In this document: positions 1-55,555 of the stretch, piece after piece
Layout of the letters: each line of letters opens with the position of its first letter
Numbering within the stretch: position 1 is the first letter of the stretch
From: a virus
Lineage: Duplodnaviria > Caudoviricetes
DNA: 55,555 bases
Reading direction: 5' to 3' (one strand)
Virus record (IMG/VR): IMGVR_UViG_3300049489_001004
Location: 1 to 55,555 of that record
Program-made: the position numbers and the translations under genes
The notes under the pieces: model-generated
The model's database searches: none
Seen by the model: the letters and a program-made list of their open reading frames with translations, nothing else
Told to the model about the DNA's origin: nothing

Positions 1-10
1 GGTGATAGCG

Positions 11-43
11 AAAGCCCTAGGTCTTAATTGATCTAGGGCTTTT
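11..43 (+). terminator. Intrinsic terminator-like hairpin
   Basis: aaagccctaggtc-ttaatt-gatctagggcttt inverted repeat ending in a T run. Confidence 0.6.
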
Positions 44-63
44 ACTATTATCGATTTAATAAA

Positions 64-462
64 ATGGGTCTCTACGACGAAATAACAATCCAGTTCAATG
101 TTTCCCACTGGATTCCCGCACTGCCAGTATTGGATAATGAGTTTAAAGCAGTAACTTATCAAACAAAAGATTTAGAATGTCTTTTAAATCATTATAAAAT
201 AACCCCATCAGGTTTATTTATTGACATTGGTTCTGCTTTTGACGAAGTTGAATCAAACGCTGTGGAACTTTCTAAAGTAAATTACACTTTATATGACGGG
301 ACCGCAATAAATTTATATTATACGGGGACGATAAGGTTTTATAGTCATTTAGAAAATAGTGAATATTCTTGGGCGGAATTTATTGCCGTATTTCAAAATT
401 CTCACATGAAACATTTATATTGTTTAGAATTAGTAAAAAGGAAAGTTTCGCCAAATGAATGA
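64..462 (+). CDS. Hypothetical phage protein
   Basis: 132-aa ORF with MGLYD start and YQTKDLEC motif, first of a tightly packed + strand run. Confidence 0.7.
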   Translation: MGLYDEITIQFNVSHWIPALPVLDNEFKAVTYQTKDLECLLNHYKITPSGLFIDIGSAFDEVESNAVELSKVNYTLYDGTAINLYYTGTIRFYSHLENSEYSWAEFIAVFQNSHMKHLYCLELVKRKVSPNE

Positions 463-676
463 ACAAATATCAACTTCATACTCACATCGACAAATTTTCG
501 TAGACAAAGATAATAAAATTTATCTTACTCTTACCGAAGATAATAAGATAGAGCTTGCCGTTCAAGCAAATGGTCAGAGCGTAATTGTTAAATTACGTGA
601 TGAGTCAACACTTCATCATTTTATTCAAAAACTGAAAATCTTAGAGCCTAATCTGGCAAGTGATGTACAAGTGTGA
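455..676 (+). CDS. Hypothetical protein
   Basis: Overlaps both neighbours in an operon-like run. Confidence 0.6.
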   Translation: MNEQISTSYSHRQIFVDKDNKIYLTLTEDNKIELAVQANGQSVIVKLRDESTLHHFIQKLKILEPNLASDVQV

Positions 677-884
677 TTGGTATGTGACTGCAGAGCAGCC
701 AGATCAATACTTACATCCCAGCTTATGGAAGGTAGATTTTATGCTATCTTTGTCTACAGATTCCATTGCAAATTCACCACTTACAACACTTTTTAGTGTG
801 TTGGTAAACAAGTGTCATAATCAAGAAGCTGCTATCGCTGAAGCTTTTGCTCAACTACACGAACAAAATATTATCGAAAGTTGA
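660..884 (+). CDS. Hypothetical protein
   Basis: Operon-like packing. Confidence 0.55.
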   Translation: MMYKCDWYVTAEQPDQYLHPSLWKVDFMLSLSTDSIANSPLTTLFSVLVNKCHNQEAAIAEAFAQLHEQNIIES

Positions 885-887
885 ATC

Positions 888-1169
888 ATGCTTGATGAAC
901 TTGATCAATGTTGTATTTGTAAAAAAGCGTTCAGCCACGAGTCTCGTCAGCATGGATTGCATGATGTCCATTCGGAAGATTGTTTTTCTTACGGACATTT
1001 TAATCCATTCGAAGATGGACTTTTTGATACTGAAGACGAAGATCTTGAGCATATAAGCTGTATGTGTACAATTTTATATGCCCATGCAGATTGCTGTCCA
1101 TCTTGTATAGACCTAGGTTATGATCACAATTTAAAATATGTATCCGACCAAGAAAGTACTGATTACTGA
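888..1169 (+). CDS. Cys/His-rich hypothetical protein, possibly Zn-binding
   Basis: CCIC, CMC and CCPSC motifs; stop overlaps next start (TGATG). Confidence 0.6.
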   Translation: MLDELDQCCICKKAFSHESRQHGLHDVHSEDCFSYGHFNPFEDGLFDTEDEDLEHISCMCTILYAHADCCPSCIDLGYDHNLKYVSDQESTDY

Positions 1170-1567
1170 TGACTAATAGTGGAAATAGATTAATTCATAT
1201 CAAAAAAAGCGATGGCGTCTGTATGACAATTTCCATTCCATCGACAGCAGTAATCACTTATGGTAATCTTCATCCGGGCTCTAAAGGTGTAACTTATCAT
1301 CATGGAAGTAATGATGATAAGTATGTCCTGCGAATTTACGAGGGGACTGGTGTGAGTAAGCGCCAAACTGCTGTTTTTCGCGGAGTAGATCAATTTGTTG
1401 ATGGCGCATATGATATTTCAGTTTCTGGCGATTATGATTCTATATTTCCCACGGTAAATTCTGCAGAATTTGTTTCTTTCGAAGAAGCTGATTTTGGAGA
1501 AATGCTGGTCACAGTAGAAGCAGCAATTGATTCAGAGGGCGAAGTGTTGATCGATGCAACCTGGTGA
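1169..1567 (+). CDS. Hypothetical protein
   Basis: Translationally coupled ORF with acidic C-terminus. Confidence 0.65.
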   Translation: MTNSGNRLIHIKKSDGVCMTISIPSTAVITYGNLHPGSKGVTYHHGSNDDKYVLRIYEGTGVSKRQTAVFRGVDQFVDGAYDISVSGDYDSIFPTVNSAEFVSFEEADFGEMLVTVEAAIDSEGEVLIDATW

Positions 1568-2381
1568 CATCCAAATTCCTTTAATGCAATATACTGGCCA
1601 TAGTCTTGTAGATTTTGCTAGGATCAAAGATCCTAAAAAAGTTGCTAGAGACACTGGAATGATAGGGCCGTATTTAATTAGTGAACAACCTCGACCGAAT
1701 CTTTTTGGTTGCAACCCAAATCATTATCATGGAACTTGGGATCATTATGTATTAATGGTTCAAGAAGTTAAGCCGCGCAAGCAATTGATTTATTATAAAG
1801 AGGGTAAGGCAGATTTTTTAAATCATCCGACGCATTCAATACATTTGGAATTGCCTTATCAATTCTATGTATGGGGTCTTATTGGAATTAAAAATATTAA
1901 TACGAATAAAATATCTTATCGGATAAATAATATTAATGTTTTGTTCTCACCTTACGCATGGAACGATGAATCTACTTATCAAAGTGATTTATTTTATTAT
2001 CACCCATGGCTTCCTAATTTAGTTTATGGCTACGGAGTAGGAAAACCTATTTGTTATACTTCTAAAGCTCGCGGAAACCAATTTTTTGAACATCTTGGTA
2101 ATATTGCTTCGATAAAAACTTTTCAAAGAAAAAAAATTGGTCGCGCCATGGTTTTAGAATATGACGATTTGTTTTCTCAGGTTTTTAATGCAGACGCTGG
2201 CGGAATATTATTAAGATCAAATAAAAATCATACAAAATCTCTTAAGGGTTTTTTGGGTAAACTGTCAAAATATTCTTCAGAAGAAGTTTTGGATTCGAAA
2301 GGCGAAGTATATACTCAACATGCCTTTCCTGAAAAATATAGCATCAAGGCAATTCATGATGCTTTTGATTTGGTGAAATAA
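1554..2381 (+). CDS. Hypothetical protein with weak resemblance to prokaryotic E2 family D
   Basis: 275 aa; LELPYQFY...HPWLPNL...PICY pattern; function uncertain. Confidence 0.5.
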   Translation: MQPGDIQIPLMQYTGHSLVDFARIKDPKKVARDTGMIGPYLISEQPRPNLFGCNPNHYHGTWDHYVLMVQEVKPRKQLIYYKEGKADFLNHPTHSIHLELPYQFYVWGLIGIKNINTNKISYRINNINVLFSPYAWNDESTYQSDLFYYHPWLPNLVYGYGVGKPICYTSKARGNQFFEHLGNIASIKTFQRKKIGRAMVLEYDDLFSQVFNADAGGILLRSNKNHTKSLKGFLGKLSKYSSEEVLDSKGEVYTQHAFPEKYSIKAIHDAFDLVK

Positions 2382-2382
2382 C

Positions 2383-2589
2383 ATGACTGCATACGTATAT
2401 AAATTTGAAGACGGAACTTTATTAGAAGTAGAACAAAAAATGGCTGATGAACCATATACCGTTTTACCTCATCCTTATAAAGTGGATGAAGACGGAGGTA
2501 TGGTTCATGAGCCAGTTAAAAGAGTTCCGGTCTGGAGAACAGATCCAGTATTTAAGGGTAAAGGCTTTTATAAAAACGATAAAACTTAG
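2383..2589 (+). CDS. FmdB-like small protein lacking the Zn-ligand cysteines
   Basis: Y-x-Y...E-x-x-QKM-x-DEP...KR...FKGKGFYKND pattern. Confidence 0.6.
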   Translation: MTAYVYKFEDGTLLEVEQKMADEPYTVLPHPYKVDEDGGMVHEPVKRVPVWRTDPVFKGKGFYKNDKT

Positions 2590-2590
2590 T

Positions 2591-3265
2591 TTATTTAACT
2601 AAGAAACAAGCTTCTCCTCCTCGGGATAATAATTCTTCGAGATCAGCAAAAGTCATATATACAGAACCGTTAATTCCGTATTCGGACCCCCAAGAGTTTT
2701 TGATCTTTACATAATTATTTGTTGTGCCAAATGCTATTCGATCATTGTTTTGTGTCACGCCGTGGATGAAAACGCAATGACCACCTACGGCTTGTCCAGA
2801 ACAGTCAAGAACTCCATTAGGCTGAGGTTCAAACATTGAATCGCGCCACTCAACACCAATAACAATTGGTCCATAATTTAATACTGTTTGAATAACATCT
2901 TGCAGACTGAAACACCAACGATATTCGCTAACTAATCCCATTTGTTTGGCAATTTTTGCTCCGGCTAAAACTGATGTTCCGTCGTATTGTTCACCGTTCC
3001 ATTCATCAATAAATTTGGCAAGGTTATAGGTTCCAAAAGCAGCTGCTTGTGGATCAAGAATTTTTGATCTTTTAGGACTACTTTCTAGGGCTCCAATGAT
3101 TCCATGTCCGACACAAGCACCTTCTACACCTTGATCAAGTTGTTTGCCAGGTAACCAAGTTCTATAAGTTCTTGAATAAGGCGTTGTTGTAGTTAAAGCT
3201 ACTGAATAATTACGACTTCTTGGATCGTGTTTTGAAATCCAGTCTAATTTTCTTAATGTGTTCAT
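2591..3265 (-). CDS. Papain-like (C1) cysteine peptidase
   Basis: [17 protein letters not shown] and KNSWG catalytic motifs. Confidence 0.9.
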
Positions 3266-3284
3266 GTTAATACCTTTGAAATCT

Positions 3285-3752
3285 TTATACGTTTGGATAG
3301 TCTTTTACAATTTGTTCAACAAAAGATACTGTTTCTGAGTCTAAAACTCTTAAAGTTTTAAGGGTTACTGAACTTTCTGGAGTCGCTGCGCCTTGCATGA
3401 CCAAAAGTTCTCTTAAAATTTGAACTTCTTTTTCCACAAGAGTTACGTATGCGATAAGTTCTTTTTCTCTTATCTTTAAAGAAGCAACGGCGATTCTTAA
3501 CAATTCTATTTGTTTTGTATTTTCTTCTCGCTCTTTTACGGTCTTCTCTTTAAACTCTTCGAACTCGACCAAGATATCTTTCAACTCCTCTCTGTGAGCT
3601 TCTGCATCTACCCTTAACGTATCTGTGATCCACGCTCCTGCATCTACTCTTTTGCCTTTTAAAGCAAATATTCCAGTTACACCCGCAACTACTACAGCTA
3701 TAATTAAAGTGCCGTAAGGCAGTAATTCTTGATATAAATTTTGAGCTATCAT
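3285..3752 (-). CDS. Membrane-anchored coiled-coil protein
   Basis: N-terminal hydrophobic helix followed by a heptad-rich region. Confidence 0.65.
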
Positions 3753-4177
3753 TTTCTTTTTTTCTTTGGTTTAAGAAGAATGTTGTCATAAAATAATGCA
3801 GTAGTAGCCATAAATGCTAAAGAAATCCAAACGCCAATAGACATAATGGAAACTTTAGCTTCTTCAAAATATTTAGCATAAAAGGTCATTAAAGCGTATG
3901 ATGTACCCAAAAAGATCATCATTATATTCAAAAAAATAAATGCTAAATAACTTGCAGTTGCATTGTAAAACAATACCAAAAATGTTACAATAGCCCAAAG
4001 AATACTCCAGGCCCAATAGTCTAATACTAAATAGATTACTTCTGGATACAATTCTCTTTTAGCTTGTTCGTCTTCAATCAGAAAATTTAAAAAACCTGGT
4101 ATACTGATGAACAAGTATGAGATTGTAAAAATTTTGAGAGTGAATAATGGAATTTTTTTTCCAATTAAATATCTCAT
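3749..4177 (-). CDS. Multi-pass membrane protein
   Basis: About four hydrophobic segments and a basic tail. Confidence 0.65.
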   Translation of the reverse strand: MRYLIGKKIPLFTLKIFTISYLFISIPGFLNFLIEDEQAKRELYPEVIYLVLDYWAWSILWAIVTFLVLFYNATASYLAFIFLNIMMIFLGTSYALMTFYAKYFEEAKVSIMSIGVWISLAFMATTALFYDNILLKPKKKRK

Positions 4178-4256
4178 AGGACTTCCTGGTGTGTATTGAA
4201 CCTCCTGAAAATGCAGTGGTTCAGAATAATAGTAAGGTAAATAAAGGTATTGCCCT

Positions 4257-5057
4257 ATGGACGAATTAGATAATTTAGTTTGTGTACTTTTGCATGGACC
4301 CTCAGGCGCAGGTAAGTCTCAAACAGCTAAATTAATAGCTGCTCCAGAAGGAGTCCGGGCCGAAAGAATTAAGCAGCACTATAAAACATTTTGGGACTAT
4401 AGATCATTAGCTGCACCTCTTGGAGAGATGCATACTATTAAAACTCAAACAGTTGGTGCGGACGTAGAGAGTCGTCAATTATGGTTGTTGCACCAAGTGT
4501 TTACAGAGTTATTTCTACCTACAAGTGTAGATTTTAATGATTTTATTGAATTGATCTATGACACGCAAGCTTATCCGCTGGTGTTAAAAGAAAATGCTCA
4601 CGGACAAGTTGTCCGAGACAGAGATTTTATGACACGTACTGCTGACGCATGTCATAAGCTTATTCCAAATGTTTTTGCTAAATATTTGACTCGTTCAATA
4701 TTTCAAAAACATAGAGAATTTATGCGTCAACATGAAGATATCATAGATCAATGTAAAAATATTGTTATCATAAACGATTTACGGCTCCGCTCTGAGCTTG
4801 AATCTTTTTTAGTATTGGAAGATTTTGGCGCTCAGGTTATCACAATTCGTTTAGATGTTTCTCTTTTGGAACAAGATGCTCGTCTCTTAGAAAGAGACAA
4901 TCGTATACTTACCGAAGAACAAAGAAAACATGAAACGCAAATTTCTCCATTCACAGATAATGATTTTAATTTAATTGTCAATACCAATGATTATGACTTA
5001 CCTAATCAAGTATTATTAGTTGAAAGATTCATTGTTGACCAAATTCTTAAGTCCTAA
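4257..5057 (+). CDS. P-loop nucleotide (dNMP) kinase-like protein
   Basis: GPSGAGKS Walker A and IINDLR..E motif. Confidence 0.7.
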   Translation: MDELDNLVCVLLHGPSGAGKSQTAKLIAAPEGVRAERIKQHYKTFWDYRSLAAPLGEMHTIKTQTVGADVESRQLWLLHQVFTELFLPTSVDFNDFIELIYDTQAYPLVLKENAHGQVVRDRDFMTRTADACHKLIPNVFAKYLTRSIFQKHREFMRQHEDIIDQCKNIVIINDLRLRSELESFLVLEDFGAQVITIRLDVSLLEQDARLLERDNRILTEEQRKHETQISPFTDNDFNLIVNTNDYDLPNQVLLVERFIVDQILKS

Positions 5058-5066
5058 GAGGAAAAT

Positions 5067-5375
5067 ATGCCAAGTGTAAAACAAAATGCCGCAGATAAAG
5101 CTAATGATCTATCAGATCAGGTTGTCGGCATGTTTCCAAATTTACAAACAACACAGCAACCTGTAGTTATTTGCGGCGTACAGCGAAAAATCAACATTGG
5201 CAATTTTGAAAACATTGACGTGTATTGTGCCGTCGCAATGCCTTTAGATATCTCGCATTGCGTTGATAATGATCAAGTTACAGAAATGATTGACGTAAAA
5301 CTAGATGAATTACTGCATATTACCTCGAAGAAGACTTCAGAGAAATATAATTTAGTCAAGAATTCTAAAAGTTGA
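5067..5375 (+). CDS. Hypothetical protein
   Basis: GAGGA RBS; RKINIGNFENID motif. Confidence 0.7.
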   Translation: MPSVKQNAADKANDLSDQVVGMFPNLQTTQQPVVICGVQRKINIGNFENIDVYCAVAMPLDISHCVDNDQVTEMIDVKLDELLHITSKKTSEKYNLVKNSKS

Positions 5376-5758
5376 GTGTTGATATGTTAACCGATGAACG
5401 TTTTGCAAAATTTAGACCTATTTTAGGTGAGTACAAATGGCTTAAAGGCGAAATAGTAGATCACGAGAGTGGATTGTTATTCCGTGGTGGTTCACCTGTT
5501 CAGGGTGATCTTGCAACAATGAATTTAGCAATTTTTGATCATGATCATTTAGGCTGGCATACGCTTACTCAAGTATGGGATTATTTAGACGAAAATCCAT
5601 CTTGGCAATATGTGTTAATTTTAAATACTTCAGACAATGATTGGAAACCCCGAATTGTGCATAGTTGGGGAACTAAGTTACCTACGTTTTCAGAGGTAGC
5701 TGCATTAATCGATGAATATTTTGAATATTTCAAAAGATTAGTTCCCATAAATTTTTAA
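5372..5758 (+). CDS. Hypothetical protein
   Basis: Operon-like packing. Confidence 0.6.
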   Translation: MSVDMLTDERFAKFRPILGEYKWLKGEIVDHESGLLFRGGSPVQGDLATMNLAIFDHDHLGWHTLTQVWDYLDENPSWQYVLILNTSDNDWKPRIVHSWGTKLPTFSEVAALIDEYFEYFKRLVPINF

Positions 5759-5785
5759 AAATTTATAATAAAACTGAGAAACTAA

Positions 5786-6136
5786 ATGTCGCTTCGTAAG
5801 CCGCCTCTTGGATACAAAAACGCAAATCACCCTTTAAAATCTCCAGCGGCTTACGATGGAATAAATATTTCGTTTTATGTTGCTTACATAAATGAAACAA
5901 TTGAATACATTAAAAGTCTTGGTGGAATAGATATTGTCATAAGCTATTATAATAATTGGGATTATGATCCAGATGAATATTATTTGCGATATTTTATGCC
6001 AATGACTGAAACAGAAATCGAGCAGCAGAAAAATCGTTCTGCCAAAGCTAAAGCAGCTGCCGCTGCGAAAAAAGAAAAGAAAATTGCTAAAGAGCGAGAA
6101 GAATACGAACGCCTTAAAGCAAAATTCGAAAATTAA
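5786..6136 (+). CDS. Hypothetical protein
   Basis: Charged helical C-terminus ending ERLKAKFEN. Confidence 0.65.
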   Translation: MSLRKPPLGYKNANHPLKSPAAYDGINISFYVAYINETIEYIKSLGGIDIVISYYNNWDYDPDEYYLRYFMPMTETEIEQQKNRSAKAKAAAAAKKEKKIAKEREEYERLKAKFEN

Positions 6137-6142
6137 AATAAG

Positions 6143-6174
6143 TTGTTGAATTAGAAAAGGTATTGTATACTATT
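6143..6174 (+). promoter_or_regulatory. Putative promoter of the ncRNA array and Ro60 gene
   Basis: TTGTTG-17-TATACT, or TTGAAT-16-TACTAT, about 15 nt before unit 1. Confidence 0.45.
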
Positions 6175-6187
6175 AGAAAACATTCTT

Positions 6188-6320
6188 TGTGCTGAAGTGA
6201 AGTTTAGAGTTACTTCATCTTGAAAATGATCAGAGCGGTTCGATTCCGCAGCGGCTTGCAAAAGCTGTTTAGTGTAACGGGAGCACGAATAATGACTTCG
6301 AGCAACTGGTTCTCAGTACA
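6188..6320 (+). ncRNA. Y RNA-like (YrlA-type) unit 1
   Basis: Terminal stem tgtgctga/tcagtaca; GAAGTG, TTACTTC and TGGTTCTC motifs; T arm gcggTTCGATTccgc, GCAA-capped acceptor-like stem, D arm. Confidence 0.85.
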
Positions 6321-6325
6321 TTTTT

Positions 6326-6442
6326 TTATGTTGATGCGTAGATAAGAGTTACTTCACAGGTTCAATTCCCGTATCTAGTAATGTGAATTGCTAGATGTGC
6401 AATGGCGCACACAAAACTTTAATCGCCTGGTTCTCAACATAA
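6326..6442 (+). ncRNA. Y RNA-like unit 2
   Basis: Stem ttatgttga/tcaacataa; same motifs; T-like arm, GTGA-capped stem, D-like hairpin. Confidence 0.8.
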
Positions 6443-6447
6443 TTCAT

Positions 6448-6523
6448 AGCAGCGTAGAGGAGTCTGGTTGTCCTCGACGGGCTCATATCCCGTAGATCGC
6501 AAGTTCAAATCTTGTCGCTGCCA
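6448..6523 (+). tRNA. tRNA-Met(CAT), initiator type
   Basis: Cloverleaf; anticodon arm acggg-ctCATat-cccgt with three G-C pairs; 1:72 mismatch. Confidence 0.9.
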
Positions 6524-6526
6524 CGA

Positions 6527-6662
6527 TATACCGAAGTGTAGTTTAGAGTTACTTCTTACTCTTAATAAGTTAGAGCGGTTCGACTCCGCAGTAGATTGAA
6601 AAATTTGCTTAGTGTAACGGCAGCACAAAAATGTAAACTTTGAACGATTGGTTCTCGGTATA
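6527..6662 (+). ncRNA. Y RNA-like unit 3
   Basis: Stem tataccga/tcggtata; T arm gcggTTCGACTccgc, GAAA-capped stem, D arm. Confidence 0.85.
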
Positions 6663-6671
6663 ATCAATCAA

Positions 6672-6809
6672 TGTGTCGATGTGAAGAATTGAGATACTTC
6701 GAAAACAATGTGTCCAGGTTCGATTCCTGGCTAGGTGTGTAAACATTTAGTAGCTCAACGGCAGAGCAATTGTCCTGCACTACACTTAATTCGATTTGTT
6801 CTCGACACA
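6672..6809 (+). ncRNA. Y RNA-like unit 4 with classic YrlA layout
   Basis: Stem tgtgtcga/tcgacaca; T arm ccaggTTCGATTcctgg, GTAA-capped stem, D arm tagctcaacggcagagc. Confidence 0.88.
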
Positions 6810-6816
6810 ATTTTTA

Positions 6817-6915
6817 AGTATTGATGTGAAGAGTAGGGATACTTCGGAAAAACTAGGCACACGTCTAGAGTGGGTTCAAACCCCACAGTTCCTTATTCAA
6901 AATGTTCTCAATACT
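6817..6915 (+). ncRNA. Y RNA-like unit 5
   Basis: Stem agtattga/tcaatact; inner stem gagtaggga/tccttattc; hairpin followed by T arm gtgggTTCAAACcccac. Confidence 0.8.
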
Positions 6916-6919
6916 ACTT

Positions 6920-6974
6920 TTACTCTCCTAATCTTTTTCCTATTTCGTCGTCGTGTTGGAGATTAGGAGAGTAA
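6920..6974. repeat. 15-bp perfect inverted repeat
   Basis: ttactctcctaatct ... agattaggagagtaa. Confidence 0.85.
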
Positions 6975-6978
6975 TTTC

Positions 6979-7154
6979 GTTTTCGTTAAACGGTGGGCTT
7001 AGAAGCAGCCATCCGATAATGAGTGGAGCAGTCCTGAGGGTTGGCTTTGGCTGGCCCGAAGGGGTAGATTAATATCTACTAAGGTAGAGCTATGAGACAC
7101 ACTACCTCATCTCCTTTTTAGGGGCCTTAGGCGTAATAGCACATTAACGAAAAC
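6979..7154 (+). ncRNA. Structured RNA resembling the 23S rRNA L11-binding (H43/H44) domain
   Basis: 11-bp closing stem gttttcgttaa/ttaacgaaaac; GGCTTAGAAGCAGCCATC at 6996-7013 and GCGTAATAGC at 7131-7140. Confidence 0.8.
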
Positions 7155-7159
7155 AATCC

Positions 7160-7237
7160 TCTTCCGATGTGAAGATTGGGGTTACTTCATTTTTTGGTAA
7201 TGTAACCGTAAACCTCAATCGATTTGTTCTCGGAAGA
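7160..7237 (+). ncRNA. Minimal Y RNA-like unit 6
   Basis: Stems tcttccga/tcggaaga and gattggggtt/aacctcaatc; shared motifs. Confidence 0.8.
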
Positions 7238-7241
7238 ACCA

Positions 7242-7364
7242 TGCAGGTGTGCTACCTCGATCGAAGAGGAGGAGCTACGAAGCAGGAAAACGATGTTTAA
7301 GCGTTGTATACGGCGCTTTTTCGATCAGCCTGTGAAGTGTGAGTTCGATCCTCACGGCCTGCGC
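7242..7364 (+). ncRNA. Atypical enlarged tRNA-like RNA
   Basis: Acceptor gcaggt/gcctgc, T arm gtgagTTCGATCctcac, expanded D and anticodon regions. Confidence 0.65.
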
Positions 7365-7368
7365 GAAA

Positions 7369-7448
7369 GGTACTGATGCGATACACAGAGTTACTTCATT
7401 AATTTTCACTTAATCAAAAAAAACTTTGTGTGCTTGGTTCTCAGTGCT
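7369..7448 (+). ncRNA. Minimal Y RNA-like unit 7
   Basis: Stems ggtactga/tcagtgct and tacacagagtt/aactttgtgtg. Confidence 0.8.
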
Positions 7449-7456
7449 ACTTTTTA

Positions 7457-7531
7457 ACTTGTGATGCGTAGACTAGAGTTACTTCATAATTGAAATTTAT
7501 AAAAGCCTTTAGTCGCTTGGTTCTCACAAGT
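7457..7531 (+). ncRNA. Minimal Y RNA-like unit 8
   Basis: Stems acttgtga/tcacaagt and gactagag/ctttagtc. Confidence 0.8.
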
Positions 7532-7561
7532 ATTCTTATTAACAAATAGAGAAAAGAGAAA

Positions 7562-9097
7562 ATGATGGCGCATTTCGCCCAGAACGCACAGCAGGCAAAG
7601 CCTGTTGGCGTCACTCAGACGACTACTGCAGCAGTCACCCACGAAGGTGGCCTAGGTTATAGTCTTGATGCTAAGACAGAGCTTTACACTCTTTCGGTGT
7701 CTTCATTCCATGGTCAGAACTCTTATTATGAGTCTGGCGAAAGTCGAGAAGATCGATTTGCTAAGCTTGTTCAGCAAGTGACGAAGGAAGATCCTGATTG
7801 GGTACGAGCTTTTATTCCTTGGCTGCGAAATGAAGCCAACATTAGAAGCAATTCTATTGCTGCAGCTTGCGAATATGTTGCAGCTGGTGGTCCTAACGGT
7901 AGAGCTGTTATTGACAGTTGTATCGTTCGAGCCGATGAACCCGCTGAGATTTTTGGCTATTGGGTGTCTCGTTATGGCCGTAAGTTTCCTGCCCCAGTCA
8001 AGAGAGGCCTCGCAGACGCCGCTCAGAGGCTGTATAACGAGCGCAATGCCCTAAAGTGGGACCAGAATGGCTCGAACGTACGTATGGGCGATATTATCGC
8101 TATGACGCACCCTAAGCCTGTTGGGAACTGGCAGGGCGATCTTTTCACTTATCTGATGGATGTTCGCCACCGCCGTGATAATCCTCGTGGGTTGGAATCT
8201 CTTCCTCTGATTACCAATGTTCTCAATTGGCGTCAGGCTGCTCTTAAGGGAGAGATCAACTATGAACTTCCTGAAGGCGTAACTTGGGAAGCATTATCTT
8301 CTCTCACTAAGATGGATAAGGCTGCCTGGGAAGCCGTTATTCCTCAGATGGGATACATGGCTTTAATTCGCAATCTTCGGAATTTCGAAGAAGCGGGTAT
8401 CAGTAAGTCGATGGTTGACTTTGTCAATGCCAAGATTGCTGACCCAGAAGAAGTTGCGAAGTCACGTCAGCTTCCCATGCGCTTTTGGTCTTCTTACGCT
8501 AACAGCGGAAGTCTCAAGTATGCTCAAGCCCTTGAAGAGGCAATGAATCTTTCTCTGAATAGCATTCCTCATTTCAATGGTAGAACTCTTGTAATGGTAG
8601 ATACTTCAGGCTCAATGATGGGTAGCTATTCTAACAAGGGCACCGTTAGTCCTGTTCAGCAGGCAGCGATCTTTGGTTCTGCTGTTGCCGCGGCTTCTGA
8701 CAACAGCACTGTTGCTATTTATGCTTCAAGTGTTGCTGTTGTTCAGCCTTCGACTTCGGTTCTTCGTACAACAGATACCATTATCAAGTCGGTAGGTAGT
8801 GTGGGCCACGGCACCAATACCTGGCCATCGGTATTACAGATGTGGAATGAGCACGGACCATTCGATCGCGTATTAGTGTTTACTGACATGCAGGATCACC
8901 CCTCAGCTGTCAGCCATAAAAACATTCCGAAGAACGTTCCTATTTACGTTTGGGACTTGGCAGGACATAAGACTGCTAATATCGAGCTCGGCTCCGGCCG
9001 GTATCTATTTGGTGGATTAAGCGACCAAAGCTTCAAGAGCCTTAAGCTTGTCGAGGACTATCAGCCTGGAGTTTGGCCTTGGGCTATTTCGGCCTGA
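7562..9097 (+). CDS. rsr: Ro60/TROVE-domain RNA-binding protein with C-terminal vWA domain
   Basis: THEGGLGY, TWE, MGYMALIRNLRNF, SRQLPMRFWS, VDTSGSM (MIDAS), GTNT and FTDMQ motifs. Confidence 0.95.
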   Translation: MMAHFAQNAQQAKPVGVTQTTTAAVTHEGGLGYSLDAKTELYTLSVSSFHGQNSYYESGESREDRFAKLVQQVTKEDPDWVRAFIPWLRNEANIRSNSIAAACEYVAAGGPNGRAVIDSCIVRADEPAEIFGYWVSRYGRKFPAPVKRGLADAAQRLYNERNALKWDQNGSNVRMGDIIAMTHPKPVGNWQGDLFTYLMDVRHRRDNPRGLESLPLITNVLNWRQAALKGEINYELPEGVTWEALSSLTKMDKAAWEAVIPQMGYMALIRNLRNFEEAGISKSMVDFVNAKIADPEEVAKSRQLPMRFWSSYANSGSLKYAQALEEAMNLSLNSIPHFNGRTLVMVDTSGSMMGSYSNKGTVSPVQQAAIFGSAVAAASDNSTVAIYASSVAVVQPSTSVLRTTDTIIKSVGSVGHGTNTWPSVLQMWNEHGPFDRVLVFTDMQDHPSAVSHKNIPKNVPIYVWDLAGHKTANIELGSGRYLFGGLSDQSFKSLKLVEDYQPGVWPWAISA

Positions 9098-9158
9098 TTA
9101 AAGCTTGGTTCAAGCTCAAGTTAGATAAATATAGAAATAAGTGACTTGAGCTTGAACC

Positions 9159-9368
9159 ATGGCTGAACTGTCTTTTATGCAGTATATGCCACCACAAGAA
9201 ATGTGGATTGTGGTAAATGGCACGAAAACTAGATATTATCGTACATACGAACGGTATGCCAAATGGGTAAGTAATAGACACTCCCGAATTCAAGAAGTTT
9301 GGTATTGTGATTTTACAAAAACCCAGCCCCATTGGGTTAAGTTGCCGGTTACATCATGGCCGACATGA
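9159..9368 (+). CDS. Hypothetical protein
   Basis: Short ORF in + strand run. Confidence 0.5.
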   Translation: MAELSFMQYMPPQEMWIVVNGTKTRYYRTYERYAKWVSNRHSRIQEVWYCDFTKTQPHWVKLPVTSWPT

Positions 9369-9595
9369 TGAATAAGTATACTGTAGGGGTGAGAAACACC
9401 TTTGAGGCAACTGATCCCGAAGATGCAGTTCAACAAATGATTGAATGGCTTTTGGAGAATGCTCAATCTGCAGGATATAATGTATACCCAACGAGCGGTG
9501 GAACGTATATGTTTATTGATGCAAATAAGATATGGGGAAATGCTTCAGACGCAACTATAGACGCCACGTCTAATATTAATGACGCAATGATGTAA
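9356..9595 (+). CDS. Hypothetical protein
   Basis: FEATDPEDAV motif; operon packing. Confidence 0.6.
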   Translation: MADMMNKYTVGVRNTFEATDPEDAVQQMIEWLLENAQSAGYNVYPTSGGTYMFIDANKIWGNASDATIDATSNINDAMM

Positions 9596-9604
9596 AGACT
9601 ATTT

Positions 9605-9904
9605 ATGTTTGAATATAGATTATCGATTGATCCATCTGTATCTGAAAAAATTTATTCCGAAGATGATTTAAAGCCAATAATACATGACTTTTTAAGTGTA
9701 GCATTCCATCAAAATCATGTCGAACCTAGTACAGTATCTGATACTACGGTTGTGATCAGAAAACTCAAAACCGAGATGGTTTCTGAGTTTTTACACATTG
9801 TAATTTATGTGAGTTTTTCTGTTAATCAACTCTGGTATACAGCCAGACGTGGTGATGTAGTTTTGCAAAAAAATCAAATCTGTTTAGAAGAAATTTGTTA
9901 TTAA
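9605..9904 (+). CDS. Hypothetical protein
   Basis: Operon packing. Confidence 0.55.
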   Translation: MFEYRLSIDPSVSEKIYSEDDLKPIIHDFLSVAFHQNHVEPSTVSDTTVVIRKLKTEMVSEFLHIVIYVSFSVNQLWYTARRGDVVLQKNQICLEEICY

Positions 9905-9908
9905 TATA

Positions 9909-10382
9909 ATGGGCTGCGATATTCATAGTTTTCCAGAATATATTATTGATAATACTGACCCATCGGGATCCGCAATCTATGCTTCTTTAGGTGGACCTCC
10001 TGTTAGTTATTTTCAGTTAATTTTTGATTTCACTGCTTATGGCTGGGTAGAAGATTGTTCTCATACCGGAAAATGGCCAATGAACAGAAATTATGATTTT
10101 TTTGCAAAATTGGCTGATGTCCGCAACTATGATAAGGTAACTCCTCTTTGTTCGGGAAGAGGTTTACCTATTAGTGCTTGCGAATCAACCCGCGAAGAAA
10201 TAAGCATGGATTTTGATTACCATAGTGTTACGTGGGCTAGTTTAGAAGAATTGCTTAACATAGAATTATTGGCTTGTGGCGGGCCAAATTATCACTTTTA
10301 TTTAGTCTATCTGACACAAACAGCTATAAACCTAAATATAGATCCGTTTAATATTAGAGTTATTTTTGCTTTTGATAATTAA
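9909..10382 (+). CDS. Conserved phage protein of unknown function
   Basis: MGCDIH...RNY..FA.LADVRN...RGLP...HS.TW...RVIFAFDN, a recurrent phage family pattern. Confidence 0.8.
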   Translation: MGCDIHSFPEYIIDNTDPSGSAIYASLGGPPVSYFQLIFDFTAYGWVEDCSHTGKWPMNRNYDFFAKLADVRNYDKVTPLCSGRGLPISACESTREEISMDFDYHSVTWASLEELLNIELLACGGPNYHFYLVYLTQTAINLNIDPFNIRVIFAFDN

Positions 10383-10473
10383 AATCCTATAGGGCCTTTT
10401 TTTTGGGAAAAAATTTTTTGGCGTTTTACGATTTTCTTGAAAAAATCCAAAATCTGAAAAAAATAAATTTTTA

Positions 10474-10899
10474 TTGACCAGAAAGTTATTAATGTTTGAC
10501 GACACTGTAGTAGAACGTAAAGTTATTGGTCACGTAGACGTAGATTCCGGTCAGGTTATGATTATAGATCCTTGTTATGTCTTGCCTGACGAACGTAAGT
10601 CAATGCCAGAATACACCCAAGAACCCTCAGCCGTTGCAAATGAAAAAGCAACTATTGTAGAGGGTGAAGAAACAAGTGTTTATTTAAGGGCTTCAGATAA
10701 GTCAGCTTATGCCAATTATGATAACTATTCTGGTAAGGGTGACTGTTTTGGGGAATGGGGCGGCGGCGTGATTTCCTTGACCCTATACGGAGATGGTACC
10801 TATCCTGTTACTGCAGAGTTAAACAAGGACAATAGAGTCGTAAGGCTTATAGTAGATTTTGGCTTTGCCGACGAAAAAGACGAAGAAGAACTTTTCTAA
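10474..10899 (+). CDS. DUF4241-like protein
   Basis: VDSGQVMIIDPCY and YGDGTYPV motifs; true start may be ATG 10492. Confidence 0.7.
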   Translation: MTRKLLMFDDTVVERKVIGHVDVDSGQVMIIDPCYVLPDERKSMPEYTQEPSAVANEKATIVEGEETSVYLRASDKSAYANYDNYSGKGDCFGEWGGGVISLTLYGDGTYPVTAELNKDNRVVRLIVDFGFADEKDEEELF

Positions 10900-10924
10900 C
10901 AGAATCTAAAGAAAGAGCAATCAA

Positions 10925-11236
10925 ATGAGCGATAATACAGATAATTTTACCAACACAGATAACAATACGAACAAGGTTCAAATAGGCGATAAGGTTAAAG
11001 ACGTTGTAACGGGAGCCGAAGGTGTTGTCGCGAGCTACACAAAGCACCTTACTGGTTGCGATACAGTTACTCTAGAGCTTGGAATTACCCCCGAAGGTAA
11101 GATGCCATTGATAGCCTTAGACGTAACAAGAATAGAAGTAACACATAAGGGTTTTATGAGCAAGGATAAGCTTCCAGGCTTTCAAAACCCACATAAGGAT
11201 GTTTTTGAAGGTAAGGCTGTCCCAGCAGCAGGGTAA
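10925..11236 (+). CDS. SH3/KOW-like small phage protein
   Basis: IGDKVKDVVTGAEGVV...HLTGCD. Confidence 0.7.
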   Translation: MSDNTDNFTNTDNNTNKVQIGDKVKDVVTGAEGVVASYTKHLTGCDTVTLELGITPEGKMPLIALDVTRIEVTHKGFMSKDKLPGFQNPHKDVFEGKAVPAAG

Positions 11237-11243
11237 TAAAATT

Positions 11244-11349
11244 GGACACGGAACATCGGTGAGTCAACTGCGTTCGATTCGCAGTGTGGTGCATGGATGC
11301 TAAGTAAAGGGTCGCCCCCGCTCAATCGGTTCGAATCCGATCGTGTCCA
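11244..11349 (+). ncRNA. Atypical tRNA-like RNA with two T-loop hairpins
   Basis: Acceptor ggacacg/cgtgtcc, T arm atcggTTCGAATccgat, second hairpin ctgcgTTCGATTcgcag, no normal D or anticodon arm. Confidence 0.65.
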
Positions 11350-11351
11350 CT

Positions 11352-11424
11352 GTGGACGTAGCTCAATTGGTAGAGCGCCAGGTTGTGATCCTGGTGGTTG
11401 CGAGTTCAAGTCTCGTCGTTCACC
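11352..11424 (+). tRNA. tRNA-His(GTG)
   Basis: Cloverleaf; ccagg-ttGTGat-cctgg; C discriminator. Confidence 0.93.
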
Positions 11425-11435
11425 GAATGGGGCGT

Positions 11436-11831
11436 CTATTGGTACGACAGCCCTAGCTCCTTCCGGCGTTTACGGTTGGCAGCTTTAGCGACACGCCTCG
11501 CTCCAACGCAGCTATCACAGCGACATCCAAACTTGGAGTACATGGTGTCCGTACCGTGGTCAACGAAAGACCTACGCCACTCGGCGGTCTCCTGGAGATG
11601 GCACTCGTGACATAAGACCTGGCATTTAGCCAGCTCTTCCTCCCTTCGTTGGGGGCTCCACGACCACACGTTGTGCGATACCTTGAGCGCCGGATCCATG
11701 TGATCGACCTCAAGACGGTCGGAGGATCCACACCTGTGGCAAGGCCCGTGCTCCTCCAACCAGGCTGCACGGATTCTCGCTAGGCGCTCTCGTTGGTAGC
11801 GTCGTTGTTGTTATGGATCCGAATAAGGCAT
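11436..11831 (-). pseudogene. HNH endonuclease with in-frame TAA at codon 7
   Basis: MPYSDP*QQRRYQRER... is in frame with CHRCG...LEVDH...CQVLCHECH; GC-richer than its flanks. Confidence 0.75.
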
Positions 11832-11886
11832 GAGGTATAGTATAGCACGTCACCCGACTTTATAAATCTAGTTTAAAGTAGAAAAT

Positions 11887-12006
11887 GTGAGAAATCTAAT
11901 TGGAAAATTAGGTCATAAAATCGCAGATTTTGACACACAATCAGGTCTGACTGGTAGATTTATGGAGTGGTGTTGGAAGATCGGATATCCAACAACTAAA
12001 CAATAG
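11887..12006 (+). CDS. Possible 39-aa peptide
   Basis: GTG-initiated ORF filling the gap before tRNA-Phe. Confidence 0.35.
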   Translation: MRNLIGKLGHKIADFDTQSGLTGRFMEWCWKIGYPTTKQ

Positions 12007-12079
12007 GGTTGTTTAGCTCAGTTGGTAGAGCATTGGCGTGAAGCCCCAAGGGTCGTAGGTTCGATTCCTACAGCAACCA
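12007..12079 (+). tRNA. tRNA-Phe(GAA) with unusual anticodon arm
   Basis: Cloverleaf; ttggc-gtGAAgc-cccaa. Confidence 0.85.
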
Positions 12080-12104
12080 CTAGAATAAATAGAAAGCTAT
12101 TTAA

Positions 12105-12386
12105 ATGGGCATACATTTAAGCTCAGAGCAATACACAGATATAATTTGTGCTATAGATTATATTCGTGATGTATTTCCCGCCGATGAATTGTTTGATAAA
12201 CTTGTTAAAGGTGGCCCAGTAGAGTTATATAATTACGACTCACATGGATTAAATACTCTTAATGAGTTTACAATTCAAGGTGATGACTTGGCCGGAGCAT
12301 GTTATCATCTTAATATTTTAATCCAAATTTTTGGAATAGAAAATGCGGTCAAATTTTCTACGGCCGCTGAATCCGCTGAAATATAA
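12105..12386 (+). CDS. Hypothetical protein
   Basis: Coupled to next ORF (TAATG). Confidence 0.6.
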   Translation: MGIHLSSEQYTDIICAIDYIRDVFPADELFDKLVKGGPVELYNYDSHGLNTLNEFTIQGDDLAGACYHLNILIQIFGIENAVKFSTAAESAEI

Positions 12387-12568
12387 TGGTAAGATATAGC
12401 CCACCAAAAAATATTAGTGATGAACTAATATGTATTTGGGTAATTGAAGACTTAGCTGAGATGAAAAGGGTACCAATTTCAGTATACCATATGTTATGTA
12501 CTGAAGCTTGGGTGCCAGGTTGGTTAGAGTGGTTTGAGCCGTTAAAATTAGAAGAAGTAATTTATTGA
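12386..12568 (+). CDS. Hypothetical protein
   Basis: Translational coupling. Confidence 0.5.
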   Translation: MVRYSPPKNISDELICIWVIEDLAEMKRVPISVYHMLCTEAWVPGWLEWFEPLKLEEVIY

Positions 12569-12572
12569 TATT

Positions 12573-12646
12573 GCGTCATTGGTGTAGTGGTAACACCTCA
12601 CACTTCCAATGTGACATCACCAGTTCGAATCTGGTATGACGCTCCA
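12573..12646 (+). tRNA. tRNA-Gly(TCC)
   Basis: Cloverleaf; tcaca-ctTCCaa-tgtga; encoded CCA. Confidence 0.95.
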
Positions 12647-12647
12647 T

Positions 12648-12720
12648 TCCGGGATAGCTCAGCTGGCAGAGCAATTGACTGTTAATCAATGGGTCGCAGG
12701 TTCGAGCCCTGCTCCCGGAG
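12648..12720 (+). tRNA. tRNA-Asn(GTT)
   Basis: Cloverleaf; attga-ctGTTaa-tcaat. Confidence 0.95.
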
Positions 12721-12721
12721 C

Positions 12722-12766
12722 CGCGGAGTCCTTGTGGTTGCAAACGTAAGGGTAGCTCCGCCACCA
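12722..12766 (+). ncRNA. Minihelix-like RNA ending in ACCA
   Basis: gcggagt/gctccgc stem, inner ccttg/taagg stem, 3-prime ACCA. Confidence 0.5.
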
Positions 12767-12774
12767 TTTAAATG

Positions 12775-12803
12775 TTGGATTATTAACATTTAATCAGTAT
12801 AAT
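12775..12803 (+). promoter_or_regulatory. Sigma70/HrdB-type promoter
   Basis: TTGGAT-17-TATAAT. Confidence 0.7.
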
Positions 12804-12830
12804 ACTACTATGAATAATATGGAGAATAAA

Positions 12831-13193
12831 ATGACTGCATAGGTACCAGATAGACTATATATATTAGTTGATTCTACATTACCTGTTGGATTGGCAGCCG
12901 CGCAAGTTGCACATGTTGCAGCAAGAGCCGCGGCCCATCCAAATTTTCCTGACATATCCGATGATACATATATCATTGTGTTGTCATGCCCAGAAGATCC
13001 CGATATTTACGCAGATCGGTTGACTCACTGGGTTGGTTGCTCAGACTATTACATTGGCGACAAACCTGTCGAACATTTAATAGCTTTCTGGGAACCTGAT
13101 TTAGATGACAGGATGACAGCTATTGCTGTGTTAAATCCTCCGTCTAATCTATTCCAACATTTACCTCTTTTTCCAAAAAAGGAGGTGAATTAA
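12831..13193 (+). CDS. Peptidyl-tRNA hydrolase 2 (Pth2)-like protein with in-frame TAG at codon 4
   Basis: GGAG RBS; MTA*VPDRLYILVDSTLPVGLAAAQVAH...IIVL...FWEPDLDDRMTAIA. Confidence 0.75.
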
Positions 13194-13508
13194 ATGGAAA
13201 CAAATTACAAGCTTCATTATGAACGTACCGTAGCACAACTACGCGATGTTCGCGAAGACTTACGCATTGCCAATGCTAAGCTTGATGAAGATCCTCAGCG
13301 CAAATGGGTTGTAGGATCAGCACGGGATAGCAAGATTGACCGTCAACGTAAAGCTCTTCGCGAATTGAATCGTCGTGTAAGAGTTCAACGACTTCAGTTA
13401 CGTAAACTGAATGAGTTAGAACGTGGTCTTCGTGCTGATGAATGGGCGGCTCTTAAAGAAGAGTTTGCTCACGAGCTCGCTGAAGACGATTGGGCTATCG
13501 AAGAGTGA
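13194..13508 (+). CDS. Coiled-coil hypothetical protein
   Basis: Strong AGGAGGTG RBS. Confidence 0.75.
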   Translation: METNYKLHYERTVAQLRDVREDLRIANAKLDEDPQRKWVVGSARDSKIDRQRKALRELNRRVRVQRLQLRKLNELERGLRADEWAALKEEFAHELAEDDWAIEE

Positions 13509-13517
13509 TAATTTTAT

Positions 13518-13597
13518 AAAGCTAAGGTTCATTTCGACAACACCTCCTATGAAATGACGCAAGTGAATACAGGGGTTGTATACTCAGCCTTAGCTTT
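13518..13597 (+). ncRNA. Unknown structured RNA motif, copy A
   Basis: Stems aaagctaaggt/gccttagcttt and catttc/gaaatg; ac-GCAA-gt hairpin. Confidence 0.65.
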
Positions 13598-13613
13598 TAT
13601 TTAATACTGTATT

Positions 13614-13700
13614 TTCAGGTTCACTTCTATTTCTGTAGTGGTTGGCAGATCCCGGTGAAGTGACGTAAGTGAACGCAGGACAAACGCGTACTCAGCCTGG
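13614..13700 (+). ncRNA. Unknown structured RNA motif, copy B
   Basis: Same core as copy A with compensatory changes: cacttc/gaagtg, ac-GTAA-gt, cgc/gcg. Confidence 0.65.
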
Positions 13701-13817
13701 ACAATCAGCGCCCCACTTGAGCCTTGTGGGTGGTCAGGGTGAGGACTTGCATCCAAACCTTGGTCTAGTTCGGGACGTAGTCGACGGATTATGTATAAGC
13801 GCGAACAAAGGTATCAG

Positions 13818-13920
13818 TCCTCAGTGGTGTACTTAGTAGGTTGGCGCGTCAACCCAAAGGACGAAAACATTCTACTGAAAGATGTAGGTAGAGCTGCAGG
13901 TTTGAATCCTGCCTGAGGTA
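13818..13920 (+). ncRNA. Atypical enlarged tRNA-like RNA
   Basis: Acceptor cctcag/ctgagg, T arm gcaggTTTGAATcctgc, extra hairpin in D region, enlarged anticodon loop. Confidence 0.65.
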
Positions 13921-13939
13921 CAAATACAGAAAGAGAAAC

Positions 13940-14290
13940 ATGACTTACGACGAAGCAGTAACGATTTGGGCGCTGGAACATTATGGAGATCGGACAATAT
14001 CTTTTTTCAGAGATGGTAAGCTCTGCCATGGAAAATTTAAAGATATAGTTAACACTAATTATCCTATTGAATTACATTTTGAATATACCGAGGGGTATAA
14101 TCATAGTGAATATACTAATGCTGATTCAGAGTTTCAGCTATATCTAAAATATGCTAGAACAGATTTAGATCCTAAAGTACCACTTTTTTACAGTATTTAT
14201 TCTAACGAATCTGTTCCTTTGGCGCGAATCACTAAAGAAATAGTTGAAATTTCTTTATCTCATAAATCTTCAGAAGAAATATCTTATTAA
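13940..14290 (+). CDS. Hypothetical protein
   Basis: EGYNHSEYT motif; coupled to next ORF. Confidence 0.65.
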   Translation: MTYDEAVTIWALEHYGDRTISFFRDGKLCHGKFKDIVNTNYPIELHFEYTEGYNHSEYTNADSEFQLYLKYARTDLDPKVPLFYSIYSNESVPLARITKEIVEISLSHKSSEEISY

Positions 14291-14535
14291 TGCCTAAAGA
14301 AATAAATACAAAAGAAATTAAACTTGTTTTTGCGCCTGATACTTACAATATAATCTGCTGGTGTTATCATTGTGATTGGACCTTGTTTCCTGCGGCATGG
14401 TTAGATCCCAATAAAACGGAACAAGAACAAAAGATGTTGCGTGAGCTATATCAAGATCATCACGATGAAAGTGGTGAATGTGAGGCAGACATCAACTGTA
14501 AATTCAATAAGCTTGTAGAAGAAAGTACTTACTAA
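14290..14535 (+). CDS. Hypothetical protein
   Basis: CWCYHC motif; coupled. Confidence 0.6.
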   Translation: MPKEINTKEIKLVFAPDTYNIICWCYHCDWTLFPAAWLDPNKTEQEQKMLRELYQDHHDESGECEADINCKFNKLVEESTY

Positions 14536-14763
14536 ATGAGCTGTACTTGTCACGCAATTGATTTAAATATGAAAAAGCTTGAAAACGTTATCGTTTTAAA
14601 TCCTAATTGCGATGAGCATGGTTATGGTTCTGAATGGTACAACAGCAAAGAGCAAACTGAAAAACGTAGTAAAGATAGAGAGCGATTAAGAAATCTTCAA
14701 CTGCAAGCGAGAGAAGCTAAAAGAAAAGTTTCAGAAGATTTAAATACAGATTTCCTGCTGTGA
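14536..14763 (+). CDS. Hypothetical protein
   Basis: CTC...NPNCDEHG motif. Confidence 0.6.
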   Translation: MSCTCHAIDLNMKKLENVIVLNPNCDEHGYGSEWYNSKEQTEKRSKDRERLRNLQLQAREAKRKVSEDLNTDFLL

Positions 14764-14881
14764 TCTTAACAAGTGCGGCTGTCCACTAGTTCGGGCTGGT
14801 TGCCTTTGATGTTAAGTGACAAGCTAATAGCTATAGCTATAGTCTACCAAGAGAAGTAACTAGTGAGGTAGAGCAGCAGGA
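14753..14881 (+). ncRNA. Putative pseudoknotted RNA
   Basis: Closing stem tcctgctg/cagcagga; crossing helices cttaaca/tgttaag and cactagtt/aactagtg. Confidence 0.5.
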
Positions 14882-14885
14882 CAAC

Positions 14886-14961
14886 GCTCAGGGTAGCTGA
14901 AGGTTCAGCACTGCGTCTCTAAAACGTCAGGTTATTACGGGATCGTTACCCGCCCTGGGCT
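14886..14961 (+). tRNA. Amber-anticodon (CTA) tRNA with 8/4 fold
   Basis: 8-bp acceptor gctcaggg/ccctgggc, loop ctCTAaa (anticodon 14919-14921), 4-bp T stem. Confidence 0.75.
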
Positions 14962-14963
14962 CT

Positions 14964-15218
14964 ATGGCAACATTTAAAACAGAACCGTATACCTTTACTT
15001 CTTATGTCCACGAAGAGTGGGAAGAAGATCAAGACTGGCAAGAAGTATACGATCAAATAAAAGAAGAAGATCCTGACTTCGAAATGGACTTTGAAGATTT
15101 TAAAGAAGCTATATATTCTCCTTTTTACGAAATCAAAGTTACTTGTTCGGTTCAATTCGAAGAATTAGACGGTGGATATCCAACGGCTAAAGTTAATATT
15201 ATTTCTGCTGAAATTTAA
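14964..15218 (+). CDS. Acidic hypothetical protein
   Basis: Very Asp/Glu-rich; PFYEI motif. Confidence 0.65.
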   Translation: MATFKTEPYTFTSYVHEEWEEDQDWQEVYDQIKEEDPDFEMDFEDFKEAIYSPFYEIKVTCSVQFEELDGGYPTAKVNIISAEI

Positions 15219-15222
15219 TATT

Positions 15223-15507
15223 ATGTGCGAAAAAGTTGTAATTTATGAGAGTAATATACAATTTGCTCTAGACCAAGGTATCGAATTTTGGAACGCTCAA
15301 GAGCTAGAAACTTTTGGGATTCCATTAATCGATATCGATGATGACTGGAAAGATGATTGCTTTTGTGGTTCTGATCCAGAACCCTCTCTTTTAGCTGCCG
15401 GATATACAGTTAAACATGACGCGATATGGGGCGATATATATGCCATTAAAAATTCAGAACCAAATAAAGAAACTCAAATCGAGGAAGAATGCAGCTATAC
15501 ACTTTAA
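15223..15507 (+). CDS. Hypothetical protein
   Basis: Start moved to ATG 15223 to avoid overlap. Confidence 0.6.
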   Translation: MCEKVVIYESNIQFALDQGIEFWNAQELETFGIPLIDIDDDWKDDCFCGSDPEPSLLAAGYTVKHDAIWGDIYAIKNSEPNKETQIEEECSYTL

Positions 15508-15791
15508 CTAATAAAGGCAAGAACGTTATCAGAGTTTTTGCCAATTCTCCAGAAAGAGCTAAAGACATCGCTTTTGAACAGGGATTTACTAAGAAAAGAG
15601 ATAACTTGTTTATCTCTGCAGAAAGATCTGCCCCTCAAGAATATCACGAAGGCGTTGCTTCTTATGTAGCTCAAGTCAGTAGCTTCAATCTAGAAACACT
15701 TAAGATTGAAACCCCTGAAGATGATGGCAGTCTTGGCTGGTATGGCGGCGACAAACAACAACCTAAAGTAGATAACGATTGGTGGAATTGA
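15489..15791 (+). CDS. Hypothetical protein
   Basis: GAGGA RBS. Confidence 0.65.
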   Translation: MQLYTLTNKGKNVIRVFANSPERAKDIAFEQGFTKKRDNLFISAERSAPQEYHEGVASYVAQVSSFNLETLKIETPEDDGSLGWYGGDKQQPKVDNDWWN

Positions 15792-15979
15792 TGCCTAAAT
15801 ACAGAGTAACATTTTCAGAAGTAAGCATTCGAGAGATGGAAATTCTTGACAGTTCCCCAGAAGATATTCTTGAGGCATATAACAACAGAGAAGACTGGAT
15901 CATAGATTGCATAGATAGCTCAGTAGAAGTTGACGGTCACTACGAAAAAGATATTTTAATCGTACAAATATCAGAATAG
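15791..15979 (+). CDS. Hypothetical protein
   Basis: TGATG coupling; MPKYRVTF start. Confidence 0.6.
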   Translation: MPKYRVTFSEVSIREMEILDSSPEDILEAYNNREDWIIDCIDSSVEVDGHYEKDILIVQISE

Positions 15980-16083
15980 CTATCTATGCATCATATATTT
16001 TACCTTTGGGTATATTGCTATAAAATTTTAGATAAACTTTTTTACAAAACAAAATAATATAATTCTTAGAAAGGAATTATCAA

Positions 16084-16419
16084 ATGGTTAACCGCAACAA
16101 GATTTCTGAAGCTCAAGAAGCTGTGAAGATTTGGACCAGTAACGTTGACATCGCTAACGATGTAGCTATCGCTAGAGTCTGGGCCACTGTCGAAGGAGAT
16201 CAGGTGGAGGCTGTTGGTATCGCCAAGCGTCATCCTGATGATAAGGCAAACCCTCGTGTAGCTGCGCTCATTGCTTACAGTAGAGCTGTGTCGAACCTTT
16301 CTAAAAGAATCGAAAAGCGTGCGGCAGGGGCAGTGAAGCACGCTGACGATATGGCTCGCAACAAAGAGCTACAGGCTCAGAGGTCCACCAAGAAGACCAA
16401 AAGCAAGAAGGGTAAGTGA
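16084..16419 (+). CDS. dsRBD-fold DUF1876 (Rv2632c-like) protein
   Basis: AVGIAKRHPDD..NPRVAALIA.SRA motif; AAAGGA RBS. Confidence 0.75.
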   Translation: MVNRNKISEAQEAVKIWTSNVDIANDVAIARVWATVEGDQVEAVGIAKRHPDDKANPRVAALIAYSRAVSNLSKRIEKRAAGAVKHADDMARNKELQAQRSTKKTKSKKGK

Positions 16420-16793
16420 CAATGGAACCTACTGTTATAAAAAACAGTATTGATGTCTTACTAGAAACTGGTAGTAAGGTAAAAAAAACAACAGCTATAG
16501 AAGATTTCATCAACAGAAACGAAGATGTTTTCATCTATAGCAGTGATGAACCTCGGTTGGTTACTAACTTTATTCAGAACGCAAGAAACGAAAAAGAGCG
16601 TATGATTAAAGCAGGGGCGACCGTAAATGTAACTGTTCATTACAGAGCAGGCATGGGTGTTCTTATTAATTGGGATCTCGTTGACGAGACTAAATCTATT
16701 CAGCTAAAGACTTTAGGGATGCGCCCAGAACGCGTCGGTTCTGTCCATAAGACTAGTGTAACTAAAGAAATAACTCAGACTAAAGAATACTGA
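16416..16793 (+). CDS. Hypothetical protein
   Basis: Coupled ORF before rtcB. Confidence 0.6.
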   Translation: MTMEPTVIKNSIDVLLETGSKVKKTTAIEDFINRNEDVFIYSSDEPRLVTNFIQNARNEKERMIKAGATVNVTVHYRAGMGVLINWDLVDETKSIQLKTLGMRPERVGSVHKTSVTKEITQTKEY

Positions 16794-16804
16794 TCGGAAA
16801 CAAT

Positions 16805-17971
16805 ATGGAAGTATTAAACGATAATTTATATGCGTGGGTAGAAGAATTTGATACCAACACAATTCTTCAGGCTGAAAAATTATCGCGGCTTCCCATTCTA
16901 GCTGGACCAGTTGCGCTCATGCCAGATGCCCACGTTGGTATGGGCGCAACAGTAGGTTCAGTTATAGCTACAAAAAACGCCATCATACCTGCTGCCGTAG
17001 GAGTAGACTTAGGTTGCGGAATGATAGCTATTCGAACGAGCCTTATGTCTGAAGATTTACCTGAAGACTTGGATAAGTTTATGCCTGAAGTAGAGCGTAG
17101 TATCCCCGCAGGCGTAGGCAGAGGGCATTCAGAAGCGACTAAGGGTGCATCCGAATGGTTTGATAAACATGGTATACCCGGAAGCTTGGACACAAAGCAG
17201 AAAAAAACTGCTATGACGCAGATGGGTTCTCTTGGGTCCGGAAACCATTTTTTCGAAGTCTGTTTGGATGAGTCAGACAAGGTCTGGTTAGTTTTACATT
17301 CAGGATCACGTGGAGTTGGAAATACTCTGGCTCAGAATCATATTCGTATAGCTAAATCAGACTTTAAATCTTGGGTCAGCGGAGAATATGATTTAGAAGA
17401 TAAAGATCTAGCGTGGTTCATTGAGGAGACTCCTCAATTCGACGCCTATATCTCTGACATGCTTTGGTCACAGGATTATGCTTTAGCCAATAGAAATTTA
17501 ATGATGCAATCCGTCCTTAAAAATTTCTTTAATTTTGTAGGGACCGGTAAAGTCGAACAAGAAATAAATTGTCATCACAATTTCTGTCAAAGAGAGACCC
17601 ACGGCGACCATTCCGTTTGGGTAACTCGTAAAGGTGCTATCCAAGCCAAAGATACTGACTGGGGAGTTATCCCTGGTTCAATGGGAGCCGAAACCTATAT
17701 CGTTAAAGGCACAGGTAATCCCTTGTCCTGGAACTCATGCTCTCATGGAGCTGGAAGAACTATGAGTCGCAGTAAAGCCAAGACTCTTTTTACCAAAGAA
17801 GATCTTGTTGAATTGATGGGCGACAGAGTGTGGAATAAAGATTCCGCGGCGGCACTTATTGACGAGATTCCTTTGTCTTATAAAGATATCAATAAGGTCA
17901 TGGAAGCACAGAAAGATTTGGTTGAAGTTCAATACAAACTTCATCAGATATTAAATTACAAGGGACAATAA
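16805..17971 (+). CDS. rtcB: RtcB RNA ligase
   Basis: MPDAHVG, GVDLGCG, GSLGSGNHFFE, HSGSRG, HHN, IPGSMG and SHGAGR motifs. Confidence 0.97.
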   Translation: MEVLNDNLYAWVEEFDTNTILQAEKLSRLPILAGPVALMPDAHVGMGATVGSVIATKNAIIPAAVGVDLGCGMIAIRTSLMSEDLPEDLDKFMPEVERSIPAGVGRGHSEATKGASEWFDKHGIPGSLDTKQKKTAMTQMGSLGSGNHFFEVCLDESDKVWLVLHSGSRGVGNTLAQNHIRIAKSDFKSWVSGEYDLEDKDLAWFIEETPQFDAYISDMLWSQDYALANRNLMMQSVLKNFFNFVGTGKVEQEINCHHNFCQRETHGDHSVWVTRKGAIQAKDTDWGVIPGSMGAETYIVKGTGNPLSWNSCSHGAGRTMSRSKAKTLFTKEDLVELMGDRVWNKDSAAALIDEIPLSYKDINKVMEAQKDLVEVQYKLHQILNYKGQ

Positions 17972-18169
17972 GTGTTATTGTTGGATTTATATTGGATTTT
18001 TTGTATAGGATATATGATCCTATATATCGATATAAATCGCGATCATTTTCCCGATGTATCATTAAGCCGTGTTGTTTTAATTGCCTTTTTCAGGTCTTTG
18101 ATTTGGCCAATTTTACTGATTAAAGAAATCATTTTGACATTAAAAAATTTGTATGAAAGCCGTATCTGA
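17972..18169 (+). CDS. Small membrane protein
   Basis: Two hydrophobic segments with a WP motif. Confidence 0.5.
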   Translation: MLLLDLYWIFCIGYMILYIDINRDHFPDVSLSRVVLIAFFRSLIWPILLIKEIILTLKNLYESRI

Positions 18170-18171
18170 TA

Positions 18172-18420
18172 ATGTATGATCTAGCAGCGAAGCTAACAGA
18201 ATTATTACAATCACACAATTGGACTAGGGTCGGCACTAGTAGCGTGGGAGCTTTTTGGAGCAGCCCTAAGTTCGTTCATACAGTTATAATCCCAAACAAA
18301 ATTACCGTTGATAGTTACGAATGGCCAGGAATTTTAGACAGGATATCTACTGCTCTTAGAATAGATCAAGCTACGCTGAGATTACTTCTTCTAGAGTCTC
18401 CCGACACAATGGAACTGTAA
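18172..18420 (+). CDS. Hypothetical protein
   Basis: Operon packing. Confidence 0.6.
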   Translation: MYDLAAKLTELLQSHNWTRVGTSSVGAFWSSPKFVHTVIIPNKITVDSYEWPGILDRISTALRIDQATLRLLLLESPDTMEL

Positions 18421-18422
18421 CT

Positions 18423-18638
18423 ATGGATCTTTTGTGTAGAATTTGTTCTAAGTATGGGAATAATTCTTTTTTTTTATTAGGTATGAGCCAAAGCGAGAAA
18501 GATGTTTTAGGTTCTTCTCCTATATTTTATTCTTGCGATGACCACGTGGAAGAAGTAAGATCTTTAGCAAGAGAAGAATTAAATCTTATGTTCAAAAACA
18601 AAATAAAAGATAATTCTGGTCAAGTGATGGAATTATGA
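18423..18638 (+). CDS. Hypothetical protein, possibly Zn-binding
   Basis: CRIC...SCDDH. Confidence 0.55.
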   Translation: MDLLCRICSKYGNNSFFLLGMSQSEKDVLGSSPIFYSCDDHVEEVRSLAREELNLMFKNKIKDNSGQVMEL

Positions 18639-18702
18639 GCATACATTTTGTACTAGCACCTTCTGCGGCAAGAAAGCGCGCAGAAAGAAAGAGAGGTGAG
18701 CT

Positions 18703-19292
18703 ATGACTATCTGGTTTATATCAGATACTCATTAGCTTAGGCTAACTTTAACCACACAAATATCATAAAGTATTCTCATCGTCCATTTCGCAACGCTCAA
18801 AAAATGAATGAGCACATGATATGTGTTTGGAATGACAGAGTTAAGCCTGAAGACGAAGTTTATCACCTAGGCGATGTTATGTTTCCGCCCAAAGACAAAA
18901 ACGATATATCTATAGATTGTTTAATGGAAAGATTAAACGGCACCAAACATCTTATTGTGGGCAATCATGATCGCGAACGTTACCATAAAAACGACGAGGC
19001 GATAACAGAACATCCAGGGTGGGCTTCGGTGAAAGATTATGACGAAGTCAAATTCGGCAAGACTAGATTCGTGATATGCCATTATCCCTTTGAGACTTGG
19101 CGCAATGCTCACCGCGGATGGTACATGCTACATGGACACTGTCATGGCACATTAAAGAACGTAGTTCCTCATCGTATGGACGTTGGAGTGGATTGTGTTA
19201 CTGATTACGCCCCTATTTCTGCTGAAGAATTAAGGGATATTTTTAATGCTCAAGCAGATTATTCGCCTACAGATCATCATGGAGAAAAATGA
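18703..19292 (+). CDS. Calcineurin-like metallophosphoesterase interrupted by a 14-nt hairpin insertion
   Basis: MTIWFISDTH then, after a frame jump, FNHTNIIKY..RPF; HLGD, GNHD, CHYP, HGHCH and DVGVD motifs. Confidence 0.85.
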
Positions 19293-19510
19293 GTAAGCAA
19301 ACAGAAGAAGTACAGAAGTTACTAGACAAGCTAGGGCCAGACGAAGGAAATGGTCCAGTCGAAATTGGTTATACTGATGGTACCATGGTTGAATTTCATC
19401 CTTGTCACAGGGAAATGCTTGAGCAACAGCTTGAGCTCCATAAACTTGCTGATAAATACATTGATGAAATGATCGAATGGGAAAATTCTTTAAAGAACTT
19501 GCCGAGTTAA
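19289..19510 (+). CDS. Hypothetical protein
   Basis: ATGA coupling; stop lies inside tRNA-Thr. Confidence 0.6.
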   Translation: MSKQTEEVQKLLDKLGPDEGNGPVEIGYTDGTMVEFHPCHREMLEQQLELHKLADKYIDEMIEWENSLKNLPS

Positions 19511-19577
19511 CTCAGTTAGGTAGAGTGCGAAACTTGTAATTTCGAAGTCGGGAGTTCGATTCTCCCACTCGGCCCCA
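19501..19577 (+). tRNA. tRNA-Thr(TGT)
   Basis: Cloverleaf; cgaaa-ctTGTaa-tttcg; encoded CCA. Confidence 0.95.
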
Positions 19578-19599
19578 ATTATTATTAAGTAGGTATAAA

Positions 19600-19968
19600 A
19601 TGTCAGTTCAACTATCCCGATATTTTTATAAGTCTGGTGACCCTAATAAGATAGGGTTATCTCCCAATCAGACTTTTATCATGGGGCTATGGGAGTTGCT
19701 TGATTCTTTGATCAAGATAGTTACCTTAGGTAGAGTGGGCGGTAGATTTTCGGACAATTATATCTGGAATACATTCAGAGCAAACGCTGATAAGAAACGA
19801 GTGCATTTAATAAATGCCGCAACTAGCCCAGAAGACGAAATTATATGTTGCGAATGCGATACCACTTGTTCCAACAAAGATTTCGCAGTTAATCATAACT
19901 GGGGCTGGGCTCACGAAAAAAATCAAGTGACGAAATGGTTTTGTCCTGAATGTTCGGAAGATTGGTAA
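19600..19968 (+). CDS. Hypothetical protein with C-terminal Zn ribbon
   Basis: CCEC...WFCPEC. Confidence 0.6.
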   Translation: MSVQLSRYFYKSGDPNKIGLSPNQTFIMGLWELLDSLIKIVTLGRVGGRFSDNYIWNTFRANADKKRVHLINAATSPEDEIICCECDTTCSNKDFAVNHNWGWAHEKNQVTKWFCPECSEDW

Positions 19969-20002
19969 ATGTTATGAGCGAAGATTGGTAAATGTTATGA
20001 GC
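19957..20002 (+). repeat. 23-nt perfect tandem duplication
   Basis: gaagattggtaaatgttatgagc twice. Confidence 0.9.
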
Positions 20003-20422
20003 AACGATGGCAAACCAGGCCCCTCTCTACCATTAACGAAAAAACAAGAAGAATACGTTCTTTTTGATATAAAATTTCGTCTTCATGAATTAAAAGAACG
20101 TAGAGACAAAATTATTAGAGATGGAAACAATATAATATCTTTAGTTCAGAATGATGAAAATTATAAATTAGAAAAAACTGAAGATAAAGAATGGGAATCA
20201 CAGCCTATTCAAGTTCCAAAAATAATCCGCGATAAAAAACCAGACTTTCTCAATAAAGCTATTAAAGTTGTCGGCTCCGTAGGATACACCTATCAAGAAA
20301 AATCATTTGATCCTACTATAACAGAAGCTTTCGATACAGGATTTTATACTGCTATAAGAATGATCGAAGAAGGTCTTATCGAATTGCCTAGCGTAGTGAG
20401 TCCCAACGATGCCGAAATATAA
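19985..20422 (+). CDS. Hypothetical protein
   Basis: Operon packing; start likely an internal ATG. Confidence 0.6.
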   Translation: MVNVMSNDGKPGPSLPLTKKQEEYVLFDIKFRLHELKERRDKIIRDGNNIISLVQNDENYKLEKTEDKEWESQPIQVPKIIRDKKPDFLNKAIKVVGSVGYTYQEKSFDPTITEAFDTGFYTAIRMIEEGLIELPSVVSPNDAEI

Positions 20423-20771
20423 TTACGTAGTTGAAATAGAATGTTCGACCAAAGAACAAGCTGACGAAGTAATGTGTGAACGCCTAGGTTACGATGAAGA
20501 TTATGGATATCCATATAAAATCAACAACTCGAATGATTGTCCGACGATAGAGCAGTGCCTATTGGCTTACGACCAGACAATTGAATTTTTAGATGCAGGA
20601 GGGCTGCTTCAGGATTATGTCTTGTCGTTAAGTAAGCAAAAAGCTTTACTTGCTCTTCATGTGTCTACATACCTAAGAGATATGTCCGAAGAAACAAGGG
20701 TAAGCTTTCACAAGGGCGCATATGAAAATTTACCTATTGAATTTGTAGACAGCGAAGAAGTAATTATCTAA
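20409..20771 (+). CDS. Hypothetical protein
   Basis: EQADEVM.ERLGYDEDYG motif. Confidence 0.65.
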   Translation: MPKYNYVVEIECSTKEQADEVMCERLGYDEDYGYPYKINNSNDCPTIEQCLLAYDQTIEFLDAGGLLQDYVLSLSKQKALLALHVSTYLRDMSEETRVSFHKGAYENLPIEFVDSEEVII

Positions 20772-20782
20772 TTGGCCGCGCT

Positions 20783-21322
20783 ATGAAACTACCAGTACCT
20801 TATAAATGTTTTAGAATAAAGGGCCCTGGTGCCTGGTGGATTGTCGATGCAGATATAGCAGAACCAATAAAGGAATTAATTAAACTTGATGCTAACGATT
20901 GTTTCTCGTGCTTAGGAAAAGGTATTAGCACCTATGATAACAGTAAATGCGTTAAGTGTTATGGCACCGGGGAATTTATCGTATCGATAGATGTAGACAC
21001 ATGTCCATGTGGCGGCAGCGATATAAAGTGCAAGCTGTGTTCGGGATATGGACCAAGCAAAACATATCAAGCGTCTTTTGTTAAAGTTTTACCAATAACA
21101 ACAAAACCTCTTTCTAAAACTTTAACAACAGATCATATTGTAAATGATCATGGTTTATTTTTTATTAAGCAGTGGTTGCCCGAATCTAATAGTTATTACG
21201 TCCAGCATATTCTCATAGCTCCATACGCCGCATCTTGGGGGCAATATGGCATTAAGTTAAAAATTTACGGTTTCCAACAATCCCAAAATAATTTAATTAA
21301 CAAGGATGAAATAATATGGTAG
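20783..21322 (+). CDS. Protein with DnaJ-type zinc-finger repeats
   Basis: CFSCLGKG, CVKCYGTG and CKLCSGYG. Confidence 0.7.
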   Translation: MKLPVPYKCFRIKGPGAWWIVDADIAEPIKELIKLDANDCFSCLGKGISTYDNSKCVKCYGTGEFIVSIDVDTCPCGGSDIKCKLCSGYGPSKTYQASFVKVLPITTKPLSKTLTTDHIVNDHGLFFIKQWLPESNSYYVQHILIAPYAASWGQYGIKLKIYGFQQSQNNLINKDEIIW

Positions 21323-21939
21323 CAGAAAATTACACTCACTTAACATTAGTGATTGACCGGTCTGGCTCAATGTATAACTTAGCGTCAGATGTGAGCGGTA
21401 GCATTAATACCCTTATTAGGGAGCAGGCTGCCATTGCAGACAGTGAGATTACAATCTCGTTGGTACAATTTGACAGCGAATATGAAGCAGTCGAAGAGTT
21501 CGTGCCAGCAAAACACGTAAACAATTATAACTTAGTGCCAAGAGGCAGTACGGCCATGAACGACTCTGTGTTTCGCGCAATCAACGAAACCAAAGAACGT
21601 ATCGATGCAATGCCAGAAGCAAATAGGCCAAGCAATGTGATTGTGACTATTGCCACAGATGGGTACGAGAATGCTTCTAGCGAAGTAACTAATGCTCAGC
21701 TTAAGAAGCTGGTAGAAGAACGAGAAGCTGACGGATGGTCATTTGTTTTCATTGCCTCGAACATCGACGCTAAAACAGCTGGGGGCTCTTTGGGTATTAC
21801 AAATACCGCGTCAAACAGTCATACTGGCGCAGGATATGCTCAGACGTACAGCACTTTGAGCGCAACAATATCTACGACTAGGACCACCGGCACTTCGTTC
21901 GATAGTGCCTGGAAAGAAAATGATACAAATAGCCAATGA
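21316..21939 (+). CDS. vWA-domain protein
   Basis: IDRSGSM MIDAS, PRGSTA and TDGYENAS motifs. Confidence 0.9.
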   Translation: MVAENYTHLTLVIDRSGSMYNLASDVSGSINTLIREQAAIADSEITISLVQFDSEYEAVEEFVPAKHVNNYNLVPRGSTAMNDSVFRAINETKERIDAMPEANRPSNVIVTIATDGYENASSEVTNAQLKKLVEEREADGWSFVFIASNIDAKTAGGSLGITNTASNSHTGAGYAQTYSTLSATISTTRTTGTSFDSAWKENDTNSQ

Positions 21940-21979
21940 GAACTACAATCAAGAGTGGGTCCATAGATGATTGTAGGAT

Positions 21980-22930
21980 TTAATCGTCATCTATAGATAG
22001 CAGATCGAAATTGATGTATTCCGAAAGCTCTTCTCCTAAAATATCCTCTAGCTCTTCTCTTATCTTATGTAATTGAGATCGGCAGGTATTGGGATGTTCA
22101 GAGGTTTTGTCAGCAATCTTCGGGGCTTTAAGGCCATCTATATAGCGCCATTTTAATAACTGTCTTTGATTAATAGTTAGTTTATTAAATGGATACGCGG
22201 CAGTTTCACCAGAGATCCAGAACTCATCTATTGAGTCGGTCCCTAATGTAAATACATCGTATTCTTCTATACGTATTTGTTTTTGAACGTCTGAGTTTAT
22301 TTGAGACATGTCAGCGCTGTCGTCAGAAGGACTAGAAGAGCTCACTGAGTCCTCAGTATAAAGGCCGAATGTTTTGCGGCCAACCTGAGAAATCAAATAC
22401 TCTTCTACGTTCTTTTTAAGTCGGTAGAAAAAATAATTATATAAGAACCCACTAAATGGTATGGGCCCCTTTCTCTCGTACCTATCGATACATTGAAAGA
22501 ATGTTACATAGACAGTTTGTTCTACGTCTTCTTTAAAACAATACCGGTTCACCATGTAATGCAGGCCCCGGAGGACCTCATTGACTTCCTTGTAGGCGCC
22601 CTCGTCTATTTGATTCCTTTGTATTTTCCCGGCGTACCCCTTTCGTGCAAATAAAGCAATGAACCTACGAATATCATAGTCTCTAAGGTCAGCTCTTTTT
22701 ACGAAGAGTAAAGCTATATATTTTTTAAGGAAGTTATCGAACACTACGAGCAGTTCAGACTGAGCAACCGTGTCCCCCTTTTTGGCACGACTTATTAAAG
22801 CCTGAAGATCTTCTTCGGGGATGGTATAATATTTTCTAGTTATAGATTCGTGATCTTTTTTCTTCTTGTCCTTCTGGTTACGAGTCTCGTTGGCTATAAG
22901 TGATTTATCAGACATTTTTAACTTTCCCAA
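21980..22930 (-). CDS. Phage RNA polymerase sigma-like factor
   Basis: Region 2-like LI.RAK.GD..A..ELL and EDVEQ...F; region 4-like HTH at C-terminus. Confidence 0.75.
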   Translation of the reverse strand: MGKLKMSDKSLIANETRNQKDKKKKDHESITRKYYTIPEEDLQALISRAKKGDTVAQSELLVVFDNFLKKYIALLFVKRADLRDYDIRRFIALFARKGYAGKIQRNQIDEGAYKEVNEVLRGLHYMVNRYCFKEDVEQTVYVTFFQCIDRYERKGPIPFSGFLYNYFFYRLKKNVEEYLISQVGRKTFGLYTEDSVSSSSPSDDSADMSQINSDVQKQIRIEEYDVFTLGTDSIDEFWISGETAAYPFNKLTINQRQLLKWRYIDGLKAPKIADKTSEHPNTCRSQLHKIREELEDILGEELSEYINFDLLSIDDD

Positions 22931-23853
22931 AATTTTAACGAGTGAGCGAACTTCTGTTCGAGTTCATTATAATAGACAAAAGGCTTTAATCCAAGTTTTT
23001 TGTAAGCTAAATCTGCTTTGCAACCAGGTTTTTGTACCACATAAGTCATCTTTTCAAAAACATCTGGATAATGTTTTTTCATCCGTCGCATCTTAGTCAG
23101 GTCTTTACTATCTATCCTTCCTTTGACCTCACACCACACCTCTCGTCCTTTGACGTTTAGCATGTAGTCAGGAAGATATGATCGGGCACCAGTTTGCTCG
23201 GGAAAATAGAACGTCTTAGGCTCATATTCATATCTTATTTTCATGTGATCCAAGTAAAGACAAAAATTGTTTTCCCAGCTGCTGCGAACCGTGAAACCTA
23301 AATGTTTCCTAAACCCAGTGCGAGTATTAGAAAAAGACGATCTTCTCTGCTTTATTCTCTGAGTCTGTCTTTGGGCGACATTAGCTGGGGTAACTAATAC
23401 GTTCTCAGGAAACTCTTCTGGTTCAATGTCATAGTGTTCAAATATTCGGGCCAAGGTCCCTAGGCTCATGCCAAGCTTAGCTGCTACTTGTGGGAAAGGC
23501 ATATTTTTATATAGGTTTTGAATTTCGCTCGGGCCGGGGGGGCTTATTTGTGCGTTCTTCCTACATAAGGGGGAGCAATAAAAGGGGCCGCCAGATTTTA
23601 TCTGCGCATCAGTAAAATAACATAAGTCATGACAGATAAAATTCTGACAATACCTAGCATATTTACGAGGCTGACTTACCGTTCTAAGTATTGATGGGTT
23701 GAGATTATAAGTCTCCACCATCTTTTTCGCATGAGAGGATACCGTTGACGCAGCGATACCAAGCTTTTTAGCTATGGCTGCATTGCCCATCGAAGTGTTC
23801 GATAATAAATCATAAATTTGTTCATCTAATGGTCGCAAATCTTTATCTGTCAT
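22918..23853 (-). CDS. HTH plus PD-(D/E)XK endonuclease, possibly a homing nuclease
   Basis: Two HTH-like segments; RSSWE...YEYEPKTF...YLPDY...EVKG; start set at ATG 23853. Confidence 0.75.
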   Translation of the reverse strand: MTDKDLRPLDEQIYDLLSNTSMGNAAIAKKLGIAASTVSSHAKKMVETYNLNPSILRTVSQPRKYARYCQNFICHDLCYFTDAQIKSGGPFYCSPLCRKNAQISPPGPSEIQNLYKNMPFPQVAAKLGMSLGTLARIFEHYDIEPEEFPENVLVTPANVAQRQTQRIKQRRSSFSNTRTGFRKHLGFTVRSSWENNFCLYLDHMKIRYEYEPKTFYFPEQTGARSYLPDYMLNVKGREVWCEVKGRIDSKDLTKMRRMKKHYPDVFEKMTYVVQKPGCKADLAYKKLGLKPFVYYNELEQKFAHSLKFWES

Positions 23854-23859
23854 GTTATA

Positions 23860-24201
23860 ATGCTCCGCATGGCAAAACCAGATCCAAAAAACAACATTCC
23901 TGTTCACTCATTTGTCTATCCCAATAAGGAATATTGGGATAAGGTACAAAAAATGGCCAATAGAATGGCCTTCTCTCAAGAAAAGTATGGAGATTTGGCT
24001 GATGCGTATCCGCATTCTGTAGATGCTCTCGCCAACTTAAAGCAGAGGATTGAATTTTACGAACGGACGGGTAACATCGAATGGCTTCTGGACGCAGCAA
24101 ATTTTGCTGTGATCGAGGCGATTCATCCCGCACACACCGATGCTCACTTTCGCCCAACTGATTCCGATGAATCACCAGGGCTTCGGACCTTTCAAGAATA
24201 A
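23860..24201 (+). CDS. Hypothetical protein
   Basis: NRMAFS..KYG...YERTGNIEWLLDAANFA motif; lone + strand gene. Confidence 0.7.
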   Translation: MLRMAKPDPKNNIPVHSFVYPNKEYWDKVQKMANRMAFSQEKYGDLADAYPHSVDALANLKQRIEFYERTGNIEWLLDAANFAVIEAIHPAHTDAHFRPTDSDESPGLRTFQE

Positions 24202-25031
24202 GGGTCATAGCTGATTAGCTTATTCTTTTTCTTTTCGGCCTGTTCCACATTGAACCTACCTGCAGCGCAGGTGCCGTCTTTTTGATAGCTACACATCCGA
24301 CACTTCCAAGCCAAACCCTTGGGTAGTGTAGTATAATTATTATTCTCTCTGATTTTTTCTATTGCTTCGGCAAGTCGATTCTCTACATCAGAGAATTCTT
24401 CGTCAGAGAAGCTATGCTTCTTTAGCTTGTTGCTCTTTAGATAATGCAACATAGCAGTAATCTTTTTATCCGAGTGAAGATACTTCATATATAAGGCGTA
24501 GATACCTAACTGTAAGTTGTAAGGCACTTCCTTATCGGGGACTTCCCAAGCTCCTGTTTTATAATCTGTAATGATTACCTCTGTATCTGTAATCAAAACG
24601 CGATCGATAAAACCACGGATTAATACTCCAGCAAATACGAACTGGAACGCAAACTCTGGCTCAGTAATCCTTACTGCCGATGGACCTTCCCTCATTACAA
24701 ATTCTTGTAACATCGGGATGCCGCTTTCGAACAGTTCGTCAGAGACATACTGTTGATCCGGGTCGTGCTCTTCTCGGGCTGCTCTATAGTTATCTAGAAG
24801 TTCCGCTAGGGATAACTTTTCTCCATCAACTAAGGTTACCTCTAGAGCCGTATGGATCATATTACCTAAGAGCGCTTTGTCCCCAGGCTCTTGTGGTATT
24901 TTAAGAATATAGTTATAAAAATACTGCGCCTGACACCAGTCAAACGCATTGATTCTGGAATAACTAAAATCCTGTAACGCTAGTTTTTCAAATTCTGATA
25001 TCTCATCTAATAAACGAATGTTAGGCTTCAA
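24192..25031 (-). CDS. RecB/Cas4-like PD-(D/E)XK exonuclease
   Basis: FSYSRI..F.WC, GFIDRV, DYKTG, QLGIYA and C-terminal CRMC..C motifs. Confidence 0.88.
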   Translation of the reverse strand: MKPNIRLLDEISEFEKLALQDFSYSRINAFDWCQAQYFYNYILKIPQEPGDKALLGNMIHTALEVTLVDGEKLSLAELLDNYRAAREEHDPDQQYVSDELFESGIPMLQEFVMREGPSAVRITEPEFAFQFVFAGVLIRGFIDRVLITDTEVIITDYKTGAWEVPDKEVPYNLQLGIYALYMKYLHSDKKITAMLHYLKSNKLKKHSFSDEEFSDVENRLAEAIEKIRENNNYTTLPKGLAWKCRMCSYQKDGTCAAGRFNVEQAEKKKNKLISYDPYS

Positions 25032-25097
25032 CTTATTTGGCCACCTTTCCCAAAGCTGACCTTTGAGATATTATAATATTAAATAGTATTATATCAG

Positions 25098-25433
25098 CTA
25101 TTTGTTTATATCGCTAATAAATTTTAATATCCATGGGTTATCCATGAAAACAGCCATTAAGCTTCCAGCGTAAGAAGACACTATAAACTCTTCTATTTGC
25201 TCAGATCCTATGGCGTAACCTATACCATTGTCATACCAAATACAATGTAAGATCTCGTGCATAAGAGTATCGGCAAATGAATTTTCGGATTGAGACAAAC
25301 TTATCTCAATGACTTCCTCATAATGCTTGGACTGTCCTAGTAGAGCTCCCTTTTTAATACTCTTCTTAATTCTTATTGTGTATTTTTTACTTCCAACTTT
25401 TACAATACGACCATCAATCTGACTTAGATCCAT
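25098..25433 (-). CDS. HExxH metallopeptidase-like protein
   Basis: DTLMHEILHCI...EE. Confidence 0.75.
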   Translation of the reverse strand: MDLSQIDGRIVKVGSKKYTIRIKKSIKKGALLGQSKHYEEVIEISLSQSENSFADTLMHEILHCIWYDNGIGYAIGSEQIEEFIVSSYAGSLMAVFMDNPWILKFISDINK

Positions 25434-25840
25434 TCGTAATCGTCCAGATCTTCCTGGTAATAAGTTACTGTATAGGCATTGGGGAGATCTTTATCTGTAT
25501 GTAAAGAGTACATTTCTACGCCGTCTTTATCGTAGACTATGCCCTCTGGAGAAACCTTCCCTGCTCCACCAGGGAGCTGAATCCAGCCTTCCTCATCTGC
25601 GATGAAGGCGTCTTCAATAAAAGCGTGATCGTGTTCCATATGTTTCTTTTCCTCTTCTGCTTGAGTTTTTATTTCATTAAGTAAATCGATAAAGTCTTCA
25701 AGGTCTTCGTTGTTTCCGATCTTAAAAACAGCGGTGCCAATCCTGCCCCAAAAGATTAATTCGCTATGTTGGCCTATTTCGTAAACCGATGCTGCTTGCC
25801 CATTGTCAGACTCTAGAGTAAACAAATGTTCATTTCTCAT
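25424..25840 (-). CDS. Hypothetical acidic protein
   Basis: Operon packing. Confidence 0.65.
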   Translation of the reverse strand: MRNEHLFTLESDNGQAASVYEIGQHSELIFWGRIGTAVFKIGNNEDLEDFIDLLNEIKTQAEEEKKHMEHDHAFIEDAFIADEEGWIQLPGGAGKVSPEGIVYDKDGVEMYSLHTDKDLPNAYTVTYYQEDLDDYEWI

Positions 25841-26058
25841 CTATTGTTCTGCCTTGGTAGGTCTCTATGTTTTAGATGTAGTTCGTAATGAAACTTTTTC
25901 ATAGTTAGACTTACAAGAGCTCCGCAGGCCAGACATTCAACTACCGGCAGCAAAGATCCATCATCTAATCCTACTGAATAAGATTTAGCGGAAAAATATA
26001 AATCAACATCATAAGCCATAATCATGTGCCTCGATTGGATTATAATGTTCATCTTCAA
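25837..26058 (-). CDS. Hypothetical protein
   Basis: CLACGALV...H...H; start uncertain. Confidence 0.55.
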   Translation of the reverse strand: MKMNIIIQSRHMIMAYDVDLYFSAKSYSVGLDDGSLLPVVECLACGALVSLTMKKFHYELHLKHRDLPRQNNR

Positions 26059-26437
26059 AGCGTTCTCTTAGCTCATTAAGATAAGCTTCCCAGTCTCGCT
26101 CGTCTTCTGTCTTTTCAATTTGTAAGACCTTGCCCTTGAATGGGTTAACCTTATACTTGACTTGAACAAAAGTACTGTCTGCCTTTACGTATTGAAGGAT
26201 TCCTTCCGTACAGCGACAGCGATCATCCTCGATTGGGTCAGTAACACCATTCAAATCAAATCTACCGGAGCAACCTGAACACGCTGCGCGAGTTCCTTTC
26301 GCAGCACATCTATAACAAGCTTGACATGTTTCCCAACAATGTCTTTCGGCAGGGTTTCTGTGAGTACCTCTCGCAGCCATATAATTACTTCTTCCTCTGT
26401 ATGTATTTATCGAGTAATTTTTCCCCAGCCTCGTCAA
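26009..26437 (-). CDS. Cys-rich hypothetical protein
   Basis: CWETCQACYRC, CSGC and CRC; true start likely MAARG. Confidence 0.65.
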   Translation of the reverse strand: MTRLGKNYSINTYRGRSNYMAARGTHRNPAERHCWETCQACYRCAAKGTRAACSGCSGRFDLNGVTDPIEDDRCRCTEGILQYVKADSTFVQVKYKVNPFKGKVLQIEKTEDERDWEAYLNELRERFEDEHYNPIEAHDYGL

Positions 26438-29400
26438 TCCTATGCGGAGAGAGAGATTTCAAATAAAGTTTAGCGTCTGGATGCTTATTTAAAATGTAAA
26501 CTTTTTTATTTCCTGGGTTCTCTAACAGTATTTTATTTATTATAACAAGCTCATTTTGATTCTCCACCTTTAAAGAAATAGATGTAAGCAGGTCATCTAT
26601 TGTTTTTGGAGTATGAACGTCTACGATTGATGTAATGTAGATAACAGATTCTTCTTCATCTCTTTCTTGTAAGCGACAATAAAAAGAAATAAAGGCACCG
26701 GGTTGAAGTAATTCTTCCAAAGTGGTCTTTAGTTTACTCTCGATAAACTCCACTTGCTTACCTAAGATAAGCGCCTGAATAATAGAAGAACCATCTTCTA
26801 CTCTAAATTTTGCGTATTTTTTGCCAGCTTTCGAAACTTTAACTTCTGGATCTTTGACTAGCCCACAGAATCTAATCTTGTCAGAGAACGCTGTGACATC
26901 GGAAACTGGGCTTGTTACCTTATCGAAAGTTAAAGAATTATAATAGATGGCGAAAGGATCGTCCGTGACTGCCAGTCCGAGATATTCATTCTCTTTATTT
27001 AGTATAACTAATTGCTCAGAAATTTCGACATCTATGTCTTCTACTAATTCATCTGAGATCAACTCATCAAAAGCACCGCTGTATACCATCGCCTCAACAA
27101 AGGTTTTATCGATCACTTTGGTGTTAGCGTTAATGAAAAAGTCAGTTATCGTTTTATAGGATTTGCCAGATTCTTCCCTGAAGTTTACGAAACTAGAGGA
27201 TTTTGTTTCTCCAATTCCCTTAAGGCCCGATATTGAAAACAATACTCTACCTTCCGAGGTAGTGAAATCGAACCCAGAATAATTGACAGAAGGAGGCGTA
27301 ACCTCGACACCTATCTTTTCTCTTACGTCATTCAGAACGGGACGGAATTTTTTTCCATCTCCGAACATTTCTGAAGTTAGACATGCTGCACTAAATTCTG
27401 CTGGATAATAGTACTTAAGATAGGCCGTGATATAACTTAAATAAGCATAAACAGAGGCGTGGGCTGCCGAGAAAGAGTAGTCTGCGTGTGGCTCAATTGC
27501 CGCGAATAACTCTTCGGCTTCACGTTGTGATATACCGCCGTTGGCGACACACCCTTCCGTGAAAGATCCCTTCGTTGCCGCCATTGCCTCTCGGTCTTTC
27601 TTACCGATGCTCTTGAGGAATTTATTTGCTGCAGTAGGATCAAATCCAGCAATCTCTTTTGCAACCGCCATTACCTGCTCTTGGTAAAGAAGAATACCAT
27701 ACGTATCTTTCAGCACATCTCCAAGCAAGGGATGTAGCGGGATTGGCTTTTGCTTGCCCCTTTTTCTTTTAGCGTAGGAATGATGGAACCCGGACCCCAT
27801 AGGACCTGGTCGGTATAAAGCCAGGGCTGCCATGATATCTTTTACCGAATTGATCCCCATCGCCTTTGCTAGATTGGTCAATCCATCTGAGCCCATCTGG
27901 AAAACTTGTGCGGTATTACCACGTGATAGGGAATCAAAAACTAGTGGGTCAGGATTTTCTACTAACTCATACGGTGGGCCAATCTCGATACCATGAACCT
28001 TTTTGACCCGGTTGATGGTGTCTTGAATAATATCTAATGTTGTTAGGCCCAACATATCGATCTTCAAGAGACCGACTTCCTCTACCGTTCTCATGTCCCA
28101 TTGGGTTACGACTGGCTCACCTGGTCCCTTTTGCTTAATTGGGCAATAATTCGTAATGATATCGTCAGCAATAATTATGCCACCAGCATGGATGCCGTCA
28201 CTTCGCCATAGGTTCTCCAGCTTCTTACCGACATCAATAACCTTTTTGACATCTGGATCTTCGTTGTAGATCCTAGAAAACTCTTCTGCTTCTAGACACT
28301 CATCAAGTGTTTTAGTGACGCCAAATTGAGCAGGGGGCATTGTTTTAACAATATCCTGAGAGAAGTTAAAGGGAAAACCCATAACTCTAGCTACATCATT
28401 AATACAAGATTTGGCTTTTAACTGAGAGATAGTAATAATTTGAGCAGTTTTTTCGTGCCCGTACTTGTTACGAATATAATCTAAGACCTTGTCCCTATAA
28501 CGACTGTCTACGTCTACGTCGATATCCGGTACTCGACCAGGGGTTAAGAATCTTTCGAAGAGTAAGCCATACTCCAATGGGTTGATGTGTGTAATCCCAA
28601 GACAATAAGAAACTAAGCTAGACGCAGAGCTACCTCGGCCAGGACCTATAAGGATACCATTTTCTAGACACCACTTAATAATATCAGCTACGATTAGAAA
28701 ATAACTATCGTAACCCATCTCTTGAATGATCTTAACCTCCGTGTTAAGGCGTTCTGCTACGTCTCTACGTTCGGTTTTCCAATTTAGACCGAACCTTTGT
28801 TCGGCTCCATCCATAATAGCTTGGATGAAATAGTCCGGGATAACTTTGATCGGAGATTCTTCCGGTATTTCAAAGACCGGGTAATGGTGTGAGTCCAAAT
28901 CAATATTGAGATCAAGTTTTTCTGGAATAAGAAGTGTGTTATGAACCCATTCTTTGGGGAAAAGATCCACCATCTCTTCATATGATTTCAGATAAAACTC
29001 ATCACCAGAGAACTTGAAACGATTAGGCGTAGTTAATTGGCTGGCGGTACTTATACACAATAAAATGTCATGGTCATCATGATCATGCCTATGGGTATAA
29101 TGGCTATCGCATGTCGGCACGATGGGGGCGTCGATAGCTTTTGCTATTTTTACAAGGCCTTCGTGGACTGCCTTTTCTTCTGGGATTCCATGATCCATTA
29201 TCTCAATGAAATAATTATCTTTGCCCACTATGCCCTGCATAGTTCCAGCCTCAGCTAAGGCGGCTTCATAGTCCCCACGAAGAAGAGCTTGCTGAAGAGC
29301 ACCAGAAAGGCAGCCAGAAAGAACCACTAGTCCCTCCGAGTACCTTTCGATTAACTCAAGATCAACCCTGGGCTTACGGGCAAAGCCTTCCAGGAAGGCA

Positions 29401-29762
29401 GCTGAAGAAAGCTTCATCAGGTTTACATAACCTACATTATTATAGGCAAGAATGGTCTGATGATATGGGCCACGTTGGCCCCATTCGTTAATTGAGGGAC
29501 CAGACATTTCTTCTTGGTCGGTATCAAACCTAGACTTTCTTGCCCTGTATGCCTCAATCCCGGGCATAAAGGGAATCCCAAGCTTTTTAGCCGACTTGTA
29601 GGTCGCCATCAAGGTGTGAAGGTTTCCGTGGTCAGTAGAGGTAATGCAGGGTTGACCGAGTTCTAATGCTCTCTGAGCATATTCCTCTGGCTTAGACATT
29701 CCGTCTAAGAAGGAGCCGTATGTATGATTGTGTGCGTTAAAAAATTGGTTTTTATTTTTCAT
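26385..29762 (-). CDS. dnaE: DNA polymerase III alpha subunit
   Basis: PHP domain (HNHT, TDHG), GPGRGS, PDIDVD, HAGG, LLKIDMLGL and LYQEQ motifs. Confidence 0.96.
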   Translation of the reverse strand: MKNKNQFFNAHNHTYGSFLDGMSKPEEYAQRALELGQPCITSTDHGNLHTLMATYKSAKKLGIPFMPGIEAYRARKSRFDTDQEEMSGPSINEWGQRGPYHQTILAYNNVGYVNLMKLSSAAFLEGFARKPRVDLELIERYSEGLVVLSGCLSGALQQALLRGDYEAALAEAGTMQGIVGKDNYFIEIMDHGIPEEKAVHEGLVKIAKAIDAPIVPTCDSHYTHRHDHDDHDILLCISTASQLTTPNRFKFSGDEFYLKSYEEMVDLFPKEWVHNTLLIPEKLDLNIDLDSHHYPVFEIPEESPIKVIPDYFIQAIMDGAEQRFGLNWKTERRDVAERLNTEVKIIQEMGYDSYFLIVADIIKWCLENGILIGPGRGSSASSLVSYCLGITHINPLEYGLLFERFLTPGRVPDIDVDVDSRYRDKVLDYIRNKYGHEKTAQIITISQLKAKSCINDVARVMGFPFNFSQDIVKTMPPAQFGVTKTLDECLEAEEFSRIYNEDPDVKKVIDVGKKLENLWRSDGIHAGGIIIADDIITNYCPIKQKGPGEPVVTQWDMRTVEEVGLLKIDMLGLTTLDIIQDTINRVKKVHGIEIGPPYELVENPDPLVFDSLSRGNTAQVFQMGSDGLTNLAKAMGINSVKDIMAALALYRPGPMGSGFHHSYAKRKRGKQKPIPLHPLLGDVLKDTYGILLYQEQVMAVAKEIAGFDPTAANKFLKSIGKKDREAMAATKGSFTEGCVANGGISQREAEELFAAIEPHADYSFSAAHASVYAYLSYITAYLKYYYPAEFSAACLTSEMFGDGKKFRPVLNDVREKIGVEVTPPSVNYSGFDFTTSEGRVLFSISGLKGIGETKSSSFVNFREESGKSYKTITDFFINANTKVIDKTFVEAMVYSGAFDELISDELVEDIDVEISEQLVILNKENEYLGLAVTDDPFAIYYNSLTFDKVTSPVSDVTAFSDKIRFCGLVKDPEVKVSKAGKKYAKFRVEDGSSIIQALILGKQVEFIESKLKTTLEELLQPGAFISFYCRLQERDEEESVIYITSIVDVHTPKTIDDLLTSISLKVENQNELVIINKILLENPGNKKVYILNKHPDAKLYLKSLSPHRIDEAGEKLLDKYIQRKK

Positions 29763-30943
29763 TTTTCAGTGGCTGCTTTTAAAGCCACAGTAAGATATAA
29801 GTTTTCCCATAAAGTTGAATCCTTACCCACTGCATTAAGATTGCCATTGTTACGGGTGGCGGCATCCCAAGCTTTATTTAATAACTCATAGGCAACCTCT
29901 TCCCAGGAAGTAAGTACGCTGCTAAAATCTTTTTTCCATCTAGCAGAACCGTTTTCGTCTAGCTCAATATGTACTCGCATTGCAGCAAGCAGCGGCCAGA
30001 CAATTGGGTCTTGAAGCACATGAGAGTTTGTAAACTTGCTTCCAAAAAATATATTTCTATTCTTAGAAACCCTTAACTTAGCCAGATAAGAAGATCCGTA
30101 CTTACCGTGACCATTTTTCTTTTCATTCCATAAATCTTGTGCTGATAAAGCAATATAATCATGTAACTGAGCTACTTCAATGGCTATGGGGTATAGTGCC
30201 TCAAAATTCTTGGGTTCAGAAAGGAAACGTTCGACAACTTTACCCTTGCTAGAATAGGCTAATTTAGGATGGGAGCTGCTGTCAGGGTAGTCGATAATAT
30301 TTACACATTCTAGATATCTAATTATGTCACCAACGTCGAGAGGATTATTCTCGTTGTCTTGCCATGAGATTTGGTCTGAGTAATCAGCAAAAACGTTTTT
30401 AAGTTGATCGAAATCTCCATCAAGATTAGCCAATGAAGATTTTGAAACCTGAATAGAACTATTTAATCCACCCGTTATTTGTACTACTAACTCGTTTGTC
30501 AGCCCGGAAATACATTCAACTTTGACATATTCAGTTGGAATAGGAATATTTGCTTCTTCACACTCTTCGATGACTGAGCGAATTATATCGTAAGTATGGC
30601 CACCGTTAATAATTCCACATGATACTGGATCAGTAGTCTCAAAAGTAATCTCTGCTTGATGAGTAGTATTGTCATACTTAAGATCAGATATCAACCATGT
30701 CATGCCTTGATTTCTTAAATGGAATGCTCCACGATTATTATCTTCGTTAGCATCTAAGAGACCTTCCCTAATCTCTTTGTAAAGTTTCTTGTTTATGTTA
30801 GATACTCTAGGGTTAACATCCTTGGGTAAGCCCGCAGGGACATCTTTAACCCGTAAATAAAAAGTTGACCTCTTCACCGAGTCCCCATACGAGGGGTCTT
30901 TCATGGTGCGGAGATCAACGATGGGTAGCGATACTGTCTTCAT
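29759..30943 (-). CDS. AIPR family protein
   Basis: NPR, FHLRNQG, IINGGHT and LNSSIQV motifs. Confidence 0.85.
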   Translation of the reverse strand: MKTVSLPIVDLRTMKDPSYGDSVKRSTFYLRVKDVPAGLPKDVNPRVSNINKKLYKEIREGLLDANEDNNRGAFHLRNQGMTWLISDLKYDNTTHQAEITFETTDPVSCGIINGGHTYDIIRSVIEECEEANIPIPTEYVKVECISGLTNELVVQITGGLNSSIQVSKSSLANLDGDFDQLKNVFADYSDQISWQDNENNPLDVGDIIRYLECVNIIDYPDSSSHPKLAYSSKGKVVERFLSEPKNFEALYPIAIEVAQLHDYIALSAQDLWNEKKNGHGKYGSSYLAKLRVSKNRNIFFGSKFTNSHVLQDPIVWPLLAAMRVHIELDENGSARWKKDFSSVLTSWEEVAYELLNKAWDAATRNNGNLNAVGKDSTLWENLYLTVALKAATEK

Positions 30944-31008
30944 TTTTATTTCCTTTGATATTTGCTTGATAGCAATATTTTACGAGTAGACTTTTGCCTC
31001 TCGATTAC

Positions 31009-31038
31009 AATAGTATCATGGTTTACGAATGGTTACAA
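31009..31038 (-). promoter_or_regulatory. Promoter upstream of AIPR-dnaE
   Basis: TTGTAA-17-TACTAT on the minus strand. Confidence 0.6.
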
Positions 31039-31062
31039 CCCCTTTTTCTAGATTAACTAATA

Positions 31063-31398
31063 TTATCTATCGTTACCTGATCCGGACAATACGCCTCTAT
31101 CTTTACGAGACCTAAGTTTATCCAAATTCTGTTGGGCCACTACACCGAAATCAAAACCAAGGTCTTCACATATAGCAGCAAGATACCAGATGATATCACC
31201 AATTTCTTTGTGTAAATGCTCTAATCTTTCCGCTGAAAACTCACCGTTCTCATCTCTAAGAGCTTTCTTTACTAGCTCTAAAGTTTCTCCGACTTCGCCA
31301 GATAAACCAAGGGCAGGATAGATAACCTTAAACTTCTCGGGATATATTCTAGTGTCACTCGAAAGAAGCTGATACTCTTTAAAGGTTAGATTTTCCAT
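31063..31398 (-). CDS. MazG-like NTP pyrophosphohydrolase
   Basis: LGLSGEVGE...KEIGDIIWY...NLDKL..R...GSGNDR. Confidence 0.92.
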   Translation of the reverse strand: MENLTFKEYQLLSSDTRIYPEKFKVIYPALGLSGEVGETLELVKKALRDENGEFSAERLEHLHKEIGDIIWYLAAICEDLGFDFGVVAQQNLDKLRSRKDRGVLSGSGNDR

Positions 31399-31456
31399 GA
31401 TTATTCCTTTGTTCCGTTACTATTAATATACATTTATTCTATCAAGGAATCGAATA

Positions 31457-31657
31457 ATGACTGATCAAAATAATGAATTTTTCTTTGGCGACTTTGAACC
31501 TGAAGACGCGTATTGTGTGGGCGACCCGAAACCCGAAGATATTGACTGGGTAGAGGTGCAAAGGCTGCAGGATCTAATCGATGCCTTACCTAACGGCCCT
31601 CAACAGCGAAAGGCTGCGGCAAGGGCTCTTCAGGCAAAACTATCAGGAAACGCATAA
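31457..31657 (+). CDS. Small protein coupled to the endolysin
   Basis: AAGGA RBS; TAATG overlap. Confidence 0.6.
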   Translation: MTDQNNEFFFGDFEPEDAYCVGDPKPEDIDWVEVQRLQDLIDALPNGPQQRKAAARALQAKLSGNA

Positions 31658-32631
31658 TGGGGACTAAATTTTTACTTGATTTAGATGATGTATTACGCAG
31701 CGCAGGCGCTCCCGTAATCGAAGTTAATGGCTGGGAATTTCGTTCCAGAAGCAGTGGTGGTTACGATAACGGATTACCAACACATATAATGTGGCATCAT
31801 ACCGCTTCGTCTCCACGTAGCGATGGATTAAATGACGTTAACTACATTTGCTTTAACGCCCCAGATAAACCGATTGCAAACCTATATATTGATCGCCAAG
31901 GTAATGTTTGGGTCTGCGCAGGCGGGGCCACCAATACCAATGGCAAAGGGCTAGACACCTGGGGCGGCGGAGTTCCAGTCAATTCTATGAACAAATATGC
32001 TATCGGAATTGAAATAGCTAATGATGGCGTTGGCGAATCATATACATATGCTCAGCATTCTAGTATTAGAAAGATCGCCACGGCCCTAAGTAAAGCTTAC
32101 AATATTCCCGCTCATAATCATAGAGCTCATTTTGAATGGGCACCAGGGCGAAAGACAGACCCGGCGGGTCCCCCTACCCCATGGGCTAATCCACAAAATA
32201 GAAATATGTGGGACATGGATCTGTTCCGCAAAGAAGTCAATCAAACATTAGTAACGCAACCACCTGCGTCTCAAGGAGTTCCTGACGTGTTTTATCCTAT
32301 TAATCCGTTCCGTAATTCGGACACAAGGCTTTATGGCGGGCTTGGCCTAGATCCCAAGGTTGATCATACGTTCGAATTAAATTCTGCCGTATTCCCCGCA
32401 AACATCACCGCTATAGCACTGAACCTGGCGGTTATTCCCGCTGGAATAGCTGGGTTTTTAACCGTATGGCCAGACGGCTTTAATCGGCCTACGGCTTCAG
32501 TAGTTAACTATGAGGCCGCAGGCGTTCATAGTGGAGCTGTTGTAGTTGGAGTTAAAAGCGGAAAGTTTAAACTCTATCTATCTTCGCGAGCTCATGTTAC
32601 TTGTGATGTAACAGGCTACTGGACAGTCTGA
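31657..32631 (+). CDS. N-acetylmuramoyl-L-alanine amidase (endolysin)
   Basis: WHHTAS, IGIEIAN, HFEWAPGRKTDP; C-terminal P.R..DTR...GFLTVWP...DVTGY domain. Confidence 0.9.
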   Translation: MGTKFLLDLDDVLRSAGAPVIEVNGWEFRSRSSGGYDNGLPTHIMWHHTASSPRSDGLNDVNYICFNAPDKPIANLYIDRQGNVWVCAGGATNTNGKGLDTWGGGVPVNSMNKYAIGIEIANDGVGESYTYAQHSSIRKIATALSKAYNIPAHNHRAHFEWAPGRKTDPAGPPTPWANPQNRNMWDMDLFRKEVNQTLVTQPPASQGVPDVFYPINPFRNSDTRLYGGLGLDPKVDHTFELNSAVFPANITAIALNLAVIPAGIAGFLTVWPDGFNRPTASVVNYEAAGVHSGAVVVGVKSGKFKLYLSSRAHVTCDVTGYWTV

Positions 32632-32868
32632 TTACAGGTAACGTTTTCCGCTGCGAGAGTCTTCTAAGAATTGATTATAAGCGCTCTCGGGAATTTCCAT
32701 AGTTACACCGCCACATGAAAAGCACGGCGGTAGCATTCCATTAGCGTACCAAGAAGAGTTCATTACTCTATCTGAGTTCAAAATGGCTCGGCATTCCTTA
32801 CATACAACTACGTATGGATCCGATGAACCCTGTGGGGTGTATGGAATTTGATCTTTGTCTTCGGCCAT
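32632..32868 (-). CDS. Zn-ribbon protein
   Basis: CKEC...CFSCGG. Confidence 0.65.
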   Translation of the reverse strand: MAEDKDQIPYTPQGSSDPYVVVCKECRAILNSDRVMNSSWYANGMLPPCFSCGGVTMEIPESAYNQFLEDSRSGKRYL

Positions 32869-32870
32869 TA

Positions 32871-34079
32871 TTAGGCTCCTATTTCATGGTACCTATAAGC
32901 AAATCTTATAGGCGATGGATCGGCAACGTGTTCGGCGCCGAGATCATTTTTATATAACTTGGGCTGTAAGTCGTCACAACCGCTACAAATTATACCAGAA
33001 GACTTTGCTTTTCCACATGTATATGGCCTACCGCCAATTCCATTCTCTCTTCTGCGAATCCAGTCTCGAATGTGAAGATCTGATATATGGAAATTATAAT
33101 CGCTACATTGAGAGAATATCTTCTGTAGGTGTTCAATTGCTTCTGGTGTATATGTCATAAGAGAACATAAGAAGAGTCTTTCGTAATGTTCAAGATGATG
33201 AACTGTATTCGCTTTCTGAATCATTTCGTCTACAGCTGGACAATGCTTACGAAGGGAAGACGGATCATATTCCCTGACAAAATCACCGTGTACCACAGTA
33301 CTAGAAGATCCTTGCGAAAGGAAATTAGATAGCTTGTCTGTCTCTCTTTCCCTTATTATATCCTCATATGTGGCGACTAATTCCGAAAAGAATCTAGCTG
33401 CAGTAGGAGAAAACTCTTGGTCTGGTACGAGTAGTTCTTCTTCTGTAGGTTTCTTTTCGGCTGCCTTAGAAATAGTATCGATACTTGCACCATTTAACAT
33501 CATATCTTTACAGGGAATTTTATATAAACCTGTCTTTTGATGTTTAGAGCCAGCCAATCTCCAGATACGTCGAGGATCATATACTGCATAATCGAAAGAC
33601 GTTATAGCTAGCCTTTGGGCGAATTCTTCTGCCGCGAACCTGAATATAGCAGCAGAGTTTTCAGCTATCAAGTTTAACCTAATCGCAATGGACTCGCATT
33701 CGACGTGATATCCTTTCATTCCTGAAAAGTAAACTCTTATTGCGTCATAAGGGATCTGAACATCTTCTAAAAAGTAACGAAGAAGGCATTGAGTGTCTCT
33801 GTATGCGCTTTCGGGATCATCCTTATTGTCTATGTCAAAATGAAGCGGTGCCAGCGAAGGGCCTTCAAGACCACCCTGTTCCAAATCATAATGTCTAATA
33901 GAATGATATATACCTAAGTCATCGTGGTCGGAAGAAAACTTATAAATATCCGCCCAAGGTATTAAAATAGGTTGATGTTTTTTATCTTGAACTCTTTTCA
34001 AGCGATTTTCTTCAGGAAAGAATCTAGCTAATTCGACATGAGTAAACTTAGAAAAGTAACCTTCATTAGGAAGTTTCAT
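32871..34079 (-). CDS. Archaeo-eukaryotic-type primase with C-terminal Cys (PriL-like) domain
   Basis: HFDID, FSGMKGYH, YDPRRIWRL motifs; CPA...LEHYER...YTC...C..C...SPI. Confidence 0.85.
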   Translation of the reverse strand: MKLPNEGYFSKFTHVELARFFPEENRLKRVQDKKHQPILIPWADIYKFSSDHDDLGIYHSIRHYDLEQGGLEGPSLAPLHFDIDNKDDPESAYRDTQCLLRYFLEDVQIPYDAIRVYFSGMKGYHVECESIAIRLNLIAENSAAIFRFAAEEFAQRLAITSFDYAVYDPRRIWRLAGSKHQKTGLYKIPCKDMMLNGASIDTISKAAEKKPTEEELLVPDQEFSPTAARFFSELVATYEDIIRERETDKLSNFLSQGSSSTVVHGDFVREYDPSSLRKHCPAVDEMIQKANTVHHLEHYERLFLCSLMTYTPEAIEHLQKIFSQCSDYNFHISDLHIRDWIRRRENGIGGRPYTCGKAKSSGIICSGCDDLQPKLYKNDLGAEHVADPSPIRFAYRYHEIGA

Positions 34080-34272
34080 TTAACTTAATATACCTTTCTT
34101 GCTCTCCATGTTTCCATAAAACAACGCTATCTTTATCTCTGATAAAAGACGCATGTTGTTTATAATAAGCCAAAAGATCAAGAATAGAATCTAGATTTTT
34201 GACTAAATAGTACCTTTTATTTATCTTCTGGTTCATCAAATTCCCAGCGATCTGATATAACATCTGGTCCAT
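34066..34272 (-). CDS. Hypothetical protein
   Basis: Fills gap in replication operon; start likely MNQK. Confidence 0.5.
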   Translation of the reverse strand: MDQMLYQIAGNLMNQKINKRYYLVKNLDSILDLLAYYKQHASFIRDKDSVVLWKHGEQERYIKLNETS

Positions 34273-34930
34273 CTACAATTACATGGATGGATTTCCCCAC
34301 AATTTTAGCTGAGGCCATCATAATTTCTAAAGAAGTCTCTGGAACAACTTCCGAGATGGGAGAGAATACTCCCTCACAACAATGAATTAATCTCACAATT
34401 TTTTCAATTAAAATATTGTATCTCTGCTCTTCCATGAAAGAATTCTCAGTGAGCATACCTTTATGCATTGAGATTTCAAGTGTATCTTGCACATACTTAT
34501 CTACAGCTATTGCATAATAATCGTTATACACTTGCGGCATACCGGGAGTATCATTGTGAGCCAATGGATAGGCTACTGCATGCAGTAAGGCAGCAGAAAT
34601 CAAAATCATTATGTCTTCTTCCTCCATAATTTGAGAAGAAGCAATAAAAAACGCTGCTCTGGTAACTCGCTTAACGTGCTTAACTAAACCACCTGGTTCA
34701 TATTCATCAGGTGGACTCATATCTTCGACAGCTGCGACCGGAGACGTCCAAAAGTAGTCTGACTTGGCAAGCAGTAGTGCTATGATTTCCCTGAGGCCTT
34801 TGTCGCTGATAAGATTAAGTTCAGACATTAAAGGTTTTGTTCGCTCTTTAATGAATTGTTTCTCGACTGAGCCTTGATCTTTAAGAAAGCCTTCGAATAA
34901 ATCTGGATCTTTTTCTTTCTTATCGGGCAT
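34217..34930 (-). CDS. Degenerate HD-domain (YhaM-like) protein
   Basis: PGGLVKHVKRV...ISAALLHA, lacking the HD aspartate. Confidence 0.65.
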   Translation of the reverse strand: MPDKKEKDPDLFEGFLKDQGSVEKQFIKERTKPLMSELNLISDKGLREIIALLLAKSDYFWTSPVAAVEDMSPPDEYEPGGLVKHVKRVTRAAFFIASSQIMEEEDIMILISAALLHAVAYPLAHNDTPGMPQVYNDYYAIAVDKYVQDTLEISMHKGMLTENSFMEEQRYNILIEKIVRLIHCCEGVFSPISEVVPETSLEIMMASAKIVGKSIHVIVDGPDVISDRWEFDEPEDK

Positions 34931-35723
34931 GGGATTTTTCTCCTTCCGACCGAGGCATTTGCCATTTAACGCATTGACTGGTGTATGGACAAGACTTGCA
35001 ATAAGTACTATATCCATATCTAGGAACAAAAAGTTTATCGTTGATCAAACTATCGGCATTATAGCCAAATAAATCGAAATCTTTTTTCTCTAACTCTACT
35101 TGTTGTCGACCAGTTCTAGGTCCATAAAAATGCCACAGGTAATGGCGCGTATCCATTTCTTTGGAAGAATATCTGTATCTAAAGGCATATTCTGCACCAG
35201 CTAATTCATATTGCCACGACTGAGTTGACTCATTAGAGTTAGCCCACTTAAAAATATGATACCTATCTTTTTCTTTTTGTCTGATGACCAGATCCACAGT
35301 GCCTTCCAGTATTGCCTCTTGCTTCAACACTGGTACAATATAACTTTCGTTAAGCCAGAAGACCTGTTCGCCTGTTACTTCACTGAAATCTTCAAATAAT
35401 TGCTTGATAATTTCAAGAGCTCTCGTGCTAAATGATGTTCTTGATCGCTGCTGAATAGAGTTCTGCATCTTTGCAATATCTACAGCTGAAGCGTCACCAA
35501 ACCAATCTTTTTGCCAGCGGTTATATAGGCTTTTAAGAGTAGGATCATTAAAAGCTTGTTTCTTATAAAAATAATAGTTAGCTACCTTCTTCATCGTATC
35601 CATGAATTCTGCGGATAGCTGTTGTCTCTTATTAAGTTTTACTCCAGACCCTTTGCCATAAGAGTAATCGTAAAACCTAGGGCAAGCTTCGTAGTCTCTA
35701 ACTTGTTCGGGTGTTATATTCAT
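34920..35723 (-). CDS. PD-(D/E)XK / Cas4-like protein with a degenerate active site
   Basis: YEACPR, GTVDLV and C-terminal CKSCPY...C; lacks DxK. Confidence 0.7.
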   Translation of the reverse strand: MNITPEQVRDYEACPRFYDYSYGKGSGVKLNKRQQLSAEFMDTMKKVANYYFYKKQAFNDPTLKSLYNRWQKDWFGDASAVDIAKMQNSIQQRSRTSFSTRALEIIKQLFEDFSEVTGEQVFWLNESYIVPVLKQEAILEGTVDLVIRQKEKDRYHIFKWANSNESTQSWQYELAGAEYAFRYRYSSKEMDTRHYLWHFYGPRTGRQQVELEKKDFDLFGYNADSLINDKLFVPRYGYSTYCKSCPYTSQCVKWQMPRSEGEKSHAR

Positions 35724-35724
35724 T

Positions 35725-37149
35725 TTATATTCCTAAGGTAGGGTCAATTGAAGCATACGAATCTAGCAAAGTTTTTTTACTAGATGGGGTATCTAGGGCC
35801 TGGGACATATCATAGTCTAAGTATAACTTAGATTCATCATCATAGATTACTAGCGGTGGGTTAAGATTAGATTGAAGTCCAGCGATCCTATTCTTAATTA
35901 CATGTATTTCCATTATAGGGGTGATTCCATCGGATCCATATGAATCAAGATCAATTTCTGTTTGCATGGGCATTAAAACCATCACGACAGAGGATTTCTG
36001 CACTATGGTAACGCCCCCTGCTATATCAGACTGGTTAATTTCATTTCTATTCTCTCTAAGAGAATTTGAATTCTGCTGAGCCGTCAGAATAAAAACGGCA
36101 TTCATATCTTTCGCCAATTTTTCTAGGCGAACCATTATTTGTTCGAATTCACCCCACCGAGCCTTGCCGCCTGATTTAGTAAACAAAGATTGAATCGTAT
36201 CTATAACTACGATGTCCGGACGGTCTTCTTCTTGGTGGTCGTACAGGTCACGGAGCCAAGCTTCCAGGTCTTCGAAGTAAAGACTATCTGGATCATGGCG
36301 AACCATAAAACGAGTGCCCCACTCTTCCATCTTTTTCTTAAATTCTTTTGAAATTTTTGATAACTGATCGGAAGTTTTCTGATTCGACTTATATACATTG
36401 TGCCCGGTAACTTGGGCCATAAGCGTACGTTCCCAGTGATCGCTGGCTTCTTCAAAGTTGATAAATAAAACTTTCTCGCCTTCGTCTAACCAGTGATTAC
36501 ACAAAGACTTTGCAAGACTAGACTTACCTCGACCAGATGTGGCTACAATTGAATATATGTTGCCTCTCATTACTCCGCCAAGATTCTTATCGTAGCCCAA
36601 AGACTTATTTAGTCCCTTGAACTGGGTAGGAATAAATGGGGCGGTATTAAAAAGTTCATCTGAATCATGAGCGATATTAATAGCTGTGCGAATCGTAATT
36701 TTCTCACGCTTTTTTACGCCACGAATTTTGTCTTGTAATTCAATCGCAGCATCGTCAATGTCTTCATCGGTTGCTTGATCCGATGACAGCTTATCCTTAA
36801 GTAAGTCAAGCTTGTTTAGAGCTATTGTGCGATTATAGTTATGATTAACTAGCCTTGAAAGCGCAACGGGATCGGATGGTTCGATTGCGTCCAGTTGGGC
36901 GACTAGAGCGTCGTAAGATTCTTTGCCACCGATCTTGTCGTACAGGTCAGGAAACTGCTGTAGCCACTTATTGAATATCTCAAAATTTACCTCACCGACA
37001 GCTTCATAGCATTTAATTGCATTGTTATACAGTTGATATAGCCCGTAAGCGTGATTAACTTTTCCAACGGCTCCGTCAACTACATGTTCTTTAAATATAG
37101 CTGGAGCGTTAGGGTCTTTCAGTATGGTAGCTAAAACATCATAGTCCAT
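35725..37149 (-). CDS. dnaB: DnaB-like replicative helicase
   Basis: ATSGRGKS, INFEE, VIDTIQ, TAQQN and IKNR motifs. Confidence 0.88.
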   Translation of the reverse strand: MDYDVLATILKDPNAPAIFKEHVVDGAVGKVNHAYGLYQLYNNAIKCYEAVGEVNFEIFNKWLQQFPDLYDKIGGKESYDALVAQLDAIEPSDPVALSRLVNHNYNRTIALNKLDLLKDKLSSDQATDEDIDDAAIELQDKIRGVKKREKITIRTAINIAHDSDELFNTAPFIPTQFKGLNKSLGYDKNLGGVMRGNIYSIVATSGRGKSSLAKSLCNHWLDEGEKVLFINFEEASDHWERTLMAQVTGHNVYKSNQKTSDQLSKISKEFKKKMEEWGTRFMVRHDPDSLYFEDLEAWLRDLYDHQEEDRPDIVVIDTIQSLFTKSGGKARWGEFEQIMVRLEKLAKDMNAVFILTAQQNSNSLRENRNEINQSDIAGGVTIVQKSSVVMVLMPMQTEIDLDSYGSDGITPIMEIHVIKNRIAGLQSNLNPPLVIYDDESKLYLDYDMSQALDTPSSKKTLLDSYASIDPTLGI

Positions 37150-37408
37150 AGTCTTCGACCAAACTTCCTAGCTCAGATTCAAAATATTTTTTTAAGAAGC
37201 TTATTAAATAATCTTCTATAGATTGATTTAATTTTTCTGCTGATCTTAAAAGAGTTAAATACTCATCTCTAGAAATATCAACCTCAGCTAATACTTCTTC
37301 ATTCTGAGTCGTCAGAAATGTCAAAGTAATTATCTCGTCTAAGTTTTCTTCGTCGTTCTCGTTGAAGTTTTCTAAATTCTTTTTGTTGTTTTTGATACTC
37401 ATGATCAT
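37139..37408 (-). CDS. Hypothetical protein
   Basis: Acidic ORF overlapping the upstream gene end. Confidence 0.5.
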   Translation of the reverse strand: MIMSIKNNKKNLENFNENDEENLDEIITLTFLTTQNEEVLAEVDISRDEYLTLLRSAEKLNQSIEDYLISFLKKYFESELGSLVEDYGL

Positions 37409-38048
37409 GTTCCCTGCGGTTCTTCAATTCTTTACTGATCGTAGATCTACGCTGTCTTGCTGACGCCAAGTACTTTTTACGCTTGAGTTCAAGTTCCGGA
37501 TCCACCTCTTCGGCATTAAGCTCTGGGGACGGACAACTTCTAATCGCCTCTAGCACTCTTGCAAAGATAGTATCTTCGCTTAGAGAATCATTGTATCTGA
37601 AAGCAACTAAACTTATACCCTTTTCTGCACATAATTCTTCTTTTCTGATATCCCTACGCTGAGCTAAGATAAAATCAGCTTCTGTCGCGTGGAAAAAGGG
37701 GACCCACTCGTAATGTTGTCTACCATGATATTCGATCCCAATTTTATATGTTGGAATATATATATCCAAATATAATCTTTCACCCAGATGAAGTTCGTAT
37801 TCAATTTTTTCGTTGGGAAGAATTTTCTGGATTATTTGTACAATGGCGGCTTGGCCACGAGACATTTTTCTTTTTTTTGTTGTCACCCATTCAAGATTAT
37901 AACAGCGGAGTTTCTCGTTTAATTCTCTTAGCGATATATCCATCTCTTTTGCGATTTGAGCTTTCGTCATTCTGCTTGAGAAAAGATAATCCGCAATTAC
38001 ATATTTTTCGTGAAAAAAGTCTTTGTCCATTTTATTTCCGGTTGACAT
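37299..38048 (-). CDS. HTH plus DUF559/Vsr-like endonuclease
   Basis: LYLDIYIP...IEYHGRQHY...RDIRK. Confidence 0.8.
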   Translation of the reverse strand: MSTGNKMDKDFFHEKYVIADYLFSSRMTKAQIAKEMDISLRELNEKLRCYNLEWVTTKKRKMSRGQAAIVQIIQKILPNEKIEYELHLGERLYLDIYIPTYKIGIEYHGRQHYEWVPFFHATEADFILAQRRDIRKEELCAEKGISLVAFRYNDSLSEDTIFARVLEAIRSCPSPELNAEEVDPELELKRKKYLASARQRRSTISKELKNRREHDHEYQKQQKEFRKLQRERRRKLRRDNYFDISDDSE

Positions 38049-38791
38049 TAAATAATACGTTGCAACGTCTTTGGGTACGAGTCGTCTATCTCCTTATATT
38101 TCAGAGGGAATCTGTCAAATGGATCGATACCTTTTTGTATACGATTCATTATACTTTCATAGTTTTTAAATTCATCTTTGTCATACTCGGTATGCGCAAA
38201 TGATTCTATCTTGTATTTAATTTTTTCTTCTTCTCCAAAGAAAGAAAAGTGCCAACCACCGTTCGGAATTCTTGGTAGCTGTCGAGCTCTTAGTTCTTGA
38301 GCAGAGGATTGATCTAGGACCTTCTTGTAAGTAACGACTGGCCTAGCGCCTTGATTGCAATGTTGCGGCACCTGCCAATGATAATTCCAAAAAAATTGTG
38401 ACACCTCTAAGTGTACCGCTTCAAAATCTGGGTTGTCATAACGAAGAGATAGTAAGGTAGCTGGATTAGGTATCTCATCAGCGTCTGAGATGACTATCAT
38501 GTCGTCCGCAGAGGCGAGATTAAGCCCCGAAACAATCGAGTTTCGCTGAAAAATTTCTCTGTCCCAAGAGGACATTTCTTCGCTGGGGAATTTAGTTTTA
38601 ACCCTAATGATTTTTTTCTTGATGTATGGATCTATATCCAAATCATCAAAGAAAAGTGGTTTCGCTATTCCCGTAAAAGTTGACGTAGCTTCTACCACTA
38701 CGAAAAAATCTACTACAAATTGCAGTTCTTCAAAACGTAACTTAACTATTTCTTCTTCGTTAAAATAGGTGAAACAATCATAAATTCTCAT
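38048..38791 (-). CDS. Glycosyltransferase family 17-like protein
   Basis: IYDCFTYFNE, E...TFTG..KPL, REIFQRN, SDADEIP and GWHFSF motifs. Confidence 0.9.
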   Translation of the reverse strand: MRIYDCFTYFNEEEIVKLRFEELQFVVDFFVVVEATSTFTGIAKPLFFDDLDIDPYIKKKIIRVKTKFPSEEMSSWDREIFQRNSIVSGLNLASADDMIVISDADEIPNPATLLSLRYDNPDFEAVHLEVSQFFWNYHWQVPQHCNQGARPVVTYKKVLDQSSAQELRARQLPRIPNGGWHFSFFGEEEKIKYKIESFAHTEYDKDEFKNYESIMNRIQKGIDPFDRFPLKYKEIDDSYPKTLQRII

Positions 38792-39257
38792 AGACATATA
38801 CTTCGTCCGAACTAAACATAGAATAGCTTTGAATTTCTTTAACAAGGTCAGCTCGAAAAGTAAAAAACTCTTCCATAGAGGTCACCCAACTATCGGGATT
38901 AACTAGCATTACGAGACCATTATCTTTCATCAACCCCTTGATATCCGTAGCCATGTTACCGCGAACACCCATCGGGTGATCAAGTGTCTCATTTAAAGCA
39001 ATGAAAAAATCACAGGACCAGCCTCTATACATACATATCTGTATGTCGAGGTCTACAAAAGAATCAGTAAAATCCTGTTCGTCATCATTACCATAAATCA
39101 TCCAAAAGTTTAACCCGTGCTCTGAATGTCTGAATACCTCCAGGCACGATGGGTCTCCCCCATATATCACTGGAAATATGGGTTGCCCAAATACATCTCT
39201 AATTATATGAGCTAAGAAATTCCATTTTGTTTTGGTTTCAATAGGTTCTGCGGCCAT
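38778..39257 (-). CDS. Hypothetical protein in glycosylation cluster
   Basis: Embedded in the glycosyltransferase operon. Confidence 0.55.
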   Translation of the reverse strand: MAAEPIETKTKWNFLAHIIRDVFGQPIFPVIYGGDPSCLEVFRHSEHGLNFWMIYGNDDEQDFTDSFVDLDIQICMYRGWSCDFFIALNETLDHPMGVRGNMATDIKGLMKDNGLVMLVNPDSWVTSMEEFFTFRADLVKEIQSYSMFSSDEVYVYENL

Positions 39258-40297
39258 AGGTATCCAGTATACAGTTCTCCGGTCAATTCATGCCAACGAT
39301 CGATAGCTATTTGGCGATCACGTTCATACGCATAGGGGTTTTCTTGCCATGACCAATGAGTATATTCTGGACGTAACTCTCTATATATTAGATAGTTAGC
39401 CCCATCAACCGTGATTGTTTGATCCCATCTTAAATGATCATACCTTGCCCAAGCGTCAATGTCAGGCTGTGTCCAGCTATCTCTTTCGGTTAACTCATCT
39501 TGGGTTGGAATTTTTGGTTTCCCCGTAGGCGGAGGATTAAGCTCGATACCGTGCTGTAGTGCCCACCTACGATTAAACTCTTGGTCAGGTGGCCAATGTT
39601 GCATTAAATATAAAGGCTCTGTGCCATAATTCCAATGCTTTCCCCTGAAGTATGCTGTCCACTTATCTCTAAACTGAACGCATCCAAGGTGCTCTCTGGC
39701 TTTGGAAATTTCACTTCTTTCTCCACCTGGATCATTGTGCATTGCCGAGAGTTGCTTTATTCCTGCTAAACGATGGCCAGACAACCGAACCCGTAAAGCC
39801 ATATCGCATTCGTTCTGATGTAAAAGCTGTGGGTCGTAACCACCGATCTCATCATATAACTCTCTATTTATTCCCCAGCACATGCCAAGGGCCCAGGTAA
39901 GTTCAACATAATCACTGTGATCAATCTCAAGGCCACAAGTACCCGGAACAACCATCCCTATTTCTGGCCTATCCAGATAAGACTTCATGGTTTGATTCCA
40001 ACCGGGATGAACTATTAGACAGTCGTCATCGAGATGGATAAGTGTGTCATATTTACTAGACTCAAAACCTTGGTTTGTGCCAGTAGATAGACCCAAATTT
40101 TTTTCGTTGCGAACAATGGTTACTTTCGAATTATTTTTTAATCTATCTAAATATTGTATAGACAAATCATCTGTGCTGCCATTGTCCACCAAGATCACTT
40201 CGTAAGGTTCGGTAGCATAGGTAAAAATTGCATTCATCGTCTGCATGAGTGTATGCGGGCGATTCATTGAAAGAACACTTATGCTTGTACCTTCCAT
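39212..40297 (-). CDS. Glycosyltransferase family 2
   Basis: VDNGSTD, NLG...NQG, LDDD and IGGYD motifs. Confidence 0.9.
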   Translation of the reverse strand: MEGTSISVLSMNRPHTLMQTMNAIFTYATEPYEVILVDNGSTDDLSIQYLDRLKNNSKVTIVRNEKNLGLSTGTNQGFESSKYDTLIHLDDDCLIVHPGWNQTMKSYLDRPEIGMVVPGTCGLEIDHSDYVELTWALGMCWGINRELYDEIGGYDPQLLHQNECDMALRVRLSGHRLAGIKQLSAMHNDPGGERSEISKAREHLGCVQFRDKWTAYFRGKHWNYGTEPLYLMQHWPPDQEFNRRWALQHGIELNPPPTGKPKIPTQDELTERDSWTQPDIDAWARYDHLRWDQTITVDGANYLIYRELRPEYTHWSWQENPYAYERDRQIAIDRWHELTGELYTGYLWPQNLLKPKQNGIS

Positions 40298-41223
40298 TAC
40301 AGATAATCCTTCAAGATAACCTTAAGTTCATCGTTAGATATCATGGGGGCATTACAAGAAGAATAACCTTCTTGGCTAGAGATTATTCCTGACTGAGGGT
40401 CATATAGAAAATAATCGTCATCCCGTATCGTACGTGACATCTCATCGTCCGAAAGTAGGAATTCATCATGTTTCTCTCCAGGACGTTCTCCAACTAATTC
40501 GACACTAGAATCTCCCTTCATTACCGAGGCAAGGTTCCCTAAGGTAACGCTTCGCATTGCCTTCGAAACAATTAATCCAGCGGGAAGAGAGAGTGTTTTG
40601 TAAATAAGATCAACAGCCTCTTCGAGAGTAAAAAAGAATCGAGTCATATCAGGATTCGTTATAGGGAGAGTCATATTAGCTTCCCTGCGTTCCTTCCAAA
40701 AGGGAATCACCGAACCTCTGGTTCCAATAACGTTACCATATCTAGCTACGTTAAACTGGGTTTTATGGTTTTCTCCCTGCCGACGATTACCGTCTAGCAT
40801 GATCTTTTCTAATAAAGCTTTCGTTAGCCCATACGTATTAACAGGCAGGCATGCTTTGTCTGTTGATATACCAACACATTTTTGAATTGAACCCTCTTGT
40901 AGGACTGCGTTAACAAGATTGATTGTGCCATCGACGTTAGTTGTGACATACTCAGTGGGTTGAAGCTCACTTATGTTGACATATTTTAACGATGCCCCGT
41001 GGACGATAATATCAATGTCGCGCACGGCATCTCTTACCGAATGATAATCCCTGATGTCCCCTAGGAGATATCTACAGTCAGGGAACAGTTTTTTCATGTC
41101 ATACTGCTTCTTTTCATCCCTACTATAAACCGTCACCAAGGCGCCATCGGCTAACATCCTACTGGTGAGCTCGTGACCTAAACTACCGGTGCCACCTGTA
41201 ATTAATACTCTTTGATCTTTCAT
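40297..41223 (-). CDS. UDP-GlcNAc 4,6-dehydratase-like protein (PseB/FnlA/CapD family)
   Basis: TGGTGSLG, SRDEKKQ, STDKA, YGLTK, RYGNVIGTRGSV, MTRFF and RPGEK motifs. Confidence 0.92.
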   Translation of the reverse strand: MKDQRVLITGGTGSLGHELTSRMLADGALVTVYSRDEKKQYDMKKLFPDCRYLLGDIRDYHSVRDAVRDIDIIVHGASLKYVNISELQPTEYVTTNVDGTINLVNAVLQEGSIQKCVGISTDKACLPVNTYGLTKALLEKIMLDGNRRQGENHKTQFNVARYGNVIGTRGSVIPFWKERREANMTLPITNPDMTRFFFTLEEAVDLIYKTLSLPAGLIVSKAMRSVTLGNLASVMKGDSSVELVGERPGEKHDEFLLSDDEMSRTIRDDDYFLYDPQSGIISSQEGYSSCNAPMISNDELKVILKDYL

Positions 41224-41226
41224 AGC

Positions 41227-41757
41227 TTAGCCCTTAATTCCTGTCACTCGTAACCATCCACATTCGTCACCACGTTTTACCTCTGTGACAGTTAATCCCG
41301 CAAGCTCAAAATAATGAGGCAGCGTTAAGTGTGTCAAACCTGCGTAGTGAACATCGTACTTATTTAGTTGTTCTGCAAAAAAGATCTGTTGCATTGCCAG
41401 GTGATGCTCTAAAGTTTCAGTAGCCAGAATTTGCTGTGCTGCCAAAATAAAGTCCGGAGCTTCAACAACTAACTTTCCATTTTTCTTTAAAAGTCTTGCC
41501 CATTCTTCGATTACATCTCCAGTTTCTCTCCACGGGAAATGCTCGATAGCCTCAGTACTAAATACTAGATCAGCATACTCGTCGGGAAGAGGAATATTCC
41601 TAGCGTCCGAGACTATGTCTACTGGATGCAGGTATTCATCGTTCTCAAGCAGTGGCGTTGGGTCTATATCAATATGTATCCACGTGTCGTCATACCATGT
41701 TCTTGTTCCAATTACAATTTTAACGCCATCACTTGTTGGTAGTGGATGAGTTCTCAT
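41227..41757 (-). CDS. SAM-dependent methyltransferase-like protein
   Basis: DARNIPLPD...AIEH...W.RLLK.NG.L....PD. Confidence 0.8.
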   Translation of the reverse strand: MRTHPLPTSDGVKIVIGTRTWYDDTWIHIDIDPTPLLENDEYLHPVDIVSDARNIPLPDEYADLVFSTEAIEHFPWRETGDVIEEWARLLKKNGKLVVEAPDFILAAQQILATETLEHHLAMQQIFFAEQLNKYDVHYAGLTHLTLPHYFELAGLTVTEVKRGDECGWLRVTGIKG

Positions 41758-42464
41758 GATTCACTCCACTCTTCAAGAGATACTTTATCCGATGTGTCGA
41801 TTATCGAGTTAATGTGTGAGCTAGCATGGTACGCACCATTGTCGATAGATACGTAACGATCATATTTTGCTTGCTTGTCTTCATCTTTAATATATGAAAG
41901 ATGCTTTATCTTTAATCCAGATTCTCTCATGTAACGACTTGGGAAATGCCGCATAATCCAATCTACATAGATGGGTTCGGAACCAGGAGCTAATTTTCTT
42001 TCTTTAAATTTCCCATCCGGCATCCATCTAAATAATCTAGTGGACCCATGGGGTCGCCAACCACCATCTGTACGATAATGAGTTTCGTTCCACATGTGAT
42101 AGAAGTCAATATTTGCGATGTCATGATCTTCATTCACTATTATATCTCTTAACGAGTAAGTGGTTTCGTAAAGCAGCTCATCCGCATCTATAGCTAATAC
42201 CCAATCATGTGGAGTTGGGCTGATTGAGTCACATAAAAAATCCCAGCTTCTTTGTCTAAGGGCACCTTCATCAGTTGAAAACAATGGCGCAGAAAGAACC
42301 TGAATATTCTTCGTATATTTAGATGCTAATTCAACAGTATTATCTGTCGAGGCATCATCAGTGAAGATGATTTCGTCTACTTGATGAGAGAGCCTCTCTA
42401 AGACTTGAGGTAAGTAGCTAAATTCTTCATTTCTGGCTACCATATTTGCAATTAATCTGCCCAT
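41754..42464 (-). CDS. Glycosyltransferase family 2
   Basis: ARNEE, DDASTDNT and IDADE motifs. Confidence 0.88.
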   Translation of the reverse strand: MGRLIANMVARNEEFSYLPQVLERLSHQVDEIIFTDDASTDNTVELASKYTKNIQVLSAPLFSTDEGALRQRSWDFLCDSISPTPHDWVLAIDADELLYETTYSLRDIIVNEDHDIANIDFYHMWNETHYRTDGGWRPHGSTRLFRWMPDGKFKERKLAPGSEPIYVDWIMRHFPSRYMRESGLKIKHLSYIKDEDKQAKYDRYVSIDNGAYHASSHINSIIDTSDKVSLEEWSES

Positions 42465-42477
42465 TTTTCTCCAAACG

Positions 42478-42520
42478 AAAAAGAGGGGGTAAGACCTAAC
42501 TAAAGACCTTACCCCCTCTT
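42478..42520 (-). terminator. Intrinsic terminator
   Basis: aagagggggtaag/cttaccccctctt stem with T run on the minus strand. Confidence 0.75.
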
Positions 42521-42531
42521 AATGCTGATTA

Positions 42532-42753
42532 TCAGTTACTTGTAGTATTAAGTGACTCGGCTAACGAGCGGGCCTCATCGGCATAAACTCGCTCTGCACT
42601 TGTGGAGCGACCAAGAACTTCTGCCCCAGGTACGCTCTGAGAAGTGCGATTCCGTGACATGGCAATCCGCATTGCGTCAGCCTTGTTCTTGGCACGAACC
42701 GAAGAGATAGTTACTACCTCAAAAAACTTGCTTTTGTTATTACTTGTAGTCAT
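42532..42753 (-). CDS. Small basic hypothetical protein
   Basis: Followed by a terminator; VRAKNKADA motif. Confidence 0.7.
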   Translation of the reverse strand: MTTSNNKSKFFEVVTISSVRAKNKADAMRIAMSRNRTSQSVPGAEVLGRSTSAERVYADEARSLAESLNTTSN

Positions 42754-42801
42754 TTTTTAATCTTTCTGTGTTTTGTTTTTTCCCAGTATTTCTGAGATCT
42801 A

Positions 42802-43461
42802 TTATACCAAGTTACTTGGCGTATTCCTACTCAAAACTTTTCGAATGGCTTCTTCGTAGTCGTCTTGAGTTCTTGTCATCGCAGCAACCAAATCGTACCA
42901 ACCCATCACCCGTGGGAATGAAATGCTATTACGATTCCATGGTCTATCAAATACATAACCATAAGCGCCAGCGATTAAAAGTGCCTCAACATTACTTAGG
43001 TTATCATCAATTAAGATGTCCAGTCCATGTCGAGTTTTATCGTTGTCAATAATTAGCTCATCAAACGCAACGTTATTATCGACAAGCCAATTGCGAGTAT
43101 TGTTCTCAATAATCTTCATGTGGTCAGGATTGTTAGATAGATATCTAGCTGTGATAATAACAATCTCGAAGCCCATTTCCTTCAGCTTCAAGATCGATTC
43201 TCTTGCGTTGGGATATATTTCACCGTGACGGAACACCTTACTGTGAATGGCCGCTAAGCCAAGATTTGTAAAATATTCTTCGTCTGTCATACCCCAGTCT
43301 CTGTAAAACTCCCAAGAGGTAGGTTCCGAAAGGCTGTCGATATCAACGCCGATTTTTTCTGAATAGTATGCGCGGAATTCATCTACGAAGTTATAGATGA
43401 CTCCATCGAGATCGATACCTAAACGAATTTTTTTCTTCTGTGTGTTTGTCATGTTTCGCAA
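42802..43461 (-). CDS. HAD-family 5'(3')-deoxyribonucleotidase
   Basis: DLDGV, ITAR, LIDD and PWN motifs. Confidence 0.88.
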   Translation of the reverse strand: MRNMTNTQKKKIRLGIDLDGVIYNFVDEFRAYYSEKIGVDIDSLSEPTSWEFYRDWGMTDEEYFTNLGLAAIHSKVFRHGEIYPNARESILKLKEMGFEIVIITARYLSNNPDHMKIIENNTRNWLVDNNVAFDELIIDNDKTRHGLDILIDDNLSNVEALLIAGAYGYVFDRPWNRNSISFPRVMGWYDLVAAMTRTQDDYEEAIRKVLSRNTPSNLV

Positions 43462-43493
43462 TCTATCTGTTCTGATTTATTTTCGCAACCTGG

Positions 43494-43841
43494 TTATGAA
43501 ATTTTTTTCAAAATTTCCCAAGGGAAGGTATTTTCCTCCAGGGTCACTTTTTCTTCAAGTTCAATTTCGCTAGTCAAACCATCTTCGTCCATCTTCGGGC
43601 CTGATAACAATAGAGATTCTCCGCCCTCGATCTCTTGAACGAGCGAAATAGCCTTGTCTAATACATGATTGTCATCAAGCCACTTATCTACAATCGCTCT
43701 GTCGTGGGCATTTAGGGCGACGTAATCACCAATGCCAAAATATTTACCAAAATAATTAGTTTCCATTTTCTTCTTTTTCCTTCTTCTGGACCGGCCAGAA
43801 ATATTCGTATGGAGCGGGGTCGCTCCAACTGTTTCCAACAT
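43494..43841 (-). CDS. Hypothetical protein
   Basis: True start likely METNYF. Confidence 0.55.
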   Translation of the reverse strand: MLETVGATPLHTNISGRSRRRKKKKMETNYFGKYFGIGDYVALNAHDRAIVDKWLDDNHVLDKAISLVQEIEGGESLLLSGPKMDEDGLTSEIELEEKVTLEENTFPWEILKKIS

Positions 43842-44253
43842 ACCAGTTTAGCACCGTATCGGTCTCTGGCCAATTAAATTGAGAATACCAATCATATTTT
43901 TTTGAAAGCAAGCTCATCCTATGGGAGGAATGAACTCTTTCATCCCCTAACCATGGTGGATGTATAACATCCGACGCTTTATGAGCGACTAAAATATCGC
44001 TAAACTCATTCATTAATTTCGTTTTAAAGCCTCTTTCTATCCACTCGCGACACATCTGCCAGCCGTAGATAATCAGCGAGACCTCGTAACCTGCCCACAT
44101 TATGGTAGCCGGATGATTTTTCCAGCCCTTTGCCTGTGGGTTAGTCAAAGCATTGTATATCTGCTTAACCTCTACTGTCTGTTTGTTAAGCCTTAGGTTA
44201 TCTAAAGATGAAGCCGACTTAATGTAATCTTGGTAAGGTAAAAATGTCTGCAC
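43756..44253 (-). CDS. Pyrimidine-dimer DNA glycosylase-like protein (MSMEG_6728 family)
   Basis: MQTFLPY, RLNKQ.VE, GWKNHPA..MW.G and PPWLGD..HSSHR motifs. Confidence 0.9.
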   Translation of the reverse strand: MQTFLPYQDYIKSASSLDNLRLNKQTVEVKQIYNALTNPQAKGWKNHPATIMWAGYEVSLIIYGWQMCREWIERGFKTKLMNEFSDILVAHKASDVIHPPWLGDERVHSSHRMSLLSKKYDWYSQFNWPETDTVLNWYVGNSWSDPAPYEYFWPVQKKEKEENGN

Positions 44254-44269
44254 CTAGGGGGGGGTCTTT

Positions 44270-45067
44270 CTATTTGATTTCGTGATGGACGCCCAGTCTA
44301 TCGGCTGTCATCCTATATAAGCGTCTAGATTCATGAAAATGTCCTGTGTTATCACCCGGAGAATTCGAAGCATGCCAACTATGACCAGCGGTAGGAATCG
44401 TTCCGTCGTAATACACTTTCCAGCCTAAGTGATCGGCAAAAATGCTTGTCCATGTTTCTTCAAAATACATGAAGGTCGGCAGCATTGCGCCAGTAACTCG
44501 CGGGAAGAGGTGCCTATAGTGAGGGTGATATGTCATCTCATCCCAGACCGTTCTTCTCACGTAATATATAGAGCCCGAAACGGTCCAACACTGATTGCGT
44601 GTTTTAAATAGTTTATCTTCTGGATCCGGATGCGACCATCCACGGTGAATGGGATCAGATTCTCTATCCCAAAAAATACCCGCGTGACGAATAGCCCCAC
44701 GTTCATCTAGCTGCTTGGGGCCCATTATGCCCTGAGTAGGGTCGTCAAAAGTTTGCTGTGCGGCATAAACGTGAGCCGTATCGAACCATGTGTCAGCATT
44801 GACTGCGCAAAATATATCACTATCACACACCGTCGAGATATTATTGATAGCTTCGGAATAGCCGACATTAGGATTAAAGAAAACAGATTCTATATTATAG
44901 TTATCTCTATTTTTTTTCAGCCATTCTCTAGATCCGTCTTGGGAATCATTATCAGCGATATAAAGCTTCCATATCTTTTCGTCGCTGAGATCAGAATGAA
45001 GTGTATCTAGCAACCTTTTTAATTTATCTAATGTGTTATAATTAACTACGGCTAGGTCTACTGTCAT
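44270..45067 (-). CDS. Glycosyltransferase family 2
   Basis: VVNYN, DNDSQDGS, NVGY, NAD and YFEET motifs. Confidence 0.88.
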   Translation of the reverse strand: MTVDLAVVNYNTLDKLKRLLDTLHSDLSDEKIWKLYIADNDSQDGSREWLKKNRDNYNIESVFFNPNVGYSEAINNISTVCDSDIFCAVNADTWFDTAHVYAAQQTFDDPTQGIMGPKQLDERGAIRHAGIFWDRESDPIHRGWSHPDPEDKLFKTRNQCWTVSGSIYYVRRTVWDEMTYHPHYRHLFPRVTGAMLPTFMYFEETWTSIFADHLGWKVYYDGTIPTAGHSWHASNSPGDNTGHFHESRRLYRMTADRLGVHHEIK

Positions 45068-45113
45068 GTTTCCTTCACGGGTTATAGCTCATCGCGCTTT
45101 ATAAGGGCAATCA

Positions 45114-46574
45114 TCAGTTGATGACTATGTTTCCAGCATCGTAATAACCAGAGATAGGATCACGACCTGTTTGAGCCAGTTGAATCATCTGGCCAAGTCT
45201 GTTATCAAATACGCCTACCGACATAACGTATGTTCCTGACTCTAAATTTAGTGGAATTTCTATATCAAACTCCTCAGAAATCACAGGCGGCGAAAGATCA
45301 ACGTCATCGTTTGGCAGCCAAGACAAAGTATCGCTATAAATAGTCTTAATTGACCTAACAACAGATCCTTTCCTAAGCGCTACGGCCAAACAAAAGAGCT
45401 GTCCTTGTCTTGGGTAGGGCGGAGCGTAACCACGATTAACTAAATCGATTTGCATGGGGATCAGGTCGCCTCTACTTGCGCTCAAGGCCGAAACAACCTT
45501 TGTAATGGCAAGGCGATAACCAGCTCTAAGCATCATCTTATTTAATTCCGTTGAATTCCGAGCAATGGTCCAATTATCGTGAACCCCAGAACCGTGAGAA
45601 TCTTTCAGCGTTTTGTTTTGGTTATTCCAGTTTGAGTTATTGTTCGTTGCCTGCTCAAACCAGACAGGAGCTGTCTTCCAGCGCTTGACTATATTCCCGC
45701 CAATATAATCCCACGCCATAGCTCCGGCAGGAAACTCTCCGCCCAATGAGGTAATGCTGTCTGCATCCCAACACTTAGGTCCAGAAACATAGACACCAAG
45801 GTTGTCCCTACGATGCCCAACATCTGGGAAGTTCTTAGCAACCCAAGCGGTATGGTGTCGGATTCCTCCATGAGGCATGATCAACTGAGTGGATTTCCAC
45901 CCTGGAAAAGAATAAGACACTGTCTGCGTGCCGACATTATTAAGTTTATTGCGTCGATGATCTGAACGTGTCCCCCCTGTCCACAACTCTGTCAAGAACC
46001 GGCGAGCGTGCCCTTGAATATTTGATCCAGGGGTACTTGGCGTGTTAAGAAAATGGTGGTTTCTGAGATATGTCCACTCGCCAAAATCACCATAGCCACT
46101 AATGTCTACATAAGCAATCCTGGGGTCTCCGTCATACTTAATTCGTAGGGCTTCAACGAATTTAGCCCAATAGGTTTGATAGGTTACGTTTTCGTAGTTC
46201 GGTTCGATTCCAGCTCGGTAATTCTTCCCGCTCGATGATTTACCTCCGACCGCTCCTGCGTCCAAATTAAGAACCCAGGGTGGAATTTGATGCCCTCCGA
46301 AGGACTCTCCTCGCATTGACATTACACGAAAAGAGCCAAGTTTTTTGTCGCCAGCGCACCATGAAAGAAATGCGTTGATTTTGGTCCAATCGTATACGTT
46401 GTCAGCTGGATTGAGATGCTTCCAAAAGAACTCTCCTACAGCTCTCCGATATGGAGTAGATTCAGGAGGGGTATCAAGTCGGTCAGAGTTTTCTTCTTGC
46501 CATCCGATCCCAGGGTTTGAGAAGTATGTGGTCTCGTCTTCCGTAGGGAAAAACGTTGAGGGAACGTATGTCAT
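45114..46574 (-). CDS. DUF4832 / glycoside hydrolase-like protein
   Basis: NPGIGW, W..LNP....YDW, G.GDFGEW, GYRL and N.GYAPPY motifs. Confidence 0.7.
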   Translation of the reverse strand: MTYVPSTFFPTEDETTYFSNPGIGWQEENSDRLDTPPESTPYRRAVGEFFWKHLNPADNVYDWTKINAFLSWCAGDKKLGSFRVMSMRGESFGGHQIPPWVLNLDAGAVGGKSSSGKNYRAGIEPNYENVTYQTYWAKFVEALRIKYDGDPRIAYVDISGYGDFGEWTYLRNHHFLNTPSTPGSNIQGHARRFLTELWTGGTRSDHRRNKLNNVGTQTVSYSFPGWKSTQLIMPHGGIRHHTAWVAKNFPDVGHRRDNLGVYVSGPKCWDADSITSLGGEFPAGAMAWDYIGGNIVKRWKTAPVWFEQATNNNSNWNNQNKTLKDSHGSGVHDNWTIARNSTELNKMMLRAGYRLAITKVVSALSASRGDLIPMQIDLVNRGYAPPYPRQGQLFCLAVALRKGSVVRSIKTIYSDTLSWLPNDDVDLSPPVISEEFDIEIPLNLESGTYVMSVGVFDNRLGQMIQLAQTGRDPISGYYDAGNIVIN

Positions 46575-46636
46575 ATGAATACCTTTTTTCTTTTGATTAT
46601 CGTTTAGTTGATCCCGATGATTATATAGAATAAAGT

Positions 46637-46936
46637 TTAATTAGTTTCTTCGTCTGCCAACTGATTCGCTTTGGTGGCAATTTCTTTATTTTCTAGCTCA
46701 TCGAGCTCTCGGACTCCATAAATCTTAAACTCTAAGGAACTATCAAAAATTAATATTTTTTTCTCAGCAAAGATCTCTGACAACTGCTCTTGGAAGAAGC
46801 CCATGTCTTGATCGGTCATTGTAGAAGCGTTAACTCTGACGAGAACAAAGTCATCAAACTCTTCGGCTTCTTCGATCCCAACTATCGTTTTTTGACCCTG
46901 ATAATTGTATAGATAAAGCTTAACTGGTTTCTTCAT
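46637..46936 (-). CDS. Hypothetical protein
   Basis: Operon packing. Confidence 0.65.
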   Translation of the reverse strand: MKKPVKLYLYNYQGQKTIVGIEEAEEFDDFVLVRVNASTMTDQDMGFFQEQLSEIFAEKKILIFDSSLEFKIYGVRELDELENKEIATKANQLADEETN

Positions 46937-47192
46937 CTGTCAACTGATTAGCCTTAGTAGCGTTTTCTTTGTCTTCTAGCTTTTGGAGCTCAGCAGTAAT
47001 TTCTTCATCAGTTACTTTGTATACCCGCATCTCTTTATCGTCAGGGAAATACGTAATAAACAAAATCGAACGACCTTCGTCAGTACAGTTTTTAGGGGGA
47101 GCACCTTTCAAAATCGTCTGAAGAGTAGACGAAGAGTACACCTGAGGGGAGTTTTCATAGGTAACTAAATAATTACAGCGGGCAGCGGCCAT
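46920..47192 (-). CDS. Hypothetical protein
   Basis: AAGGA RBS. Confidence 0.65.
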   Translation of the reverse strand: MAAARCNYLVTYENSPQVYSSSTLQTILKGAPPKNCTDEGRSILFITYFPDDKEMRVYKVTDEEITAELQKLEDKENATKANQLTDEETS

Positions 47193-47193
47193 T

Positions 47194-47391
47194 TTATATT
47201 CCTTGCAATAAAATTATTAAACTAACAGGGAGCGCCACAGAGCTTATCGTTATCATAAATAATGATAACCATAGATCTGCCTTTGAGGGTGGCGAACCCA
47301 AGGCTCTTGCTACTGATACTCCAACTATATAATAGACGGAAACCACAAAAAAGAGCAAGCTAAACACACATGCGAATAATCCCCACAGCAT
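47194..47391 (-). CDS. Small two-helix membrane protein
   Basis: Hydrophobic; coupled to the thyX stop. Confidence 0.55.
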   Translation of the reverse strand: MLWGLFACVFSLLFFVVSVYYIVGVSVARALGSPPSKADLWLSLFMITISSVALPVSLIILLQGI

Positions 47392-48104
47392 TATAGGTCC
47401 ATTGCTGAGAAGGTGATTGGGAAGCGCGGTTGAGTTAGTCTATACACAGCATGTGCATATTCTTGAATCTCTTTTTGGGCGTCGTCGGCAAACCTTTGCT
47501 GCAGAAAATGCAATAGGGCCTGCAGAGAACATGTCCAGCGCCAATTAACATATAGTGAATACGCCGGGAGGAATACTCGCGCCTGTTCGGCACAAATTCC
47601 ATTCTCTAGAGCGGACTTATATAATCCATACCCTTCGTCAGACCACTTTTTAAAAGCCTCTGTGTAAAAAGCCCCGGTGAACTCATCGACTGGTTCTCCC
47701 GAGCCCTGCTTGGAATTTTCAGGAGCCGATCTCCACTCGTACGATTTAATCTCGTAAAATTCTTCTTCGGAAGTAATGTATCTGCGACTTCCTTCGTTCC
47801 AGCCGACGTTAAGGTCCGCATGATTAGACCCAGCAATATATTTCCACCACTGTCTGGCGATCATGAGCGGGGCTTTAATTTCTAAAGTTGCAAACGAATG
47901 CCTCAAGGTAGAGAAGTGGCCATTCTTAACTAAGAAACGAATAAGCTTAGCGTCGGCTTGACTAATCTCTGTAACTTCTTTATTGTAAGAAGCTCTTGCG
48001 GAATTTACGACCGCTAAATCTCCACCGTAAGAATCAATGAATCTTACGTAGCCTTTGTCTAGTGTAGGGATGAGGTTATTCTCCATGATTATTGACATGG
48101 ACAA
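47391..48104 (-). CDS. thyX: FAD-dependent thymidylate synthase
   Basis: VNSARASY, H.S...H, APLMIARQW, NEGSRRY, EQAR..LP and AQKEI motifs. Confidence 0.93.
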   Translation of the reverse strand: MSMSIIMENNLIPTLDKGYVRFIDSYGGDLAVVNSARASYNKEVTEISQADAKLIRFLVKNGHFSTLRHSFATLEIKAPLMIARQWWKYIAGSNHADLNVGWNEGSRRYITSEEEFYEIKSYEWRSAPENSKQGSGEPVDEFTGAFYTEAFKKWSDEGYGLYKSALENGICAEQARVFLPAYSLYVNWRWTCSLQALLHFLQQRFADDAQKEIQEYAHAVYRLTQPRFPITFSAMDL

Positions 48105-48113
48105 TATTATACA

Positions 48114-48494
48114 CTAGCTTTCTAAGAAAATGGCCGCCGATTCAAAAATTTGTTTTAAATTTGCAATCTGCTTACCGGTCAATTGAGGAATTTCTTCTAC
48201 CTCGTAACCGGCTTTTTGGTTAATAAAAATAGCCCTAATAATACTCTTAAGATAATCGTGCAGATCTACTTGAACAGTAGAGAGAATAGATATTCCTTCG
48301 TATATGTCCGAGACTGTTATGGAGTTATGGTTATTGTCCCTAATCCATTGTTCTAATTGATTTTCTTCGATTATTGATTCAAAGATATCATCTTCGTTTG
48401 AGGAATCTGTCATATGTTCGCTCCCAAATTGTTTGAGGGGCTGGAGTTCTAGTCGCAGCCCCTCATTCGAGCAATTATCTAATCGGGCAGGCAC
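48114..48494 (-). CDS. Hypothetical protein
   Basis: True start likely MTDSS. Confidence 0.55.
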   Translation of the reverse strand: MPARLDNCSNEGLRLELQPLKQFGSEHMTDSSNEDDIFESIIEENQLEQWIRDNNHNSITVSDIYEGISILSTVQVDLHDYLKSIIRAIFINQKAGYEVEEIPQLTGKQIANLKQIFESAAIFLES

Positions 48495-51400
48495 CTGTCG
48501 AACAGTTTTCGTCTAACGACGACCCATGCTCTTCAACCGTACCGTGATAATCATGATACTCTTTTGCCGTGATAGCCTCAATGGGTGACTGTGGCCGAGT
48601 CATCACGGGGAAAATAGTCATTCCTTTTACGTGCGGGAGTCTGCCCATAATAACTTCGTACACATGCTCAAAATCAGTTAACTCTTCAGGCTGAATATTA
48701 GCGGTGAAAGAAACTGCGTTGCCATCATTGCCATTCGTAAAGTGATGCGTCACAAACTGCAGCACCGCAAGCTGCTCATCAAGAGTAACTTCATGAGACT
48801 CCTGAATTAAGCTTTCGTCATAAGAGTCAAGGATTTGATCTCTAACGATATTTTCTACTACTGTGGTATTCTGACTATAGATACAAGGTTCGGTATGGCG
48901 ACCTTCCTCGATCGCCTTATCGATGAGCTTGTCACCGTTTGTAAAACGTACTCTGCGCTTAAAGTATTTCGCCAGGACAGGATGAATTCCGGCTTGAACC
49001 CCAGGAAGGATAGAGATTGTACCGTTCGGAGCTATCGCCGTAACTTTGATTGGTCTAGGAATGCCTAGCTCATCTGCATACCTGTCTGCTGCGAGTCGAA
49101 CCGTGCGACGGAAAGACTCAAGTTTCTCAGCCAAAATTTCCGAATGGGGAATCTCAGAATACTTAACTCCATGAGCAGCTGCCCATTCCTGGAACCCAAA
49201 GAATCCAACTCCAATACGACGGTTTTTAGCCTCTACCATAGCCGTTAGGTTATGATCTGGGACCGTAAGAGTGGCGCGAACCAAATACCGAGCCATGAGT
49301 TCAAAAGCTTCTTTCGCTCCGTCGTCATCGGTACCAAAGGCAGCGAGATTTACTGAGCCAATATTGCAACTTTCGCCCTCTTGCAAGTTAATCTCACCAC
49401 ATTGTAGCGCATTTATTCCAGAGTATCGGTTCCCTACTAGTTTTCCAACGCACAAAGTATGGTTTTCGTCAACAGTTAAGTTGTATACGGTATGCTCGCC
49501 GTCTAGCTCTTCGATCCTTATGACCTTGTGGTTGTGATTATCACCAGCTTCCTGCACAGCTTTCCAGTTTGGGAATGCATTCGGGCTCTTAGGATTTAAT
49601 CTATAGCTAATTTTTTGAGTCCTACAGGCATCTATCCACTCTGGTTTTTGTGGGTCGCGGCCAAGATTATGCTTAAGGTCACAATAGACTTTTGTTTGAG
49701 CAAGTTTTGTCTCGGCCATCTTGTCAGACCAATACTTTGCCGCTGTAGCTTTGCGCTTAGGATCGTTCTCTAAATGCTTATTGCCACATGCCACAGAGCA
49801 GAAAGCTTGTTCCCTCTGCTGATAGTTAACCAAGAAATCATGCTGGCAAGTTTCACATACACGATTTACATAAACGGTCTTATCGACTAGCTGGGCTTCA
49901 TAACCCTGCTGCTCAGCAATTTGTAACAAACGTAAGGTTCGAGTGTCAATACTGTGAGTAATGAAGCCTAGTTTTTCTGCGGCCCAATGTGACAGTTCAA
50001 CAACTGACCCCAGTTCAGAGCGATGAGCGCTGAACGACCTAGGCATATTGGACACATTAGTATCGTTGACCCATTCTTTGTGAGAGAAACGACGACCCAG
50101 TTCTTTAGTTAGTTCGATGGCACGGTTACGAATATCATCATCTGCAAAACCACTGTAACGTGGATTCTTTTCTCCGGATACATCAGCGAGTTGCGCATGT
50201 AGAAGCTGATGCTCACGCCAGGTCATCACGGCAAGATTATCTGGTGAATTATTTAAACCATTAAAATCTTTGTGATGAACGACAATACCGCCAGTGTTCG
50301 CACAACCGCCACACTCTTCGGTTCTAATTTTTGCAGATTCCCAACCATTGGAATCATTAAACTTAGAAATAAGCCGGTGCTCCATTATCTTTCCCTCTTT
50401 TTCCGTGAGGGCATTGGTGTATACTCTCCAATATGGTTGACCATCGGAAGAAAACTTTTCCTGCCGCTTAGTAAACGGCATGAGAGACTGACCGATCTGT
50501 AGATCTTTTGCCTCAACAATTTGACCGTCACGAGTCATCATCTTGTGGTTGGGGGTGACATCTACATAAAAATCTTTGTCTGTGTGAATGCGGAGAAGCT
50601 TTTGGTTATATCCGGTGACGCGAGGGTTACGGCCCATCTTAATAGACACATTCCCAAACTCGTCGGTTGAATAAACCGGGACATCTAGGCCTTCCTTAGC
50701 AAGCTGTTCTAAAGATACTGCGTCACGACCGTCTGCCGTCATAACTAACGTATCTCCAGAGAAGCATGGGTTGGTGCTACGAGTGTCTGAGTGCTCACCA
50801 AATGACGCATAAGAAGAGTTATAGAAGCCTGGCTCGCCATTGTGCACCATCCCGGTTACTACGGCTCTAGCGACAGCTAAAGCGCCCTCTTCATGGCGAG
50901 TTAATGCCTCGAAGAATGAGTCATCAACTTCTACTGAAATATTAGTTGACCAATGCAGCATTGGATTTTCCTTGCAATGAATAAAGTCAAAGATGTGAGG
51001 ATCATCCCAGTGAACAATAGACATCCGTGCACTGCGCCTGGCCCCACCAGCAACGATGGCTTCGGCCAAATAGTGATCGCACTCCATGGCTTCTACTGAA
51101 CTAAGATGTCGTCCAGTAGCCCTCTTTAATACTTCGTGAACTTTAACGAGTGATCCAGCCAATGGATCCGGGCCAGAGGCGGTTCCGCCGAAGGTTTTGA
51201 TTACCTCTCCCCTTGAACGAATCTCGGTGAGATCAAAGTACAGATCAAGCTTTGAGTTAATCCCGGTGGCATGATCGAATAAAAGCCCCCAAGACTCGAC
51301 CCATCCCTCGCGATCATCAGAGATACGATTTAAAGCCACTGCACCATGATTGTAATATAAATCATTGACTCGATCCAGGAAATCTTCAGGCTCTAACCAT

Positions 51401-51885
51401 GACTCACCGGATTGAAGTTTTACGTCATTGTAATCGCGATGAGAACGATCAATGGTAATGTAAATGTTACCCATTTCTCTTATCGGATCAGAAAGAGTTA
51501 AGTATTCCTGAGAATAGTTTGCTCCGACACCACCACCGGTCATAAGCTGTGAGCCCATGAATTCAAAATGATCTGCTAAACGAGAAGTAAATGGTGCCCT
51601 AAAACAATTCCTTACATATGGCAAGCCGGTTCCGGTCACCCATAGATGTCGACCAGCGGGGATCATCTCAAAGGAATAAATAAGTTCAGCGACTCTTTTA
51701 CGTTCGTCCGGATCTGATATGGTAGAAGTAACCCTATCAACTGTTTCGGCCCAAGTTTCTTTTTCTCCGTTAGCTTTAATTCTACTATAGGTTCGTTCGT
51801 AAACGACCTCTCCCATTGGCCCCCAAACAGGCTTTTCTAGCGTGTCTAGATGTGTCACAACTGAATTTTGGGTAAAAGATTCCAT
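48475..51885 (-). CDS. nrdJ: Class II (B12-dependent) ribonucleotide reductase containing an intein
   Basis: YERTYSR, PAGRHLW, GGGVG, VAGGARRSA, NP-(intein)-CGEI, APNGT and C-terminal CSTGACPIR. Confidence 0.95.
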   Translation of the reverse strand: MESFTQNSVVTHLDTLEKPVWGPMGEVVYERTYSRIKANGEKETWAETVDRVTSTISDPDERKRVAELIYSFEMIPAGRHLWVTGTGLPYVRNCFRAPFTSRLADHFEFMGSQLMTGGGVGANYSQEYLTLSDPIREMGNIYITIDRSHRDYNDVKLQSGESWLEPEDFLDRVNDLYYNHGAVALNRISDDREGWVESWGLLFDHATGINSKLDLYFDLTEIRSRGEVIKTFGGTASGPDPLAGSLVKVHEVLKRATGRHLSSVEAMECDHYLAEAIVAGGARRSARMSIVHWDDPHIFDFIHCKENPMLHWSTNISVEVDDSFFEALTRHEEGALAVARAVVTGMVHNGEPGFYNSSYASFGEHSDTRSTNPCFSGDTLVMTADGRDAVSLEQLAKEGLDVPVYSTDEFGNVSIKMGRNPRVTGYNQKLLRIHTDKDFYVDVTPNHKMMTRDGQIVEAKDLQIGQSLMPFTKRQEKFSSDGQPYWRVYTNALTEKEGKIMEHRLISKFNDSNGWESAKIRTEECGGCANTGGIVVHHKDFNGLNNSPDNLAVMTWREHQLLHAQLADVSGEKNPRYSGFADDDIRNRAIELTKELGRRFSHKEWVNDTNVSNMPRSFSAHRSELGSVVELSHWAAEKLGFITHSIDTRTLRLLQIAEQQGYEAQLVDKTVYVNRVCETCQHDFLVNYQQREQAFCSVACGNKHLENDPKRKATAAKYWSDKMAETKLAQTKVYCDLKHNLGRDPQKPEWIDACRTQKISYRLNPKSPNAFPNWKAVQEAGDNHNHKVIRIEELDGEHTVYNLTVDENHTLCVGKLVGNRYSGINALQCGEINLQEGESCNIGSVNLAAFGTDDDGAKEAFELMARYLVRATLTVPDHNLTAMVEAKNRRIGVGFFGFQEWAAAHGVKYSEIPHSEILAEKLESFRRTVRLAADRYADELGIPRPIKVTAIAPNGTISILPGVQAGIHPVLAKYFKRRVRFTNGDKLIDKAIEEGRHTEPCIYSQNTTVVENIVRDQILDSYDESLIQESHEVTLDEQLAVLQFVTHHFTNGNDGNAVSFTANIQPEELTDFEHVYEVIMGRLPHVKGMTIFPVMTRPQSPIEAITAKEYHDYHGTVEEHGSSLDENCSTGACPIR
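49402..50766 (-). mobile_element. 455-aa intein with HNH homing endonuclease and C-terminal Gln
   Basis: Begins CFSGDT after TNP; has block B VTPNHK, HHKDFNGLNN..DNL, block F VYNLTV; ends ALQ before CGEI. Confidence 0.92.
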
Positions 51886-51918
51886 GTCAATGTCCTAAAT
51901 GCTTAAATTTGTTATTAA

Positions 51919-52611
51919 TTATGATTCTTGTTTTTGTTCAGGTCCACTCATGAAGTACTTAATGAGTTCATGGGGAGCCCGTTCAATATCCAGCTGTTTC
52001 ATTTGCTGTAGCTGGTCCAGCGTGAAAAATTCATACAAGAAACGTTCCACAAAATAACCAGTTCTCCAATTGGGAACGTTTGGTAGAAACTGAGACTTGA
52101 GCTCGACTCTTTGAAACAAAGAGCATATAGCAGTTGGCCCATATATTAACAACAGACTTTTCATTCTGTTTGGAATATACGTCTTATCAACTTCTGAAAT
52201 AGTCTCGTCCTTTGAGGCTTCTTCGTATAGCCATCTTAGGCCCTGCCTAGAGCGACTGTGATGCTCTACCGGAGTAATTGACCCAAGAGACAGTAACTTC
52301 TGACGGTTCTCCTGGATAATTTGATCTTCGGAATATGTTTTCTCAAGTTTGCTTGGCCAATCTTCTTCGTCGTATCCGTCGAACTTATAGCAAGCGAACA
52401 AAAGGGCCTCGGGTGGATCGGTCGGACGAACACGCTTCTCCTTCGCGCCTACAATGGTAAAGCCTAAGTGTTGCCTAGTTTTATCTTTACCATAATTTTT
52501 CTTTCGTAGTTTCCCTAGTTGCCTTTCCCAGTCAGGGATGTTCGAATAGTAGACCGAAAGATAGAAAGCGAGATTTTCTGGGATCCATACATCATTATTC
52601 TCCACGTTCAT
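51919..52611 (-). CDS. Hypothetical protein
   Basis: 230-aa ORF with GAAGGA RBS. Confidence 0.75.
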   Translation of the reverse strand: MNVENNDVWIPENLAFYLSVYYSNIPDWERQLGKLRKKNYGKDKTRQHLGFTIVGAKEKRVRPTDPPEALLFACYKFDGYDEEDWPSKLEKTYSEDQIIQENRQKLLSLGSITPVEHHSRSRQGLRWLYEEASKDETISEVDKTYIPNRMKSLLLIYGPTAICSLFQRVELKSQFLPNVPNWRTGYFVERFLYEFFTLDQLQQMKQLDIERAPHELIKYFMSGPEQKQES

Positions 52612-52796
52612 TTCCTTCTTCCGAGACGAAAAACTCCCCGGCGATACAGGGCCAGGGAGTTTGTTTGGTTACCTGTGACACAATAGTACAGGGATAGTTC
52701 TTGATTCGAAACACAACTTTCGAAGAAAGAAAAATAATTTATCTACCAGGCCTTATGTCAATTTTTGAGAATAGATCAAGCCGAACATATATTCGA

Positions 52797-52842
52797 AAAA
52801 AAAGACGCCCAACACCTGATAAGAACCAGGTGAAGAGCGTCT
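52797..52842 (-). terminator. Probable terminator after the holin-like gene
   Basis: agacgc..cacctg/caggtg..gcgtct stem followed by a T run on the minus strand. Confidence 0.55.
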
Positions 52843-52860
52843 AGATTTAAAAAGGATTCG

Positions 52861-53187
52861 TTAGAGATCTGATCCCAATCCGAATCTAGCAGTCTTATTG
52901 TTGACTGCAGGCGAAATGCCTGTCGGGGTAAGGAGGCCATAGTACGAAGCTACCGCGGACACCCAGCCTAGGCCAGCAATAAGCAGTGTCTCGGTTGAGA
53001 ATACTGCGGCGCCATCGCCCATTGTTGAACTAACGATCAAACCTTGAACGGCCGAAAGTAGAAGTAACAGAACTGCCTTAAGGCCAGAAGAGGCCCCCAG
53101 CTTTGTTACAAGGCCGACGACGATAGGTAATACCGTGCCGACCAGGATACTGACCGCGAAAGGGTCAATGGTAATAGTTGATTCCAT
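52861..53187 (-). CDS. Holin-like membrane protein
   Basis: Three hydrophobic helices; LP..VGLVTK...KA and YYGL motifs. Confidence 0.65.
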   Translation of the reverse strand: MESTITIDPFAVSILVGTVLPIVVGLVTKLGASSGLKAVLLLLLSAVQGLIVSSTMGDGAAVFSTETLLIAGLGWVSAVASYYGLLTPTGISPAVNNKTARFGLGSDL

Positions 53188-53205
53188 TTTGTTTCCTATC
53201 TATAA

Positions 53206-53457
53206 TTAAATTGATTTGAATATCGGCCTATAAGACTTATAGGCTTTTCTTGCTTTTTTATTGCCAAAAAGATGCCATGTTAAAGATGCCCAAATCAGTG
53301 CTGCCACAGGAGATTTAATCGGATGAGATAGCGATCTCCATATTGCAGATGACATTGTCTCTAGTTTCTGGCTTTTAATAGCAACAGCATCGTAGGTAAT
53401 TATACCTGCCGCAAGGGCAATCCAAGCATAATCTCCAGGAATTTTTTTATTGTTCAT
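53206..53457 (-). CDS. Small actinophage-type membrane protein
   Basis: AW..L..GI..YD...ETMS...HP...W..LT.HL. Confidence 0.7.
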   Translation of the reverse strand: MNNKKIPGDYAWIALAAGIITYDAVAIKSQKLETMSSAIWRSLSHPIKSPVAALIWASLTWHLFGNKKARKAYKSYRPIFKSI

Positions 53458-53477
53458 TGTTCATCTCTAAAGAATAA

Positions 53478-53571
53478 GAACCACCAGAGAACGGTTCCCT
53501 ACTTCGTAGGAGACTGCACTTCAGCTAACGTAACTATAAACGGGCCTAAGGCATCAGTTCTCTGGTGGTTC
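53478..53571. ncRNA. Stem-enclosed element with 23S rRNA H69-like sequence
   Basis: 15-bp inverted repeat gaaccaccagagaac/gttctctggtggttc enclosing CGTAACTATAAACGGGCCTAAGG. Confidence 0.55.
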
Positions 53572-53591
53572 GATCTAAATAGTAACTGTTT

Positions 53592-54872
53592 TTATGAATA
53601 CTCTACCACAAATCCATTGAGAGCAGGGAGATTATCTAAATCATCTTTCATAAGGGTAATTTCTATCCAAGCTTTTTCGGAAGACGGAACTGGTGTTAGT
53701 GTATAAATTCCGCTATCCGGAGAGGTCTCCCATATTATCTGATACGAAAACACATCTGAGATGGCGGCTTGTGCCACATTATATATAAACGGTGTTACAT
53801 TTTCGACAGATGATATTGTATCTCCGGTATTAGGGTCAAGTCTAAATATAACCTTACCTGAGTCAGCAAACTTGTCGTATCTAACATCAAGAGTGGAAAT
53901 TCCATAAGAATAGATGTACTTAGGATACATCAAATCAGATGTAAGGTTAAAGGGATTCGTTTGCCTAAGGGCTATTTTGAAAGCCGTTATTCTCTTAGAA
54001 GGAAACACAAAAGATAAAGGATAGGACTCAAGGATTGCGTCTCCACTCCAAGCCCCTGGCGGAATTTTGCCTACAGCGTCATCATCGTTAGTATAAAGAG
54101 ATGCATCATTTAGAGGAATCCATTCAGGACTATCTGCCGACATGACTGGGGCCGGATCGGTGCTGTAATAAATTCCGATTATGTCTACGCCGTACAACGG
54201 AAATGGAATCATTTCTATGACATTAGATAGAGGCGTTGAGGTTAGTTCTGTCGGCAGAGAGAACATCAGATCCAAAGAGACCTGGCCGTTGGGATCATCA
54301 GAAATTACATTTCGCTCCCAAACTCTGCCGGGGTCAGCGACAACGGCTTCATAAGGTAAAGAAGTACGAACAATTGTTTCTGGGGCTCCATTATCCAGTG
54401 AATTAGTTTTTGGTGCCACAACCATCTCTAGCGATGGAGGTATAGAAATTTCTCCACTTACACCAGTGTACTTTAATTTGGATACTGATGAGCCAATGAC
54501 TTTGGGCAACGTCACAAGTTTAAATCGAGAATCCAAAACTAATTTATCTATATCGCTAATTTCATAAGCTGTGTTTGCAAACCTATCCGTGTCGTCAATA
54601 TGTGCTCCAGCATATGATATAAGCTGGGAACCAGAAGTTGCTTTAATAGCCGCTATTTCTGCTCTTAAATCTTCAATTTCTCGACTGATGCCATAAATAT
54701 CTTTTAGCGCAGCAGAAAAACCCTCTGCTACATCGCTCGATAATTCATTAGCTTTGTTGTGTAGGTATACAAGATCTTGATAAATGTCTTCCGAGTTCTT
54801 ATTGAAACTTTCTGAATCAGCCGGACCTCGAAATTGATCCACGTGTTTCTGGGTGTAAGGGCTTTTTGCCAT
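53592..54872 (-). CDS. Probable virion structural protein
   Basis: RGP.DSE.FN motif, coiled coil, beta-rich C-terminus. Confidence 0.6.
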   Translation of the reverse strand: MAKSPYTQKHVDQFRGPADSESFNKNSEDIYQDLVYLHNKANELSSDVAEGFSAALKDIYGISREIEDLRAEIAAIKATSGSQLISYAGAHIDDTDRFANTAYEISDIDKLVLDSRFKLVTLPKVIGSSVSKLKYTGVSGEISIPPSLEMVVAPKTNSLDNGAPETIVRTSLPYEAVVADPGRVWERNVISDDPNGQVSLDLMFSLPTELTSTPLSNVIEMIPFPLYGVDIIGIYYSTDPAPVMSADSPEWIPLNDASLYTNDDDAVGKIPPGAWSGDAILESYPLSFVFPSKRITAFKIALRQTNPFNLTSDLMYPKYIYSYGISTLDVRYDKFADSGKVIFRLDPNTGDTISSVENVTPFIYNVAQAAISDVFSYQIIWETSPDSGIYTLTPVPSSEKAWIEITLMKDDLDNLPALNGFVVEYS

Positions 54873-54918
54873 GGGTTTAACCTTATATCATTCTATAGAA
54901 TTAGTGAGTTAAGTGAAG

Positions 54919-55356
54919 TTATGCCGGGCCACCATCGGAGCCTTGGGTATAAGACGAGAAGGCATCTCCGCCATCTACCAAAGAACCTGAGTCAAAGGCT
55001 GATCCTCCATCTAGATCACCAAGTAAATCGACACCAACTGAAGGAGCAACAAGATTACTAATTTCTTCTCTAAGATATCGAAGTTCGTTCGCATAGGCAA
55101 AAAGCTTCGTTATAACCGTATCTTCAGATATCTGAATAGAATCATCTAAATATATTTCATCAAGTCTAGATTTAAAATCATTTCCAATTGAATCTAGTTT
55201 ATCGTACAGATAGTTTACGTCTTCTACAACACTGTTTCGAAACAAGTTCATTGTATGAGATTGGATAGGAGAGCGATAAGCGGCCCGATAAATCTGGGTT
55301 TGTGGTTGAATGTTTCGAGTGCGACTGTCGAAATCCGGATTCAAATACTCGGACAT
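54919..55356 (-). CDS. Probable virion-associated protein
   Basis: YRSPI.S...N motif similar to the neighbour's N-terminus; three DGG repeats; GAGGA RBS. Confidence 0.6.
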   Translation of the reverse strand: MSEYLNPDFDSRTRNIQPQTQIYRAAYRSPIQSHTMNLFRNSVVEDVNYLYDKLDSIGNDFKSRLDEIYLDDSIQISEDTVITKLFAYANELRYLREEISNLVAPSVGVDLLGDLDGGSAFDSGSLVDGGDAFSSYTQGSDGGPA

Positions 55357-55555
55357 TTTTACAATTCCTCATCTACGTAACTGAATCTAATTCTATAGGA
55401 ATCTAAAATTGGTGATACTCTATTATTCTGCTGAAATCTTGAAAAGTCTGCACGCAAACGAACTGCCACAGGACCCCTATCTGTAGGTCGAGAATATCTT
55501 AATCGATAATTATTAGTCGGGCTAGACCTAGTAACTATCTCGTTATTGTATATAG

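What the first reader, a model, noticed from the sequence alone, without database searches (positions are those of the whole stretch)
6215..7500. Five units display a different tRNA anticodon stem-loop at the same position: candidate decoys for anticodon nucleases
Seen: directly after TACTTC, five units have a 4-5 bp hairpin with a 7-nt loop that has U33 and a purine at 37. They are tcat-ctTGAaa-atga (6215-6229, Ser), ctta-ctCTTaa-taag (6555-6569, Lys), catt-ttTTGgt-aatg (7188-7202, Gln), attaa-ttTTCac-ttaat (7398-7414, Glu) and ataa-ttGAAat-ttat (7486-7500, Phe). In units 6-8 this hairpin is almost the whole cargo. In units 1 and 3 it is followed by a 5-nt linker and the T arm, as in a real tRNA. 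Known: anti-phage and toxin nucleases (PrrC, RloC, PARIS AriB, VapC and MazF types) cut specific anticodon loops, and RtcB reseals such breaks. Inference: the Ro60-bound RNAs act as a panel of decoys or baits for tRNA-targeting defences, or recruit modification or repair enzymes. I do not know of this being described for Y RNAs.
Basis: partly seen in the sequence, partly recalled or inferred. Interest (0 to 1): 0.95.

Follow-up and report, generated by a model that had tools for sequence, protein, structure and literature searches.

The report
Anticodon-arm mimics on phage Y RNAs
A phage encodes eight small partner RNAs for the RNA-surveillance protein Ro60, and five of them carry a hairpin built like a tRNA anticodon arm; the design recurs widely, and its use as bait for enzymes that read or cut anticodons is plausible but untested.

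Summary
All five hairpins are at the stated coordinates, directly after TACTTC, inside eight Y-RNA-like units upstream of a Ro60/TROVE gene. Each has a 7-nt loop with Y32, U33 and R37. Four of the five loops are letter-for-letter the anticodon loops of genuine tRNAs (Ser-UGA, Lys-CUU, Gln-UUG, Glu-UUC) found in related phage loci.

The design is not chance. Among 208 distinct Ro60-linked units from 160 other loci plus the window, 46 carry such a hairpin, against 6.1 in shuffles. In actinobacterial genomes the figure is 22 of 86, against 2.7. Stems covary, the loop frame (32, 33, 37, 38) is conserved, and the triplet is free.

There are caveats. The window's stems are AU-only and unstable on their own. 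Three of the eight units lack the hairpin, and so do most units elsewhere.

Chen et al. 2014 described this stem-loop as a "V" (variable-arm) element. Hughes et al. 2020 floated YrlA as a competitive inhibitor of an anticodon nuclease. The decoy function itself is untested, and the feature is not phage-specific.

This scan has reported the same design before on other DNA (e1-5780405, e1-5688170, e1-6017210 and others).

The parts
6189..6319 (+). Y unit 1: Ro60 handle, closed anticodon-like arm, 5-nt linker, T arm, loop-closed acceptor-like stem and D arm
   Evidence: CM R1 hit 36.4 bits, E 7.8e-6; anatomy read; homologs aligned
6215..6229 (+). U1 hairpin TCAT-CTTGAAA-ATGA (loop as in tRNA-Ser UGA)
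   Evidence: the loop equals 6 of 8 genuine tRNA-Ser(UGA) loops in the loci; isolated dG +0.7; not in the unit MFE; register supported by homologs L158:6956 and L001:4363
6230..6249 (+). U1 5-nt linker TCAGA plus T arm GCGG-TTCGATT-CCGC
   Evidence: T hairpin in the MFE
6328..6440 (+). Y unit 2: the T arm follows TACTTC directly, with no anticodon-like hairpin
   Evidence: R1 hit 49.4 bits
6448..6524 (+). genuine tRNA-Met (CAT) inside the array
   Evidence: Rfam tRNA 52.4 bits; ARAGORN
6528..6661 (+). Y unit 3: paralog of unit 1 with a different anticodon-like arm
   Evidence: R1 hit 47.4 bits; alignment A5
6555..6569 (+). U3 hairpin CTTA-CTCTTAA-TAAG (loop as in tRNA-Lys CUU)
   Evidence: the loop equals 9 of 13 genuine tRNA-Lys(CUU) loops; same loop in L071:6761 and L152:4840; MFE shows a hairpin shifted by one base; dG +1.6
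6570..6589 (+). U3 5-nt linker TTAGA plus T arm
6673..6808 (+). Y unit 4: standard YrlA topology (long-range anticodon-stem equivalent, no loop)
   Evidence: Rfam YrlA 27.2 bits, E 0.0032, below the gathering score of 69; R1 hit 48 bits
6818..6914 (+). Y unit 5: 6-bp hairpin with a 4-nt loop plus T arm, not anticodon-like
   Evidence: R1 hit 40.7 bits
7161..7236 (+). Y unit 6 (mini unit)
   Evidence: R1 76.6 bits
7188..7202 (+). U6 hairpin CATT-TTTTGGT-AATG (loop as in one phage tRNA-Gln UUG; also fits the recurrent UUGG loop class)
   Evidence: MFE yes, centroid no; 1 of 9 tRNA-Gln(UUG) loops; UUGG class
7370..7447 (+). Y unit 7 (mini unit)
   Evidence: R1 67.2 bits
7398..7414 (+). U7 hairpin ATTAA-TTTTCAC-TTAAT (loop as in phage tRNA-Glu UUC)
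   Evidence: MFE and centroid; 3 of 10 tRNA-Glu(UUC) loops
7458..7530 (+). Y unit 8 (mini unit)
   Evidence: R1 73.4 bits
7486..7500 (+). U8 hairpin ATAA-TTGAAAT-TTAT (GAA triplet; no identical genuine loop found)
   Evidence: MFE and centroid; 0 identical genuine loops, nearest TTGAAAC and TTGAAAA of tRNA-Phe
7562..9097 (+). Ro60/TROVE protein gene (511 aa)
   Evidence: PF05731, E 8.3e-18; 4123 homologs at E<=0.001 among 8000 scored
16805..17971 (+). RtcB RNA ligase gene, same strand, context only
   Evidence: PF01139, E 7e-111

Best explanation
The five hairpins are the stem-loop that Chen et al. 2014 called 'V' in YrlA-class Y RNAs. Here, and in about a quarter of Ro60-linked units elsewhere, it is built as a tRNA anticodon arm.

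Anatomy (shown):
- The 5' strand starts in or just after the conserved ACUUC that ends the Ro60 handle.
- The stem is 4-5 bp.
- The loop has 7 nt, with the frame Y32-U33...R37-(A/C/U)38 conserved and the central triplet free.
- Units 1 and 3 are whole tRNA look-alikes: anticodon arm, 5-nt variable loop, T arm, loop-closed acceptor, D arm. The Ro60 handle joins between the D arm and the anticodon arm.
- Units 6-8 are the handle plus a bare anticodon arm.
- Recurrence, covariation and loop identity with genuine tRNAs are also shown.

Mechanism (inferred): bound to Ro60 by the handle, these RNAs present an anticodon loop to a protein that recognises anticodon loops by their general shape. They would act as a competitor or a tether. 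Anticodon nucleases are the leading candidate partner, because RtcB and a tRNA set lie on the same strand. Modification enzymes remain possible. The element most likely descends from real tRNA anticodon arms.
For: (1) Context. The hairpins lie in eight units with a common handle, upstream of Ro60 on the same strand. The handle helices covary: 89.3% of cells paired against 62.0% in shuffles, 0 of 500 shuffles as high, and 39.7-50.0% with slid partners.

(2) Model R1 finds such units next to Ro60 in the other loci. There are 109 + 140 hits at E<=0.01, giving 208 distinct sequences.

(3) Loop size. For the lowest-energy hairpin after ACUUC, 39 of 199 units left after 9 T-loop-like hairpins were dropped have a 7-nt loop, against 13.2 in shuffles. 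Other loop sizes are near expectation.

(4) Stem of at least 4 bp, 7-nt loop, U33 and R37: 46 of 208 against 6.1 (sd 2.5, maximum 12 in 200 shuffles). At 5 bp or more: 27 against 1.9. With Y32 as well: 39 against 3.4.

(5) In a set not chosen by loop sequence (33 loops): U33 23/33 (P 7e-9), A37 21/33 (4e-6), A38 19/33 (9e-5). Positions 34 and 36 are near background (P 0.09 and 0.18); U35 is modestly enriched (P 0.007).

(6) 66 distinct arms. Pairs 31-39 to 28-42 are paired in 64-65 of 66, with 5-6 standard pair types each. At least 4 bp is imposed by construction in the rule-based part.

(7) ARAGORN on its own reads 28 Y units as tRNAs with canonical anticodon loops.

(8) 51 of 70 locus-loop pairs equal the loop of a tRNA call elsewhere in the set. 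G37 goes with G36 in 12 of 15 against 4 of 55 otherwise (Fisher 6e-8), as in tRNAs.

(9) Four of the five window loops equal the cognate genuine tRNA loops.

(10) The paralogs U1 and U3 keep their T and D arms but differ in stem and loop of this arm, with compensation. The same TTCGA/TCGAG stem carries four different loops in L035, L007, L151 and L034.

(11) RtcB lies 7.7 kb downstream. Hughes 2020 links rsr-yrlBA-rtcBA to anticodon-loop cleavage and floats YrlA as a nuclease competitor (passages).
Against: - The window's stems are AU-only, and each isolated hairpin has dG of +0.7 to +2.0.
- The unit MFE does not give the U1 hairpin, and shifts U3's by one base.
- Three of the 8 units here lack the hairpin, and 162 of 208 units elsewhere fail the 4-bp/7-nt/U33/R37 test.
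- Many short units carry other loops, including a separate UUGG class: 30 of 122 against 13.8. U6 may belong to that class.
- The stems do not resemble real anticodon stems, which are 5 bp and GC-rich.
- The feature also occurs in actinobacterial genome records, in 22 of 86 units, so it is not a phage-only counter-defence.
- In three Lentzea species the loop differs by single substitutions. This fits neutral drift of the triplet as well as it fits diversification.
- There is no relation between the displayed triplets and the tRNA genes of the same locus (3/16 against 5.1).
- No read-level evidence of expression covers the five hairpins.
- No binding partner is known.
- Salmonella YrlA, which has no such loop, is reported not to be cut by the anticodon nuclease.
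Confidence: 0.55

Rival explanations
1. Relic or purely structural hairpin. The Y RNAs descend from tRNA transcripts, and the anticodon arm is kept only as a compact U-turn hairpin that caps or stabilises the RNA. No partner reads it as an anticodon loop.
For: - The dimeric-tRNA origin model is in print (Wang et al. 2018 preprint, passages).
- L148:4818 keeps the heptamer CTGTTAA and a 3' part that, by eye, is close to the window's own tRNA-Asn.
- The triplet is unconstrained, and it drifts by single substitutions among Lentzea species.
- Most units lack the hairpin.
- There is no link to local tRNA content.
Against: - Positions 32, 33, 37 and 38 stay conserved while the stems have turned over with compensation. 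That indicates selection on the loop frame, not decay.
- G36-G37 coupling and exact identity with cognate loops, including position 38, go beyond what a generic U-turn needs.
- The mini units carry nothing else as cargo.
Confidence: 0.28
2. Variable-arm equivalent, as assigned by Chen et al. 2014. The Ro-proximal helix takes the place of the anticodon stem, and this hairpin projects like the long variable arm of class II tRNAs, serving the tRNA-like fold.
For: In chain order it lies between the Ro-proximal helix and the T arm. Chen 2014 section 6 makes this assignment. In solved Salmonella YrlA the stem leading to the Ro module is the anticodon-stem equivalent (passages).
Against: - The loop is 7 nt with anticodon-loop letters.
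- A separate 4-5-nt variable-loop-like linker follows it before the T stem.
- ARAGORN reads it as the anticodon arm.
- It also occurs alone in units with no tRNA-like body (U6-U8 and many others).
Confidence: 0.1
3. Chance hairpins in AT-rich spacer sequence.
For: The stems are short and AU-only with positive dG. Such hairpins occur at 0.023 per base in the window.
Against: P is about 7e-4 for 5 of 8 at one position, times 6.6e-6 for the loop pattern. The recurrence in other loci is far above shuffles.
Confidence: 0.02
4. Base-pairing use of the triplet: the displayed 'anticodon' pairs with a codon-like site in an mRNA, a T-box-like element or the ribosomal decoding site.
For: The triplets are diverse (32 different among 70) and sit in a U-turn loop that presents three bases for pairing.
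Against: No target was sought or found. Triplets differ between close relatives, with no sign of a co-varying partner.
Confidence: 0.05

Closest known systems
YrlA-class bacterial and phage Y RNAs (Rfam RF02553; Chen et al. 2014, PMC4201824), in particular their 'V' stem-loop
   Same: They are encoded just upstream of Ro60 on the same strand. They have a handle formed by the 5' and 3' ends, then a T arm, a loop-closed acceptor-like stem and a D arm. Many carry a stem-loop upstream of the T arm, and the conserved YUAY (here TTAC of GTTACTTC) precedes it.
   Different: In the parts I read, the stem-loop is called less conserved and likened to a variable arm. Its 7-nt anticodon-type loop is not mentioned. 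Here there are eight units in one array, three of which have only this hairpin as cargo. Only unit 4 touches the Rfam model, at 27.2 bits against a gathering score of 69.
Salmonella Typhimurium YrlA crystal structure (Wang et al. 2018, bioRxiv 10.1101/312249)
   Same: An L-shaped tRNA mimic whose anticodon-stem equivalent leads to the Ro60 module (passages).
   Different: That RNA 'lacks the anticodon loop'. Units 1 and 3 here have a closed arm with a 7-nt loop, and the Ro60 handle joins between the D arm and that arm.
Deinococcus radiodurans Yrn1 'anticodon arm' (Chen et al. 2014, section 6)
   Same: A Ro60-bound Y RNA drawn with a 5-bp arm in the anticodon position.
   Different: Its loop has 6 nt, the arm lies between the T and D arms, and it belongs to a different lineage of Y RNA.
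Thermus phage phiLo Ro60 with Yrl1 and Yrl2 (PMC12135203)
   Same: A phage Ro60 with Y-like RNAs encoded just upstream; it is proposed to hijack host PNPase against defence (passages).
   Different: There are two RNAs and no tRNA-like or anticodon feature is reported (0 occurrences of 'anticodon' and of 'tRNA-like').
Genuine tRNA anticodon arms
   Same: A 7-nt loop with Y32, U33 and R37, G37 coupled to G36, and loop heptamers identical to cognate tRNAs. In long units a 4-5-nt variable loop and a T arm follow.
   Different: The stems are 4-5 bp, AU-only in this window, and unlike real stems. The 5' strand is partly the conserved ACUUC of the handle. The arm is not continuous with a D arm, and there is no free CCA end.

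Membership tests
YrlA-class Y RNA (Rfam RF02553; Chen 2014) | Encoded within about 2 kb of a Ro60 gene on the same strand | tested here: met
   The units span 6189-7530; Ro60 is at 7562-9097 on the + strand
YrlA-class Y RNA (Rfam RF02553; Chen 2014) | 5' motif GNCGAAN0-1G (as given in Chen 2014) | tested here: inconclusive
   The units read YGA(U/A)G(Y)G. Only U3 has CGAAG and U1 has UGAAG. This is a variant of the motif, conserved across the 160 loci
YrlA-class Y RNA (Rfam RF02553; Chen 2014) | T arm, loop-closed acceptor-like stem and D arm | tested here: met
   Met for U1-U4. U5 has a T arm only, and U6-U8 have none of the three
YrlA-class Y RNA (Rfam RF02553; Chen 2014) | Reaches the Rfam gathering score | tested here: not met
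   No YrlA hit at gathering. U4 alone scores 27.2 bits against 69
YrlA-class Y RNA (Rfam RF02553; Chen 2014) | Bound by Ro60 | not testable with these tools
   Inferred from adjacency and from the covarying handle
tRNA anticodon arm (as a structural mimic) | 7-nt loop with U at loop position 2 and a purine at position 6 | tested here: met
   5 of 5 window hairpins; 46 of 208 units elsewhere against 6.1 in shuffles
tRNA anticodon arm (as a structural mimic) | 5-bp stem | tested here: not met
   U7 has 5 bp and the other four have 4 bp, all AU-rich with dG above 0. Elsewhere 27 of 208 units have 5 bp or more
tRNA anticodon arm (as a structural mimic) | Loop letters as in cognate tRNAs | tested here: met
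   4 of 5 window loops are identical to genuine tRNA loops of the same triplet in the loci; 51 of 70 overall
tRNA anticodon arm (as a structural mimic) | Followed by a variable loop and T arm, preceded by a D arm | tested here: inconclusive
   The linker and T arm follow in U1 and U3 only. The D arm is present, but the Ro60 handle separates it from the arm
Class II tRNA variable arm (Chen 2014 assignment of 'V') | Hairpin between the anticodon stem and the T stem, with no separate variable loop | tested here: inconclusive
   The position in chain order fits. However, a further 4-5-nt linker precedes the T stem and the loop is anticodon-like. The usual loop size of variable arms is recalled, not tested
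Decoy or competitive inhibitor of anticodon nucleases | Bound or cut by such a nuclease; protects tRNA or phage growth | not testable with these tools
The idea is floated for YrlA in Hughes 2020
Decoy or competitive inhibitor of anticodon nucleases | If a phage counter-defence: restricted to phages | tested here: not met
   22 of 86 units in actinobacterial genome records carry it, some on complete chromosomes. Prophage origin was not excluded

The most novel reading that the evidence does not exclude
Ro60 with its Y RNAs is an RNA-based sponge for enzymes that attack or read anticodon loops. Each unit offers a nuclease-accessible anticodon loop on a protein-bound scaffold. The free central triplet lets arrays such as this eight-unit one cover several tRNA specificities. 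Cut decoys or cut tRNAs would be resealed by the co-encoded RtcB. Phages would have borrowed from bacteria a system first used against the cell's own or competitors' tRNA toxins.
Probability: 0.18. Interest if true: 0.9.

Novelty: new variant of a known kind. Interest (0 to 1): 0.62.

Why it matters
What the tRNA-like part of bacterial Y RNAs does has been open since 2014. The literature read here treats this stem-loop as a poorly conserved variable arm and states that YrlA lacks an anticodon loop.

This analysis shows that in many Ro60 loci the element is an anticodon arm in all but name. The loop frame is conserved, the triplet is free, and some units consist of nothing else. That narrows the search for the missing partner to proteins that read anticodon loops.

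It also gives direct experiments: loop swaps, tetraloop replacement, pull-downs, and nuclease competition. In addition, it links Ro60, RtcB and tRNA cleavage in phages as well as in bacteria.

Tried and rejected
1. Closest relatives. The single-protein scan of viral contigs found nothing. No relative closer than about 53% Ro60 identity was therefore examined.

2. DNA search of the array against phage records found only tRNA-Met-like matches.

3. Energy-based hairpin calling dropped 40 of 208 units as 'none' (dG >= 0), including all five window hairpins. It also dropped 9 T-loop-like loops. I therefore added a rule-based count.

4. Expression. One metatranscriptome run holds contigs at 6258-6429 and 6715-6892 and an unrelated piece at 6992-7025. 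None covers the five hairpins, contigs cannot show ends, and DNA carry-over is not excluded. This is no evidence either way.

5. RtcB linkage. RtcB-like genes lie in the +-5 kb flanks of only 2 of 160 other loci. This is uninformative, because the window's own RtcB lies outside such a flank.

6. Triplet against local tRNA genes: 3 of 16 against 5.1 expected, not significant.

7. The 'genuine tRNA' reference set was separated from Y-derived ARAGORN calls only by a motif filter, so a few Y-derived calls may remain in it. Calls with ambiguous anticodons were dropped, as were 5 genuine tRNAs that matched the Y filter.

8. Shuffle controls ignore shared ancestry among units. I did not build a tree-aware test.

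9. Papers.
- Sim et al. 2020 (PMC10870794) is not held.
- Sim and Wolin 2018 was not found among the listed results.
They may show these loops.
- 'Not in print' rests on searches and on the passages or sections read.

10. No structure prediction or complex job was sent, because these tools do not take RNA partners.
Full report
**What is there**

The window is a 55,555-base contig that makes up the whole held genome. It looks like a phage.
- A 511-aa Ro60/TROVE gene lies at 7562-9097 (PF05731, E 8.3e-18).
- Seven tRNA genes are called.
- RtcB lies at 16805-17971 (PF01139, E 7e-111).

Between 6189 and 7530, on the Ro60 strand, are eight units. Each is closed by the same handle: 5' nnnnGA(U/A)G(Y)G...G(A/U)UACUUC, then cargo, then ...(G/U)GUUCUCnnnn 3'. 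A tRNA-Met (6448-6524) and two other structured stretches sit between units.

Only unit 4 touches Rfam's YrlA model, weakly: 27.2 bits, E 0.0032, against a gathering score of 69. Cargo differs by unit:
- Units 1-4 carry a T arm, a loop-closed acceptor-like stem and a D arm, as in YrlA.
- Unit 5 carries a hairpin and a T arm.
- Units 6-8 carry only a small hairpin.

**The observation**

All five hairpins stand at the coordinates given, directly after TACTTC, with 4-5-bp stems and 7-nt loops:
- CUUGAAA
- CUCUUAA
- UUUUGGU
- UUUUCAC
- UUGAAAU

Each has a pyrimidine at loop position 1, U at position 2 and a purine at position 6. In units 1 and 3, five bases and a T arm follow.

Within the window, hairpins with a stem of at least 4 bp and a 7-nt loop occur at 0.023 per base, and 9.2% of them show Y-U-NNN-R. 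Five of eight at one position has P of about 7e-4, and the loop pattern adds 6.6e-6. These figures are rough and post hoc.

The stems are weak. Isolated hairpins have dG of +0.7 to +2.0 kcal/mol. Whole-unit MFE folds give the following:
- U7 and U8: hairpin as drawn, in both MFE and centroid.
- U6: hairpin as drawn, in the MFE only.
- U3: a hairpin shifted by one base.
- U1: a different hairpin.

**Related loci**

The nearest phage Ro60 in GenBank phages is about 39% identical.

An alignment of 20 Ro60 proteins brought 80 metagenome loci and 80 viral-contig loci. A simple pattern search already found the same handle, TACTTC included, in arrays of up to seven units.

I built a covariance model of the handle from 12 mini units. 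Its two helices covary strongly: 89.3% of cells paired against 62.0% in shuffles, 0 of 500 shuffles as high, and 39.7-50.0% when partners are slid. The model finds units next to Ro60, almost all just upstream on the same strand:
- 125 + 159 hits at E<=1
- 109 + 140 hits at E<=0.01
- 208 distinct sequences in all

**Is the hairpin anticodon-like beyond chance?**

| Test | Observed | Shuffled |
|---|---|---|
| Lowest-energy hairpin from ACUUC to +12, 7-nt loop, not a T loop | 39 of 199 units | 13.2 (20 dinucleotide shuffles) |
| Stem at least 4 bp, 7-nt loop, U33, R37 | 46 of 208 | 6.1 (sd 2.5, maximum 12, 200 shuffles) |
| Same, stem at least 5 bp | 27 of 208 | 1.9 (maximum 7) |
| Stem at least 4 bp, with Y32 as well | 39 of 208 | 3.4 (maximum 9) |

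In the first test, other loop sizes are near expectation.

In a set not selected on loop letters (33 distinct 7-nt loops), the frame is conserved and the triplet is close to background:
- U33: 23/33 (P 7e-9)
- A37: 21/33 (P 4e-6)
- A38: 19/33 (P 9e-5)
- C32: 14/33 (P 0.05)
- G34 and U36: P 0.09 and 0.18
- U35: P 0.007

Further points:
- Sixty-six distinct arms show pairs 31-39 to 28-42 formed in 64-65 of 66, with five to six standard pair types each. The loop starts 1-3 bases after ACUUC in 56 of 66, so the conserved UUC is usually the start of the stem.
- ARAGORN, run blind on all loci, reads 28 Y units as tRNAs. It takes the handle's 5' strand for the acceptor and D arm, and this hairpin for the anticodon arm.
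- Of 70 locus-loop pairs, 51 equal the anticodon loop of another tRNA call in the set.
- G37 accompanies G36 in 12 of 15 and occurs in 4 of 55 otherwise (Fisher 6e-8), the same tendency as in the tRNA calls.
- For the window: CTTGAAA equals 6 of 8 tRNA-Ser(UGA) loops, CTCTTAA 9 of 13 tRNA-Lys(CUU), TTTTCAC 3 of 10 tRNA-Glu(UUC) and TTTTGGT 1 of 9 tRNA-Gln(UUG). TTGAAAT equals none.
- The stems do not match those tRNAs, so the hairpins are not fresh copies of whole arms.

**Anatomy and evolution**

Units 1 and 3 belong to a subfamily with a GUGUAA-type D arm that is also seen in six other loci. In it the chain runs: handle 5' strand, UAC, closed anticodon-like arm, 4-5-nt linker, T arm, closed acceptor, UA, D arm, linker, handle 3' strand. 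This is a tRNA opened between positions 26 and 27.

Other units keep the published YrlA wiring, with a long-range anticodon stem and no loop. Examples are window unit 4 and L094:4202.

At least one unit (L148:4818) keeps the heptamer CTGTTAA single-stranded before the 39-43 strand. By eye it resembles the window's own tRNA-Asn from the loop to the T arm. I did not align these formally.

The paralogs U1 and U3 differ little in the T and D arms. They differ in both stem and loop of the anticodon-like arm, with compensation. One stem, TTCGA/TCGAG, carries four different loops in four loci. In three Lentzea species the loop reads CTTTCAC, CTTCCAC and CTTCCAA. So the frame is held and the triplet moves, at least partly by point mutation.

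**Not phage-specific**

Eighty Ro60 loci from bacterial genome records were examined. Nearly all are Actinomycetota, and some are complete chromosomes. They gave 86 units.
- 22 carry the hairpin, against 2.7 in shuffles (maximum 7).
- At 5 bp or more, 9 carry it, against 0.9.

I did not test whether these loci are prophages.

**What is in print**

- Chen et al. 2014 (section 6 and the 'Functional implications' section read). [quoted passage not shown] It notes an 'anticodon arm' with a 6-nt loop only for D. radiodurans Yrn1.
- Wang et al. 2018 (passages). The paper states that Salmonella YrlA lacks the anticodon loop, and cites the dimeric-tRNA origin model.
- The phiLo Ro60 paper. It has no occurrence of 'anticodon'.
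- Hughes et al. 2020 (passage). The paper ties the rsr-yrlBA-rtcBA operon to anticodon-loop cleavage. It suggests that the YrlA tRNA-like domain, which is not a substrate, may competitively inhibit the nuclease.
- Searches found no description of anticodon-type loops on Y RNAs. Supplements and two reviews were not available to me.

This scan's own earlier follow-ups reported the same design on other DNA. I reached the variable-arm reference before reading them.

**Reading**

I take the hairpins to be anticodon-arm mimics carried on Ro60 handles. They are most likely of tRNA descent and kept under selection on the loop frame. Their job would be to present an anticodon loop to a protein that recognises such loops generically, as competitor or tether (confidence 0.55).

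The specific anticodon-nuclease decoy idea is the most attractive version, given RtcB and the tRNA set on the same strand. It remains untested, and I put it near 0.2.

Rivals:
- a relic or purely structural U-turn hairpin (0.28)
- a variable-arm equivalent (0.10)
- codon or ribosome pairing (0.05)
- chance (0.02)

Against my reading stand the following:
- the weak AU stems here
- the majority of units without the hairpin
- a separate UUGG loop class that may claim unit 6
- the lack of any link to local tRNA genes
- the absence of expression data for the hairpins

Noticed in passing
short units of L001-L160; window 7188-7202: A second recurrent loop class in mini units has UUGG or UGGN soon after ACUUC. 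It is seen in 30 of 122 short units against 13.8 in shuffles (maximum 23). UGGN is complementary to NCCA tRNA 3' ends; that link is my inference and is untested. Window unit 6 (UUUUGGU) may belong here rather than being a Gln mimic.
   Followed up: partly
L100:4820, L047:2708, L096:4776 and 25 others: ARAGORN Y units tRNAs. It reads the Ro60 handle's 5' strand as the acceptor plus D arm. This is a source of false tRNA annotations next to Ro60 genes, and it fits descent of the handle from a tRNA 5' part.
   Followed up: partly
L148:4818-4949 versus window 12648-12722: A standard-topology YrlA unit keeps the heptamer CTGTTAA unpaired. From that heptamer through the T arm it looks, by eye, nearly the same as the window's tRNA-Asn, as if the Ro60 handle were inserted between positions 31 and 32 of a tRNA-Asn.
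   Followed up: no
window 6915-7160: A long perfect hairpin (about 6920-6975) is followed by a strongly structured stretch (MFE -82.7, z -3.56, 0 of 200 shuffles as good). Pieces of other contigs in both runs match only 6992-7025 and run on unlike the window on both sides. This fits a conserved rRNA-like segment (compare first-reader note e1-6326708).
   Followed up: partly
window 7240-7372: A tRNA-shaped RNA has an acceptor-like closing stem and a T arm but a large interior (MFE -43.3, z -1.6). Neither ARAGORN nor Rfam calls it.
   Followed up: partly
window 6774-6783: The one metatranscriptome contig over unit 4 differs from the window by five C-to-T changes within 10 bases, at depth 3.2. 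It could be a strain variant, an error or a chemical change; this is not resolved.
   Followed up: no
window 29759-30943 (- strand), 24192-25031 (- strand), 21316-21939: The contig also encodes an AIPR-family protein (PF10592, 1.8e-19), a PD-(D/E)XK/Cas4-like nuclease (PF12705, 7e-31) and a second vWA-domain protein (PF00092, 2.3e-5).
   Followed up: no
window 14886-14962: ARAGORN calls a tRNA with the anticodon CTA (amber-reading, labelled Pyl). Rfam's tRNA model did not list it at the gathering score.
   Followed up: no
L190, L205, L206 (Lentzea species): Orthologous mini units on the same TTCC/GGAA stem carry CTTTCAC, CTTCCAC and CTTCCAA. These are single-base steps that change the 'anticodon' and position 38.
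   Followed up: no

Follow-up and report, generated by a model that had tools for sequence, protein, structure and literature searches.

A phage RNA resembling the uL11-binding GTPase-associated centre of 23S rRNA, encoded in a small-RNA island of a freshwater-sediment phage

The GTPase-associated centre of bacterial 23S rRNA, a uL11- and thiostrepton-binding domain of about 58-60 nt made up of the tip of H42, H43 and H44, serves as the binding site of uL11 and is contacted by every translational GTPase; it is also required to activate RelA and is targeted by thiopeptide antibiotics. RNAs that copy the rRNA site of a ribosomal protein outside the ribosome are represented by the ribosomal-protein leader RNAs: the L10 leader and the L1 site of the L11 operon imitate rRNA binding sites, and these cis-acting mRNA leaders of cellular ribosomal-protein operons are usually loose imitations. 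Phages also make RNA decoys, among them the RNA anti-CRISPRs. The pseudo-ToxI RNA of phage PhiTE is such a decoy (PMC3475682), and two further reports place Y-like RNAs upstream of phage Ro60 genes (PMC4201824, PMC12135203). The element analysed here, called the mimic, can be compared with each of these. Like the leaders, it is an RNA copying the rRNA site of a ribosomal protein outside the ribosome, but it is a stand-alone, near-exact phage copy with no ribosomal-protein gene nearby. As with pseudo-ToxI and the RNA anti-CRISPRs, it is proposed that a phage RNA imitates a host RNA to occupy a protein partner; the target of the mimic, however, would be a ribosomal site, and no defence system is known to be involved. 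The Y RNAs and YrlA (RF02553), tRNA-mimicking RNAs found beside Ro60/Rsr in bacteria and phages, share with the mimic of this window their small size, their encoding by a phage, the imitation of one part of the translation apparatus and the neighbourhood of rsr, but the mimic lacks the Rsr-binding stem module, imitates rRNA rather than tRNA and does not travel with rsr across phages.

The window, i.e. the whole 55,555-bp stretch of DNA analysed, is the record of a large freshwater-sediment phage, estimated to be 26% complete, and encodes DNA polymerase III alpha, a DnaB-type helicase, an intein-bearing ribonucleotide reductase, ThyX, MazG, RtcB and seven tRNAs. A single-protein scan found no close relatives of this phage, the best protein relatives showing 83%, 67% and 66% identity and the best in the DNA collections 50% (for the metagenome collection, in 23 of its 64 parts). 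The ribonucleotide reductase gene (48475-51885) is interrupted by an intein with an HNH endonuclease, the MazG pyrophosphohydrolase is encoded at 31063-31398, and a protein of the AIPR (abortive-infection) type at 29759-30943, inside the phage. At 14886-14962, ARAGORN called a tRNA with the anticodon CTA (an amber suppressor, labelled Pyl), which scored below threshold with the Rfam tRNA model; the open reading frames are long under the standard code, so that TAG recoding of the whole genome is not indicated.

The mimic is 176 bases long and is located on the plus strand at 6979-7154, in a region (6137-7561) with no ORF of at least 80 aa. Its two ends, GTTTTCGTTAA (6979-6989) and TTAACGAAAAC (7144-7154), are 100% complementary over 11 nt and form the closing helix, with the 5' strand in the register of H42 positions 1045-1055 and the 3' strand corresponding to 1104-1114. 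Within this helix, A1056 and the H43 hairpin (1057-1081) extend over 6990-7015, with the 9-nt 1067 loop at 6999-7007 and A1067 at 7001; here GGCTTAGAAGCAGCCATC (6996-7013) is an exact 18-nt copy of the 1067 hairpin of 23S rRNA. This 18-mer occurs once in the window, and shuffled sequences gave on average 0.01 matches even with 3 mismatches permitted. It is followed at 7016-7024, still in register with 23S, by the junction 1082-1086 (AUAAU) and by G1087, A1088, G1089 and U1090, the GAGT(G) being at 7021-7025. A lineage-specific insert domain of 102 nt with predicted hairpins (7025-7126) and a UUAG linker (7127-7130) then separate U1090 from G1091. Downstream are the 3' part of H44 (G1091-A1103, 7131-7143, ending in A1101, C1102 and A1103), which bears the 1095-loop motif GCGTAATAGC at 7131-7140 with A1095 at 7135, and the 3' strand of the closing helix. 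The initial annotation had described the perfect 11-bp stem, both motifs and GAGTG, and all of these were found at the positions it had given. It had also described a hairpin-rich insert of about 100 nt. Counting the 4-nt linker, the insert measures 106 nt (7025-7130), and the gtagat/atctac hairpin was present in the minimum-energy fold, but cccgaaggg and atgag/ctcat were displaced there by competing helices. Folded alone, the insert did no better than shuffles (z -1.35), and BLAST of the whole non-coding region against 120 viral loci matched the core and found no relatives of the insert; the insert helices of the window element are predicted only.

The mimic was then set against the fetched E. 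coli rrlH sequence, in which L122:110-167 corresponds to 23S 1051-1108 and with which the H43-H44 sequence given in the initial annotation agreed. In this register, 6985-7024 of the window corresponds to 1051-1090 and 7131-7148 to 1091-1108, and 40 of the 58 positions are identical to E. coli. The mimic has the same three-way junction and the same loop sequences as the GTPase-associated centre. Fifteen of the 18 differences fall in eight pairs that are still base-paired (1051/1108, 1052/1107, 1053/1106, 1055/1104, 1057/1081, 1058/1080, 1082/1086 and 1090/1101), the remaining three being at 1056, 1061 and 1089. C1057-G1081 and G1058-C1080 are compensated changes with respect to E. coli, A1082-U1086 replaces U-A, and U1090-A1101 replaces the A-U of E. 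coli. The non-canonical pairs 1056.1103, 1060.1078 and 1061.1077 are shared with 23S rRNA, U1060.U1078 and G1061.A1077 being retained in the mimic as in its family, and the 1082-1086 pair is kept. The roles that we assign to this pair, to U1060/A1088 and to the G1071 and C1072 triples in the tertiary fold are presumed from the crystal structures of L11-RNA complexes. Since the pairing is in register and 15 of 18 differences lie in positions that remain paired, the 11-bp stem is the continuation of H42 and no foreign clamp. The claim that both loops are kept in order while the flanking stem is replaced is thus right as to the loops but not as to the stem, which continues H42 in register with A1055-U1104 in place of G1055-C1104. 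Unlike the GTPase-associated centre of 23S rRNA, the mimic lies outside any rRNA gene, has its own 11-bp closing stem, A1101 and a 106-nt insert at 1090/1091, and is encoded by a phage among small-RNA genes. The LSU rRNA model (Rfam RF02541) had no match in the record, with 13 of the 14 control genomes matching, and no LSU match at E <= 10 was found around the element.

We found that the mimic belongs to a large phage-specific family. A scan of viral contigs with a 15-nt loop motif retrieved at least 120 stretches (about 300 estimated), and the family in the viral collection is estimated at about 250-300 stretches. In a strict test of the H43 context, 90 sites passed and 32 failed, the window's own site being among the failures owing to AA at 1055-1056; a looser test gave 97 sites in 96 loci. 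A search of phage sequences for both loop motifs yielded 54 distinct elements carrying GCGUAAYAGCA at 74-326 nt downstream of the first motif, and all 54 have their insert, 74-326 nt in length, at the identical 1090/1091 junction. Homologues keeping both loops exist, therefore, and the H43/H44 fold is upheld by covariation across the family. When elements were anchored on both motifs, 397 of 432 cells in the first eight pairs of the closing helix were paired (92%), against 32-40% with the partner slid by 1-2 nt. In the same way, a MAFFT alignment of 21 rows (19 members, the window and E. coli) with a hand-written structure showed 94.8% of cells paired compared to 71.9% in shuffles and 31-52% in slid controls, and a covariation score of 0.537 compared to 0.128 in shuffles, with none of 500 shuffles reaching the observed value. 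Changes on both sides were seen at all nine H42 pairs, at two H43 pairs and at the 1082-1086 pair, which is UA in 12 rows, CG in 6 and AU in 3. The covariation of closing stem, H43 and 1082-1086, the fixed fold-forming nucleotides and the lack of an LSU match bear out the proposal that selection has shaped this RNA as a structural mimic of the H42 tip, H43 and H44 and that it is not rRNA debris.

The conservation of individual bases was examined in several samples. G1087, A1088 and G1089 are present in 42 of 42 in-register members and C1102 and A1103 in 54 of 54; among these 54, the linker is UUUG in 44, UUUA in 4, UUAG (as in the window) in 3 and another sequence in 3, and position 1061 is U in 31, A in 17, G in 5 and C in 1. 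The window element has every feature of the family, namely the covarying closing helix, H43 with a 9-nt loop, the 1082-1086 pair with GAGU, the insert with a UUUG-type linker, GCGUAAYAGCA with C1102/A1103, and the small-RNA neighbourhood. Because the motif of the first scan admitted no variation in the 1067 loop, a rescan was done with the 3' signature of the family and gave at least 119 loci, comprising 101 distinct elements. The H43 loop was recognisable in 78 of them and not in the other 23 (insert beyond the available DNA, short flanks, chance matches). In these 78, G1071 and C1072 are invariant and A1073 is kept in 77, while A1067 is changed in 11, G1068 in 15 and A1070 in 10. Of the elements anchored on the 5' side, 36 lacked the exact 3' motif, and a search for the closing strand recovered a variant 1095 loop in 16 of them (GUAGUA, GUAGCA, GUAAAA, GUAGAA and GUAAGA were seen); in these loops 1096 and 1097 vary and A1095 is altered once. 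Overall, A1095 is kept in 69 of the 70 members with a readable 1095 loop, and G1093, U1094, A1095 and A1098 are nearly invariant across the family. As described in a study of the GTPase-associated centre, L11 binding depends on the tertiary fold, A1061, A1067 and A1069 contribute no hydrogen bonds to that fold, and A1095 makes no tertiary contact but contacts cofactors (PMC6239185). The strict conservation of fold-forming bases, the relaxation of several exposed ones and the retention of A1095 favour the view that both the fold and its recognition by some reader are under selection; the retained A1095 leaves room for a partner contacting this base.

GAGU at 1087-1090, A1101, the UUUG/UUAG linker and the 1090/1091 insert are common to phages of unrelated hosts, which argues that the family forms a lineage of its own and does not stem from repeated capture of host rRNA. 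Cronobacter phage GAP32, which has an enterobacterial host, carries the GAGU and C1097 of the family and not the E. coli-type sequence, pointing to descent within phages and not to recopying from each host. In the 21-row alignment, the inserts form subfamilies with shared blocks (L012, L076, L083 and L027; and L031, L073, L087, L009 and L097), and these resemble separate conserved add-on domains grafted at the one 1090/1091 junction. Two further elements are of particular form: L016 is nearly insert-free, with 13 nt between the loop motifs and flanks unlike those of E. coli 23S, and L086 has a contiguous H43-H44 with flanks close to rRNA, so that it is either a candidate member or a true 23S fragment.

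In cellular genomes, a 16-nt 3' pattern is a weak probe, with 115 of the 121 matches listed due to chance and 6 of these 121 being true members; as far as these searches go, the family appears phage-specific and rare in cellular genomes. A tRNA was found within 2.5 kb at 45 of the 63 loci with enough flank (median distance, 141 nt). Several cultured phages carry the mimic with no matching annotated feature: the Pseudomonas phages UNO-G1W1 (a P. fluorescens phage), Astolliot, pf16 (a Pseudomonas putida phage) and Milchi, Aeromonas phage 4_4572, Xanthomonas phages XacN1 and XaC1, Paenibacillus phage Pd_22F and Cronobacter phage GAP32; the hosts of pf16 and UNO-G1W1 are harmless. Rfam 15 has no family matching the element, either at gathering scores or at E <= 10, and in full-text literature searches we met with no account of a phage RNA that copies a domain of rRNA; on this basis we take the family to be a new kind of phage RNA. 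For PA5oct, a relative of GAP32, one report gives four ncRNAs defined by RNA-seq (PMC7318152). Its ncRNA001 was considered as a family member and rejected, and the PA5oct genome has no convincing loop motif.

In the window, the mimic is part of an island of small-RNA features on the plus strand. Eight Y-RNA-like units, at 6188-6320, 6327-6441, 6527-6662, 6672-6809 and 6817-6915 (units 1-5) and at 7160-7237, 7369-7448 and 7457-7531 (units 6-8), share a stem-and-box module: an 8-bp closing stem ending in GA/UC, whose sequence varies between units with the pairing always kept, and just inside it the boxes UGYGNAG on the 5' side and UKGUUC on the 3' side. In four units, a hairpin stands between a T-arm and a D-arm, in the same order as in YrlA, and the other four are short; one of the first-named four gave a weak match of 27 bits to the Rfam YrlA model, under its 69-bit threshold. 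The same module was found upstream of rsr in three other phage contigs (L374, L381 and L383). Eight copies are far above the two Y RNAs reportedly present in Thermus phage phiLo. No YrlA match was obtained on 6979-7154, and the stem and flanks of the mimic lack both Y-unit boxes. The mimic lies between units 5 and 6, 455 nt downstream of a tRNA-Met (6448-6524) and directly after a perfect 15-bp hairpin with a 25-nt loop (6920-6974), which may be an RNase III-type processing site splitting it from the upstream Y-like units. The gene for a phage Ro60/Rsr orthologue with TROVE and vWA domains (7562-9097; Pfam TROVE E 8.3e-18; 4123 relatives at E <= 1e-10) begins 408 nt downstream of the mimic on the same strand, and the RtcB RNA ligase gene is at 16805-17971, 8 kb from rsr, as in bacterial rsr-rtc operons.

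Another element, at about 7244-7364, is tRNA-like and combines a 7-bp stem of the acceptor type, a perfect T-arm and a central arm of great length. It was called neither by standard ARAGORN nor by Rfam; relaxed ARAGORN settings read it as a tRNA-Arg(acg) with a 32-nt intron. With introns allowed, ARAGORN also proposed a tRNA-Trp split by 434 nt around the mimic (6859-7364), which was judged a false call because of 2 mismatches in the acceptor stem and because the 5' half falls within Y-like unit 5; the Rfam search of the locus returned no intron family at E <= 10. A metatranscriptome from another study contains one contig identical to 6258-6429 and one near-identical to 6715-6892, with none over rsr, a weak hint that the Y-like array is expressed. 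The latter, a single contig of depth 3.2, shows five C-to-T changes clustered at 6774-6783, which could reflect a strain variant, a G-C to G-U drift of a stem or an RNA modification. The sole contig over 6992-7025 was recognised by its loose ends as real rRNA of another organism; this dataset has no phage-specific contig of the mimic and is uninformative on its expression.

As for function, the reading that we put forward, and hold as quite possible though somewhat short of probable, is that the mimic, in its anatomy a free-standing non-coding RNA that folds as a self-closed GTPase-associated centre, acts off the ribosome on a host component, most likely uL11. The functions put forward in the initial annotation, namely sequestration of uL11, a damped stringent response or a toxin decoy, are plausible. 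No protein recurs beside the mimic (any one family is present at 4 of 63 loci at most), and a uL11 domain is encoded in none of the 51 mimic-bearing records, window included, 22 of which are at least 90% complete; in the window's own record, no ribosomal-protein domain was found among the 71 ORFs scanned, and uL11 is absent. From these counts, the partner is probably a host-encoded factor. The best candidate would be uL11, as its C-terminal domain reads exactly this fold, as conservation is concentrated on the fold-forming bases and as none of the phages supplies a uL11 itself. The RNA would be transcribed in the same direction as the surrounding tRNA and Y-RNA-like genes and would display, off the ribosome, the folded centre to the host component that normally recognises it, most likely free uL11, of which the C-terminal domain is the part that binds this autonomous fold. 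Held back or redirected in this way, uL11 would be missing from ribosomes built during infection, which would lack the normal stalk base, and uL11-dependent responses such as RelA activation might be weakened, both of these consequences being guesses. Several points speak against uL11 capture: loss of uL11 would slow the translation that the phage itself needs, the insert at 1090/1091 may be an obstacle to uL11 binding, and the large inserts, conserved within subfamilies, may carry the real function. The retention of A1095, which has no tertiary contact, is a hint that something else, instead of the uL11 C-terminal domain or in addition to it, is the partner.

The main rival to uL11 capture, unlikely in our view though to be taken seriously, is that the mimic serves as a decoy for a toxin of the host or of a competitor, soaking up an enzyme that modifies or cuts H43/H44. 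Phage tRNA sets are thought to counter tRNA-targeting defences in an analogous manner, and the mimic sits with tRNA genes and, here, shares an island devoted to RNA care with the Y-like RNAs, RtcB and Rsr. Enzymes against this site exist, as Tre23 proves: it ADP-ribosylates helix 44 of 23S rRNA within the segment 1095-1098 and thereby impairs the GTPase of EF-G (PMC8661411). The near-invariance of G1093, U1094, A1095 and A1098, though A1095 is dispensable for the fold, would also fit a decoy, but 1096 and 1097 are free to vary although they belong to the segment mapped for Tre23, such an RNA would have to compete with tens of thousands of ribosomes, and no anti-phage system against this rRNA site was found in the literature searched. 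It is improbable, on another reading, that the rRNA-like fold is a stable scaffold only, comparable to a tRNA scaffold, with the variable 1090/1091 insert as the working part: inserts of 74-326 nt, some with a block common within a subfamily (one in L012/L076/L083, another in L031/L073/L087), agree with this, yet the inserts are unrelated between lineages around a nearly invariant core, the forms L016 (13 nt between motifs) and L086 in viral contigs have little or no insert, and a scaffold does not need fixed exposed loop bases such as A1095. The retention of that base speaks for a further reading, in which the mimic is a platform for what contacts the centre, i.e. EF-G, the EF-Tu ternary complex, RelA or the tRNA elbow, holding these off ribosomes or gathering tRNA-like RNAs. 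In ribosome structures the GTPase-associated centre meets the elbow of the incoming tRNA, and the family is found among tRNA genes and, here, among tRNA-like Y RNAs. We nevertheless regard a platform as quite improbable: 11 of the 78 elements differ at A1067, the second base that contacts factors, the sarcin-ricin loop, also needed by GTPases, has no copy in the window, and isolated H43/H44 is not, to our knowledge, known to bind factors without the rest of the subunit.

The mimic is encoded on the strand of rsr, 408 nt ahead of that gene and in the gap that separates Y-like unit 5 from unit 6. This raises the question of a role, in this phage only, as component or substrate of the phage Rsr-Y RNA particle, e.g. 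as a bait pointing an Rsr-exonuclease complex at host 23S rRNA or pre-ribosomes, and Rsr is tied to 23S rRNA maturation and rRNA decay in Deinococcus (PMC4201824). The mimic, however, is devoid of the Y-unit module, with its 8-bp GA/UC stem and two boxes. TROVE is present in 2 of 50 mimic-bearing records, at about 7 kb (in record G012, with ORFs between) and about 135 kb from the mimic, and the mimic was found within 2.5-3.5 kb of other Rsr genes at 0 of 80 viral and 0 of 58 metagenomic loci (0 of 138). On these counts Rsr was rejected as the general partner of the mimic, and a role in an Rsr particle is very unlikely. We read their co-location as shared housing in a phage small-RNA cluster; a local functional tie between the two is possible but unlikely. 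That the element is a non-functional remnant left by capture of a host 23S rRNA gene, or a piece of a genuine rRNA gene, is next to impossible: the two loops are highly identical to rRNA, but the record has no LSU match, the closing stem is the element's own and covaries, and features specific to the family are common to phages of unrelated hosts, including GAP32 with its GAGU and C1097 in place of the host type. The covariation counts contradict this reading directly.

It is conceivable, if on balance doubtful, that large lytic phages with many different hosts carry an off-ribosome copy of the uL11/GTPase-centre site against translation-linked alarm or defence of the host, either by uL11 capture, so that RelA-type sensing of stalled ribosomes fails, or by absorbing enzymes that attack the site, and that in this phage the copy is housed in an island with eight Y-like RNAs, Rsr, RtcB and tRNAs. 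If true, the mimic would be the first rRNA-domain decoy and would define a new class of phage-host conflict at the base of the ribosomal stalk. The GTPase-associated centre is among the most conserved functional sites of the ribosome and is targeted by at least one ADP-ribosylating toxin; from the presence of a near-exact, free-standing copy, kept by selection in phage genomes by the hundred, it follows that some reader of this site is being manipulated by phages. The identity of the partner could expose a new layer of phage-host conflict at the ribosome, could partly explain the small-RNA gene clusters of large phages, and could provide a tool of natural origin, an RNA that folds well and can be used to bind uL11 or compounds directed at this site.
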